This document shows positions 1 through 64,000 of a stretch of 64,000 bases of DNA, piece by piece. The first letter of the stretch is position 1, and every line of letters starts with the position of its first letter. Made by a program: the position numbers and the translations under genes. Origin of the DNA: Squalus acanthias. Lineage: Eukaryota. Under the pieces are notes generated by a model, which ran no database searches, had not been told where the DNA came from, and was given only the letters and a program-made list of their open reading frames with translations. The stretch covers positions 99,884,001 to 99,948,000 of the forward strand of contig CM059431.1 in the NCBI GenBank assembly GCA_030390025.1, read 5' to 3'.

Positions 1-1177
1 CTACATGGACTTCAGTAAGGCTTTTGACAAAGTCCCGCATGGGAGACTGGTCAAGAAGGTAAGAGCCCATGGGATCCAGGGCAACTTGGCACATTGGATC
101 CAAAATTGGCTTAGTGGCAGGAGGCAGAGGGTGATGGTCGAAGGTTGTTTTTGTGACTGGAAGCCTGTGTCCAGTGGTGTACCGCAGGGATCGGTGCTGG
201 GTCCTTTGCTGTTTGTAGTGTACATTAATGATTTAGATATGAATGTAGGAGGTATGATCAGTAAGTTCGCAGATGACACGAAAATTGGTGGGGTGGTAAA
301 TAGCGAGGAAGGAAACCTCAGGCTACAGGACGATATAGACGGGTTGGTCAGATGGGCAGAACAGTGGCAAATGGAATTTAACCCTGAAAAGTGTGAGGTG
401 ATGCATTTTGGGAGGACTAACAAGGCAAGGGAATACACAATGAATGGTAGGACCTTAGGAAGGACAGAGGATCAGAGGGACCTTGGTGTGCATGTACATA
501 GATCCCTGAAGGCAGCAGGACAGGTAGATAAGGTGGTTAAAAAGGCATATGGGATACTTGCCTTCATTAGCCGAGGCATAGAATATAAGAGCAGGGAGGT
601 TATGATGGAGCTGTACAAAACGCTAGTTAGGCCACAGCTGGAATACTGTGTGCAGTTCTGGTCGCCACACTATAGGAAGGATGTGATTGCATTGGAGAGG
701 GTGCAGAGGAGATTCACCAGGATGTTACCTGGGCTGCAGCGCTTCAGCTATGAAGAGAGACTGGACAGGCTGGGGTTGTTTTCCTTAGAGCAGAGAAGGC
801 TGAGGGGGGACCTGATTGAGGTGTACAAAATTATGAGGGGCATAGATAGGGTAGATAGAAAGGAACTTTTCCCCTTAGTAGAGGGGTCAATAGCCAGGGG
901 GCATAGCTTCAAGGTAAGGGGCAGGAGGTTTAGAGGGGATTTGAGGAAAATCTTTTTCACCTAGAGGGTGGTTGGAATCTGGAACTCACTGCCTGAAAGG
1001 GTTGTGGAGGCAGGAACCCTCACAACATTCAAGAAGCATTTAGATGAGCACTTGAAATGCCATAGCATACAAGGCTACGGACCAAGTGCTGGAAAATGGG
1101 ATTAGAATAGACAGGGCTTGATGGCCGGCACGGACACAATGGGCTGAAGGGCCTCTTCCTGTGCTGTATAACTCTAT
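1..1177 (+). mobile_element. CR1 LINE, RT C-terminal half plus 3' UTR (starts before window)
   Basis: ORF 5..964 has DFSKAFDKVPH, SGVPQGSVLGP, KFADD and YKTLVRPQLEYCVQFWSP. Premature TAG at 962. The 3' tail (ACTCTATG-like) is interrupted by a MITE. Confidence 0.95.
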
Positions 1178-2070
1178 GGGGTAAAAATTAGGTCGCGCCC
1201 CATTTGGGGCGCAAATATCGTCTGGACGCAAATATTAGTGCCTGGCGCTAATTATCGGCACTGACTGGAAACTTCACTTTTACCGCCCCGGGAGGTGAGT
1301 GGAGCGCTAAATCAGGCGCTGCACACCTGTCTTAAGGCGCAAAGGCCAAGGAGTGAGGCGCTAACTCAGAGCGCTGGCGAAGCTCATGTAATGTCAGTCA
1401 GCAATGGAACACACACACAATGGCACGGGCCAGTTCTTAAAGGGGATGGTTAATCTTGCTTTCCATCCACATCCTGTTCATTGCAGCCTTGAATCTCGGC
1501 CTGGAGAGACTTGCACATCAAATGTGCTGGAAAGAACAATGGAGAGTACCAGGCAAAGAGCTCAGAGTGCAGCTCCCACAGTCTCTGCTAAATCGATACA
1601 AGGAATGGCAAATCAAAATGAACCTGCAAAGTGCTGCTCAGTACCCAAAACTCCTTCACACAACGTTGAATCTCTCCAGAAGTCTCTCCCTCTCTCTCTC
1701 AGAATGCGTAGTTCAAAAATGCCACCAACAATAAAAGACAGGAAGAGGCCCCCTTTAAATAGCGCCCCCCCCAGCCCCACAGCGATTGATAGCGTTCCAG
1801 TCTTCTGGTCGTTGCTAGCGTCAGGCGGTAAGGCAGGGGGCGCCACTCAATTTCCGCTCCGGGGTGCCACAAGGGCGTTGCACCATGGAATGACGTCACA
1901 ATCTGCGCGCGCAGGTGGTCGCAGCGGTAAAGTTTAGCGCCGCCGCACAATGTCTAGTTAAGTTCCCGAGCGGCGCAAACATCGCTGCACCCGGGCGTTA
2001 GCGGCTTTGCGCCCCATTAGCGCCCTCTTAAGGCGCTAACGGGAGGCGCAACCAACTGAATTTTTACCCC
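1178..2070 (+). mobile_element. Non-autonomous PIF/Harbinger-type MITE, ~895-bp family, copy 1 (orientation defined as +)
   Basis: TIR GGGGTAAAAATT...AATTTTTACCCC with 3-bp TSD TAT (1175-1177 / 2071-2073). Four further copies occur in the window. Confidence 0.9.
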
Positions 2071-2083
2071 TATGACTCTAAGA

Positions 2084-2512
2084 TAAGGGAGTAAAGGGTT
2101 ATGGGGAGCGGGCAGGGAAGTGGCTTTGAGCCCAAGATCAGCCATGATCTTATTGAATGGTGGAGCAGGCTCGAGGGGCCAAGTGGCCTATTACTGCTCC
2201 TATTTCTTATGTTCTTATGTAACCAGATGACACATATTGAAGGTGATTGGCAAAAGAACCAGAGGGGAGATGAGGAGAATTTTTTTACGCAGCGAGTTGT
2301 TGTGATCTGGAATGCGCTGCCTGAAAGGGCGGTGGAAGCAGATTCAATAGTAACTTTCAAAAGTGAATTGGATAAATACTTACAAAGGAAACATTTTCAG
2401 GGCTGTGGGGAAAGAACAGGGGGAGTGGGACTAATTGGAGAGCTCGTTCAAAGAGCCGGCACAGGCACGATGGGCCGAATGGCCTCCTCCTCTGCTGTAT
2501 CATTCTCTGATT
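2084..2512 (+). mobile_element. Two adjacent CR1 3'-end fragments
   Basis: FFTQRVVVIWNALPERAVEADS peptide and CR1-type 3' UTR hairpin/tail (GGGCCGAATGGCCT; TTCTTATG repeats). Confidence 0.85.
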
Positions 2513-2605
2513 CTCGGTATGAATTAGAAAATAGGTGAGCGTTCAGCAGTTGTGACACATTGGACGGGAATGTTTTTAACTGTCACGGGTTGTACCGTGT
2601 GACCG

Positions 2606-3054
2606 GGGCCCAGAATTTCCTGGATTGCACTTATGCAGAAACTTAGGCAAGCTGACTTTGTTTGTACGGGTCCAGAGTTACGTACATGAGCAGACAGAGG
2701 GCTTTGGCAGACTGATCTCAGAAGCGGCTTCACTGATCGTGGAGATTCACCCGTGTTTCAGCCTAAAGCGCCGTAAACTGGTTCGGAGCGAACAACCACG
2801 GCTGCACCAATCTTACACCGCGGCTGCACCACTCTTACACCGCGGCTGCACCACTCTTACACCGCGGCTGCACCACTCTTACACCGCGGCTGCACCACTC
2901 TTACACCGCGGCTGCACCACTCTTACACCGCGGCTGCACCACTCTTACACCGCGGCGGCACCACTCTTACACCGCGGCGGCACCACTCTTACACCGCGGC
3001 TGCACCACTCTTACACCGCGGCTGCGCCGAACAGTTCCAGGAAATTCCAGGCCC
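2606..3054. mobile_element. MITE-like element with an internal 22-bp minisatellite
   Basis: Imperfect TIR GGGCCCAGAATTTCCTGGA / TCCAGGAAATTCCAGGCCC. About 10 tandem units of CACCACTCTTACACCGCGGCTG at ~2796-3025. No clean TSD. Confidence 0.65.
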
Positions 3055-3392
3055 AGGGATCGCAATGTTGTCAAACTCTTCACCAGCGCAAAAAAAAATG
3101 CAAACCAACAACGATACACTGAAATCAATTTAAAAGCGTGAAAGCATTATTTGAAAATTCTGAAAAATTATGTAAAGAAATTAAAGCAAAATAATCTTCG
3201 CCAAACCCACACGCCCAGAGCCCCAATGCCATGAATCTCCATTAACTGCAACCAACACTCAACAGCCATATTCTTCCTGGATGGCTGAATATAAGGTAGT
3301 TATTCAATGCCTTGAAACCTTGCATCATACAGGAGAAATTCCGATGACTGGGGCTGTGTGGACATCAACAAAAATAACCACGTTGCTTTAAA

Positions 3393-4156
3393 CTGTCAGC
3401 CGTGGCTCAGTGGGCAGCACACTCGCCTCTGAGGCAGAAGGTTGTGGGTTCAATCCCACTCCAGAGACTTAAGCATACAAGTCTAGACTGACACTCCATG
3501 TAGTACTGAGGGAGTGCTGCACTGTCGGAGGGACAGTACTGAGGGAGCGCTGCACTATCGGAGGGACAGTACTGAGGGAGCGCCGCACTGTCAGAGGGGC
3601 AGTACTGAGGGAGCGCCGCACTGTCGGAGGGGCAGTACTGAGGGAGCGCCGCACTGTCGGAGGGACAGTACTGAGGGAGCGCCGCACTGTCGGAGGGGCA
3701 GTACTGAGGGAGCGCCGCACTGTCGGAGGGGCAGTACTGAGGGAGCGCCGCACTGTCGGAGGGGCAGTACTGAGGGAACGCCGCACTGTCGGAGGGGCAG
3801 TACTGAGGGAGTGCCGCACTGTCGGAGGGGCAGTACTGAGGGAGTGCTGCACTGTCGGAGGGGTAGCACTGCGGGAACGCCGCACTGTCGGAGGGGCAGT
3901 ACTGAGGGAGCGCCGCACTGTCGGAGGGGCAGTACCGAGGGAGCGCCACACTGTCGGAGGGGTAGTACTGAGGGAGCGCCGCACTGTCGGAGGGGCAGTA
4001 CTGAGGGAGTGCCTCACTGTCGGAGGGGCAGTACTGAGTGAGCGCCGCACTGTCGGAGGGGCAGTACTGAGGGAGTGCCGCACTATCGGAGGGGCAGTAC
4101 TGAGGGAGTGTCGGAGGGGCAGTACTGAGGGAGCGCTACACTGTCAGAGGGGCAGT
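3393..4156 (+). mobile_element. tRNA-derived SINE (SacSINE1/DeuSINE-like) head plus 33-bp minisatellite (~20 units); 3' part missing
   Basis: A-box TGGCTCAGTGG and B-box GGTTCAATCCC, then tandem CAGTACTGAGGGAGCGCCGCACTGTCGGAGGGG from ~3501 to 4156. Confidence 0.85.
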
Positions 4157-4159
4157 AAG

Positions 4160-5934
4160 AGGCCTCCCCAGCAGACGAAGGCAGCGTGGCTGTAGGTAAC
4201 GAGGCTGTTAGTGGTGGATCGCACCTGGGCGCAATGCTGGAAGAGGTTCAATGATCTAGTAAGATCAGGAAGAGTGAGTATTAAGCCACACTTACCTTGA
4301 TGCTGTTGTGCCTGTCATCACATCCCCACCACTCTACATTGGCACCCCTACTCCTGCACAACGTTACTCACCCCAACATCCCTTGGACCTTCATCCATCC
4401 CTCTCTCTCTATTTACATTATCAGGTCACCATCTTACTATGCAGCCCTCACACTCAGACACAAAAGGAGACAACTTGGTATTGCCAACCCACTCCATCAA
4501 AGTCTCTCTGTAAAGCTCTATTCCATCACTCTCACTGAACCTTCTCTTCTTTCCCTCCTTGCAGGAAAAGATAGCCCACAAGGAGAGGGAGAGAACGGGA
4601 GGAGGGCCTCCACAAACCATGTCATATCTGACGAGTGCAGAGGAGGCAGCGCTGGAGATTGCTGGAGTGGTGGACGTTCTGGATGTGGGGAACGGAGAGA
4701 GGGGCTCAGTAGAAGAAGCTGGTGACAGAATGAATTTCCATACAATTGCATGCCTTTCATCATTGCCTCATATGGGGTGTGATGTCAAGACAAGATGAAT
4801 GCTCATCATGTGGATAATGGTATGTGTCTGCAGTAGACATCCTGTATATCTAACTGATGTCTTCACTCTCCCACAGGTCCATCAAGAGCCCCCCCCCCGC
4901 CCCCCCAATGTCCAGGAGCAACAGCAAGAAGACTCCTCAGAGGAGCCCCCTGCCTCTGAGGGTGCAGCATCACCTCAGACAACGCAACCCAGCACCAGCG
5001 CAGAGTCGCACTCCTCGGTGGGTATGTCGCGAGATAGAGTAGTGTTGTCACCTGGTGTCTCACAGATCACAACTGAGCAGCAGCAGATGGTGGAGACATT
5101 GACAGCAGTGGAGACTCCTTGTCGGAGGGTGCAGGACTCTCCTAGCTCTGCTCAGCTGCATGCAGACGCTGAGCCTCGGGCCATCCAGGAAGAGGGCGAT
5201 CCTGGAGCTGCAGGAACAAGTGCAGGAGGCTCTGACTGGTTTTGCGACCGCGGTGACTGAGTGTGCAGAGAATGGAGGAGTCCATCTCCAACATGAGCAA
5301 CACCGTGGCGCACTCACTGGCGACTGTAGCTCCCTCCATGGATAGGATGGCCACCTGCATGGAAGAGGCACGGCGCCAGTCGCAGGAGAACATGGTTTCT
5401 CTTCAAAATAGATGCTCATCTATGGAGGAGAGATGGGGAAAAATTGTGGAGAGAAACCAGAGGCTCATAGATGTCCTTTGTAGGAGTGATGTCAGTATAG
5501 AGGTGGGCCCTCATGGCCCCACTGATGTGCAGCAAGGTGCTCTCCAGCTACTTGCTAGCAGGGAAGTGCGGGTGGCCCATGAGAGGGATGATGGTGAGAG
5601 GGGACATGGAAGTGGGGGCTCTGCTGCAAGCACTCTCACTTTCACCCCCTTGCCAACCCCTCGGTCAGAGCCCCAGTTGCCTCCCCGGACAGTGATGGCC
5701 GAGTCTGCCCCTGCACAGCTGCAGGAGGAGCAGACTTTGGGGGGGCCATCACCATCTCCACAACCCAGAGGACGACCGCCAAAGGCATCTCGGCAGGCGC
5801 AGCAGGGAGGTGAGATGGCTGCCTCTACCTCTGCTGAAGCCACAGGGGTAGCACGACATAGAAGCACCTGGAAAAGAAAGATCCCACACAAACAGTCACT
5901 CAGGTGTCTTTTTCATTATCAATGTAATGTTTAG
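4160..5934 (+). pseudogene. Harbinger Myb/SANT-like DNA-binding protein gene, spliced and degenerate
   Basis: Exon ending at 4273 reads AWL*V...DRTWAQCWKRFNDLVRSGR|GTGAGT. Exon from 4565 (TTGCAG|) reads EKIAHKERERTGGGPP...LTSAEEAALEIAG. A further exon from 4877 (CCCACAG|) is acidic/Pro-rich and coiled-coil-like. It has an in-frame stop and frameshifts. Confidence 0.75.
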
Positions 5935-6152
5935 ATTATATTAAGTCTTTTTAATAAATCATGAATTTCTGACACTTTGACGTCTTTGCCGAATGTGTGT
6001 GATGTAATGGAAGTGGCAGAGTGAAGGGTCAGGGCTCATTTCACACCCAGCAATGGTAGTGAGAGTCAAAACAAGGGATGAATCATTGTTTGATTGCTGC
6101 ATGGTGTTGGTGTCGGGTGATGCAAACCTGCGAACGTGGGTGGCAGCCACAT

Positions 6153-7140
6153 GTCGGTGCTGGGTCCTCTGCTGTTTGTGATTTTTATCAATGACTTGGA
6201 GGAGGGGACTGAAGGGTGGATCAGTAAATTTGCTGATGACACCAAGATTGGTGGAGTAGTGGATGAGGTGGAGGGCTGTTGTAGGCTGCAAAGAGACATT
6301 GATAGGATGCAGAGCTGGGCCGAAAAATGGCAGATGGAATTTAACCCTGATAAGTGCGAGGTGATTCATTTTGGTAGGGCAAATTTGAATAAGGATTACA
6401 GGGTCAACGGCAGGGTTCTGAGGAACGTGGAGGAACAGAGGGATCTGGGGGTTCATATCCACAGATCTCTGAAGGTTGCCACTCAAGTGGATAGAGCAGT
6501 AAAGAAGGCCTATAGTGTGTTAGCGTTTATTAACAAGGGGTTTGAGTTTAAGAACCGTGAGGTTATGCTGCAACTGTACAGGACCTTGGTGAGACCACAT
6601 TTGGAATATTGTGTGCAGTTCTGGTCACCTCACTATGGGAAGGACGTGGAAGCATTGGAAAGAGTGCAAAGGAGATTTACCAGGATGCTGCCTGGTTTGG
6701 GGGGGAGGTCTTATGAGGAAAGATTGAGGGAGCTAGGGCTTTTCTCTTTAGAGCGGAGGAGGATGAGAGGCGACTTAATAGAGGTTTATAAGATGATGAG
6801 GGGGATAGATAGAGTGGATGTTCAGAGACTATTTCCTCGGGTGGATGTAGCTGTTACAAGGGGGCATAACTATAAGGTGCATGGGGGGAGATATAGAAGG
6901 GATGTCCGAGGTAGATTCTTTACTCAGAGAGTGGTTGGGGTGTGGAATGGACTGCCTGCTGTGATAGTGGAGTCGGACACTTTAGGAACTTTCAAGCGGT
7001 TATTGGATAAGCACATGGAACACACCAGAATGATAGGGAGTGGGATAGCTTGATCTTGGTTTCGGACAATGCTCGGCACAACATCGAGGGCCGAAGGGCC
7101 TGTACTGTGCTGTACTGTTCTATGTTCTATGTTCTATGTA
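6153..7140 (+). mobile_element. 5'-truncated CR1 LINE nested in the Harbinger element
   Basis: Uninterrupted RT ORF to 7053 (KFADD) and a (GTTCTAT)n tail. Confidence 0.95.
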
Positions 7141-7154
7141 TGAGCTGCATGAAG

Positions 7155-8991
7155 TTATTGCAATCTGCCATTGATAAGGGTATCCCTGGCGTGACGGGCA
7201 GCAACGTGCTCGCGTACTGGTCGCAATGGGACCGCCGGCTCGTCCAGGTGTTCCTCATCCTCATCACCAACCTGATGGTGACTCTCCTCGTCCTCCGATG
7301 AGGCTGTGCGCTCAGCGCCGTGTTCCTCATCCAGTGCTAATCCTCGCTGCTGTGCTGTGGTGTGCAGGGCGCAGTAGACCACGACCATTCGGGAGACCCT
7401 GGCTGGTGCATACTGAAGGGCTCCTCCAGATCTGTCGAGGCATCTGAAGCGCATTTTGAGCAAGCCTGTGGTCTGCTCGATGACACTTCTCGTGGAGATG
7501 TGGCTTTGATTATGACGTCGCTCAGGCTCATTTGTTGGCCTCCTCAAAGGTGTCATGAGCCACGTCTTCAGGGGATAGGCCTTGTCTCCAAGCTGCCAGC
7601 CGCCAAGACTGTTTGGCGGTGCGAAGAGCTGAGGGGCGGTGGAATGGCGCAGGATGTACGGGTCATGGCAGCTGCCAGGAAACTTGGAGCACACGTGGAT
7701 GATAACCTTCCGATGGTTGCAGACCAGCTGAACGTTGAGGGAGTGGAAGCCCTTGTGGTTAACAAATGCTATTGGGTTGTGATGGGGTCCCCGGATGGCC
7801 ACATGTGTGTAGTCAATGACTCCCTGCACCCGTGGGAAGCCAGCTGGAGTGGCAAAGCCAAGCACCCGCTCATTGACACCGGCTTCATCAGTGCCAACTT
7901 GTTAAAGAGAGCATCGGTGACCTGTGTGATGCATCTGTGGGCGGCCGACTGCGAGATGCCGCAAAGGTCTGCTGCTGATGCCTGGAAGAAGCCTGAGGCG
8001 AAGAAGTTGAGGGCGAGGGTGAGTTTGACAGCCACTGGTAAGGGGTGTCCAGAGTAAGAATAAAGATGTCTTACTGCAATTATATGGGGCCGTGGTGAGA
8101 CCACACCTGGAGTATTGTGTACAGTTTTGTTCTCCTTACCTAAGGAAGGATATACTTGCCATAGAGGGAGTGCAATGAAGGTTCACCAGACTGATTCCTG
8201 GGATGGGGGGATTGTCCTATGAGGAGAGATTGAGTAGACTAGGCCTATATTCTCTAGAGTTTAGAAGAATGAGAGGTGATCTCATTGAAACATACAAAAT
8301 TCTTACAGGGCTTGACAGGGTAGATGCAGGGAGGATGTTTCCACTGGCTGGAGAGTCTAGAACCAGGGGTCACAGTCTCAGAATAAGGGGTCGGCCATTT
8401 AGGACTGAGATGAGGAGAAATTTCTTCACTCAGAGGGTGGTGAATCTTTGGAATTCTCTACCCCAGAGGGCTGTGGAGGCTCAGTCATTGAGTATATTCA
8501 AGACAGAGATCGATAGATTTTTGGATATTAAGGGAATCAAGGGATATGGGGATAGTGCAGGAAAGTGGAGATGAGGTAGAGGATCAGCCATGATCTTACT
8601 GAATGGCGGAGCAGGCTCGAGGGGCCGAATGGCCTATTCCTGCTCCTAATTCATATGTTCTTATGTTCTTCCTCTGGGCTGCAGGTCTTTCTCCAGCAAA
8701 GCGCAAATGTCGGTGATGACCTGGCACGATCGCCTGAGCCTCTTCAGCACTGCTGCTCCGTCATGTTGAGGAAGCTCATCCTCTGCCTGTATGCCCTGTT
8801 TTGGGGGTATGGCCTCCGGCGCAGGGCAGCCCTGCGCTGATGCCCTCTGCCCTGTGCAGCATCAGGTGGTTGAGGAGAAGGTTGGCGCTCTTGTTGTTGC
8901 TGCTGCTCTGGTGTGGCTGGTTCTGCTGCTGCTGCGGCTGATCGTCATCAGATTCTGAGGACCAAGGTGAGAGAGCATAAATCGTGCCCAT
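7155..8991 (-). pseudogene. Harbinger (HARBI1-like, DDE_Tnp_4) transposase, disrupted
   Basis: [46 protein letters not shown] and LKMRFRCLD (7155..7865). HTH part [17 protein letters not shown]...[14 protein letters not shown] lies just upstream. The N-terminal part resumes at ~8671-8991 after a CR1 insertion; frameshifts present. Confidence 0.92.
8051..8670 (+). mobile_element. 5'-truncated CR1 LINE inserted into the Harbinger transposase
   Basis: ORF 8203..8574 is the CR1 RT C-terminus, with a (ATGTTCTT)n tail. Transposase coding sequence (..LQPRG / GHPLPV..) flanks both sides. Confidence 0.93.
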
Positions 8992-9731
8992 TCTGATGTT
9001 TACTTTGGCAGGTGGAGTTGAGATGACAGAAGCAATCTATCAAGGGTGAGATATGATGTTCCAAGGAGGTGACAGTGAATAGAGAGTTTACTGCAAACAC
9101 TTCCCAACTGAATAAAGCTGAAAAGTCTCTTCCAAGTAGTGAAGGCTCAAGCTTCTGAGATTGGAGAGTGAATGGCTATGAAGTGGTAGCTATTATACCA
9201 CTTTTGCAGCTGTTCAAAGCAATGGAGAGTTGTTTAAAACCCGACACACTTACCTGGCGTGATCCCCGAGCGACAGGAACCTCGTGGAAAACTTGGGAAA
9301 ATGGTTAGTACCTGGTAAAATACTGATTCAATTGCTTTAAACACCCTCTCAACTATCTGAATTGCCTGACCCACCGCTGAGTGCCGTGTCTGCGAGGCGC
9401 GGCCAGAGCCGACACTAGGGAAACTCACAAGGAGGCGGGTTCAGAGCGGGATACCGCCCCGCTGTCAATCTGTTTGATTTTGACAGCGGACCCGCCCTCT
9501 GAGCGCCGGCAAAATTCAGCCCTCTGTGTGTCGAAGTGTTTCCTAATTTCACTCATGAAAAGTCTGGCTCTAATTTTTAGACTATGCCCCCTAGTCCTAG
9601 GATCCCTAGAATAGATATGGGGAAAGAGCGGGGGAGTGGGACTAACTGGATTGCTCTTCAAAAGAGCCGGCGCAGACTTGATGGGCTGAATGGCCTCTTT
9701 CTGTTCTGTACTATTCTATGATTCTATGATT

Positions 9732-9950
9732 CTCCCCAGTGTCCTGGCCAATATTTATCCCTCAAACAACATCTCTAAAAAAACCAGATGATCTGGTCAT
9801 TATCACATTGCTGTTTGTGGGAGCTTGCTGTGCACAAATTGGCTGCCACGTTTCCCACATTACAACAGTGACTACACTTCAAAAAGTACTTCATTTGCTG
9901 TGAAGCGCTTTGGGACGTCCTGAGGTTGTGATAAACGCTGTTTCTGTCTT
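9732..9950 (+). mobile_element. Deu-type SINE 3' fragment
   Basis: ATTTATCCCTCAA...CACATTGCTGTTTGTGGGAGCTTGCTGTG...AAGCGCTTTGGGACGTCC, the same tail as the full copy at 22570-23872. Confidence 0.8.
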
Positions 9951-10245
9951 TCCAGCATTAATTGCTGTCTGAAGGTAGACTCGGTTGGATGCCAATCCTT
10001 TGCCCATCGGTTGTCACACTTTGCTCGAAGGAAGGAACATATTGCATCCGCATCCCACACAGTTGACATTTCCTCGGGAAATTCTACAAATTGTAAAATT
10101 CTGTTTTCCATCATGCTGGCAGAGCACGGATGAGAATCATCCGAGGGATTCTGGCTGAGCAACAATATTTCTGATATATTTTTTGTTAATATTAAAGCAA
10201 ATGACATGAATTGAATGTAACTGTACAAGGCGAGATGTCACTTAC

Positions 10246-10392
10246 CTCTTCCTGAACATGGCAATTTAGAATTGCCGCGACATTTTCTAGTACTCTCCTC
10301 AGCTGAAATGGGACATGACTCTGGATGCTCGCACATCCGGCCGGTCCATCCTTCCTTGCAGTCACATCTTCCACAGTTGCATTGCCCAAGAC
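10246..10392 (-). CDS. ITGBL1: ITGBL1 coding exon (equivalent to exon 7), 147 bp, phase 1-1
   Basis: Acceptor GAAACTAAAG (weak pyrimidine tract) and donor GTAAGT. Translates (G)[48 protein letters not shown](G). Confidence 0.93.
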
Positions 10393-10464
10393 CTTTAGTT
10401 TCAATCCAAAAGTCAGATATTAGAGTTAATTTTCCCCATCCAAATCAAGATCCTACACTAATCA

Positions 10465-11285
10465 TTGAAAATGTGAAGTTATCCACTTTGGTAGGAAGAA
10501 TAGAAAAGAAAAATATTATTTAAATGGAGAGAGATTACAAAATGCTGAGGTACAGAGGGATCTGGGGGTCCTCGTACATGAATCACAAAAAGTTAGCATG
10601 CAGGTACAGCAAGTAATTAGGAAGGCAAATGGAATGTTGGCCTTTATTTCAAGGGGGTTGGAGTATAAAAGTAGGGAAGTCCTGCTACAACTGTACAGGG
10701 CGCTGCTGAGACCACACCTTGAGTACTGCGTACAGTTTTGGTCTCCTTATTTAAGGAAGGATATACTTGCATTGGAGGCAGTTCAGAGAAGGTTCACGAA
10801 TTGATTCCGGAGATGAAGGGGTTGTCTTATGAGGAAAGGTTGAGCAGGTTGGGCCTACACTTATTGGAGTTTAGAAGAATGACAGGTGATCTTATTGAAA
10901 CGTATAAGATTCTGATGGGGTTGGACAGGGTAGATGCTGAGAGGATGTTTCCCCTCGTCAGGGTATCTAGAACGAGGGGGCATAGTCTCAGAATAAGGAG
11001 TCGCCCATTTAAAATGGATATGAGGAGGAATTTCTTCTCTCTGAGGGTCGTGAATCTTTGGAATTCTTTACCCCAGAGAGCTGTGGAGGCTGGGTCATTG
11101 AATATATTCAAGGCGGAGATAGACAGATTTTTGAGCAACAGGGGAGTCGAGGGTTATGGGGAGCGGGCAGGAAAGTGGAGTTGAGGCCAAAATCGGATCA
11201 GCCATGATCTCATTGAATGGCGGAGCAGGTTCGAGGGGCCGAATGGCCGACTCCTGCTCCTATTTCTTATGTTCTTATCTTATGT
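10465..11285 (+). mobile_element. 5'-truncated CR1 LINE
   Basis: ORFs 10598..10804 and 10738..11184 are the frameshifted CR1 RT C-terminus, followed by a 3' UTR. Confidence 0.92.
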
Positions 11286-11319
11286 TATTGTTCTTTATCC
11301 CTGATAAATTCTGGCCTCT

Positions 11320-12305
11320 TGCACCTTTTTAACGCAGTAAAACGTCCCAAGGCGTTTCACAGGAGCGATTATCAATCAAAGTTTGACACCGAGACACATG
11401 TGGAGATGTTTGGGCAGATGCTTGGTCAAAGAGGTAGGCTTTAAGGAGCTTCTGAAAGGAGGAGAGCGAGGTGGCGAGGCGGAGAGGTTTAGGGAGGGAA
11501 TTCCAGAGCTTAGGGCCCAGGCAGCTGAAGGCACGGCCGCCAATGGTGGAGCAATTAAAATCGGGGATGCTCAAGGGAACACAAAAACATAAGAATTAGG
11601 AGCAGGAGTCGGCCATTCGGCCCCTCGAGCCTGCTCAGCCATTCAATAAGATCCTGGCTGATCATCGACCTCAACTCCACTTTCCCGCCCGATCCCCATA
11701 TCCCTTCATTCCTCTAGAGTCCAAAAATCTATCGATCTCAGTCTTGAATATACTCAAAGACTCAGCATTCACAGCCCTCTGGGGTAGAGAATTCCAAAGA
11801 TTCACAACCCTCTGAGTGAAGAAATTCCTCCTCATCTCAGACTTAAATGGCCGACCCCTTATCCTGAGACTATGACCCCTGGTTCTAGACTCTCCAGCCG
11901 GGGGAAACAACCTCTCAGCATCTACCCTGTCAATCCCCCTCAGAATCCTGTATGTTTCAATGAGATCACCTCTCATTCTTCTAAACTCCAGAGAGTACAG
12001 GCCTAATCTACTCAATCTCTCCTCATAGGACAACCCTCTCATCCCAGGAATCAACCCAGTGAATCTTCGTTGCACTGGCTCTAAGGCAAGTACATCCTTC
12101 CTCAGACTTGGTGCGAGTTAGGACACGGGCAGCCGGGTTTTGAATGACCTCAAGTTTACGGAGGGTAGAATGTGGGAGGCCAGCCAGGAGTGCGTTGGAA
12201 TAGTCGAGTCTAGAGGTAACAAAGGCACGGATGAGGGTTTCAGCAGCGGATGAGCTGAGGCAGGGGCGGAGACGGGCGATGTTACAGAGGCGGAAGTAGG
12301 TGGAA
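11320..12305 (-). mobile_element. L2-type LINE 3' fragment split by a minus-strand CR1 (11586-12105)
   Basis: NIARLRPCLSSSAAETLIRAFVTSRLDYSNALLAGLP (12105-12300) and GGRAFSCLGPKLWNSLP...LKAYLF (11329..11574). The CR1 ORF 11671..12075 lies between them. Confidence 0.85.
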
Positions 12306-13464
12306 ACAGAAAGATATTTTGCATCCATCCTTTTCTAACACAATAGTCCTTCCTCTAACCACTCTGGTCTACCATCCCCAATAAAAACTGTCAGGAAGCA
12401 CGCACCGGGAAAGCCCTGCCGGGTTTAGCAGGAGCAGCAGCAGCGAATTACTTCCCTCCTCCTGTTCTCCTCGGAGTCACGGTGTGATTCCGATCTGACT
12501 CACAGTTTGATCAACTATGGCCTTGGCAGAGAACAAAAATAACTATTCGCTCTACCAGGCTTCGAAAATTCAGGATTAAGAGTGCTGCGTCTCTCTTAAA
12601 TGCTACATAGTGGAGCCCCGTGGGTGATCAGTGTTCACTGACTTTCATCGCAGGATTGTTACAAAACCCTCGACTTAAATAAAAATCTGAGACATAAAAA
12701 ACAATTGGAATCGTTTTGCAAAGGCCAACCGTGTCTGTGAATTGATCACGATCAAATTAATTTTACGATTGATTAGATTTCTAATTTGATGAAGACAGAT
12801 TCGCTGGGAATAGGCTGGATGAGCTGATAGGCTCCCCAGGGCAATGCAATCCTCGCTCAGAGTTTTGGCTGTTCCCAAGCCCGGGGGGTAATATCATTTC
12901 ACAGGCCAGGCAATGGAAACTCTTCTACTCTATCCTCAGGAGACAAATACAAAACGCCAAAATATCAAAAAAATGTTATCCGAGCTCACTGGTGTGAATA
13001 AAAGCCATGGCTTCAAATATAGCGACAGCATGAGTAAGAGTCATTGCAATTGGAACATTCCTTCGCAAAGCTAAAGCCCCTAAGGAGTACGGGTGGAGCA
13101 TGATTTTGAGAGGAATGTGACTAATACTGGGCCACGCAATACAGAATGTGAGAACCTAAATCGAGTTAATTCCTGCTAAGTAGACTAAAAGATTATTTTC
13201 CTCTTCACGGCGCATGGAGTGGGGGCGGGGGGGGGGGGGGATCAGCACTTCCCAGGCTGTGAAGAGGAAAAGAGGTCAGAGACCTGCTTTGTCAGATCTC
13301 TGCACCACCACCCCCCCACTCCCCCACCGCACCTGCCTCACCTCACCGGCCCCTGCCTTGCCCTGGCATTTCCTGGGGCTTCCCCAATGAGCATAATTGA
13401 GCCAGTGCCTGTAATAGGCACTGCTCGGTGTTCCTAAATTAATGAGGATGGAGAGGAGGCATTT

Positions 13465-14025
13465 CATAGAATTCCATTGAATTTACAGCACAGAAACAGG
13501 CCATTCGGCCCAACTGGTCCGTGCCGGTGTTTCTGCTCCACACGAGCCTCCTCCCACCCCTCTTCATCTCACCCTGTCAGCATATCCTTCTATTCCTTTC
13601 TCCCTCGTGTTTATCCAGCTTCCCCTTAAATGTATCTATACTATTCGCTTCAACCACTCCCTGTGGTAGCGAGTTCCACATTCTCTCCACTCTCTGGGTG
13701 AAGAAGTTTCTCCTGAATCCCCTATTGGATTTATTAGTGACTATCTTACATTTATGGCCCCTAGTTTTGGTCTCTCCCACAAGTGGAAACACCTTCTCTA
13801 CATCTACCCTATCGAACCCTATCATAATTTTAAAGACCTCTATCAGGTCACCCCTCTGTCTTCTCTTTTCTAGCAAAAAAAATCCCAGCCTGTTCAATCT
13901 TTCCTGATAAGGATATCCTCTCAGTTCTGGTAGCATCCCAGTCAATCTTTTTTTGCACCTTCTCCAGTGCCTCTATCTCCTTTTCATAATATGGTGACCA
14001 GAACTGTGCAGAGTGCTCCAAGTGT
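13465..14025 (-). mobile_element. CR1 3' fragment
   Basis: ORF 13577..13945 (RGDLIEVFKIM...FFTQRVERMWNSLP). Confidence 0.9.
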
Positions 14026-14237
14026 GGACTTCTGGCCTCCCGTTTTCTATGCTCCTTGGGCAGTCCAGCATAGGTCCCTGAAGGTTTTTTGCCACCGGGT
14101 CCTACCCCCTAGATCCCTCTGGACTGGAGAGCTTGCAGGGTTTCTGGGGTCGGGCTGAAGATTAAGCTGCCAAGTTTTTTTTATTCCTCTTCCCCACAAA
14201 AGTTGAGTTGAAATTTTTATGACTCTCATGACATTCA

Positions 14238-16551
14238 TGATAATTAGCAATCTTGTTGTGCGAGGCCCCTTGGGGCGGAGCGATCATAATATGATCGAAT
14301 TCTTCATTAAGATGGAGAGTGAAGTATTTGACTCAGAGACTAGGGTCCTGAATTTAAATAAAGGAAACTACGATGGTATGAGGCGCGAATTGGGTAGGAT
14401 TGATTGGGGAATGTTACTCAAAGGGTTGACGGTGGATAGGCAATGGCAAACATTTAAAGATCGCATGGATGAACTACAGAATTTGTTCATCCCTGTTTGG
14501 CATAAAAATAAAACAAAAAATGTGAATCAACCGTGGCTAACAAGGGAAATTAGGGATAGCATAAGATCCAAGGAGAGGACATATAAATTGGCCAGAAAAA
14601 GCAGCAAACCTGAGGATTGGGAGCAGTTTAGGATTCAGCAAAGGAGGACAAAGGGATTAATTAAGAGGGGGAAAATAGAGTATGAGAGTAAGCTTTCAGG
14701 GAACATAAAAACTGACTGTAAAAGTTTCTATAGATATGTGAAGAGAAAAAGATTGGTGAAGTCAAGCGTAGGTCCCTTGCAGTCAGAATCAGGGGAATTT
14801 ATAATAGGGAACAAAGAAATGGCAGACAAATTAAATACATACTTTGGTTCTGTCTTCACAAAGGAGGACACAAATAACCTCCCAGAGATGTCGGGGAACA
14901 TAGGGTCTAATGAGAGGGAGGAACTGAAAGAAATCAGTATTTGTAGGGAAATGGTGCCAATAAATCCCCAGGGTCTGATAATCTACATCCTAGGGTACTT
15001 AAGGAAGTGGCCCTAGAAATAGTAGATGCATTGCTGGTCATCTTCCAAAATTCTATAGACTCTGGAACAGTTCCCATGGATTGGAGGGTAGCTAATGTTA
15101 CCCCACTATTCAAAAAAGGTGGTAGAGAGAAAACGGGGAATTATAGACCGGTAAGCCTGATATCGGTAGTGGGGAAAATGCTAGAGTCCATTATAAAAGA
15201 TGTAATAGCAGAGCACTTGGAAAACAGTGACAGGATCGGTCAAAGTCAACATGGATTTACAAAAGGTAAATCGTGCTTGACTAATCTACTGGAATTTTTT
15301 GAGGATGTAACTGGTAGAATAGATAAGGGAGAACCAGTGGATGTGGTGTATTTGGACTATCAGAAGGCTTTCGATAAGGTCCCGCATAAGAGATTAGCGT
15401 GTAAAGTTAAGGCACATGGGATTGGGGGCAGGGTACTGACTTGGATAGAGAACTGGTTGGCAGACAGGAAGCAAAGAGTTGGAATAAACGGGTCTTTTTC
15501 CGAGTGGCAGGCAGTGACTAGTGGGGTACCGCAGGGATCGGTCCTGGGACCCCAGCTATTCACAATATATATTAATGATCTAGACGAGGGAACTAGATGT
15601 AATATCTCCAAGTTTGCAGATGACACAAAGCTGGGTGGGCGTGTGTGCTGTGAGGAGGATGCCGAGAAACTCCAGTATGATTTGGATAGGTTGGGTGATT
15701 GGGCAGATGCATGGCAAATGCAGTACAATGTGGATAAATGCGAGGTTATCCACTTTGGTGGCAAAAACAGGAAGGCAGATTATTATCTGTACGGCAATAG
15801 ATTGGGAAAAGGGGAAGTGCAACGAGACCTGGGTGTCCTTGTGCACCAGTCGCTGAAGGTAAGCATGCAGGTGCAGCAGGCGGTTAAGAAGGCAAATGGT
15901 ATGTTGGCCTTCGTAGCGAGAGGGTTCGAGTACAGGAACAAGGATGTCTTGCTGCAGTTGTACAGAGCCTTGGTGAGACCACATCTTGAGTATTGTGTGC
16001 AGTTTTGGTCGCCTTATCTGAGGAAGGATGTTCTTGCCATGGAGGGAGTGCAGCGAAGATTCACCAGACTGATACCTGGGATGGCAGGAATGACGTATGA
16101 GGAGAGATTGGGTCGATTGGGCTTATATTCGCTGGAGTTTAGAAGAATGAGAGGGGATCTCATTGAAACTTATAAAATTCTAACAGGACTAGACAGACTA
16201 GATGCAGGAAGGATGTTCCCGATGGCCGGGGAGTCCAGAACCAGGGGTCACAGTCTAAGGATAAGGGGTAAGCCATTTAGGACAGAGATGAGGAGGAATT
16301 TCTTCACCCAGAGAGTGGTGAACCTGTGGAATTCTCTACCACAGAAGGCAGTTGAGGCCAACTCATTAAATATATTCAAGAAGGAGTTAGATATATTTCT
16401 TAAGGCTAAAGGGATCAAGGGATATGGGGAGAAGGCAGGGACAGGGTACTGAATTTGGATGATCAGCCATGATCTCATTGAATGGCGGAGCAGGCTCGAG
16501 GGGCCGAATGGCCGACTCCTGCTCCTATCTTCTATGATTCTATGATTCTAT
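14238..16551 (+). mobile_element. Long 5'-truncated CR1 LINE (most of ORF2), one small frameshifting deletion
   Basis: ORF 14219..15016 (LGRSDHNMIEF) and ORF 15007..16452 (481 aa, complete RT: GNYRPVSL, QHGF..GKSCLTNLL, FADD), with a (TCTATGAT)n tail. Confidence 0.96.
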
Positions 16552-16992
16552 AAAAGGGTTAAATTATGAGGACAGGTTGCATCGACTAGGCTTGTATTCC
16601 CTTGAGTATAGAAGATTAAGGGGTGATCTAATTGAGGTGTTTTAGATGATTAAAGGATTTGATGGGGTAGAGAGAGAGAAACTATTTCCTCTGTTGGGGG
16701 AGTCCAGAACAAGGGGGCATAACCTTAAAATTAGAGCCAGGCCGTTCAGGGGTGATGTCAGGAAGCACTTCTTCACACAAAGGGTGGTGGAAATCTGGAA
16801 CTCTCCCCCAAAAAGCTGTTGAGGCTGGGGGTCAACTGAAAATTTCTCAACTGAGATCGATAGATTTTTGTTGGGTAAGGGTATTAAGGGATACGGAACC
16901 AAGGTGGGTAGATGGAGTTAAGATACAGATCAGCCACGATCTGATTGAATGGCGGAACAGGCTCGAGGGGCTGAATGGCCTCCTCCTGTTCT
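16552..16992 (+). mobile_element. CR1 3' fragment (different subfamily)
   Basis: RT C-terminal coding remnant and 3' UTR directly after the previous CR1 tail. Confidence 0.85.
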
Positions 16993-17192
16993 GAAGTTCC
17001 GAACTGAGTGCTTCTCTCCAGAAGCTGCGTCTGAAATTCTTGTGTGACCTACAAACGGCCAGTGGGGAATATAAACCACAGGCAGCGACTTCTTCTGTGG
17101 CAGTCCGGAGGTACACTGTGTCTATCAGGTGCCCAGAGGACGTTCAATCGAAGAAAATCTATACTGTACGAGAATCAGATTTCAAAGATCTT

Positions 17193-17910
17193 GGGGCGAC
17201 ATTTGGAGTCTTTGCGCCTCCCGTCAGGGGCGCTAGTGGGTCACAAATGGCTTGGCGACCGGGCGTGGCGCTGACATCGAGTCCCACCCTATTCAGCGGG
17301 AGTTTTGCGGCTGCGCTACAGCGTTGCGCCCCGCTCTCCTTCACCCGGATATCGTGAAGTCGTCGGCGTGCGCTTCGCCCCAGATTGATTTCCGCCCCCT
17401 GCAGCAGCGCCGGTCGAAAACACCGACAGCTGCAGGAGGCGCGCACCGGGCGGCCGGCCGCTTCGGGGGCGATGATTAAAGGCCAGGTGACCGAGGTAAA
17501 TGGGAAAAATACTTACCTTTCCTGTTGACGTTTTTTTCGCGGGTTCCTGCCCGCCATCGATCAGCCTGGCGCTTTGCTTCAGTGCCGGGCTGATCGCGCG
17601 GGATCGCGGCTGCCTTGGTGGTCCAGGTATTGCAGAGCCTGCAGCGATGGCCCTTCCCTTTAAGGGAGGGAAGGAGCCTTTGAACGCAGCGGCGCTGCAC
17701 GGCCCAGTGTGCAACGCTGCTGAAGTCTCCGCCCCACCTGCTGCCGATTGGATCCAAGAAGGAAGTGGAGCGCTTGATCTGGCGTTCCACTTCCTTCCGG
17801 GAGCGCAAAACCGAATTTTTTAAAAGTTGAAAAACATTGGCGCTTGGTGCTAACTTTCTCAACTTTTAAAAGTTAGCGCCCCAAATGGGGCTATAATGAA
17901 TTTCTCCCCC
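17193..17910. mobile_element. Harbinger-type MITE related to the ~895-bp family (different interior)
   Basis: Right end GCGCCCCAAATGGGG...AATTTCTCCCCC and left TTGCGCCTCCCGT...GGCGCTA match the family subtermini. The left TIR is degenerate. Confidence 0.65.
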
Positions 17911-17914
17911 AGTG

Positions 17915-18290
17915 CCAACAAAAAACAGAAAATGCTGTTAACACTCAGCGGGTCAGGCAGCATTGGTGGAGAGAGAAACAGAGTCAACGTTTCAGGTCGG
18001 TGACCTTTCGTCAGAACTGGAAAAAGTTGGAGATTGACAGATTTTAAGCAAATGCAGAGGCAGGGAAAGCGGGGAGAGGAAAGAACAAAAGGGAAGGTCT
18101 GTGATAGGGTGGAAGGCAGGAGAGATTCAATGACAAAAGGGAGGATGGTGCGAGGCAGAAGGGGGCGGGAATGGGACAAGGTGAAGATGGGTCTAGAGGA
18201 GGTGAAAATGGTGTCAGCAGCTTTGCAGAGAGTGATGGAAGCACAGAGAATCTATTGCCAACTTGTCTTAAAAGAAAAGTCTGCCACAAA
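17915..18290 (-). mobile_element. Penelope-like element 3' region
   Basis: Same 3' sequence as the GIY-YIG-containing copy at 32256-33405; carries a hammerhead motif. Confidence 0.8.
17982..18018 (-). ncRNA. Minimal type I hammerhead ribozyme motif
   Basis: Minus strand AGUU CUGACGA A AGGUC-ACC-GACCU GAAA CG U U GACU: catalytic boxes CUGANGA and GAAA, 5-bp stem II, palindromic ACGU at stem III, stem I AGUU/GACU. Confidence 0.75.
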
Positions 18291-18316
18291 TCTGTGCATT
18301 ATAGAGGTCTGCTTAC

Positions 18317-18457
18317 CTGAACAGAAATTATCGGAGTATCTGTCATATACAGCGTGGCAGTCTCTCTCATCGCACTCGCACGTCGCCCCATGAATGTCAC
18401 CATATTCCCCACTGGGATCCAGGTCGTAACATGTACACTCACCGCAAATGCAATTCC
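18317..18457 (-). CDS. ITGBL1: ITGBL1 coding exon (equivalent to exon 6), 141 bp, phase 1-1
   Basis: Acceptor GTTCTCTCTTCAG and donor GTAAGC. Translates (G)[46 protein letters not shown](G). Confidence 0.95.
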
Positions 18458-18705
18458 CTGAAGAGAGAACACAGCAGGGCTTGACAAGGGCGCTATTGTG
18501 CAGTCATCAAACTCGGCCGTGCTGTGTAATCCGTGCGCGGCTGGTGTAAATTATATTCATTATGTAGTCACTGGAAGTACAGTTCCTTTCTCATCCTCCC
18601 ATCGCAATCTCTTGTTGAAGTGGCACAGTTTTTCCGATGGCAAACCATCTGATCCCCAAATGATCCCTGAATGATATGATTTCTGGGGTAAACTTTACTC
18701 CCGTC

Positions 18706-18989
18706 ACAGAATCACAGAATCACAGAATCCCCACAGTGCAGATAGAGGCCATTTCGGCCTATCGAGCCTGCACCGACACATATCCCACCCTATCCCCGTA
18801 ACCCCACGTATTTAATCCCCCCTAACACTAAGGGTCAATTTATCATAGCCAAATCAACCTAACCCGCACATCTTTGGACTGTGGGAGGAAACCGGAGCAC
18901 CCGAAGGAAACCCACGCAGACACGGGGAGAATGTGCAAACTCCACACAGACAGTCACCCGAGGCCAGATTCGAACCCGGGTCCCTGGCG
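18706..18989 (-). mobile_element. V-SINE (HE1-like elasmobranch SINE), 5'-truncated
   Basis: Minus strand has B-box GGTTCGAATC, V-domain TGTCTGTGTGGAGTTTGCACATTCTCCCCGTGTCTGCGTGGGTTTCC and a CR1-type (ATTCTGTG)n tail. Confidence 0.85.
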
Positions 18990-20047
18990 TCACCTTGAGT
19001 TATTAGATATGGTGGATGAATGGTGTTAGTTATTTAGCACTGCATGTAACACTTTTATTTTTTATTCAATTTGACACACTGGCCTTAGAGATTGGTTCAT
19101 GCCACCTCCATTTTTCAGGCGTAAAAACGGGCGCTGAAGGGCCCAATATGGCAGGTAGCGTGTGCTCACTCGTTCCGCACCGCGATCATGCCACCCGCCA
19201 CAGTGGAAGGGGCTCCTCCTCCACAGGTGCCCAGAGCGCGCACGCCAGCAGTATTTAAAAGCCTCATTGTAATATTTAAATATGATTTACATTTGTTGTA
19301 GGGGCCCTTTGGTGGAAATGACCTGCCCAAGAGCCTGATTCACCGTGTGATGAACACGGCCAGCAAATCACGGCATTAAGAGGCAGCAAGGAGCCTGCCC
19401 CAGAGCGCTGTTTCAAGGGCTCGTCAACCCCATACAGCTTAGTTGCTTGTTTTGTCCTCTTAGGCTTCTGCTTAATATCTGGGTGGGTTTTTTGGGTTGT
19501 TTTCTGACTCTGGGAAGTGGAGTGTTGTGAGTAGTGAGGCTGGAGGTGGTGGAGGTGTGAAGAGAGAGTACCTTGACAACTCTGGTGAGGTCATTGAATT
19601 TTTTTTTGACATTGCAGCCATGTCCTGGGAGCTAGGCTCCTGGATTGACTGTCTCAGTGACCTCGTCCCGAAATTTTTTTTTTAAAGTTTCTTCAAAATT
19701 TTAATTTTTATTAAAATGGATAAATTTGAGACTGCACAAAATTAAAATTCGTTTTTCAGGCCATAGCCTTTGTTTAGCAGCCAATACGCTGTCAAAACCC
19801 CAGTTACACCTAATCCCTTTGGGTCTAACTTTTTGTGGGGTATTTAACAGAGGCATTACCGCGGAAGAGCCCAAGTTTTCGTCAGTGTCCCTGATTTGAG
19901 AGATTTCACTGATTGCCGGCTCTATGTTGGGTGGGGTGCGGGGAGCCACAGCGCAGCCAGTGTCAGAGCAGTGAATGACAGACCGCAACTTCAGGATTTC
20001 CGCGTTAGGCTGAGCAGGCGCTACATCCTGAAGTCGCGGTCAGTTCA

Positions 20048-20702
20048 AGAACATAAGAAATAGGAGCAGGAGTCGGCTATTCGGCCCCTCGAGCCTGCTC
20101 CGCCATTCAATAAGATCATGGCTGATCTTCTACCTCATCTCCACTTTCCTGCACTATCCCCATATCCCTTGATTCCCTTAATATTCAAAAATCTATTGAT
20201 CTCAGTCTTAAATATACTCAACGGCTGAATCTCCACAGCCCTCTGGGGTAGAGAATTCCAAAGATTCACCACCCTCTGAGTGAAGAAATTTCTCCTCATC
20301 TCAGTCCTAAATGGCCGACCCCTTATTCTGAGACTGTGACCCCTGGTTCTAGACTCCCCAGCCAGGGGAAGCATCCTCTCAGCATCTACCCTGTCAAGCC
20401 CTGTAAGAATTTTGTATGTTTCAATGAGATCACCTCTCATTCTTCTAAACTCTAGAGAATATAGGCCTAGTCCACTCAATCTCTCCTCATAGGACAATCC
20501 CCCCATCCCAGGAATCAGTCTGGTGAACCTTCGTTGCACTCCCTCTATGGCAAGTATATCCTTCCTTAGGTAAGGAGACCACAACTGTACACAATACTCC
20601 AGATGTGGTCTCACCAGAGTCCTATATAATTGCAGTAAGACGTCTTTACTCTTATACTCAAATCCTTTTGTAATAAAGGCCAACATATCATTTGCTTTCC
20701 TA
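20048..20702 (-). mobile_element. CR1 3' fragment, inserted within an older MITE-like sequence
   Basis: The C-terminal part of ORF 20135..20899 is CR1 RT (KANDMLAFI...WNSLP). Confidence 0.9.
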
Positions 20703-20926
20703 AGGCGAAATGACGACGAAAGCTGCCAGTTCGCCGTTATCAGGACCGCGAATTCGGGGCCATTACATTTACTCTGATGCTGACATCTGCACAAGATAAA
20801 GATCAATAAAGCAACAACTGATTGTGTGGGTTGTACACACGTCCTCTGATCATTGGCTGAGGGTGGGTTAGTGCAGGAATTTTCACCCATCTCCCCCAAA
20901 TCATTTACTAGATGCCTTCCCCTGGA

Positions 20927-21900
20927 ATTACAGAATCATCGAATGGTTACAGCACAGAAGGAGGCCATTCGGCCCATCGAGCCCGTGCTGGCTCTCTGCA
21001 AGAGCACTTCAGCTAGTCCCGCTCCCCCGCCCTTTCCCCGTAACTAACCCTGCAAATTTTTTTTTTTCATGTACTTATCCAATTCCCTTTTGAAAGCCAC
21101 TCTCTAGAGTTTAGAAGAATGAGAGGTGATCTCATTGAAACATACAAGATTCTGAGAGTGATTGACAGGGTAGATGCTGAGAGGTTGTTTCCCCTGGCTG
21201 GAGTGTCTAGAACTAGGGGTCATAGTCTCAGGATAAGGGGTCGGCCATTTAAGACCGAGATGAGGAGGAATTTCTTCACTCAGAGGGTTGTGAATCTTTA
21301 GAATTCTCTGCCCCAGAGGGCTGTGGATGCTGAGTCTTTGAATATATTCAAGGCTGAGGTCGATAGATTTTTGGACTTCTTATGTTCTTATGTTCTTATG
21401 ATTGAATCTGCCCCCACCACCCTTTCAGGCAGTGCATTCCAGATCCTAACCAGTCGCTGCGTAAAAAGGATTTTCCTCATGTCGCCTTTGGTTCTTCTGT
21501 CAATCGCCTTAAATCTGTGTCCTCTGGTTCGCGACCCTTCCGCCAATGGGAACAGTTTCTCTCCATCTACTCTGTCTGGACCTCTGCAGGTACAGAAGGA
21601 GGCAATTTCAGCCCCTTGAGTGTGCGTCAGTGCTGGCTCCACACTGCAGAAACCTAAACTACTCCCAATTTCCTGATCTCACCCGTTGCTCTTAAATATT
21701 AGAATCTTCGAGTGCTGATCCAAACCGCTGAGATTATTTTCAAACATTTGCTTTGTGGTTCAAAAATTGACAGGAGAATTCAAAATAAAAATTAAGGCAA
21801 TTACATACATGGAATGTACAGCACAGAAACAGGCCATTCGGCCCAACTGGTCCGTGCCGGTGTTTATGCTCCACACCAGCCTCCTCCCACCCCCTCTTCA
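20927..21900. mobile_element. Cluster of short CR1 3' fragments in mixed orientation
   Basis: ORFs 21119..21301 (+) and 21388..21642 (-), plus CR1 tails at ~20930-21100 and ~21805-21900. Confidence 0.8.
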
Positions 21901-22569
21901 TCTGTTATTGTTACACCCGGTGTTTTATCACTTCTTCTGATTCAAATTAAATCCACTTATCAGGTATAATATTCCTGGTCAGCCAGTTCCTTTTTAATCA
22001 CAAGAGCCGTGAGAGTTAAAAAGCAGAAGCTCATATTGCTACGCTCCCGCTGGCAGACCCTTCATGAACTAACAAGGAAGAGCGTCCTCGCTGATCCAGC
22101 ATGGTACCAGGCAGGGAAGTCACTTTGCGCCTTTGACTTGTTTGTTTGCATCCAAGCAAAATCGGGCATCGATGGTGCGGTTTAGACTCCAGTACATGAC
22201 GCTAGTGAACGCTGGCTCAATGAGGTGGTTTCAGACAGAGTCGAAACCAGCCTGTGATTAACACAAGCATTTTCAGGCCAGGCTCTGGGCAATTCTTCTC
22301 GTCTTATGCCAATGACTGTGCACTTTTAAGTTGGGGAACCTACAAGCCCTGGATTTCGGTTGCACTCTGTACTAGTTTCTTGGATAGTGGCCAGCTCAGG
22401 AACATTCTCAATTTGAACTGTCATTCCGAGGTAGCCAAGTAGAACAGCTACTGACAAGATGCTCTCTCTCTCTCTCTCTCTCTTTGCAATTCTTTGCATT
22501 CAGCACATCCATAACCCTCTTTTAAAAAATATATATATATTGTAAAGTAACAGCTTCCCGGCAATAAAG

Positions 22570-23872
22570 TGTCAGCTGTGACTCAGTGGGCAGCACTCTC
22601 GCCTCTGAGTCAGAAGGTCGTGGGTTCAAATCCCCACTCCAGGGACTTGAGCACAAAAATCTAGGCTGACACTCCCAGTGAAGTACTGAGGGAGCGCCGC
22701 ACTGTCGGAGGGGCAGTACTGAGGGAGCGTCGCACTGTCGGAGGGGCAGTACTGAGGGAGCGCCGCACTGTCGGAGGGGCAGTACTGAGGGAGCGCCGCA
22801 CTGTCGGAGGGTCAGTACTGAGGGAGCGCCACACTGTCAGAGGGGCAGTACTGAGGGAGCGCCGCACTGTCGGAGGGTCAGTACTGAGGGAGCGCCACAC
22901 TGTCACAGGGGCAGTACTGAGGGAGCGCCGCACTGTCGGAGGGTCAGTACTGAGGGAGCGCCACACTGTCAGAGGGGCAGTACTGAGGGAGCGCCGCACT
23001 GTCGGAGGGGCAGTACTGAGGGAGCGCCGCACTGTCGGAGGGGCAGTACTGAGGGAGCGCCGCACTGTCGGAGGGGCAGTACTGAGGGAGCGCCGCACTG
23101 TCGGAGGGGCAGTACTGAGGGAGCGCCGCACTGTCGGAGGGGCAGTACTGAGGGAGCGCCGCACTGTCGGAGGGGCAGTACTGAGGGAGCGCCGCACTTT
23201 CGGAGGGGCAGTACTGAGGGAGCGCCGCACTGTCGGAGGGTCAGTACTGAGGGAGCGCCGCACTGTCGGAGGGGCAGTACTGAGGGAGCGCTGCACTGTC
23301 GGAGGGGCAGTACTGAGGGAGCGCCGCACTGTCGGAGGGGCAGTACTGAGGGAGCGCTGCACTAATGGAGGGGCAGTACTGAGGGAGCGCTGCACTGTCG
23401 GAGGGGCAGTACTGAGGGAGTGCCGCACTGTCAGAGGGGCAGTGCTGAGGGAGCGCTGCACTGTCGGAGGGGCAGTACTGAGGGAGCGCTGCACTGTCGG
23501 AGGGGCAGTACTGAGGGAGTGCCGCACTGTCGGAGGTGCCGCCTTTCGGATGAGACGTTAAACCGAGGCCCCGTCTGCTCTCTCAGGTGGGCGTAAAAGA
23601 TCCCATGGCACTGTTTCGAAGAAGAGTAGGGGAGTTCTCCCCGGTGTCCTGGGGCCAATATTTATCCCTCAATCAACATCACTAAAACAGATTATCTGGT
23701 CATTATCACATTGCTGTTTGTGGGAGCTTGCTGTGCGCAAATTGGCTGCCGCGTTTCCCATATTACAGCAGTGACTACACTCCAAAAAAGTACTTCATTG
23801 GCTGTAAAGCACTTTGAGACGTCCGGTGGTCGTGAAAGGCGCTGTAGAAATGCAAGTCTTTCTTTCTTTCTT
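22570..23872 (+). mobile_element. Full-length tRNA/Deu-type SINE containing ~26 units of the 33-bp minisatellite
   Basis: A/B boxes at 22578-22633, array ~22682-23535, then Deu-like domain and (TCTT)n tail. Confidence 0.9.
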
Positions 23873-24049
23873 CGAAATATTTCCATTTCGCAATACTGAG
23901 AGTCTTCAGGCGGCACAAGGTAATACCTGCTTTCTACTGCATTAGGTCGTGTCCCCATCGTACATAACCGAAGCAATCACAGCAGAAGTGGGCAAAGTAA
24001 TTTGCTCTAACTTCCAATCTTTGTCATTAACAATTTCTGAAAGACAGAC

Positions 24050-24190
24050 CTCTGTTGCTGCAGATCTTGCCATCTGGTGACGTGCATTTCCTCTTGCTCT
24101 CCCACGGGGTAATGTCACACTGGAACTCACATTTATCGCCATGCCAACCAGGCACACAGTAGCAGTTGCCGCAGTAACACTTTCCATGGC
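24050..24190 (-). CDS. ITGBL1: ITGBL1 coding exon (equivalent to exon 5), 141 bp, phase 1-1
   Basis: Acceptor TTTCTTGTGGTTTAAG and donor GTCTGT. Translates (G)[46 protein letters not shown](G). Confidence 0.95.
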
Positions 24191-24713
24191 CTTAAACCAC
24201 AAGAAATATCGGGTAAAGCAGTGAAATCACAATTTAAGAATATTTCAACATTTTTGTTTCACGGAATTATTTTTGGCAATTGCTCTTTGTGAGTAATTTC
24301 AAAGTAATTCGACACACTTCTTCCAGACAGATGCTATCTTCGGCTTATAAAATAATTTCTATTTCTTGCACAAACACCAGTTTCTAATGTCAAGAAATTC
24401 CCCACGCACAATCTAATTATTTCACAGAAGTGGGTAAAAAGATTTAATTAAAGATAAACCCTGATTCAGTCGTACAGTTGCCAGATAGCTAGCTGTCTGA
24501 AGTAAGTGACCTGTTTAGACGACAAGTGAAATGGATCGTGAATCTTAGTCGGAATCGAAATGGAATAGAATGCTTGTTTCATACATTGCACCAAAAGGAT
24601 TTTAAATAGTTCTGCAGAACCTCAAAAGATTTTCCTGAGAGCCCCACATCACCTATAGGAGTTTTGAAAAATATATTCTGCTTAATAAAGGGTTCCAGTC
24701 GATCATAGTCATA

Positions 24714-25611
24714 GGGGGAAAAATTCAGTTGGTTTGCGCCTCCTGTTAGCGCCTTAAGAGGGCGCTAATGGGGCGCAAAGCAACTAGCGCCCGGGCGCGG
24801 CTATGTTTGCGCCGCTCACAAAATTAACTAGACATTTTGCGGCGGCGCTAAACACTACCGCCACGATCTCCTGCGCCGGCAGATCATGACGTCAGTCGAG
24901 TGCGCAACGCCCCGGTAGTGCCCCGAGCGGATATTGAGTGGCGCCCCTGCCTTACCGCCTGCCGCTAGCAACGACAGGTTGAGGGGAGCGTTTTGCAGTC
25001 AGGAAGGGACTGGGAGAGCGCTATTTAAAGGCGACCGCTTCCTGCCTTTTTTTGTTGGTGACATTTTTGCACCACGCATTCTGAGAGAGAGAGAGAGAGA
25101 GAGAGACTTCTGGAGAGATTCAACGCTGTGTGAAGGAGTTTTGGGTACTGAGCAGCACTTTGCAGGTTCATTTTGATTTGCCCTTCCTTGTATCAATTTA
25201 GAAGAGACTGTGGGGGCTGCACTCTGAGCTCTTTGCCTGGCCCTCTCCATTGTTCTATCCAGCAGATTTGATGTACAGGTCTCTCCAGGCCGAGATTCAA
25301 GGCTGCAATGAGCAGGATGTGGATGGAGAGCAAGATCAACCCTCCCCTTTAACAACTGGTCGGCGCCATTGTGTCTGTGTTCCATTGCTGACTGACATCA
25401 CATGAGCTTCGCCAACGCTCTGAGGTAGCGCCTCACTCCTCGGCCTTTGCGCCTTAAGAGGGGTGTGTCGCGCCTGATTTAGCGCTCCAATCAACTCCAG
25501 GGGCGATAAAAGCCAAGTTTGCAGTTAGAGGCGATAATTAGTGCCAGGCGCTAAACTTTGCGCACGGCCGATAATCGCACCCCAAACGGGGCGATACTGA
25601 ATTTTTCCCCC
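24714..25611 (-). mobile_element. Harbinger-type MITE, ~895-bp family, copy 2
   Basis: TIR GGGGGAAAAATTCAGT / ACTGAATTTTTCCCCC with TSD ATA. Confidence 0.9.
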
Positions 25612-25707
25612 ATAATCAGAGATAGGCCATGGAAGGATTTAAACATGAGGATGGGAATTTTAAATTTCAGCCGTTGGGGGTCCAGGAGCCAATATAGGTC
25701 AGTAAGA

Positions 25708-26240
25708 AAGAAGAGAGAACTTGCATTTATATAGCACCTTTCACAATCTCAGGATGCTCCAAAGTGCCAATAAAATACTTTACAAAGTGTGGACACTGTT
25801 GGAATGTAGGAAACGCAGCAGCCAATTTCCGCATGGCAAGTTCCCACAAACAGCAATGTGATAAATGACCAGATAATCTGTTTGTTTTGTGATGTTGGTT
25901 GAGGGATAAATATTGGCCAGGACACCGGGGAGAACTCCCCCTGCTCTTCTTCAAAAAGTGCCAGGGGATCTTTTATGTCCACCTGATCTACTGGAACTTT
26001 TTTATTAAGTAGGATATATTTTTCAAAACACCTATAGGTGTTGTTCTCAGGAAAAGCTGAGACGGGGCCTCGGATTAACGTCTCATCTGAAAGACGGCCC
26101 CTCCGACAGTGCGGCACTCCCTCAGTACTGCGCTGGGAGTGTCAGCCTAGATTTTGTGCTCAAGTCTCTGGAGTGGGGCTTGAACCCACGACCTTCTGAC
26201 TCAGAGGCGAGAGTGCTGCCCACTGAGCCACGGCTGACAC
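25708..26240 (-). mobile_element. Full-length tRNA/Deu-type SINE with a single, unexpanded 33-bp unit
   Basis: Head at 26140-26240, one unit (CCGACAGTGCGGCACTCCCTCAGTACTG, 26103-26130), then Deu domain and tail. Confidence 0.85.
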
Positions 26241-26319
26241 CCAGGTGACAGGTGGAACAAAGCAATTCAGGTCCCACTTAGATTTGAACTCTGTAAGAAC
26301 AAGACTGATAGGCGATAGG

Positions 26320-26530
26320 TTGAGGACAGGGTACGGGCAGCAGAATTTGGGATCTGCTGAAGTTTACAGAGGATGGAGCATGGGAGGCCGGCCCGGAGAG
26401 CACTGGAATAGTCGAGACTGGTGGTGGCCAAGGCATGGATGAGGGTTTCAGCAATTGATGGGCTGAGGCAACGCTGGATACGGGTAATGTTATGGAGGTG
26501 GAAGTAGGCGGTCTTTATGATGGAGAGGAT
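26320..26530 (-). mobile_element. L2-type LINE fragment
   Basis: Similar to 12105-12300 (GAATAGTCGAG...GGCATGGATGAGGGTTTCAGC, encoding ETLIHA..SRLDY on the minus strand). Confidence 0.65.
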
Positions 26531-26769
26531 ATAGAATGTGGAGGCATATGTAAGATGAAATAAAAATCTTATAGGGTTTAGCTTTTATTTCACCAATTTA
26601 AAAACATATATATAAAACTGAGCGTCAAACAAAACATTGAAAAGGGAAGAAAAATGGAAAGCATTTCCAAGAATGTTATCGTTACCAGACAATCTTTGAA
26701 ACAGATAACCTTTAGGAAAATGTCCCCAGTTGTTAGAGGATCTGATAGAAGGAATGGACCATTTCTCCA

Positions 26770-27135
26770 TGTACTACGTAGGATTACACAGGATATACGG
26801 CACAGAAACAGGCCATTCGGCCCAACCAGTCCATGCCGGTGTTTATGCTCCACTCGAGCCTCCTCCCGTCTTTCCTCATCTAAATCTATCAGCGTAACCC
26901 TCTATTCCCTTCTCCCTCAAATGTTTGTCCAGCCTCCCCTTAAATCCATCTATACTATTCGCTTCAACCACTCCCTGTGGTAGCGAGTTCCACATTCTCA
27001 CCACTCTCTGGGTAAAGAAGTTTCTTCTGAATTCCCGATTGGATTTCTTGGTGACCATCTTATATTGATGGCCTCTAGTTTTGCTCTTCCCCACAAGTGG
27101 AAACATTCTCTCTGTATCTACTCTGTCAAAACCTT
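26770..27135 (-). mobile_element. CR1 3' fragment
   Basis: ORF 26876..27106 and 3' UTR. Confidence 0.88.
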
Positions 27136-27418
27136 ACAACTAATCAGGACCTAATATTTGGAGGTGTTTTGTAGAGGAACGCAATTTTTAAAAGATTTCT
27201 TATTTGCAACAAACATAAGATAAACTTATCTTCAATAAGTTCAATCTCTTTCAATCTTCTGATTCTTTCAAAGCACGTAACAGCAGGAAGCCCGAGGCAA
27301 GTTTAGTAAAAATGTCACATGATAGTTTTAATGAACAGCACCATTGACGTTTCTATGGCTGTTTCGGTAAGTAGTGTGGAATGCAGAAACTGTTAACATG
27401 AAATATATTCGTGCATAC

Positions 27419-27541
27419 CTCCACAAATCTCGCCAGTTTCATCGTCAATGCAATCTTGGTCGTTACACTCACAAAACTTTCCATAAATCAGATTGTCATT
27501 TCCAGAACTGTTGCAGATGCACCTCCCGCAGTGACAGGTGC
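27419..27541 (-). CDS. ITGBL1: ITGBL1 coding exon (equivalent to exon 4), 123 bp, phase 1-1
   Basis: Acceptor TTTTTTCACATTTTCTAG and donor GTATGC. Translated by hand: (G)[40 protein letters not shown](G). Confidence 0.95.
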
Positions 27542-27774
27542 CTAGAAAATGTGAAAAAACCAGGGTCACTTAGTATCTGGCAATAGTTGACATTGCTTGC
27601 AAGAATTCCATTGTCTCTCCAGTCTTGCATCATAGGTTTGGTTTGTTTAATTATAAAATATATTAGCAATTAGAACACTATAACACGATCCTCAATGCAC
27701 TTCCTCCTCTCTGCATCCCCTCTGTGTTGTAATAAAGATTCATTGCACTGTCTCCGACTCTCTAACTCATTCTT

Positions 27775-28040
27775 TCTTAGAATCTAACACCAATAAATCC
27801 AATCGGGAATTCAGGAGTGGTGAGAATGCGGAACTCGCTGCCACAGGGAGTGGTTGAGGCGAATAGCAGAGATACATTTAAGGGGGAAGCTGGATAAACA
27901 CATGAGGGAGAAAGGAATAGAAGGTTATGCTGATGGGGTGAGATGAAGAGGGGTGGGAGGAGGCTGGTGTGGAGCAGAAACACCGGCACGGTGCAGGTGG
28001 GCCGAATGACCTGTTTCGGTGCTGTATGTAATTCCATGTA
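27775..28040 (+). mobile_element. CR1 3' fragment
   Basis: GTGGTGAGAATGCGGAACTCGCTGCCACAGGGAGTGGTTGAGGC and a CR1 3' UTR. Confidence 0.8.
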
Positions 28041-28482
28041 TAATCTTCAATTTCCTTGGAATTTCAGCCTGCCTTCCTCACGCAATCCAGAGACCTTACA
28101 AATCTGAGATTCAAGGCATCTAACACTTCTAACTAATTAAGTTATTCTCTTCCTGTCTCTTCAACCATGACAGTGCCCACTCTCGGCTTGTCTACTCACA
28201 TCGTTCTTTCAATTGAAGTAAATTCTGTAAAATCCAGATAAAACAATTCAAAGGATTCATTAATGTAATTGTTCCTGCGATACTCATAGTTGTGTGGGAT
28301 TAAACACCGGAGATCTCGATTGAAAGATCTGATCTATGCTATAACAGCCTCTGTCACTGAAGAACGTTAGTGGAAGTCTGGAGCCTACCGTCATTGTTGA
28401 TCGTTATTTCTAGTTATTCAACAAGTTCACGTCTCCTGTTTGAGCCCTGACCTGCTAAGTTCCTCCTTCCTCTGCAATATAT

Positions 28483-28855
28483 CAACAACAACAACAACAA
28501 CTATAGCGCCTTTAACATAGTAAAATGTCCCAAGGTGCTGCACAGGAGTATTTTAAGACAACAAATTTGACTCCGGGCCACATAAGGGCAGGTGACCAAA
28601 AGCTTGGTCAAAGAGGTAGGTTTTAAGGAGCGTCTTAAAGGAGGAGAGAGAGGTAGAGAGAAGGAGAGGTTTAGGGAGGGAATTCAAGAGCTTAGGGCCC
28701 AGGCAGCTGAAGGCACGGCTGCCAATGGTTGAGTGATTATTATCAGGGATGCTCAAGAGGGCCGAATTAGAGGAGCACAGATATCTCGGGGGGGTTGTGG
28801 GGCTGAAGGAGATTACAGAGATAGGAAGGGGCGAGGCCATGGCGGGATTTGAAAA
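28483..28855 (-). mobile_element. L2-type LINE 3' end with (AAC)n tail on the + strand
   Basis: ORF 28553..28882 contains TIGSRAFSCLGPKLLNSLP...FKTLLKTYLFDQAF. Confidence 0.8.
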
Positions 28856-29077
28856 CAAGTCAATATCAATAGTAACTTTCAAAAGGGAATTGCATCTCTA
28901 CTTAAAAAGGAAAAAAGAATGTGCAGGGTTATGGGGAAAGAGCAGGGGGAGTTGGACCAATTGGAGAGCTCTTTGAGAGAGCCGGCACAGGCACGATGGG
29001 CCGAATGGCCTCCTCCTCTGCTGTATGACTCTATTCTATGATTTCCTGAATGGGGTGCGTAATGTTACAATACTATT

Positions 29078-29500
29078 TTTTTAATATTCGTTCACAGGAT
29101 GTGGGCGTCGCTGGCAAGGCCCAGCATTTATTGCCCATCCCTAGCTGCCCTCGAGAAGGTGGTGGTGAGCCGCCTTCTTGAACCGCTGCAGTCCGTGTGG
29201 TGAAGGTGTTCCCACAGTGCTGTTAGGGAGGGAGTTCCGGGATTATGACCCAGCGACGATGAAGATCGGCGATATACTTCCAAGTCAGGATGGTGTGTGA
29301 CTTGGAGGGGAACTTGGAGGTGGTGGTATTCCCATGCGCCTGCTGCCCTTGTCCTTCTAGGTGGAAGAGGTCGCGGGTTTGGGAGGTGCTGCCGAAGAAG
29401 CCTTGGCGAGTTGCTGCAGTGCATCTTGTGGATGGTACACACTGCAGCTACGGTACGCCGGTGGTGGAGGGAGTGAATGTTTAAGGTGGTGGATGGGGTA
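29078..29500 (-). mobile_element. 3' fragment of a second non-LTR LINE family (CR1/L2 group)
   Basis: LNIHSLHHRRTVAAVCTIHKMHC...; same family as 46147-46942 and 49488-50016. Confidence 0.8.
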
Positions 29501-29651
29501 AAGTGCACTTGAAGATTATTCACTTGAACGCAAAAGGTTTACTATACACTAAAATGTGCTGGCAATATGAATCTGACATTTCTCCTCACATAAAAAATGG
29601 GAGAAATGCCTTCTAATATAACTGTGGAAAACCAGAGCTTTGAAACATGTA

Positions 29652-30547
29652 GGGGGAAAAATTCAGTATCGCCCCGTTTGGGGCACAATTATCGGCCGGG
29701 CGCAAAGTTTAGCGCCTGGCGCTAATTATCGCCTCCGACTGCAAACTTGGCTTTTATTGCCCCTAGAGATGATTGGAGCGCTAAATCAGGCACTACACAC
29801 CTGTCTTAAGGTGCAAAGGCCGAGGAGCGAGGCGCTACCTCAGAGCGCTGGCGAAGCTCATGTGATGTCAGTCAGCAATGGAACACAGACACAATGGCCC
29901 CGGCCAGTTCTTAAAGGGGAGGGTTGATCTTGCTCTCCATCCACATCCTGCTCATTGCAGCCTTGAATCTTGGCCTGGAGAGACCTGTACATCAAATCTG
30001 CTGGAAAGAACAATGGAGAGAACCAGGGAAAGAGCTCAGAGTGCAGCCCCCACAGTCTCTTCTAAATAGATGCAAGGAAGGGCAAATCAAAATGATCCTG
30101 CAAAGTGCTGCTCAGTACCCAAAACTCCTTCACACAGCGTTGAATCTCTCCAGAAGTCTCTCTCTCTCTCTCTCTCAGAATGCGTGGTGCAAAAATGTCA
30201 CCAACAAAAAAAGGCAGGAAGCGGTCGCCTTTAAATAGCGCTCCCCCAGCCCCTTCCTGACTGCAAAACGCTGCCCTCAACCTGCCGTTGCTAGTGGCAG
30301 GCGGTAAGGCAGGGGGCGCCACTCAATATCCGCTCCGGGGCGCGACCGGGGTGTTGCGCACTCGACTGACGTCACGATCTGCCGGCGCAGGAGAGCGTGG
30401 CGGTAATGTTTAGTGCCCCCGCAAAATGTCTGGTTAATTTTGCGAGCGGCGCAAACATCGCCGCGCCCGGGCGCTAGTTGCTTTGCGCCCCATCAACGCC
30501 CTCTTAAGGCGCTAACGGGAGGCGCAAACCAACTGAATTTTTCCCCC
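29652..30547 (+). mobile_element. Harbinger-type MITE, ~895-bp family, copy 3
   Basis: TIR GGGGGAAAAATTCAGT / ACTGAATTTTTCCCCC with TSD GTA. Confidence 0.9.
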
Positions 30548-32255
30548 GTAATTCCTAAAGGTGTTATTTCACTTTTGCAACATAAAGCTAGCAGCAATTC
30601 ATATTGCGGCCACCATAACAATCCTTTTAACATTCTCTGACAATTAACAAATCACGAGACAGATGTAAATATCAAAAGATTTATCAATCTTGCTGTGGCC
30701 TGCACAATCAGCTAAAAATGGCTGAACAAGTGAGAATCAGTCATGATTTAGCAACAAGACACAGAATTACACAGGTCCCGATATTTGCAAAGAGGCTGGG
30801 AGGGAGCGACATAGGTAGGACAAAGAAAGAGGTTCTGCTGAGAGAGTTTGAGCAGCTAGGGATTAAATTAAAAAACAGAAGAGAGCAGGGACTGCAGTGA
30901 GGATGAGCAAACTGACCACAGCACTATGGTACAGGGAGCCATTCAAGTGGGGGGAGCAAAAAGAAATGTGGTAGTGGTAGGGGACAGTATAGTTAGGGGG
31001 ATAGACACTGTTCTCTGCAGCCAAGAGCGTGAGTCCCGAAGGCTGTGTTGCCTGCCCAGTGCCAAGGTTAAAGACATCTCCTCTGGGCTGGAAAGGAACT
31101 TAGAATGGGAGGAGAAAGATCCAATTGTCATGGTCCATGTAGGTACCAACGACATAGGTAGGACAAAGAAAGAGGTTCTGCTGAGAGAGTTTGAGCAGCT
31201 AGGGACTAAATTAAAAAACAGAACCACAATGGTCATAATCTCTGGATTATTACCGGAGCCACGAGCAAATTGGCATAGGGTCAATAGGATCAGGGAGATG
31301 AATGCGTGGCTCAAAGATTGGTGTGCGAGAAGTGGGTTTTGATTCGTGGGGCACTGGCACCAGTACTGGGGAAAGAGAGAGCTGTTCCATTGGGACGGAC
31401 TACACCTGAACCATGCTGGGACCAGAGTTCTAGCGAATCGAATAATTAGGGAGGTAGATAGGGCTTTAAACTAAATAAGGTGGGGGGTCGGGAGGGTCCC
31501 GGTGGAGAGAAATCTAGAATGCTAAAGAGAAAAGACAGGAAGCAGTGCAGGAAAGTGATTGGGGTAAGGATAACCAGATTGTGTCAGGAAGGGACAGAGC
31601 GTACAAACAAAGGAGTGCACTAACAAATAGGGTCCGGTAAGAAAAAATGGCAATAAGACAAATAGGGCCATAGTACAAAAAAATGTTAAGATGTCTAAAA
31701 ATGTTAAAAAGACAAATCTAAAGGCACTGCTTCTGAATGCACAAAGCATTCGTAATAAGGTAGACAAATTAACAGCACAAATAGATGTAAACGGATGCGA
31801 TATAATTGTGATTACGGAGACATGGCTGCAGGGTGACCAAGGCTGGGAGCTGAATATCCAAGGATATTCGATATTTAGGAAGGACAGGCAAAAAGGAAAA
31901 GGAGGTGGGGTGGCCTTGTTAGTAAAGGATGAAATCAGAGCAATAGTGAGAAAGAATATTGGCTCAGAAAACATTGGTGGGAGTTGTCTATAGGCCTCCA
32001 AACAGTAGTGGTAATGTAGGGGATGGCATCAAACAGGAAATTAGAGATGCATGTAACAAGGGTACTACAGTAATCATGGGTGACTTTAATCTACATATAG
32101 ACTGGCCAAACCAAATTAGCAATAATATTGTGGAGGATGAATTCCTGGAGTGTGTACGAGATGTTTTTTAGACCAGTACGTTGAGGAGCCAACTAGGGAA
32201 CAGGCTATCCTAGATTGGGTATTGTGCAATGAGAAGGGATTAATTAATAATCTTG

Positions 32256-33405
32256 ATAGCAAAATACTGCAGATGCTGGAAATCCGAAATAACAACAGAA
32301 AACGCTGGAAAAACTCAGCAGGCGAGGCAGCATCCGTGGAGAGAGAAACAGAGTTAACGTTTCAGGTCGAAGACCTTTCATCAGAACTGGAGACAGCAGG
32401 AAATCAAATAGATTTAAAGCAAGGATAAAGGTGGGAAAAGGGGGAAGGGATAAAAGAACAAAAGGAGAGATTAAGAGACATTAAGAGACATTAAGAGATA
32501 TTCAAGGCAAGAGGTGGTGGTAATGTGACAGGTTAAGGCTGAAAGAAGTGTGAAATGCAATGGCAGAATGAAGGACAGCTGCCAGCTTCTAGGAGGGAAA
32601 AAAAAGGGGGGGGTGCAAATAAAAGGGTGGATGAGAAAATAAAATATAAATGTGATGGGGCTAAGGTTATGATCTAAAATTGTTGAACTCGATATTGAGT
32701 CCAGAGGGCTGTAGCGTGCCTAAACGAAAGATGAGGTGCTGTTCCTCGAGCTTACGCTGCGCTTCCGTGGAACAATGTAATAGGCCGAGGACGGTGAGGT
32801 CAGAGTGGGAGTGAAGCGGTGAATTAAAGTGACAGGCCACCGAGAGCTCGGGGTCACGCTTACGGACTGAACGGAGGTGTTCCGCAAAGCGGTCACCCAA
32901 TCTGCGTTTGGTCTCCCAATGTAGAGGAGACCACATCGTGAGCAGCGAATACAGTATACTAAATTGCAGGAAGTACAAGTAAATCGCTGTTTCACCTGGA
33001 AGGGGTGTTTGGGGCCCTGGACAGTGGGAAGAGGGGAGGTATAAGGGCATGTGTTGCATCTCCTGCGCTTGCACGGGAAGGTGCCGGGCGAAGGGGAAGG
33101 GGTGCTGGGGGTGGTAGAGGAGTGGACTAGGGTGTCGCGGAGGGAGCGGTCCCTGCGGAATGCTGAAAGGGGAGGTGAGGGGAAGATGCGTTTGGTGGTG
33201 GTATCACGCTGGAGGTAAAGGAAATGGCGGAGGATGATCCGTTGAATGTGGAGGCTGGTGCGGTGAAAGGTGAGGACAAGGGGAACTCTATCGTGGTTCC
33301 GGGAGGGAGGGGCAGGGGTGAGGGCAGAAGTGCGGGAGATAGAACGGACATGGTCGAGGGCCGTGTCGACCACGGGAGAGGAGAATTCTCGGTTGAGGAA
33401 AAAGG
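32256..33405 (-). mobile_element. Penelope-like retroelement (RT thumb, Cys linker, GIY-YIG endonuclease, 3' UTR), 5'-truncated
   Basis: RVPLVLTF, CKRRRCNTC, NLVYCIRCSRCGLLYIG / ETKRRLGDRFAEH...HFN...LGTLQPSGLN. Flanked by a 13-bp direct repeat ATTAATAATCTTG (32243-32255 / 33406-33418). Confidence 0.93.
32352..32388 (-). ncRNA. Minimal type I hammerhead ribozyme motif
   Basis: Minus strand AGUU CUGAUGA A AGGUC-UUC-GACCU GAAA CG U U AACU. Confidence 0.78.
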
Positions 33406-35021
33406 ATTAATAATCTTGTTGTGCGGGGTCCTTTAGGGAAGAGTGACCATAATATGATAGAATTCGCCCTTAAGATGGAAAGTGAAGAAGTCCAATCCGA
33501 AACTTGGGTCCTAAATCTAAACAAAGGAAACTATGAAGGTATGAGGAGTGAGTTGGCTATGATAGATTGGGGAGCTTCATTAAAAGGCATGACGGTGGAT
33601 AGGCAATGGCTAACATTTAAGGAATGAATGCATGAATTGCAACAGTTATACATTCCTTTCTAGCGCAAAAACACAAAAGGAAAAGCGGCCCAACCATGGC
33701 TAACAAAAGAAATTAAGGATAGTATTAGATCCAAAGAGGAGTCATATAAAGTTGACAGAAAAAGTAGCAAGCCTAAGGATTGGGAGCAGTTTAGAGTTCA
33801 GCAAAAAAGGACCAAGAGATTGATTAAGAGAGGAAAAATAGAGTATGAGAGTAAACTTGCAAGGAACATAAAAGTGGATTGTAAAAGCTTCTACAAGTAT
33901 GTAAAAAGAAAAAGATTAGTGAAGACAAATGTAGGTCCCTTACAGTCAGAAATGGGAGAATTTATAATGGGGAACAAGGAAATGGCAGAGCAATTAAACA
34001 AATACTTTGGTTCTGTCTTCACAGAAGAGGACACAAATAACTTTCCAGAAATGCTAGGGAACCAAGGGTCTAGTGAGAAGGAGGAAGTAAAGGAAATTAG
34101 TATTAGTAATAAAATAGTGCTGGAGAAATTAATGGGACTGAAAGCTGATAAATCTCCAGGGTCTGATAATCTGCATCCCAGAGTACTAAAAGAGGTAGCC
34201 ATGGAAATGGTGGATGCATTGGTTGTCATCTTCCAAAATTCTATAGATTATGGAACAGTTCCTGCAGATTGGAGGGTGGCAAATGTAACCCCACTATTTG
34301 AAAAAGGAGGGAGAAAGAAAACAGGGAACTACAGACAGGTTAGACTAACATCAGTAGTAGGGAAAATGCTAGAGTCTATTATAAAGGATGTGATAACAGG
34401 ACACTTAGAAAATATCAACGGGATTAGACAAAGTCAACATGGATTTATGAAAGGGAAATCGTGTTTGACAAACTGACTGGAGTTTTTTGAGGATGTAACT
34501 GGTAGAATAGATAAGGGAGAACCAGTGGATGTGGTGTATTTGGATTTTCAGAAGGCCTTTGATAAAGTCCCACATAAGAGGTTAGTGTGCAAAATTAAAG
34601 CACATGGGATTGGGGGTAATATACTGACATGGATTGAAAATTGGTTAACAGACAGGAAACAGAGAGTAGGAATAAATGGATCTTTTTCGGGGTGGCAGGT
34701 GGTGACTAGTGGGGTACCACAGGGATCAGTGCTTGGGCCCCAGCTATTCACAATATATATCAATGATTTGGATGAGGGAACCAAATGTAATATTTCCAGG
34801 TTTGCTGACGACACGAAACTAGGTGGGATTGAGTGTTATGAGGAGGATGCAAAGAGGCTTCAAGGCGATTTAGACAAGTTGAGTGAGTGGGTAAATACAT
34901 GGCAGATGCAGTATAACGTGGATAAATGTGAAGTTATCCACTTCGGTAGGAAAAACAGAAAGGCAGAGTATTATTTAAATGGTGATAGATTGGGAAATGT
35001 TGATGTACAGAGGGACCTGAG

Positions 35022-35492
35022 AGACAGCACCTCATCTTTCTATTAGGCGCTTTACAGCCTTCTGGACTCAACATCGAGTTCAACAATTTCAGGCTATAAA
35101 TTGGCCCCTGTAGTTCTTTCTTTTTTTCTCTCTTGTTTCCTCACATGGTAGCTGTTAATGTTGCTGCCATCATCATTCAAACCTCATCTCGAGCCATCTT
35201 TTGTTTCTTAACTTGTCCCAACCTCTCCTTTTGCCTCGCACCATCATCCCTTTTGTCAGTCAATCTCTCCGGCCTTCCATCCTATCACAGACCTTCCCTT
35301 TGTTCTATCCTCCCCTCCTCCCGGCCCTGCTTAAAAATCTCTCCTCCCTAACCTTTTCCAGTTCTGATGAAGGGTTCGACCCGAAACGTTGACTCTGTTT
35401 CTCTCCCCTCGATGCTGCCTGACCTGCTGAGTGTTTCCAGCACTTTCTGCTGTTATTTCAGATTTCCAGCATCCGCAGTATTTTGCTATTGT
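35022..35492 (+). mobile_element. Penelope-like element 3' end
   Basis: Starts with the QHLIF.LG.LQPSGLNIEFNNF coding remnant, then a 3' UTR ending CCAGCATCCGCAGTATTTTGCT. Confidence 0.85.
35360..35394 (+). ncRNA. Minimal type I hammerhead ribozyme motif
   Basis: AGUU CUGAUGA A GGGU-UCG-ACCC GAAA CG U U GACU. Confidence 0.75.
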
Positions 35493-35539
35493 ATTGAGAT
35501 TGAGAGACTGGCTGGTGGGTGCGTAGGCCTTCAGCAACA

Positions 35540-36200
35540 GGCCGCAGCCGGGGAGCAGAGAGGAGGGTGGGTGGGATTGGAAGAGTCGGAGGGGAGATCA
35601 GAGGCCTCGGCAGGGGGAAGATCGGAAGGGGCATGGAGGGGATGGGGGCGATTGGAGGCCAGAAGGAAGATCGGAGGCATCGGCGGGGGGTGGGGTGGGG
35701 GGAGGCGGGGAGATCGGAGGCCAGAGGGAAGATCGGAGGCGTCGGTGGGGGGTGGGGTGGGGGGGAGATCGGAAGAGTCGGGGGTGGGGGGGAGATCGGA
35801 GGCCGCAGCCAGGGAGCGCAGAGGAGGGAGAGAGGGATCAGAAATCAGAAGACTTGGAGGAAGGTGGGAGATCATGGCTCGGGTGGGGGGAGATCATGGC
35901 TTGCGGGGGGTGCCCAATCTCGGGGGGTGGGGGAGCAGGTAAGCTGGATCTAGCAGGTAAATGGAAGGATGCTTACCTCCTGGATGCAGCAGTCCTTGCC
36001 TCCCTTTAGCTGACGGGTTTTCCGAGGCCCAGCCAGGATTAAATGGAAAATTGAGTTAAATCTGAGGCACGCAGCCTAACTAAATGACCGACCCACCTCC
36101 GTTAAAACGGGTTCAAGACGGGTTGGGGGTCAGGTTTGAGATTTTTAACATTTTTAACATCCCACCCAACCCAAACCCACCCGACTTTGGGGGTTAAAAG
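35540..36200. repeat. G-rich degenerate repeat (GGAGATCGGAGG-like) within a probable non-autonomous DNA element
   Basis: Repeated GGGAGATCGGA motifs. The end segment 36090-36200 resembles 37330-37435. Confidence 0.5.
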
Positions 36201-36844
36201 TCCTCTCTGACATCACAGAAACAGGCCATTCGGTCTAACTGGTCCATGTTCTCTCTTTGGAAGAGCTCTCCAATTAGTCCCACACCCCCCGCTCTTTCCC
36301 CGTAGCTCGGCTAATGTCTCCTTTTCAAGTATTTATCCAATTCCCTGTTGAAAGTTACTATTGACTCTGCTTCCACCGCCCTTTCAGGCAGCGCGTTCCA
36401 CACGAGCTCCTTCTCATCCTTCTCCATCAAACCCGAGCAGCACATCACACTGCAGGTTCTGGTGTCGTTTGGAAGAGTCAGATATGTGCACAATTTTTGA
36501 TGGAGGGAGACAGTGACCCGAATAGGCAAAGAAAGGCAATGCATCACTGATCGCTGCATTAAACACTGGAGAATCAGATGGAAGTCTGAAAGCTGCTGAA
36601 CTTAAAGAGGAGCACAGGGATAAAGCATGAATATTAAACTTACAGCTAGAGACATAGATAGGAATGAAGGAAAGCAATAGTTGTTAAAGATATTGGGCGG
36701 GGGGATGGGGTGGCTAGTGTTTGTATGTGGCAGGTTGATGGTGGGTGAGATTGGGGGGCCGTGACGAAGCACTCCTGCTCCTCCCGGCCCACAAGGATTG
36801 CTCCCTGAGGTTGCTCACGCCTCGTTGCCGCCACCGGGATGGCT

Positions 36845-37320
36845 GCCCGCTCCCCGTCCCCACCCCACTAGGCCCCGCCCCCCCCATTCCCCATCCCCGC
36901 ACCCCGGCCCCGCCCCCACCCCCCGTCCCCGCCCCCCCCATCCCCGCCCCCACTCCCCCGTCCCCGCCCCCCCATCCCCGCCCCCAACCCCCCGTCCCCG
37001 CTTCCCCATCCCCGTCCCCCGCCCCCACCCCCCCCGTCCCCCGCCCCCCCCATCCCCGCCCCCACCCCCCCGTCCCCGCCCCCCCATCCCCGCCCCCACC
37101 CCCCCCGTCCCCGCTTCCCCATCCCCGTCCCCGCCCCCACCCCCCCGTCCCCGCCCCCCCATCCCCGCCCCCACCCCCCCGTCCCCGCCTCCCCGTCCCC
37201 GTCCCCGGCCCCGGCCCCACCCCCCCCGTCCCCGCCCCCCTGTCCCCGCCCCCCCCGTCCCTGGCCCCACCCCCCCGTCCCCGCCCCCCCCGTCCCCGCC
37301 GCTCTGCCCCCCGTCCCTCC
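36845..37320. repeat. Extreme C-rich low-complexity tandem repeat (CCCCGT/CCCCGC/CCCCAT)
   Basis: Seen directly; it produces the spurious Pro-rich and Gly-rich ORFs. Confidence 0.9.
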
Positions 37321-37464
37321 TGAGTAAAAGCCGAAGGTGGGCGGGTTGGAGGCGGGTTGGGGTCGGGATTTAGATTTTTAATACTTTAACTTCCCACGCC
37401 TCCAACCCACCCGTTTTTTCATGTTAAAATTTCCTCCATTATGTAAAAAATATTGTACTGACAC

Positions 37465-37950
37465 AAGGATTTTACGAGAATGGTACCAGGGATGAGGGAG
37501 TTCAGTTACGTGGAGAGACTGGTGACTCTGGTGTATGATGTATCATAGAATCCTACAGCAGAGGAGGAGGCCATTCGGCCCGTCGTGCCTGTGCCGGCTC
37601 TTTGAAAGAGCTCTCCAATTAGTCCCACTCCCCCTGCTCTTTCCCCAGAGCCCTGCAAATTTTTTCCCCTTCAAGTATTTATCCAATTCCCTTTTGAAAG
37701 TTATTATTGAATCTGCATCCACCGCCCTTTCAGGCAGCGCGTTCCAGATCATAACAACTCGCTGCATAAAAGTATTTCTCCTCATCTCCCCTCTGGTTCT
37801 TTTGCCAATTATCTTCAATCTGTGTCCTTTGGTTACTGACCCTCCTGCCACTAGAAACAGTTTCTCCTTATTTACTCTATCAAAACCCTTCATAATTTTG
37901 AACACCTCAATTAAATCTCCCTTTAGCCTTCTCTGCTCTAAGGAGAACAA
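37465..37950 (-). mobile_element. CR1 3' fragment(s)
   Basis: ORF 37543..37950. Confidence 0.88.
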
Positions 37951-38300
37951 ATTTAGCTTGGGGTAATATATGAACCTTTTGATTTTATTATGCAGTTAAG
38001 AAATGCTGCACAATCCTATCATTACTGACATTTAACAAGATCTTAACAAGGAAGAATTGGACTTTTCTCTCACTTGTCATTTTTTTTTGAGCGATATGAA
38101 TACTCAGATCAATGCGAAACACTAATGAATCATCTTAGTTCTTTCTCTTGGCATTACATTAGTTAATATTCATGTCTACAATTTTGCTAAACTTACAAGA
38201 CACAGAAAAGGACAGGAAAAGAGGGGAAATGCCGAGGTCGTATACAGGAATTTTAGGCCCTTGATTAGAACTTTGGGCTTAAATTAATTTTTTGACCAAA

Positions 38301-39380
38301 AGAACATAAGAAATAAGAGCAGGAGTCGGCCATTCGGCCCCTCGAGCCTGCTCCGCCATTCAATGAGATCATGGCTGATCATCGACCAAAGTCGCCTCTG
38401 ATGATGTCATCATTGCTGCTGCATTTAAGTTCTGCAAAGACTGGGAAGCTTTTGGCCTTTGCTGTGAGAGGGACCTGGAGGCAAAATGAGCAGCAGGAGA
38501 CCTAAGTCTGCTCCCAGATTTTTTAACAACCACCACCACCCCTCCTCCTCCTCCTCCAGGCTCCAGAGTTCCACAACAATGCTTATGCCTGCTAAAAGTT
38601 CCCCCAGAATGATGATTGATCAAATCTCCTTTTTAATGGTGGAGCTGCAGCTGATAGTCAGTAATCCAAGTGTGCTACCGCCAGGTTTCACCGTCGTGTT
38701 TCAGAGGAGGCGTGCATCACGTCGGAAAAGTCTTAAAATCAGAAAGGCCTCTCAAAATGGGATTATAGAGGCAAATAAGTGGTTGTTAAGGGCCTTAAGG
38801 GCCTATCCCGCCTCTTGGAGGCGGGACGGAGATGGGATCAGAAACCATGTATTTGGGAAAATTGCTCGGAGGCGGGATGGAGGCGGGGTTGGGCCCGCCC
38901 ACCATTTTTTGCAATTTTAACACCCCACACGCCTCCATTCCCGCCTCTTCGGGCCTGGCAAAATCGAGCCCTTAGTCTCCAAAAATCTATCAATCTCTGT
39001 CTTGAATATACTCAACGACTGAGCATCCACATTTGGGGTAGAGAATTCCAAAGATTCACAACCCTCTGAGTGAAGAAATTTCTCTCATCTTGGTCCTAAA
39101 TGGCCGACCCCTTATCCTGAGACTATGCCCCCTAGTTCTAGACACTCCAGCCAGGGGGGAAACAGCCTCTCAGCATCTACCCTGTCAATCCCCCCCTCAG
39201 AATCTTATATGTTTCAATGAGATCACCTCTCATTCTTCTAAACTCTAGAGAGTACAAGCCCAAATCTACTCAATCTCTCCTCATAGGACAACCCTCTCAT
39301 CCCAGGGATCAATCTAGTGAACCTTCGCTGCACCGCCTCTAAGGCAAGTATGTCCTTCCTTAGATAAGGAGACCAGAAGT
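38301..39380 (-). mobile_element. CR1 3' fragment interrupted by a MITE (~38389-38971, same family as 57151-57664)
   Basis: CR1 tail at 38301-38388 and CR1 body at 38975-39380. The insert ends AAAATCGAGCCC|TTA. Confidence 0.8.
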
Positions 39381-39447
39381 AATTACTTTTGCACATCCAG
39401 ACTCTCCTAGTGGTGTCAAATGGCGGGTATGTGGTCTAAATGAAAGC

Positions 39448-39748
39448 ATAACCAGAGGACACAGATTTAAGGTGATTGGCAGAAGAACCAAAGGCGACAT
39501 GAGGAAAAACATTTTTACGCAGCGAGTGGTTAGGATCTGGAATGCGCTGCCTGAAAGGGTGGTGGAGGCAGATTCAATCGTGGCTTTCAAAAGGGAATTG
39601 GGTAAGTACCTGAAGGAAAAAAATTTGCAGGGCTACGGGGGAAAGGGCGGGGGAGTGGGACGAGCTGAAGTGCTCTTGCAGAGAGCCGGCACGGGCTCAA
39701 CGGGCCGAATGGCCTCCTTCTGTGCTGTAACCATTCTATGATTCTGTG
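39448..39748 (+). mobile_element. CR1 3' fragment
   Basis: ORF 39472..39741. Confidence 0.85.
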
Positions 39749-40261
39749 ATAATGCTTCTCATTACACATCACACCCTGGGCCTAGCTAAAGTATCTCACA
39801 TTCTCTGCTGGTATTGAACAAGGCTTTAGATTCTGCATTGTGTTGCCAGCTCACAATACTCGTGTCTCTATTACTTACCAATATTAATTAGCATCGACAG
39901 TTTCCTTGCACAGATGGCTCTTTAACTCGTCATGATTATTAGTTTATGCCAAATGAACAATAATGTTAACTACTGTTTGATCCTTATGCACTGATAGCAC
40001 GGAACAAGGCTACTGATACATTTCCAAATTTCCAGGCTAGAAGTATGCATGGAATAATACCTCAACTTCTGCCTTTGAATATTGTAACATTTCTGTCATT
40101 ATTTCTGTAAACGTGCTCCCAATATTTTACCGTTTTTCCCCTAAACTCTATAAGTTTTGTATATTATACATGGATTAACAGTTAACCTTTTATTTAATAT
40201 GATAGCATTGTTAGGATAATCAGCAGTTACTCACAGTGAGTACACTGTTTTATAACACTAA

Positions 40262-41155
40262 GGGGTAAAAATTCAGTTGGTTGCGCCTCCCGTTAGCGCC
40301 TTAAGAGGGCGCTAATGGGGCGCAAAGCCGCTAACGCCCGGGTGCAGCGATGTTTGCGCCGCTTGGGAACTTAACTAGACATTGTGCGGCGGCGCTAAAC
40401 TTTACCGCTGCGACCACCTGCGCGCGCAGATTGTGACGTCATTCCATGGTGCAACGCCCTTGTGGCGCCCCGGAGCGGAAATTGAGTGGCGCCCCCTGCC
40501 TTACCGCCTGACGCTAGCAACGACCAGAAGACTGGAACGCTATCAATCGCTGTGGGGCTGGGGGGGGGCGCTATTTAAAGGGGGCCTCTTCCTGCCTTTT
40601 ATTGTTGGTGGCATTTTTGAACTACGCATTCTGAGAGAGAGAGGGAGAGACTTCTGGAGAGATTCAACGTTGTGTGAAGGAGTTTTGGGTACTGAGCAGC
40701 ACTTTGCAGGTTCATTTTGATTTGCCATTCCTTGTATCGATTTAGCAGAGACTGTGGGAGCTGCACTCTGAGCTCTTTGCCTGGTACTCTCCATTGTTCT
40801 TTCCAGCACATTTGATGTGCAAGTCTCTCCAGGCCGAGATTCAAGGCTGCAATGAACAGGATGTGGATGGAAAGCAAGATTAACCATCCCCTTTAAGAAC
40901 TGGCCCGTGCCATTGTGTGTGTGTTCCATTGCTGACTGACATTACATGAGCTTCGCCAGCGCTCTGAGTTAGCGCCTCACTCCTTGGCCTTTGCGCCTTA
41001 AGACAGGTGTGCAGCGCCTGATTTAGCGCTCCACTCACCTCCCGGGGCGGTAAAAGTGAAGTTTCCAGTCAGTGGTGATAATTAGCGCCAGGCGCTAATA
41101 TTTGCGTCCAGACGATATTTGCGCCCCAAATGGGGCGCGACCTAATTTTTACCCC
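40262..41155 (-). mobile_element. Harbinger-type MITE, ~895-bp family, copy 4 (near-identical to copy 1, inverted)
   Basis: TIR GGGGTAAAAATT / AATTTTTACCCC with TSD TAA. ORF 40599..40877 is identical in translation to 1456..1734. Confidence 0.92.
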
Positions 41156-41254
41156 TAAGGATATTATTAACAAAGAGTGATGGGCAACGTATGACAGGGA
41201 TAGACTTATAGGAAGTAAAAGAGACTCTTACAGGAAGTGTATGCGGCACACTAA

Positions 41255-42147
41255 GGGGGAAAAATTCAGTTGATTGCGCCTCCCGTTAGCGCCTTAAGAG
41301 GGCGCTAATGGGGCACAAAGCATCTAGCGCCCAGGCGCGGCGAAGTTTGCGCCGCTCGCGAAATTAACTAGACATTTTGCGGCGGCGCTAAACACTACCG
41401 CCACGATCTCCTGTGCCGGCAGATCATGACATCACTCGAGTGCGCAACGCCCCGGTATTGCCCCGGAGCGGATATTGAGTGGCGCCCCCTGCCTTACCGC
41501 CTGACGCTAGCAATGACAGGTTGAGGGGAGCGTTCTGCAGTCATGAAGGGAAAGGGGGAGCGCTATTTAAAGGTGACCGCTTCCTGCCTTTTATTGTTGG
41601 TGCCATTTTTGAACTATGCATTCTGAGAGAGAGAGGGAGAGACTTCTGGAGAGATTCAACGTTGTGTGAAGGAGTTTTGGGTACTGAGCAGCACTTTGCA
41701 GGTTCATTTTGATTTGCCATTCCTTGTATCGATTTAGCAGAGAATGTGGAGGCTGCACTCTGAGCTCTTTGCCTGGTACTCTCCATTGTTCTTTCCAGCA
41801 GATTTGATGTGCAGGTCTCTCCAGGCCGAGATTCAAGGCTGAAATGAGCAGGATGTGGATGGAAAGCAAGATTAACCATCCCCTTTAAGAACTGGCCCAT
41901 GCCATTGTGTGTGTGTTCCATTGCTGACTGACATTACATGAGCTTCGCCAGCGCTCTGAGGTAGCGCCTCGCTCCTCGGCATTTGCGCCTTAAGACAGGT
42001 GTGAAGCGCCTGATATAGCTCTGCAATCACCCACAGGGGCGATAAAAGTCAAGTTTGCAGTTGGTGGCGATAATTAGCGTCAGGCGCTAATCTTTGCGCC
42101 CGGCCGATAATTGCGCCCCAAATGGGGCGATACTGAATTTCTCCCCC
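41255..42147 (-). mobile_element. Harbinger-type MITE, ~895-bp family, copy 5
   Basis: TIR GGGGGAAAAATTCAGT / ACTGAATTTCTCCCCC with TSD TAA. Confidence 0.9.
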
Positions 42148-42518
42148 TAAATCTTTTAACGTATCACTAGTATATTTCCTGTTGATTTCTCATGGTGAGT
42201 GAGAGGGTCGGCTGAAGTGCGATGTCTGAAGTGTGACAGGAAGTAAGTGTGACAGGAAGTAAGTGTGACACTTACATAAATGCATGCTATATGCAAGTCT
42301 TTTAATATATTATGGATAACGTAGCAAAATGATTAAAATAACGACCCAATGCGTAAAGACATACATTAGTATTTTGTAGCGATGAGGGAGGAGGAATCAC
42401 TTCGCTTTTCTGCAAGTAACAAGTTCTTACGGAACTCAGATGTTTTGGCATATTTCAAATAAGTAAAAACGTGTATCAATTTGGATTAGAATATGCAATA
42501 ATCAACAGTTATCCTCAC

Positions 42519-42665
42519 CTGCATTAGAACATATCAGACCCTCTGGACTGCGACACATCTCATTGCTTTTTCTCTTTGGGATGTTGCAAGTCTTGGGATA
42601 ATGACAAGCATTCCCGAACCAGCCTCGCTTACATTTGCATTTTCCACAATCGCATTTCCCGTGGC
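42519..42665 (-). CDS. ITGBL1: Integrin beta-like 1 coding exon (equivalent to human exon 3), 147 bp, phase 1-1
   Basis: Acceptor TTTGCTTCTCTTGTGCTGCTCCTAG and donor GTGAG. Translates (G)HGKCDCGKCKCKRGWFGNACHYPKTCNIPKRKSNEMCRSPEGLICSNA(G), an integrin-beta I-EGF repeat closely matching the ITGBL1 sequence I recall. Confidence 0.95.
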
Positions 42666-42959
42666 CTAGGAGCAGCACAAGAGAAGCAAACAGGTAATAA
42701 ACTTTCCCTGTGTGATAAAGAGTCATTTCAAATGAAAAGTCTACAAAATGTTTTCAAAAGTTTAACAACAGTCAGCAAATTCGAGTTACATGACCTTGAT
42801 AATATGCTGTGGGTTACCAGTGTGCAAATGCTTAATGCAATTTGTGCTTAATGCATTTCTCTAAAATTTCTTTCTCTGCTTAAAAATAAATAGGTTTCAC
42901 ACCGCCACTAAAATGGAGGAGACAAGAATTTCAAACTAACGTAATCATTCTTAAGGTAA

Positions 42960-43483
42960 TCTCTGTCCTCGGCCTCCTACACTGTTCCAAAGAAGCTCAA
43001 CGTAAGCTCGAGGAACAGCACCTCATCTTTCGATTAGGCACTTTACAGCCTTCTGGACTCAACATCGAGTTCAACAATTTCAGACCAGAACCTCTGCTCC
43101 CATTTTTTCCAGACGGCAGCTGTTGATGATTCTGCCATTCCCATTTACACCTCCTCTTGATCCATCCTTTGTTTCTTTACTTGTCACATTACCATCTCCT
43201 TTTGCCTCGTACCATCATAACTTTTGTCTCTTAATCTCTCCTGCCTTCTGCCCTATCACAGACCTTCCCTTTTGTTCTTTCCTCCATTCCCCCCTTTCCC
43301 TGCCTCTGCACTTGCTTAAAACCTGTTACATCTCTAACATCTTCCAGTTCTGACGAAGGGTCATCGACCCGAACCGTTAACTCTGTTTCTCTCTCTCCAC
43401 AGATGCTGCCTGACCTGCTGAGTGTTTCCAGCATTTTCTGTTTTTATTTCAGATTTCCAGCATCCGCAGTGTTTTGCTTTTGC
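42960..43483 (+). mobile_element. Penelope-like element 3' end with a mutated hammerhead motif (43346-43382)
   Basis: LGLLHCSKEAQRKLEEQHLIFRLGTLQPSGLNIEFNNF remnant. Motif AGUU CUGACGA A GGGUC-AUC-GACCC GAAC CG U U AACU has GAAA changed to GAAC. Confidence 0.85.
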
Positions 43484-43582
43484 AATCATTCATATGGGAT
43501 TATCCCGTGGTATAATGACAAGGCCAAAGACTAACACAACACTACTCATTCAGGTACACCTGCAGTATTCTAACATATTCTA

Positions 43583-44375
43583 AGAACACAGGAACAGGAG
43601 GAGGCCATTCAGCCCCTCGAGCCTGTTCTGTCATTCATTGAGATCGTGGCTGATCTGTATCTTAACTTCATTTACCCACATTGGTTCTGTAACCCTTAAT
43701 ACCCTTACCTAACAAAAATCTATCAATCTCAGTTTTGAAATTTCCAATTGACCCCCAGCTTCAACAGATTTTTGGGGGAAAGAGTTCCAGATTTCCACCA
43801 CCCTTTGTGTGAAGAAGTGCTTCCTGACATCACCCCTGAACGGCCTGGCTCTAATTTTAAGGTTATGCCCCCTTGTTCTGGACTCCCCCGACCAGAGGAA
43901 ATAGTTTCTCTCTATCTACCCTATCGAATCCTTTAATCATCTTAAACACCTCGATTAGATCACCCCTTAATCCTCTATATGTGATAAAATACAAGCCTAG
44001 TCTATGTAACCTGTCCTCATAATTTAACCCTTTTAGCTCAAGTGTCATTCTGGTGAATCTGCGCCGCCCCCCCTCCAAGGCCAATATATCCTTCCTGAGG
44101 TGCGGGGCCCAGAACTGAACCCAGTGACTCCAGATGGGGTCTGATCAGAGCTTTATGTGAACATAAGACATAGGAGCAGGAGTAGGTCATTCGGTCCCTC
44201 GAGCCTGCTCCGCCATTCAATAAGATCATGGCTGATCTGATCTTGGCCTCAACTCCACTTCCCTGCCCCCTCCCCATAACCCTTGACTCTTGTCATTCAA
44301 AAATCTGTCTATCTCCACCTTAAATATATTCAATGACCCAGCCTGCACAGCTCTCTGGGGAAGAGAATTCCAAAG
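43583..44375 (-). mobile_element. Two tandem CR1 3' fragments
   Basis: ORF 43863..44084 and two CR1 3' UTR tails (43583, 44158). Confidence 0.85.
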
Positions 44376-45043
44376 TGACCAATGAAGGGTTCCACCCAAG
44401 ACATCAGCCCATTTTTCCATTTCAGATGTTGATTGAGAAGGTGTGTATAGACAACTGCTGTCTATTTTTATTCCAATATCTGTTGGTTTAAGTAACATAA
44501 TGAATCGAATTCTGTATTTTTGGCCGATGCTGTACGTGGAATTAGAACATTGCTTCTTTAATTGCAAAATGTTCAAGTAATAATTACAAAGTAATGAAGA
44601 GGTTCAGCAGTCTATTTTTCAAAAAGCAATGTTTGATGCGTCATTAAGTCAGATAATGAAAATCAGTCACACAGCGATTATGATGTGAAAATCTTAAAAC
44701 AAGTCCATCATTTGGAAACTGAATTGAATAACAAGCTACTACAATGATTTAAAAATGAACATATTTCATAATAACTTAAAAAAAATATCTGTTATATTGT
44801 GTAAGAAATGCATCGAATGCGCAGGTCTCGGCAAAGATGTTAACTGTGATGCAATTAACAGCCTGACTATTCTTTAAGCAAATAACTAATGTATGCCGCT
44901 TATGTGAAGATACAGCACTGCAGAACCTTGTGAAATGCTGCCAGAAATGTCAGAACCTCAGTCTTCAAATAAGTGAGTTCAGCGGGAGAAGATTGCAAAC
45001 GCTAGAAATTAGAAAATAAAAGCAGAAAATGTTGGAAATGCAC

Positions 45044-45505
45044 AATGACTTATGAGGAAAGGTTGAGTAGGTTGGGCCTCTACTCATTGGAATTCAGAAG
45101 AATGAGAGGCGATCTTATCGAAACATATAAGATTGTGAGGGGGCTTGATCGGGTGGAGGCGGGGAAGATGTTTCCACTGATGGGTGAGACTAGAACTAGG
45201 GGGCATAATCTTAGAATAAGGGGCTGCCGTTTCAAAACTGAGATGAGGAGAAACTTCTTCACTCAGAGGGTAGTAAATCTATGGAATTTGCTACCTCAGA
45301 GAGCTGTGGAAGCTGCGACATTAAATAAATTTAAAACGGAGATAGACAGTTTCCTAGCTGATAAGGGAATTAAGGGTTATGGGGAGCGGGCAGGGAAGTG
45401 GACGTGAGTCTAGGTTCGGACCAGCCATGATCCTATTGAATGGCGGAGCGGGCCCGAGGGGTCGTATGGCCGACTCCTGCTCCTACTTCTTATGTCCTTA
45501 TGTTA
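45044..45505 (+). mobile_element. CR1 3' fragment
   Basis: ORF 45045..45407. Confidence 0.9.
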
Positions 45506-45659
45506 TGAGCCTGCCAGAGAGGGAATGGGAAAGATGGGTTGAGGTTTCGGCAGAATACTTCCCTCAGATCCGTTCTGATCAAAGATTCAACCTGAAACAT
45601 TATCCTAACTGATTCCTTCAAAATAGTGGATTTCCCCTCGGCAAATCAGAAGAAAGTAA

Positions 45660-47015
45660 GAAAGGAAAAAGAAAAACTTGCATTTTCTCCAGCGCCTTTC
45701 ACCACCTCAGGACGTCCCAAAGCGCTTTGCAGCCAATGAAGTACTTTTTGAAGTGTAGTCACTGTTGTAATGTGGGAAACGCGGCAGCCATTTTTGCGCA
45801 CAGCAAGCTCCCACAAACAGCAATGTGATAATGACCAGATAATCTGATTTAGTGATGTTGATTGAGGGATAAATATTGGCCCAGGACACCGGGGAGAACT
45901 CCCCAGCTCGTTAATCCGAGGCCCCGTCTGCTCTCTCAGGTGGACATAAAAGAACCCATGGAACTATTTTGAAGAAGAGCTGGGGAGTTCTCCCCGGTGT
46001 CCTGGGCCAATATTTATCCCTCAATCAACATCACTAAATCAGATTATCTGGTCATTATCACATTGCTGTTTGTGGGAGCTTGCTGTGTGCAAATTGGCTG
46101 CCGCGTTTCCCACATTACAACAGTGACTACACTTCAAAAAGTACTTTTTTTTAAATTGGCTTATGGGATCTGGGCGTCGCTGGCAAGGCCAGCATTTATT
46201 GCCCATCCCTAATTGCCCTCGAGAAGGTGGTGGTGAGCCGCTTTCTTGAACCGCTGCAGTCCGTGTGGTGATGGTACTCCCACAGTGCTGTTAGGGAGGG
46301 AATTCCAGGATTTTGACCCAGCGACGATGAAGGATCGGTGATATATCTCTAAGTCAGGATGGTGTGTGACTTGGAGGGGAACTTGGAGGTGGTGTGTTCC
46401 CATGTGCCTGCTGCCCTTGTCCTTCTAGCTGGAAGAGGTCGCGGGTTTGGGAGGTGCTGCCGAAGAAGCCTTGGTGAGTTGCTGCAGTGCATCTTGTAGA
46501 TGGTACACACTGCAGCCACGGTGCGCCAGTGGTGGAGGGAGTGAATGTGTAAGGTGGTGGATGGGGTGCCAATCAAGCGGGTTGCTTTGTCCTGGATGGT
46601 GTCGAGCTTCTTGAGTGTTGTTGCAGCCGCACTCATCCAGGCAAGTGGAGAGTATTCTATCACACTCCTTACTTGTGCCTTGTAGATGGTGGAAAGGCTT
46701 TGGGGAGTCAGGAGGTGAGACACTCGCCGCAGAATACCCAGCCTCTGACCTGCTCTTGTTGCCACAGTGTTTATGTGGCTGGTCCAGTTAAGTTTCTGGT
46801 CAATGGTGACCCCCCAGGATGTTGATGGTGGGGGATTCGGCGATGGTAATGCCATTGAATGTCAAGGGGAGGTGGTTAGACTCTCGCCTGTTGGAGATAG
46901 TCATTGCCTGGCACTTGTGTGTCGCGAATGTTACCGGCCACTTACTTCATTGGCTGTAAAGCGCTTTGGGGCGTCCTGAGGTCGTGAAAGGCGCTAAATA
47001 AATGCAAGACTTTCT
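45660..47015. mobile_element. Two Deu-type SINE 3' halves in inverted arrangement; the right one is split by a LINE
   Basis: Minus copy at 45660-45909; plus copy at 45910-46146 and 46945-47015. Confidence 0.85.
46147..46942 (-). mobile_element. Non-LTR LINE 3' fragment (second CR1/L2-group family)
   Basis: GVTIDQKLNWTSHI...LGILRR...IYKAQVRSVIEYSPLAW...WNSLP with an A-rich tail. Confidence 0.85.
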
Positions 47016-47119
47016 CTTTTTTGTAAAAGTATCCAACACTGAGCATAGCAATAAGAAGACATTGCACTGTCTTCTTATTGCTATGTTCACCCTATGAGGC
47101 TACCCTTACCAATCAAGAT

Positions 47120-48465
47120 CTGGGTTAGACCACACTATGAGTACTGTGCACATACCTGTCTCCATATTACAGAAAGGATATAGAGGCACTGGAGAAGGTG
47201 CAAAAAAGATTTACAAGGCTGATACCAGAACTGAGAGATTACAACTATCTGGAAAGACTGACCAGGCTGGGGCTCTTCTCTCTAGAAAAGAGAAGACTGA
47301 GGGGTGACCTAATAGAGGTCTTTAAAATTATGAAGGGGTTTGATAGGGTAGACACAGAGAACATGTTTCCACTTGTGGGGGAGACCAGAACTAGGGGCCA
47401 TAAATATAATATTGGGCCAGAAATTCGGCTTTCCGGCTTCCTGCGGGTGCAAGCATCGCGCGCGTACTTGCCTACCGCGCCTGCAGTTGTGCTTTGGGCC
47501 CACGAGGACTTCGGGTCCTGGGCCTCCTCCAGCTGCCGGCGCGCAGTGCTCGCGTATCCCAGGGGCGCACTTAGTTCGAAGCGTCCCCTGGGATCACGTG
47601 GGCCATGGAGAGCCAATCCTAGCAGGGCATTTTCATTCATAGATTTGACAGGAAGACCTGTCAAATCTATGAATAGAGATCGGCCCCAAAACTACGCTAA
47701 AACTTCAAATAATTTTTTTTAAAAAGATCATATTTTTAAAATAACTATAAGTTACATAAATTAACTACTTTAAACAAAAATTTAAATTGTTGAAAAAATT
47801 AATTATACTTTTTAACGGTGCTAAAAATAAACTTACCTTTCTTTAAAGTATCTAAAAAAGATAAACCTGTTGAAAAAATGTTTAAATTGTAATTAATTAA
47901 CCACTTACCTTGTTAAAAACAGGCCTTGCGCCTCCTTTTTAAAAGCGCAGCTTCTTCATACTTACCCTCCCAGAGAAACCTGAAAAAAAAAACGAAGTTC
48001 GCTGCGTGCGCGCAGCCTCTCCCGCGCACGCGTTCAACTTCTGAACCCCTCCCTTCAGGAGAACGGAAGTTCTGGTTTCCCGCGCATGCGCAGTGCATGC
48101 AGGAAACCGGCACTTCAGGTGGCCTTACGGGTGAGTACACAGCGCGTACTCACCCGACAACAGCCGAATTTCTGGCCCAATATAGTCACTAATAAATCCA
48201 ATAGGGAATTTAGGAGAAACTTCTTTACCCAGAGAGTGGCGAGAATGTGGAACTCGCTACCACAGGGAGTGGTTGAGGCGAATAGCAGAGATGCATTTAA
48301 GGGGAAGCTGGATAAACACATGAGGGAGAAAGGAATAGAAGGATATGCTGATGGGCTGAGATGAAGAGGGGTGGGAGGAGGCTGGTGTGGAGCATAAACA
48401 CCGGCACGGACCAGTTGGGCCGAATGGCCTGTTTCTGTGCTGTACGCTCTGTATGATTCTATGTA
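47120..48465 (+). mobile_element. CR1 3' fragment split by a MITE
   Basis: ...TRTRGHKYN | insert | IVTNKSNREFRRNFFTQRV; the CR1 reading resumes after the insert. Confidence 0.9.
47414..48178. mobile_element. Harbinger-type MITE, 765 bp, with internal perfect hairpins
   Basis: Perfect 17-bp TIR GGGCCAGAAATTCGGCT / AGCCGAATTTCTGGCCC; flanks ATT / AAT. Confidence 0.85.
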
Positions 48466-49487
48466 GGATGTTGTGATTATCTCTGAGCTCAGAGTCCAGC
48501 CAGTTGACTTTTGTGGAGGATTCACTGTAGCTCTCTTGATGCCTCTTCTCATCACTGTTCATGGCACTCATCAAGCTGTTCCAGCAGTAGCTTCCCTTTG
48601 TCTCCCAGGATTTACATAAACTTTATTGCTCAACGAAAGGAAATTAAGGTTCCCCTTTTGCTGAATCATCACTTTAGTATCTTTGCAATTTGTATCAGTA
48701 ACTACCAGTGAACCAATCAGCCAGCACATTCTTCCTGCAATCAATTGGTGTTCAACCATGTGAATCCAGTCACCATGAATCTGGTTACTATTCATTCTTT
48801 GGAACCTGTCAACTTTCAAGTCTGCCTGGCTCATCCCCTGGTGCAATGTTTCATTGCAAAGCCTATTTACTTTCCCAACCTCAACTCTCTTATCATCTCC
48901 AACCACACACTCCACTTCACATATTCACTCACCCACTCAGAGAACCAGCTGTTTAAACCATTTCCTTTCCACACAACTGCAAAATAGTAATTAGACACTG
49001 ATTAGTTACTTTAAGACATTGTGGCTTAAGTATCATATCAGCGTGTTGAACAAATAAAAGTTCAAATTGACACTGATATAAAACAAAGCGTAGCAACGCG
49101 AGACTAGCAGATTCACCCAGCGATAGAGTCACGCACAGGATTTCTGCTGCGGCCCTGATTAACCCTTTCCGTGCTGGTCTGTTACTGTCTCCATATCTAT
49201 TACCTATCACTTCCTCACAACTGATGTTAAACTGACAGGTCTGTCGTTACTTGGTTTCTCTCTCCCTCCCTTCTGAAAGAACGGAGTGACGTTTGCAATT
49301 TTCCAATCCAAAGGCACAATTCCTGAATCTAGAGAGTTTTGGACAATTATGACGAAGGCATCTTCAATTTCTCTACCTTTTCCTTTTAATACTGTCCTGG
49401 AGATTTGTCTATATTAAATTCCATTATTTTAACCATTACCTCGCCTTGACTTATTTTTAGGTTCCCTTGTACCGCTGGTATTTTACA

Positions 49488-50016
49488 AAGCACAAGTCAG
49501 AAGTGTGATGGAATACTCTCCACTTGCCTGGATGAGTGCAGCTGCAACAACACTCAAGAAGCTCGACACCATCCAGGACAAAGCAACCCACTTGATTGGC
49601 ACCCCATCCACCACCTTAAACATTCACTCCCTCCACCACCGGCGCATCGTGGCTGCAGTGTGTACCATCTACAAGATGCACTGCAGCAACTCGCCAAGGC
49701 TTCTTCGGCAGCACCTCCCAAACCCGCGACCGCTTCCACCTAAAAGGACAAGGGCAGCAGGGGCATGGGAACACCACCACTTCCAAGTTCCCCTCCAAGT
49801 CACACACCATCCTGACTTGGAAATATATCGCCGATCCTTCATCGTCGCTGGGTCCAAATCCTGGAACTCCCTCCCTAACAGCACTGTGGGAGTACCTTCA
49901 CCACACGGACTGCAGCGGTTCAAGAAGGCAGCTCACCACCACCTTCTCGAGGGCAACTAGGGATGGACAATAAATGTCGGCCTTGCCAGCGACGCCCACA
50001 TCCCGTGAACGAATAA
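49488..50016 (+). mobile_element. Non-LTR LINE 3' fragment (second family) nested in an old minus-strand CR1 (~49215-50230)
   Basis: ORF 49505..49960. Flanks encode CR1 ORF2 remnants (NKEMADLL...FISVFT). Confidence 0.82.
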
Positions 50017-50859
50017 AACATTTTTTATCCTCTTCCTCCGCTGTGAAAACGGATATAAATTCCTCCTGTAACAAGTCTGCCATTTCCTTATTATCCGTTA
50101 TAGTCTCGCCTGCATCCGTCTTTAATGGGACCACATTCCCCTTCTCACCACTCTTTTTCTCGTAACATATCGATAAAAACTTTTGCTGTTTGCTTTGACA
50201 CCTTTGATCACGTTCTTCGTATCCCTTTGTCGCACTCCCCCTTTTCCTTGTGTTTGCGCAAGTGGTTAAATCAGCGGGAATTGAGGTCCCATCCCTGGTG
50301 GAAACCCGCTGGCCGCCATTTTAACTCAGGAGCTGACTGAGGCGGGAAACGCCTTGGCCGGGAACAGGGCGGGGACTGTGCTGGGTCTCGCTGCCTTCAA
50401 GAGGGAGCTGGAGTGGTTCCTGACTGGGGCAGAGATCGCATCATACAGAAGGTCAGCGTCTCCACAGAGAACACTTGGTCCGTGTGATCGCACCGACTGG
50501 TTTCCATCATCTGAGGGGGTCGGAGAGGAATTGCCCTGCGTATTTTTCCTCTTTATTGGCCCTGGGTTTTGTGGCTTTTCCCGGGAGATGACGTGGTTCC
50601 GGGGAGAGTGGCGGGGGGCGGGGAGGCGGGGGGAAGTGTCCAGTCACGCTGCTCCGGCCATCATGAGTGTGGGGCAGGCTTGATGGACCCGCTGGTCCAT
50701 TCCTGCCCCTCAATTCCGTCTGTTTATAAATGTAAATCGGGGTCCGATGATGTAATTAGCTAGTGGTGGGATCTTGTAATTACAACGTGACACATTTACA
50801 TGGGAAGATTCCACTGTAAACATGGACATAGGAAAATACAATTAAAGAAAGTTGACATG

Positions 50860-52235
50860 AACATAGGAAAGAACATCAGAGCAGGAGGAGGCCATTCAGC
50901 CCCTCGAGCCTGTTCTGCCATTCAATCAGATCATGGCTGATCTGTACCTTAACTCCATCTACCCGCCTTGGTTCCGTATCCCTTAATACCCTTACCCAAC
51001 AAAAATCTATCGATCTCAGTTTTGACATTTTCAATTGACCCCCCCAGCCTCAACAGCTTTTTGGGGCAGAGAGTTCCAGATTTCCACCACCCTTTGTGTG
51101 AAGAAGTGCTTCCTGACATCACCCCTGAACGGCCTGGCTCTAATTTTAAGGTTATGCCCCCTTATTCTGGACCCTCCCACCACAGGAAATAGTTTCTCTC
51201 TCTCTACCCTATCAACCCCTTTAATCATCTTAATCACCTCAATTAGATCATCCCTTAATCTTCTATATTTGAGGGTATGAAGTGTGGGAAGATGTAGATT
51301 TTTATTTCCTTACACAGTGTCTATAAAATATGTAAAACTGCATATTTTTGGCACTTTCTGCATGTGTTCTAACAAGTAATTAGTTACTGTACATAGGATC
51401 ACAGACGTTTACAGCACAGTAGGAGGCCATTTGGCCCAACGTGTCCGTGCCGGCCAACAAAGAGCTATCCAGCCTAATCCCACTTTCCAGCTCTCGGTCC
51501 GTAGCCCTGTAGGTTACGGCACTTCAAGTGAATATCCAAGTACTTTTTAAATGTGATGAGGGTTTCTGCCTCTACCACCCTTTCAGGCAGTGAGTTCCAG
51601 ACCCCCACCACCCTCTGGGTGAAAAAAGTTCTCCTCAACTCCCCTCTAATCCTTCTACCAATTACTTTAAACCTATGCCCCCTGGTTATTGACCTCGCTG
51701 CTAAGGGAAATAGGTCCTTCCTATCCACTCTATCTAGGCCCCTCATCATTTTATACACCTCCTTTGCACCTCCTTGGAGTAAAGGAGGTTGAGGGGAGAT
51801 TTGATAGAGGTGTACAAGATTATGACAGGTTTGGATAAGGTAGACAGAGAAAGGCTGTTCCCATTAGCTGATGGTACAAGGACTAGGGGACACAGATTTA
51901 AGGTTTTGGGCAAGAGATACAAGGGGGATGTGAGGAAGAACTTTTTTACGCAGCGAGTGGTAATGACCTGGAACTCGCTGCCGACGAGGGTGGTGGAAGC
52001 GGAGACGATCAATGATTTCAAAAGGAAATTGGATAGGCACTTGAGGGAAATAAACTTGCAGGGCTACGGGGATAGAGCGGGGGAATGGGACTGAATAGAT
52101 TGCTCCGCAGAGAACCGGCCGGACTCGATGGGCCGAATGGCCTCCTTCTCTGCCGCAATGACTCTGTGACTATAAATCTCCCACTCAGCCTCCTCTGTTC
52201 CAAAGAAAACAACCCCAGCCTATCCAATCTTTCCT
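50860..52235. mobile_element. Cluster of CR1 3' fragments (50860-51280 -, 51394-51765 -, 51785-52172 +, 52175-52235 -)
   Basis: ORFs 51031..51237, 51474..51758 and 51789..52094. Confidence 0.85.
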
Positions 52236-52779
52236 CTCAAATGCATGTAGGGTATATGATGAAATTTCCCCATAGAAATCTACATTTATTCCTTGTCAGG
52301 ATTTTGTTTGAGAGTTGGAAAGTTCTATTAACAAAATCTAGGTCAGAGTAATGTTGCTGCTTGCACAGCAGCCTGTCCACCACCATCACAGTGATGGAGG
52401 GAGAGAGCATGCTTGCTGCCACCTTTCACATTAAACATTGCCTCTTTGACAGTTTTTACAAAAAGGGGCTCCCAGGAAACCATGTTAATATGAAGATCTC
52501 AGTTCTGAAAGTTGAAAGACTGTCTAATGTAAGAATCAACCCGGTGTCTGCACTCTGTCTGTGTTAGTCTGAACGTCCTTTGTGCGGCAGCATCAGCCTG
52601 TCTCTGAACGTTCAAAAATAAAATATTTGCGACTGGTGAGGATACAACACAGGTTCCAATGCTCAAAACTGTGACAGGTGATTAATTTTTCAGTTTCCTG
52701 TATTTCCTGACTGCTTTTTCCAGCTCTGTTAAGAATGCAATATTGTGGCAACAGTAAAATACACGAGACGCACTAAACA

Positions 52780-53200
52780 GTAGATTCATACCGCGCAGCA
52801 GGAGGCCATTTGGCCCATCATGCCTGTGCCGGCTCTTTGAAAGAGCTCTCCAATTAGTCCCACTCCCCCCTGCTCTTTCCCCATAACCCTGCAAAATTTT
52901 CCTTTTCGAGTATTTATCCAACGATCTTTTGAAAGTTACTATTGAATCTGCTTCCTCCGCCCTTTCAAAATGACCAAAAAAGTCCTGGGCCAATATTTAT
53001 CCCTCAATCAACATCACTACAACAGATTATCTGGTCATTTATCACATTGCTGCTTGCGGGAGCTTGCTGTGCGCAAATTGGCTGCCGCGTTTCCTACGTT
53101 ACAACAGTGACTACACTTCAAAAGTACTTCATTGGCTGTAAAGCGATTTGGGACGTCCGGCGGTTGTGAAAGGCGCTATAGAAATGCAAGTTCTTTCTTC
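52780..53200. mobile_element. CR1 tail (-) abutting a Deu-type SINE 3' half (+, ~52982-53200)
   Basis: Sequence identity to other copies in the window. Confidence 0.8.
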
Positions 53201-54097
53201 ATATTGGAGCTACCCCCATCCGTGGTAGCAATTATCCGCCAAGTCACCTTCCTCCTTAAAATATCCAAGGCACCAACATTGATTATTTGAAAATGGTGGA
53301 AGTGTCGTTAATTGTGCAGTTGATTAAATTGCAATGAAGGTTACAAACCGGTCACAATGTCATTCAGTTTCTTTCCAACTCTGCTGTAATCTTTGTGCGT
53401 CTTTCACTATCCATCCTGGACTATCATCCTTCCTTCTTAATCAGCATCACATGGCACATGGTCCCATATTATCTGCCTTACTGTTTTTTTTCCACTACAT
53501 CTGTCTTTCTTTCTGGGTAACTCATGTACATTTTCCACACAGCTCTATTCTGTTTGCATGTCATTCTCACTCAGTCTTGATCCCTCCTTAACTTGTACTG
53601 ATACAGATCTTTGCTCTTAAAATGATTCTGGCTTCCTGCCTAACATAATACCGTCCACACCAAGACAATTTCCCAAATCAATACGAAAGGAAAAGTCTTT
53701 TTCCTACAGTACAGACTCTGGTTAGAAATACAAAATCACAGGCAACAGTGTGGGATAATTTGCATGCTTAAACTCACAGTATGGTGAAAGAGTGAAGAAA
53801 ATGAAATGTGATATTATACCGATTCTTGTCTCATAGTTTGTCTGAACACATGATACAAATACAGACTAGCAGAGGGAAGACGAGCGGTTTAATTTGCCCT
53901 GAACATTGAAACTATTGGATGCACTAATTATGCATTAAGGTAATAAGCAATTTTGTTCACATTAATAAAGGTGACACGAACTTTTACTCATTCTCCTAAA
54001 ATTGCTCCCAGGGCTTAGCGTGTCTGACGCATGATAGCACGCTGACCCTTTATTAACATTTTTTTGATTCTTATGGCATGTTATATTTGCACAAACG

Positions 54098-54330
54098 TTC
54101 TTTCTTCTTTCTTTCATATGGTCGTAGCAAAGCGAATCAGATGTCAATATCTAAGTCAGATATCCAGGCCAAAGCTTCCGGTGCAACATCTTGTAGGCTG
54201 CCTGTGAATTTCCTCTGAGGGCAGTGCTCAATGATGTGCTCCAGGGTCTGATCAGGAGCTCCACAGTCGCATGATGGGGATGCTTTAATCTTCCATCGAT
54301 GGAGAAGGTGGCAGCATCTACCATGCACAA
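54098..54330 (-). mobile_element. Vingi/Ingi-like (I-group) LINE extreme 3' end
   Basis: HGRCCHLLHRWKIKASPSCDCGAPDQTLEHIIEHCPQRKF...ALAWISDLDIDI* (CCHC knuckle), a very short 3' UTR and a (GAAA)n tail. Confidence 0.6.
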
Positions 54331-55620
54331 TCGTAGCTGGCACAAGTGGGCAGAGACAGAGGAATGGAGAGTTCGAGGACAGGTTTGTGGGGGGGTGGAG
54401 GAGGTTCGGGGATAGTGGTAGGGATGAAGTCAAGAAGGGAGTTAAGCAGCAAGAACAGACCTGATGATTGGAGATAGGATGGTAATTTGCAAAACAGTGC
54501 CCTCCAAACCTTTGACAATATAAATAGGTTCAAGATGGAATTCAATACCTTTCTGGAGAGAATGGCTTGAGATATTTGCCGATAAGGCTAGTTGATCTTC
54601 TTTTTCAATTCCTAAAATCTCTTATTCTCCTAAATCTCAAGATGACTGTGCAAACATTTCTTGGACTGCTGAAATTTAAACTTGGATAAGATCGTAATAA
54701 ACTTTATATGATTTGATGCAGCTCCATCAATCACTATGCAGTGAATGGAACTCGAAGCTGCAGTCTGTGCGTGACATTCATGTGCATAATCTCCATAATT
54801 AAATCGAGAATGGCCTAAAAACACATTCATTAGGTTTTAAATACAAGCAAAAGACTTCGCTGCCTGAAAAGCTAATTTGTTACATGATCTAACGGAGATA
54901 TTTAAAAGTTGCTGCACGACACAGAGATTTTTTTTTACATACATGCAATGTTTACGAATTGAATTGGCAGCAATCTGAATTCAGGATCAGAACGAACTAA
55001 CATTATCCAGGATTAATGTCAACAATGATAAGATTTTCAACTTGCATCGAGTGCTTAAAATAGCCTTAAAATAGGCCTGTAACAAATGTGATTTTTGTGT
55101 GTGTGTGTGCGTGTAATTAATCCTTCTAATTCTTCATAATGCTAAAAACTAAATAAATATGATTTTATGGGCACTTACCGATTTCCAGTCAACTGCAGGG
55201 ATTATAATTAGCATAAACCTGTGGTGCACAATTAAATTATTTTTCCCCAATTCAAGAGTGCTTTAAATGATGTAAGTTTTCACTCATATACACTCTGCGT
55301 TCAACCAAATTTCATCCCTAAAGGCAGTTTATTCCAGCTGCCATCTGTCTCAAATCTAGACAAAGCTACAAGAGGGAATTTATTAAGGCCTTATGTGCGT
55401 TGCAAGGGAACAAATTATTATATTCTTTTATGACCTTTACAGTGGAGCAATTTGGCAGCATGACCACAATTTGCCTCCTGTCACTGAATTCATGTCGAAA
55501 AGCATCAGAAGACTAAAGGAACATTATTATGATGTCACAGCCAGTGCCCATGTTGCCCTCTGGAGGTAAGTTCTGCTAATGTGCAAACTATTTGCACATT
55601 ACAGGGGAGGTACTGATAAC

Positions 55621-57125
55621 AGAACATAAGAACATAAGAATTAGGAGCAGGAGTGGGCCATTTGGCCCCTCGAGCCTGCTCCGCCATTCAACAAGATCAT
55701 GGCTGATCATCGACCTCAACTCCACTTTCCCGCCCGATCCCCATATCCCTTGATTCCCCTAGAGTCCAAAAATCTATCGTTCTCAGCCTTGAAAGACTCA
55801 GCATTCACAGCCCTCTGGGGTAGAGAATTCCAAAGATTCACAACCCTCTGAGAGACGAAATTTCTCCTCATCTCAGTCCTAAATGGCCGCCCCCTTATCC
55901 TGAGACGATGACCCCTAGTTCTAGACTCTCCAGCCACGGGAAACATCCTCTCAGCATCTACCCTGTCAATCCCTCTCAGAATCTTGTATGTTTCAATGAG
56001 ATCACCTCTCATTCTTCTAAACTCCAGAGAGTATAGACCCATTCTACTCAATATCTTCTCATAGGACAACCCTCTCATAGAAACTAGAAAATTAGGAGCA
56101 GGAGTCGGACATTCAGCCCTTCGAGCCTGCTCCATCATTCAATATGATCATGGCTGATCCTCTATCTCAATACCATATTCCCGCACTCTCCCCATACCCC
56201 TTGATCCTTTTGTGTCTAGAAATCTATCTTAAATATATTCAGTGACTTGGCCTCCACAGCCTTCTGTGGTAGAGAATTCCACAGGTTCACCACCCTCTGA
56301 GTGAAGAAATTTCTCCTCATCTCAGTCCTAAATGTCCTACCCCGTATCCTGAGACTGTGACGCCTCGTTCTATATACCCCAGCCAGGGGAAACAACCTCT
56401 CAGCATCTACCCTGTCAATCTCCTTAAGAATCTTATATGTTTCAATGAGATCACCTCTCATTCTTCTAAACTCGAGAGAGTATAGACCCATTCTACTCAA
56501 TATCTCCTCATAGGAAACCCTCTCATCCCAGGGATCAATCTCTCTCTCTCTCTCTCTCTTAGGCAGTCCTCCGGAACCGAGGATGACGTGTTTCCATCTA
56601 GTGAACCTTCGTTGCACCACCTCTAAGGCAAGTTTATCCTTCCTCAGATAGAGACCAAAACTGTGCACAGTACTCCAGGTGTGGTCTCACCAAAGCCCTG
56701 TGCCATGGCTGCAAGACTTCCTTACTCTTGTACTACAATAAAGGCCAACATGCCATTTGCCTTCCTAATTGCTTGAAGCATCACTCCAGCTGCCACAACT
56801 ATGTTTTTGTCATAGTTTTGCCAAGACATCACAAAGTAATCAGAGGACACAGAATTAAGGTAATTGGCAACAGAACCAGAGGGGAGACGAGGAGAATTTT
56901 TTTTCACGCAGCGAGTTGTTGTGATCTGGAATACGCTGCCTGAAAGGGCGATGGAAGCAGATTCAATAGTAACTTTCAAAAGGGAATTGGATAAATACTT
57001 GAAAAGGAAAAATTTACAAGGCTTTGGGGGAAGGAGCAGGGAACTAATTGGAGAGCTCTTTTAAAGAGCCGGCACAGGCACGATGGGCCGAATGGCCTCC
57101 TTCTGTGCTGTATGATTCTATGATT
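55621..57125. mobile_element. Three CR1 3' fragments (55621-56077 -, 56078-56775 -, 56835-57125 +)
   Basis: ORFs 55716..56138, 56216..56668 and 56864..57064. Confidence 0.88.
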
Positions 57126-57150
57126 CGATATTGAGTTTGATGAACATTTA

Positions 57151-57664
57151 GGGCTGGATTTTCATTGACCCGTGGAGGCGGGTTTGGAGGCGTGTGGGGG
57201 GTTAAAATTGCGAAAACTGGCAGGCGGGCACAAGTCCGCCTCCATCCTGCCTCCACGCAATTTTCATTAAATCGTGTCTGCTGGTCCCGACTCCGTCCCA
57301 CCTCTAAGAGATGGGATAGGCTGTCAAGGCCCTTAACAAGCACTAAATTGGCTCTATAATGCCATTTTGAAAGGCCTTTGTGATTTTAACCCTTGTGGTA
57401 GTAGTAGGCTGGCCTCTCTCTCTCTCTCTCGTAGCTGCTCATTTTGCATCCAGGTCCTTTCACAGCAAAGGCCAGGCAGTCTCTGAAGACCTTCAATGCA
57501 GCATCACAGGCGACTTTCAGACTGAAAACACTAATTGGTTCATGGGTTCCCACATGCTGGAACTCAATTGCCCAATTAGGTGAAAATTGCATCAATCTCC
57601 CACATCCAATTTCAGGGGGGTTTTTAACACGACCCCAACCCGCCCCAGTATCAAAATCCAGCCC
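57151..57664. mobile_element. Harbinger-type MITE, 514 bp
   Basis: TIR GGGCTGGATTTT / AAAATCCAGCCC with TSD TTA on both sides. Confidence 0.88.
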
Positions 57665-58317
57665 TTAGTTTCTATAAATGGTAGGTAAAATATGGTTGTT
57701 TTCTGTCGCCTTTTCATACTATGTTGAAATAGCAAATAAAAAGAAATTATATTATCGATGGTTAGTTTTGACTTCTTTGGCCGCCTCACATGCTGCTCGC
57801 ATAATGGTGCATTAAATTGTTGAAGTGTTGTGGTGAAATATCATGTACTGTCAAACCTATTTTGCCCAATACTAATTCCCTTTCGCCATTTAAGAAATAT
57901 ATATTAGGGATTAATTGAATTGAACGGGCCAAGAGGGAATACAAAAGTAGGTCTTAGTTACAATGAATCGAACGTTGGGAATGTTTATGTGCCCAGTATA
58001 AACAATCGGATCCACAATAATAGGTGTCCATAAAATCTCTGGGCTCAGGATAAGAGACAGCTTTCACAATCCAAATGTTAATTTAGAAAGAAAGAAAGAT
58101 TTGAATTTATGTACCCGCTTCCACAGCCACTGAAGTACTTTTTTTGAAATGGAGTCACTGCTGCAATGCAAGAAATGCGGCAGCCAATTTACGCACAGCA
58201 AGCTCCCACAAACAGCAATGTGATAATGAACGGATAATCCGTTTTTAGTGATGCTGGTTGAGGGATAAATATTGACCCCAGGACACCGGGGAGAACTCCC
58301 CCTGCTCTTCTTTGTAC

Positions 58318-59950
58318 ATAGCAACATAGGAACACAGGAACACGAGTAGGCCATTGAGTCCCTCGCGCCTGTACCGCCATTCAATGAGATCGTGGCTGAT
58401 CTGCGACCTAACTCCATATACCCACCTTTGGCCCATATCCCTTAATACCTTTAGTTAACAGAAAGCTATCAATCTCATATTTAAAATTAACAATTGATCC
58501 AGCATCAATTTCCATTTGCGGAAGAGAGTTCCAAACTTCTACCACCCGTTGTGTGTAGAAGTGTTTCCTAGTTTTACTTCTGAAAGGTCTGGCTCTAATT
58601 TTTAGACTATGCCCCCTAGTCCTAGAATCCCCAACCAGTGGAAATAGTTTCTCTCTATCTACCCTATCTGTTCCCCTTAATATCCTGAAAACTTCGATCA
58701 GATCACCCCTTAACCTTCTCAATTCTAGGGAATACAACCCTAATTTGTGTAATCTCTCCTCGTAACTTAACCCTTGGAGCCCGGGTATCATTCTGGTAAA
58801 CCTACGCTGCACTCTCTCCAAGGTCAATATATCCTTCCTAAGGTGTGGTGCCCAGAACTGCTCACAGTGCTCCAGGTGTCGTCTAACCAGGGCTTTGTAT
58901 AGCTGAAGCATGACTTCTACCCCCTTGTATTCTAGTCCTCTAGATATAAAGGCTAGCATTCTGTTAGCCTTGTTGATTATTTTCTGTACCTGTTCATGAC
59001 ATTTTATGTACCTGTTCATGATTTTTTATGTAACTGGACCCCCAAGTCTCTTTGGACCTCCACTGTTTTTAGCTTTTCACCATTTAGAAAGTACCCTGTT
59101 CTATCCTTTTTAGGTCCAAAGTGGATGACCTCACATTTGCCTACATTGAAATCCATTTGCCACAGTTTTGCCCATTCACTTAATCTGTCGATATCCCTTT
59201 GTATTTTTATGCTTTCATCTACACTGCCTACAATGCCGCCTATCTTTGTGTCATCGGCAAATTTGGATATATGACTTTCTATGCCATCATTTAAGTCGTT
59301 AATAAATACTGTGAATAGTTGAGGCCCCAACACAGATCCTTGTGGGACTCCACTAGTCACATCCTGCCAATTTGAGGACCTACCCATTATCCCTATTGTC
59401 TGTCTCCTGCCATTCAGCCTAATTTCCTAACCAGGTCAATAATTTGCCCTCAATTCCATGAGCTTCTACCTTAGATAACAGTCTCTTATGTGGGACTTTA
59501 TCAGATGCCTTCTGGAAGTCCATATAAATAACATCCATAGACATTCTTCCCCTGTTCACTATTTTAGTCACCTCTTCAAAAAATTCAATCAAGTTTGTCA
59601 GGCATGACCTACCTTTCACAAATCCATGCCGGCTCTCTCTGATCAACTGAAAATTTTTGAGGTGTTCAGTCACCCTATCCTTAATTATAGACTCTAGCAA
59701 CTTCCCGACAACAGATGTTAGGCCAACTGGTCTATAATTCCCTGGTTTCCTCTCTCGCCATTCTTAAATAGCGGAGTGACGTGCACAATTTTCCAATCTA
59801 AAGGAACGGTTCCTGAATCTAGAGAACTTGGAAGATTAAATACTTAGAACATCTGCAATGTGCTCACCTACTTCCTTTAAAACCCTGGGATGGAAACCAT
59901 CTGGTCCTGGGGATTTGTCACTCTTTAGTGCCATTATTTTCTTCATTACT
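58318..59950 (-). mobile_element. CR1 LINE ORF2 RT, ~1.6 kb, frameshifted; flanked by pieces of a minus-strand Deu SINE (58085-58312 and 60010-60680)
   Basis: ORFs 59419..59700, 59016..59387 (FADD) and 58408..59019. A local tandem duplication at ~58986-59026 breaks the frame. Confidence 0.92.
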
Positions 59951-60092
59951 GTTATTTTACTACTTTAATTTTACTCAGTCCCTATCCCCGATTCAATGTT
60001 AGTTTCTTTCAAATAGTGGCCGTGAGATCTTTCACGTCCACCTGAGAGGGCACACAGGGCCTCGGTTTAATGACTCACCCAATAGACGGCGC

Positions 60093-60680
60093 CTCCGACA
60101 GTGTGGCGCTCCCTCAGTACTGCCCCTCCGACAGTGGAGCGCTCCCTCAGTACTGCCCCCCTCCGACAGTGCGGCACTCCCTCAGTACTGCCCCTCCGAC
60201 AGTGCGGCCCTCCCTCAGTACTGCCCCTCCGACAGTGTGGCGCTACCTCAGTACCGCCCCTCCGACAGTGCGGCGCTCCCTCAGTACTGCCCCTGCGACA
60301 GTGCGGCGCTCCCTCAGTACTGCCCCTGCGACAGTGTGGCGCTCCCTCGGTACTGCCCCTCCGACAGTGCGGCACTCCCTCAGTACTGCCCCTCCCACAG
60401 TGCGGCGCTCCCTCAGTACTGCCCCTCCGACAGTGCAGCACTCCCTCAGTACTGTCCCTCGACAGTGCAGCACTTCCTCAGTACTGCCCCTCCGACAGTG
60501 CGGCACTCCCTCAGTACTGCCCCTCCGACAGTGCGGCACTCCCTCAGTACTGCCCCTCCGATAGTGCGGCACTCCCTCAGTACTGCCCCTCCGATAGTGC
60601 GGCACTCCCTCAGTACTGTCCCTCGACAGTCCAGCACTTCCTCAGTACTGCCCCTCGACAGTGCGGTGCTCCCTCAGCAT
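60093..60680 (-). repeat. 33-bp SINE-borne minisatellite (~18 units), minus orientation
   Basis: Tandem CCCCTCCGACAGTGCGGCGCTCCCTCAGTACTG. Confidence 0.9.
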
Positions 60681-61095
60681 TGGAGCGAGTTTGGAGAATT
60701 TACCACAGTATATTGATGGCTCAGATCAGTGTCTAAATACAACATCGCTTGATTTATGGGCCGAAAAGGGGTGCAACAATAGCCAATGTAGCAGGGCGGA
60801 GGCCAGCTCCCGATCTGCATGGGAGTTCGGGACACTGATAAATGGGTTGGGGCCTTTTTTTTTTAGGAGCCCCTGGCTGTCACCTGAAATGAGCGCAGGC
60901 CTCAGTTCAATATTGAAATGGGAGTCTTGCGCCTATTTCAGGCCCAGATTTGTTAAATTGGTTTGGACTAATTGGCAGCTTGTGATGTGCAAGGTCTGGC
61001 TGGTATTTCCGGGCCTTACCAGCTGTCTGTAAAGGGAGGCCTCCCAGAAAAGTCCCCAAAACTTACAGGAATGTGGTATTTGTGGAGTTGAAACG

Positions 61096-61473
61096 GGGGT
61101 CGCCAAGCCTCCAGGATTGCCCAAGAGGCTCCTGGAATTGAAGATTAATCTCCAAGACACCACTCCCAGCAACACCCGGGAGAAAAATCACAGGGGCATT
61201 AAAGAAAATTGTGATTTTTCTCATTTTCTTTGATCATTTTTATTTATTAAATATAAAAATTTTGGAAATGAGGGAAAAAAAGGCTGTTTCACTGACAGTC
61301 CAGATTAACCCAGTTGGGTAATGAAGAGTCTGTTCACTTTCCGACGCTCCCCGTGGGCAGGAGGTGTGCCGCGAGGATGGACCAATGGCAGGAGTGTGGG
61401 GGCGGGGTGGTTCAAGGCTAGAGGTCATGTGATGAAATCTCCAGGAACACACCCCAGTCGTCTTGGCAACCCT
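61096..61473. mobile_element. Possible hAT-type (Blackjack-like) MITE
   Basis: Termini GGGGTCGCCAA / TTGGCAACCCT. No 8-bp TSD confirmed. Confidence 0.45.
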
Positions 61474-61627
61474 CAGTCGGAAGGAGTAGTGCTCCCCCTG
61501 GCTCCAGAAGAACAATTCTGAGCCGCTCGCCCTCGGCCCCTCCACCACCTCATTGTCTCCTCCTGGACCTACCCATGACCCTTGACACTGGCCCATATTG
61601 GATAGGCTCCAACAGGCGAGCTGCATT

Positions 61628-62375
61628 GAACATAGGAACAGGAGGAGGCCATTCAGCCCCTCGAGCCTGTTCCGCCATTCAATGAGATCGTGGCTGATCT
61701 GCGACCTAACTCCATCCACCCGCCTTTGGCCCATATCCCTTAATATCATTAAGGTGCCGTCTTTCGGATGAGACGTTAAAACCGAGGCCTCGTCTGCTCT
61801 TAGGTGGACGTAAAAGATCCCATGGCACTATTTTGAAGAGGAGCAGGGGAGCTATCCCCGGTGTCCTGGCCAATATTTATCCCTCAACTAACATCACAAA
61901 AACAGATGATCTGGTCATTATCACATTGCTGTTCGTGGGACCTTGCTGTGCGCAAATTGGCTGCCGCGTTTCCTACATTACAACAGTGACTCCACTTCAA
62001 AAAGTACTTCATTGGCTGTAAAGCGCTTTGGGACGTCCTGTGGTTGTGAAAGGCGCTATAGAAATGCAAGTCTTTCTTTCTTTGATTAACAAAAATTATC
62101 AATCTCAGCATCAATTGCCATTTGCGGAAGAGAGTTCCAAACTTCTACCACCCTTTGTGTGTAGAAGTGTTTCCTAATTTCACTCCTGAAAGGTCTGGCT
62201 CTAATTTTTAGACTATGCCCCCCTAGTCCTAGACTCCCCAACCAACAGAAATAGTTTCTCTCTATCTATCCTATCTGTTCCCCTTATATATCTAAATTCT
62301 AAGGAATACAACCCTAATTTGTGTAATCTCTCCTTGCAACATAAACCTTGGCATTTAGGGTCATTTAACCATTGG
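61628..62375. mobile_element. Minus-strand CR1 3' fragment split by a plus-strand Deu SINE 3' half (61752-62083)
   Basis: CR1 tail at 61628-61748 resumes at 62085; SINE Deu domain and tail lie between. Confidence 0.82.
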
Positions 62376-62509
62376 TCCAGCTCATTGGCACCCGCAGTTC
62401 GATTGCGTTATGACGACAAGTCCCAAGAGCGAATACCGGTTGGTCCTCGTACGTCTCTTCTCCGATGCACCGTCCCTGTGTTCCACCGGAATTGTGCCTA
62501 ATTTCAGGG

Positions 62510-62940
62510 TAGGGGGGAAGGGGGCCGGAGGGGGGAGGGTGCGCGAGGGGGGGACGACGGGGGGGTGTGGCACGAGGGGAGGGGGTTGGCACGAGGGGAG
62601 GGGGGTGCGAGGGGGGCGCAAGGGGGGTGCGAGGGGAGGGGGCGCGAGGGGAGGGGGGGTTGGCGCGAGGGGAGGGAGGTTGGCGCGAGGGGAGGGGGAC
62701 GCGAGTGGGGGGTTGGTGCGAGGGGAGGGAGGCGCGAGGGGAGGGGGGCGCAAGGGGAGGGAGGTGCGAGGGGGTTCCGAGGGGGGGTGCGCGAGGGGAG
62801 GGGGCGTGGGGAGGAGGCGCGAGGGGGGTTGGCGCGAGGGGAGGGGGGCGTGAGGGGGGCGTGAGGGGAGGGGGGCGTGAGGGGGGGCGCGAGGGGGTGC
62901 GCGAGGGGAGGGGGGCGTGGGGAGGGGGGCGCGAGGGGGG
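62510..62940. repeat. G-rich tandem/low-complexity repeat (GCGAGGGGAGGGGG-like)
   Basis: Seen directly. Confidence 0.9.
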
Positions 62941-63454
62941 ATTAGCGCGAGCAACTTTAGGCCCCGTCATCTCTGGGAATATCACAAAACTGGTTAATGT
63001 TGCCGGGTGGTTTAGTGATTTTCATTCAAAAATCACAAGTGTTAAAAGGTAGCTGAAGCACTAAAGCTTGAAGTGTTTTGTTGCTGCGTAGAATTATATG
63101 ATTGCCTCTTTTTGGGCACGGGGGCGGGGGCAGGGGGAAATACCGGATCAAGAGGTAAAGGCTCCTCTTTCCTTTGATTCATTCTGAAGGCACTTTGATG
63201 GCGTGGGTGGGAATACTGAATTAATCAAGGCCTTTGAAAGCTTTTGTTGGCTCTGACAATCAACATCCTGATTCACAGTAACGGTGAGATGAGCCAGTGC
63301 TGCGGTGAGAACGCCTTGATGGTATTCCAGAGGTTGAGTGGCGACGAACTGATGCTTAAGTAAATGTCAAGAAAATGAATTCCGTTGTAATCTTCAGAAA
63401 ATGCCTTTAAAATGACAGCACAATCTTGGCAGCATTCTAATCTAGACTAATAAA

Positions 63455-64000
63455 TCCAGGCTGATACTCACCGTGCAGTACTGAGGGAGCGCTGCACTGT
63501 CGGAGGGGCAGTACTGAGGGAGTGCTGCACTGTCGGAGGGGCAGTACTGAGGGAGCGCTGCACTGTCGGAGGGGCAGTACTGAGGGAGCGCTGCACTGTC
63601 GGAGGGGCAGTACTGAGGGAGCGCTGCACTGTCAGAGGGGCAGTACTGAGGGAGCGCTACACTGGCGGAGGGGCAGTACTGAGGGAGTGCTGCACTGTCG
63701 GAGGGGCAGTAATGAGGGAGCGCTGCACTGTCGGAGGGGCAGTACTGAGGGAGTGCTGCACTGTCGGAGGGGCAGTACTGAGGGAGCGCTGCACTGTCGG
63801 AGGGGCAGTACTGAGGGAGCGCTGCACTGTCGGAGGGGCAGTACTGAGGGAGCGCTGCACTGTCAGAGGGGCAGTACTGAGGGAGCGCTACACTGGCGGA
63901 GGGGCAGTACTGAGGGAGTGCTGCACTGTCGGAGGGGCAGTAATGAGGGAGCGCTGCACTGTCGGAGGGGCAGTACTGAGGGAGTGCTACACTGTCAGAG
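63455..64000 (+). repeat. SINE fragment with 33-bp minisatellite (>=16 units, runs off the window)
   Basis: AGGCTGATACTC...GTGCAGTACTGAGGGAGCGCTGCACTGTCGGAGGGG tandem array. Confidence 0.9.

What the first reader, a model, noticed from the sequence alone, without database searches (positions are those of the whole stretch)
32352..32388. Minimal hammerhead ribozymes in four Penelope 3' regions, with compensatory stem II changes
Seen: a CUGANGA(A)-stem II-GAAA-CG-U-U motif closed by AGUU/(A,G)ACU at 17982-18018 (-), 32352-32388 (-), 35360-35394 (+) and 43346-43382 (+). Stem II covaries (AGGUC/GACCU, GGGU/ACCC, GGGUC/GACCC) while the loop varies (ACC, UUC, UCG, AUC). Stem III is reduced to the palindrome ACGU. 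Known: Penelope-like elements carry minimal type I hammerheads that are thought to cleave as dimers through this palindrome. Inference: the two minus-strand copies are in the sense of the ITGBL1 pre-mRNA (introns following exons 3 and 6), so the host transcript carries two potentially pairing self-cleaving motifs. The 43346 copy has GAAA changed to GAAC and should be inactive.
Basis: partly seen in the sequence, partly recalled or inferred. Interest (0 to 1): 0.72.

Follow-up and report, generated by a model that had tools for sequence, protein, structure and literature searches.

The report
Penelope-element minimal hammerheads in shark ITGBL1
Four small hammerhead-ribozyme motifs sit in the tails of broken Penelope-like jumping-gene copies inside introns of a shark ITGBL1 gene; this is an ordinary example of an RNA class described in 2014, and the copies are most likely inert passengers there.

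Summary
All four motifs are at the stated coordinates. Three have a complete hammerhead core; the fourth has GAAC. They are not chance: 3 matches to a core pattern against 0.01 expected.

They belong to one huge repeat family: 31,909 strict matches in this 3.71-Gb genome, 0 for the reversed control. A near-complete copy elsewhere (L109) shows the Penelope-like layout: 197-nt direct repeats 3,196 nt apart, each with the motif, flanking a reverse transcriptase/GIY-YIG reading frame. This matches the minimal hammerheads of Penelope-like elements described by Cervera and de la Pena in 2014 (PMC4209133).

Three points need correcting:
- Rfam's hammerhead models do not detect any copy.
- Stem II covariation is limited to one base pair.
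- The base changed in the fourth copy is A15.1, not a core GAA base.

ITGBL1 is on the minus strand, so two copies are in sense. Cutting of the host transcript is unsupported. The double-hammerhead fold scores about -10 kcal/mol against -219 to -433 for pairing with the antisense copies. Such motifs occur about every 100 kb.

This scan already noted the same thing elsewhere in this genome. Known kind, low interest.

The parts
17982..18018 (-). Copy 1: minimal type I hammerhead motif with an intact core. Stem II AGGUC/GACCU, loop ACC. Predicted cut between 17986 (U17) and 17985. Sense to ITGBL1.
17921..18211 (-). PLE 3' fragment carrying copy 1, about 290 nt and 5'-truncated. Its 5' end lies about 104 nt downstream of the ITGBL1 exon that ends at 18315.
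   Evidence: (78-83% identity to copies 2-4); 17.9% non-CpG divergence from the family majority over about 160 nt
32352..32388 (-). Copy 2 (the flagged one): minimal hammerhead with an intact core. Stem II AGGUC/GACCU, loop UUC. Predicted cut between 32356 and 32355. Sense to ITGBL1.
32256..33406 (-). PLE fragment carrying copy 2. It holds the 3' tail, the 3' UTR and reading-frame remnants (32667-33203 and 32720-33406) with the zinc-finger-like and GIY-YIG region split over two frames.
35360..35394 (+). Copy 3: minimal hammerhead with an intact core. Stem II is 4 bp, GGGU/ACCC, loop UCG. Predicted cut between 35390 and 35391. Antisense to ITGBL1.
35024..35491 (+). PLE 3' fragment carrying copy 3. 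It is 5'-truncated and abuts a LINE-type reverse transcriptase fragment.
43346..43382 (+). Copy 4: hammerhead motif with A15.1 changed to C (43374). This breaks the A15.1-U16.1 pair and the ACGU palindrome. Antisense to ITGBL1.
42965..43482 (+). PLE 3' fragment carrying copy 4, with the last about 35 codons of the PLE frame upstream (42890-43126).
   Evidence: 5.5% non-CpG divergence from the family majority
18315..18458 (-). ITGBL1 exon, residues 232-279 of a shark ITGBL1.
   Evidence: 96% identity
42505..42675 (-). ITGBL1 exon, residues about 91-148. Further exons lie at 27417-27545, 24048-24191 and 10241-10393, all on the minus strand.
   Evidence: (EGF_2)
33664..35046 (+). Unrelated LINE-type reverse transcriptase fragment between copies 2 and 3.
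   Evidence: RVT_1 84.8 bits

Best explanation
The four motifs are minimal type I hammerheads (min-HHRs). They sit in the terminal repeat and 3' tail of one very abundant Penelope-like retrotransposon (PLE) family of this shark genome. All four copies in the window are old, 5'-truncated insertions into ITGBL1 introns.

How it works in the element (inferred from published work on other PLEs):
- A full-length or tandem copy puts two motifs on one transcript.
- Each motif lacks a helix III, so a single motif cannot fold into an active ribozyme.
- Two motifs pair through the ACGU palindrome and swap their 4-bp helix I strands, forming a double hammerhead.
- That structure cuts after GUU, slowly, and probably needs help from the element's own protein or chaperones.

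In the host gene (inferred): the copies are passengers. They are not expected to cut the ITGBL1 pre-mRNA at a meaningful rate. Copy 4 is additionally disabled by A15.1C.
For: Motif and family:
- The core fits at four sites and is not chance.
- One family gives 31,909 strict matches in 3.71 Gb, with 0 for the reversed control. A 20-mer just downstream of the motif gives 49,537 matches.

PLE layout:
- L109 has the motif twice in 197-nt direct repeats that are 99% alike and 3,196 nt apart. They flank a 930-aa frame with RVT_1 (24.2 bits) and GIY-YIG (20.3 bits) matches.
- The nearest ESM Atlas clusters carry HTH_animal, DUF8422, RVT_1 and GIY-YIG, with scores of 0.97.
- 19 of 89 sampled copies have a head-to-head inverted partner within 170 nt. 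Cervera and de la Pena report the same for PLEs.

Agreement with the published description (PMC4209133, main text parts 1-2 read):
- An unpaired base lies between positions 9 and 10.1. It is A in 52 of 52 copies.
- Positions 15.2-16.2 are palindromic.
- Helix I is 4 bp.
- The motif lies in the pLTR.
- That paper reports thousands of copies per vertebrate genome.

Conservation:
- Non-CpG divergence from the majority is 5.8% in motif positions 8-37, against about 21% in flanks further away.

Passenger status:
- Motifs occur every 91-116 kb.
- Only 24 of 89 copies sampled by a flanking anchor keep an intact motif, mostly through CpG decay.
- The window copies differ from the family majority by 5.5-17.9%.
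Against: - No cleavage data exist for this family.
- Rfam hammerhead models do not match.
- Nearest-neighbour energies disfavour the active double hammerhead: -9.7 to -10.5 kcal/mol for the intact copies 1 and 2, against -14.6 to -17.8 for two separate inactive hairpins. The monomer's best fold pairs UGAUG with CGUUA and buries the core. These energies ignore the tertiary contacts of the core.
- The pair next to the core is A-U or G.U in 98.6% of copies. The published consensus has G10.1-C11.1.
- The roughly 18 nt after the motif are as conserved as the motif itself (5.7% against 5.8%), so conservation is not specific to the ribozyme.
- The Pfam scores for RT and GIY-YIG are below the curated cut-offs.
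- The window holds 4 copies against 0.55 expected under a uniform spread (P = 0.0025). I read this as local repeat clustering but did not test it.
Confidence: 0.85

Rival explanations
1. One reading: the two sense copies (1 and 2) pair within the ITGBL1 pre-mRNA into a double hammerhead and cut it, so the motifs affect host expression.
For: Both copies have intact cores and are in sense to ITGBL1. Their palindromes and helix I strands are compatible. Conserved intronic hammerheads exist in amniotes (passages of PMC6155905 read).
Against: - The copies are 14.4 kb apart and in different introns, with three exons between them.
- The heterodimer double hammerhead scores -10.1 kcal/mol, against -16.2 for the two monomer folds and -20.9 for the best inactive dimer.
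- The same transcript carries antisense copies 3 and 4. Copy 3 is in the same intron, 3 kb upstream of copy 2. Predicted duplexes with them are -219 to -433 kcal/mol and cover the motif.
- Published PLE hammerheads cut poorly even as tandem dimers (PMC4209133). In the one element reconstituted in vitro they cut only with the element's protein, and no RNA-seq ends were seen at the site (passages of PMC11167929).
- Intact motifs occur every 91-116 kb on both strands, so most long genes carry some. Nothing singles out ITGBL1.
Confidence: 0.04
2. The conserved block is kept by the element for a reason other than self-cleavage. It could be a structure or binding site in the pLTR used for transcription, RNP assembly or priming of reverse transcription, with its hammerhead-like core largely vestigial in this family.
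For: - The motif and the next roughly 18 nt are equally conserved.
- The thermodynamically preferred fold is an extended hairpin that buries the core.
- 10.1-11.1 is mostly A-U or G.U, not G-C.
- There is no pile-up of 5' truncation points at the predicted cut among 89 copies (by eye).
- In the Anolis element, hammerhead mutants did not affect insertion in vitro (passages of PMC11167929).
Against: - Every core position of a hammerhead is present and nearly invariant, at 0-7.7% divergence per core position.
- A/C at the closing pair is rare: 0.4%, and 3.9-fold less C with A than with G.
- Hammerheads are found in PLEs of all eukaryotic groups, with active monomeric forms in fungi (PMC4209133).
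- C3/G8 rescue in the Anolis element shows true ribozyme chemistry (PMC11167929).
Confidence: 0.1
3. Chance resemblance: short conserved boxes that happen to look like a hammerhead.
For: The motif is short. Rfam models do not match.
Against: 0.01 matches expected against 3 found. The reversed-pattern control gives 0 against 31,909 genome-wide. All extra features of the published PLE min-HHR are present (PMC4209133).
Confidence: 0.01

Closest known systems
Minimal hammerhead ribozymes (min-HHRs) in the pLTRs of metazoan Penelope-like elements (Cervera and de la Pena 2014, PMC4209133; Lunse, Weinberg and Breaker 2016/17, seen only as a reference-list title in PMC6765202)
   Same: CUGANGA and GAAA boxes. 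An unpaired base between positions 9 and 10.1. No helix III; a palindromic 15.2-16.2 (ACGU) instead. A 4-bp helix I. Location in the direct terminal repeat of an RT/GIY-YIG element. Thousands of mostly solitary, truncated copies per vertebrate genome. Frequent close inverted pairs.
   Different: Helix II is 4-5 bp here; the Schistosoma families in the paper have 7-8 bp. The 10.1-11.1 pair is A-U or G.U in 98.6% of copies, whereas the paper stresses G-C. Copy number is higher (over 30,000 strict matches) than the 4,000-9,000 reported for coelacanth and Xenopus. My one search for a printed description of a shark PLE hammerhead ('Penelope-like', 'shark', 'ribozyme') gave one paper, a general review.
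Poseidon element of Anolis carolinensis (PAc), reconstituted in vitro (PMC11167929, passages read)
   Same: A vertebrate PLE with RT and GIY-YIG and a hammerhead in the pLTR. Genomic copies keep a 'tail' beyond the motif; here about 98 nt follow the predicted cut.
   Different: In PAc the reading frame starts inside the hammerhead. Here the frame lies downstream of the motif and tail (L109). Protein dependence of cleavage is shown for PAc only.
Conserved intronic hammerheads of amniotes (RECK, CTCL, DTNB; Rfam HH9 and HH10; passages of PMC6155905 read, Rfam names recalled)
   Same: A type I hammerhead in sense inside an intron of a host gene, thought to derive from retroelement hammerheads.
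   Different: Those are complete monomeric ribozymes with helix III and loop-loop contacts. They are single-copy and conserved at orthologous positions. The motifs here lack helix III, belong to a family of over 30,000 copies, are decaying, and match no Rfam hammerhead model.
Non-LTR retrozymes of animals (PMC7229834, listing and abstract only; preprint 10.64898/2026.07.22.740005, Results read)
   Same: Hammerhead-bearing non-coding units related to PLE pLTRs, including in one cartilaginous fish. Many genomic copies here are short units made of the motif plus tail.
   Different: Retrozymes are tandem arrays of short units with classical type I hammerheads, and they give circular RNAs. The copies here are solitary 3' ends of an autonomous-type element. 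The only tandem arrays I looked at are 1.68-kb duplications that merely contain a PLE fragment.

Membership tests
PLE minimal hammerhead (min-HHR) | Catalytic boxes C3-U4-G5-A6-N7-G8-A9 and G12-A13-A14, A15.1-U16.1, and H17 that is not G | tested here: met
   Copies 1-3 are complete, with H17 = U. Copy 4 has C15.1. Per-position divergence in 52 family copies is 0-7.7% at core positions.
PLE minimal hammerhead (min-HHR) | [quoted passage not shown] | tested here: met
   A in all four window copies and in 52 of 52 sampled copies.
PLE minimal hammerhead (min-HHR) | No helix III or loop 3; palindromic 15.2-16.2 that allows a double hammerhead | tested here: met
   ACGU in copies 1-3, CCGU in copy 4. 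A nested double-hammerhead structure can be written and evaluated.
PLE minimal hammerhead (min-HHR) | Conserved G10.1-C11.1 pair | tested here: not met
   G-C in copies 3 and 4, A-U in copies 1 and 2. Genome-wide: A-U 24,779, G.U 15,330, G-C 406, A/C 167 of 40,682. A pair is kept in 99.6%, but it is rarely G-C.
PLE minimal hammerhead (min-HHR) | Compensatory changes in the helices within a genome's families | tested here: inconclusive
   Only the closing pair of helix II varies in a paired way. C at 11.1 is 3.9-fold more frequent with G than with A (Fisher P = 2e-55). Counts are of copies, not independent events, and one side is a CpG site. The inner pairs of helix II and helix I show single-sided changes only.
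PLE minimal hammerhead (min-HHR) | Located in the terminal direct repeat (pLTR) of a PLE | tested here: met
   L109: the motif at 1329 and 4525 lies inside 197-nt direct repeats that flank the reading frame.
PLE minimal hammerhead (min-HHR) | Self-cleavage after H17, as a dimer | not testable with these tools
   The public runs were available only as contigs, which cannot show RNA ends.
Rfam hammerhead families (type I, II, III, HH9, HH10; names recalled) | Match to a curated covariance model | tested here: not met
   No match at the gathering score in the whole window. No hammerhead match at E<=10 in 76-241-nt stretches around copies 1, 2 and 3.
Penelope-like element (EN+ type) | A single reading frame with reverse transcriptase followed by a GIY-YIG endonuclease | tested here: inconclusive
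   L109 frame of 930 aa: RVT_1 24.2 bits (cut-off 29.6) and GIY-YIG 20.3 bits (cut-off 22.6), in that order. The nearest Atlas clusters carry RVT_1 and GIY-YIG on 52-63% of members. The order and motifs fit, but scores are under Pfam's thresholds and the endonuclease frame is broken in every copy I read.
Penelope-like element (EN+ type) | Direct terminal repeats from partial tandem insertion; inverted 5' partners; 5'-truncated copies | tested here: met
   L013; 19 of 89.
Domesticated intronic hammerhead | Single-copy motif conserved at the orthologous intron position across species | not tested
   No other elasmobranch genome was on hand. The family's copy number and decay argue against it.

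The most novel reading that the evidence does not exclude
Sense-oriented PLE minimal hammerheads in introns do cut host pre-mRNAs. They would do so when two copies meet in one nascent transcript, or when the element's protein is expressed. With tens of thousands of intact motifs, these shark retroelements would then impose or provide a genome-wide layer of intron cleavage, and ITGBL1 would be one target.
Probability: 0.03. Interest if true: 0.6.

Novelty: new member of a known kind. Interest (0 to 1): 0.12.

Why it matters
It matters little beyond annotation. It adds a cartilaginous-fish family, with very high copy number, to the known association of minimal hammerheads with Penelope-like elements. 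It also shows that Rfam-based screens miss this class entirely. The family could be a convenient substrate for asking whether PLE hammerheads need the element's protein. Its unusual A-U or G.U pair at 10.1-11.1 and its thousands of natural variants amount to a ready-made mutational series. The host-gene angle would matter only if intronic cleavage were shown.

Tried and rejected
- RNA evidence: one run search listed 24 runs, all kept as contigs. Most were marked 'RNA?' as a guess, and 2 are on record as RNA. I laid four of them on window 32150-32750. Three held family sequence and one held none. Contigs cannot show RNA ends, strand or level, and no table of molecule ends was produced. Contigs bridge the predicted cut. 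Summed depth is about 20-fold higher over 32255-32380 than upstream. That partly reflects the local divergence of copy 2 upstream of 32391 (loose ends there match the family sequence) and the excess of short 5'-truncated copies. Nothing can be concluded about cleavage or expression.
- Rfam: only chance-level hits to unrelated families.
- Pfam on the frame-shifted ORF remnants in the window: no family. A weak RVT_1 match on L013.
- Genomic footprint of cleavage: I looked for 5' truncation points piling up at the predicted cut. BLAST end points against one natural reference copy were distorted by subfamily differences, so I read the 89 sequences by eye. About 4 start near the cut, about 10-12 near the motif's first base, and about 7 in stem II. 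There is no peak at the cut.
- Arrays with 1.68-kb spacing of motifs (one search list) turned out to be tandem duplications that contain a PLE fragment, not tandem PLEs or retrozymes.
- Lunse et al. (PMC5785218) is not held. I know it only from its title in a reference list and a summary sentence in PMC6765202.
- Supplements of PMC4209133, which hold its alignments and accession table, were not opened. They may list cartilaginous fish.

Full report
**1. The observation**

The four sites read as described. On the strand given, each is AGUU-CUGAYGA-A-hairpin-GAAA-CGU-U-(A/G)ACU.

In standard hammerhead numbering:
- CUGAYGA is C3-A9.
- The next A is an extra unpaired base.
- The hairpin is helix II.
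- GAA is G12-A14.
- ACGU is 15.1-15.2-16.2-16.1.
- The following U is H17.
- AGUU and (A/G)ACU form a 4-bp helix I.

Predicted cuts lie between 17986 and 17985 (copy 1), 32356 and 32355 (copy 2) and 35390 and 35391 (copy 3). In copy 4 the changed base (43374) is A15.1. This removes the A15.1-U16.1 pair and the self-complementarity of ACGU.

The motif is not chance:
- The core pattern gives 3 matches against 0.01 expected, and 0 of 100 shuffles reach 3.
- The 14-mer CCAGTTCTGAYGAA is exact at exactly these four places.

**2. What carries the motifs**

The four sites lie in alignable repeats that are 78-88% alike pairwise:
- 17921-18211 (-)
- 32256 to about 33406 (-)
- 35024-35491 (+)
- 42965-43482 (+)

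Upstream of copies 2, 3 and 4 lies the end of a reading frame (...EAQRKLEEQHLIFRLGTLQPSGLNIEFNNFR). Upstream of copy 2 there are a further 228 codons with a CX2C-rich stretch and the words VYCIRCSRCGLLYIG / ETKRRLGDRFAEHL, split over two frames.

The genome that holds the window is 3.71 Gb and holds this family in very large numbers:
- 31,909 strict matches to the motif, 0 for the reversed control.
- 49,537 matches to a 20-mer just downstream.
- 84,792 first-look candidates for the 228-aa piece, of which 150 were scored.

One near-complete copy (L109) shows the architecture:
- The motif occurs twice on one strand, at 1329 and 4525.
- Both lie inside 197-nt direct repeats that are 99% alike and 3,196 nt apart.
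- The repeats flank a 930-aa frame with RVT_1 (24.2 bits) followed by GIY-YIG (20.3 bits). Both scores are under Pfam's cut-offs.

The nearest ESM Atlas clusters (0.97) carry HTH_animal, DUF8422, RVT_1 and GIY-YIG. L013 has an inverted motif at its 5' end. Of 89 sampled copies, 19 have a head-to-head partner within 170 nt.

This is the layout of an endonuclease-bearing Penelope-like element (PLE) with pseudo-LTRs. I did not place it in a named PLE clade.

**3. Comparison with print**

Cervera and de la Pena 2014 (PMC4209133; parts 1 and 2 of the main text read) describe exactly this:
- Minimal hammerheads without helix III in both pLTRs of metazoan PLEs.
- A base between positions 9 and 10.1, a palindromic 15.2-16.2, and a 4-5-bp helix I.
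- Thousands of mostly solitary copies in fish, coelacanth, Xenopus and reptiles.
- Close inverted pairs.
- No detectable cleavage as monomers and low cleavage as dimers or trimers.

A review (PMC6765202, passages read) summarises the dimer model and lists Lunse, Weinberg and Breaker as showing dimer cleavage. That paper itself is not held.

For the Anolis Poseidon element (PMC11167929, passages read):
- The hammerhead cut only when the element's protein was added.
- C3/G8 rescue worked.
- Hammerhead mutants did not affect insertion in vitro.
- No RNA-seq reads ended at the site.

A 2026 preprint (10.64898/2026.07.22.740005, Results read) links animal retrozymes to PLE pLTRs and samples one cartilaginous fish. 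My one search for a shark PLE hammerhead in print ('Penelope-like', 'shark', 'ribozyme') gave only a general review.

**4. The proposed checks**

*Rfam.* No hammerhead family matches. This holds at gathering scores over the window and at E<=10 in short stretches around copies 2, 3 and 1. The class is invisible to those models, as expected for a motif without helix III.

*Stem II covariation genome-wide.* With the rest of the motif fixed and a 3-nt loop, the pair next to the core is:

| Pair | Copies |
|---|---|
| A-U | 24,779 |
| G.U | 15,330 |
| G-C | 406 |
| A/C | 167 |

- A pair is possible in 99.6% of 40,682 copies.
- C at the 3' side is 3.9 times more frequent with G than with A (Fisher P = 2e-55).
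- These are copies, not independent events. The 3' base sits in a CpG. The G-C class is dominated by one loop variant, which points to a subfamily.

I also read an unbiased sample. It consisted of 90 places anchored on the downstream 20-mer. One duplicate was dropped, leaving 89. Of these, 52 extend at least 14 nt upstream of the motif. In those 52 copies the four inner pairs of helix II and the four pairs of helix I show only single-sided changes.

So the covariation is real but limited to one pair reached through an abundant G.U intermediate.

**5. Conservation and decay**

In the 52 copies, non-CpG divergence from the column majority is:

| Region | Divergence |
|---|---|
| Motif positions 8-37 | 5.8% |
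| 18 nt between motif and anchor | 5.7% |
| Flanks further away | about 21% |

- The motif is part of a conserved block but is not uniquely conserved.
- Positions 1-7 were part of my selection pattern and are not counted.
- Only 24 of 89 anchored copies (22 of the 52) keep the strict motif. Most losses are CpG transitions in ACGU and at N7-G8.
- The window copies differ from the majority by 17.9, 16.0, 14.2 and 5.5%.
- These figures point to neutral decay after insertion.

**6. The host gene**

The minus-strand frame at 18252-18503 matches ITGBL1 of sharks at 92-96% identity. All 24 hits are ITGBL1 or unnamed or partial forms that carry the same domain set. A shark ITGBL1 maps exon by exon on the minus strand at 42624-42505, 27545-27417, 24191-24048, 18458-18315 and 10393-10241.

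- Copies 1 and 2 are therefore in sense and copies 3 and 4 in antisense.
- Copies 2 and 3 share one intron.
- Copy 1 lies about 300 nt downstream of a 5' splice site.

**7. Would the host transcript be cut?**

Nearest-neighbour energies:

| Structure | Energy (kcal/mol) |
|---|---|
| Double hammerhead, copy 1 with copy 2 | -10.1 |
| The two monomer best folds together | -16.2 |
| Best inactive dimer | -20.9 |

- The monomer's best fold pairs UGAUG with CGUUA and buries the core.
- These numbers ignore tertiary contacts in the core, so they are a guide only.
- The same pre-mRNA contains antisense copies that are transcribed earlier. Predicted duplexes are -219 kcal/mol for copy 2 with antisense copy 3, which lies 3 kb away in the same intron. 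For the other three sense-antisense pairs they reach -433.
- The two sense copies are 14.4 kb and three exons apart.
- From memory (not checked here): only fast ribozymes placed in introns disturb splicing, because exons stay tethered to the polymerase.
- Motifs occur every 91-116 kb, so sense copies in long introns must be commonplace.
- The window has 4 against 0.55 expected under a uniform spread (P = 0.0025). I take this for local repeat clustering but did not test it.
- RNA data were uninformative (see Tried and rejected).

I put the host-cleavage reading at about 4%.

**8. Verdict**

The identification as PLE minimal hammerheads is right, and the kind has been in print since 2014. The covariation claim is weaker than stated, the Rfam test fails, and the host-gene inference is unsupported. 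I file this as a new member of a known kind, with low interest.

Noticed in passing
L009-L018 (loci), window 32900-32990 (-): The subfamily of window copy 2 carries a one-base frame break between the two halves of the GIY-YIG motif. It is shared by 9 of the 10 loci examined; L016 was not matched by my regex. A subfamily seems to have spread with a broken endonuclease frame, perhaps mobilised in trans. L109 reads through that point but changes frame about 25 codons later.
   Followed up: partly
89 copies on G000 contig C1 (L019-L108): 5' ends of truncated copies do not pile up at the predicted hammerhead cut (about 4 of 89). About 10-12 begin within a few bases of the motif's first base and about 7 in the 5' strand of stem II. 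Several head-to-head junctions lie inside the stem II hairpin. The cause is unexplained. These counts are by eye.
   Followed up: partly
L110 (G000:C1:6986500-6994500), L111 (G000:C1:7051500-7060500): Tandem repeats of about 1.68 kb, each containing a 640-nt PLE 3' fragment with an intact motif. The two arrays, 65 kb apart, look like copies of each other.
   Followed up: partly
window 33397-35046 (+): A LINE-type element fragment (RVT_1 84.8 bits) sits between PLE copies 2 and 3. Copy 3 abuts its 3' end, giving nested repeats inside one ITGBL1 intron.
   Followed up: no
window 32255-32391: In three public runs kept as contigs, summed contig depth over the motif-plus-tail part is about 20 times that of the element's upstream part. 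This fits a large excess of very short 3' fragments, but it is also affected by the local divergence of copy 2.
   Followed up: partly
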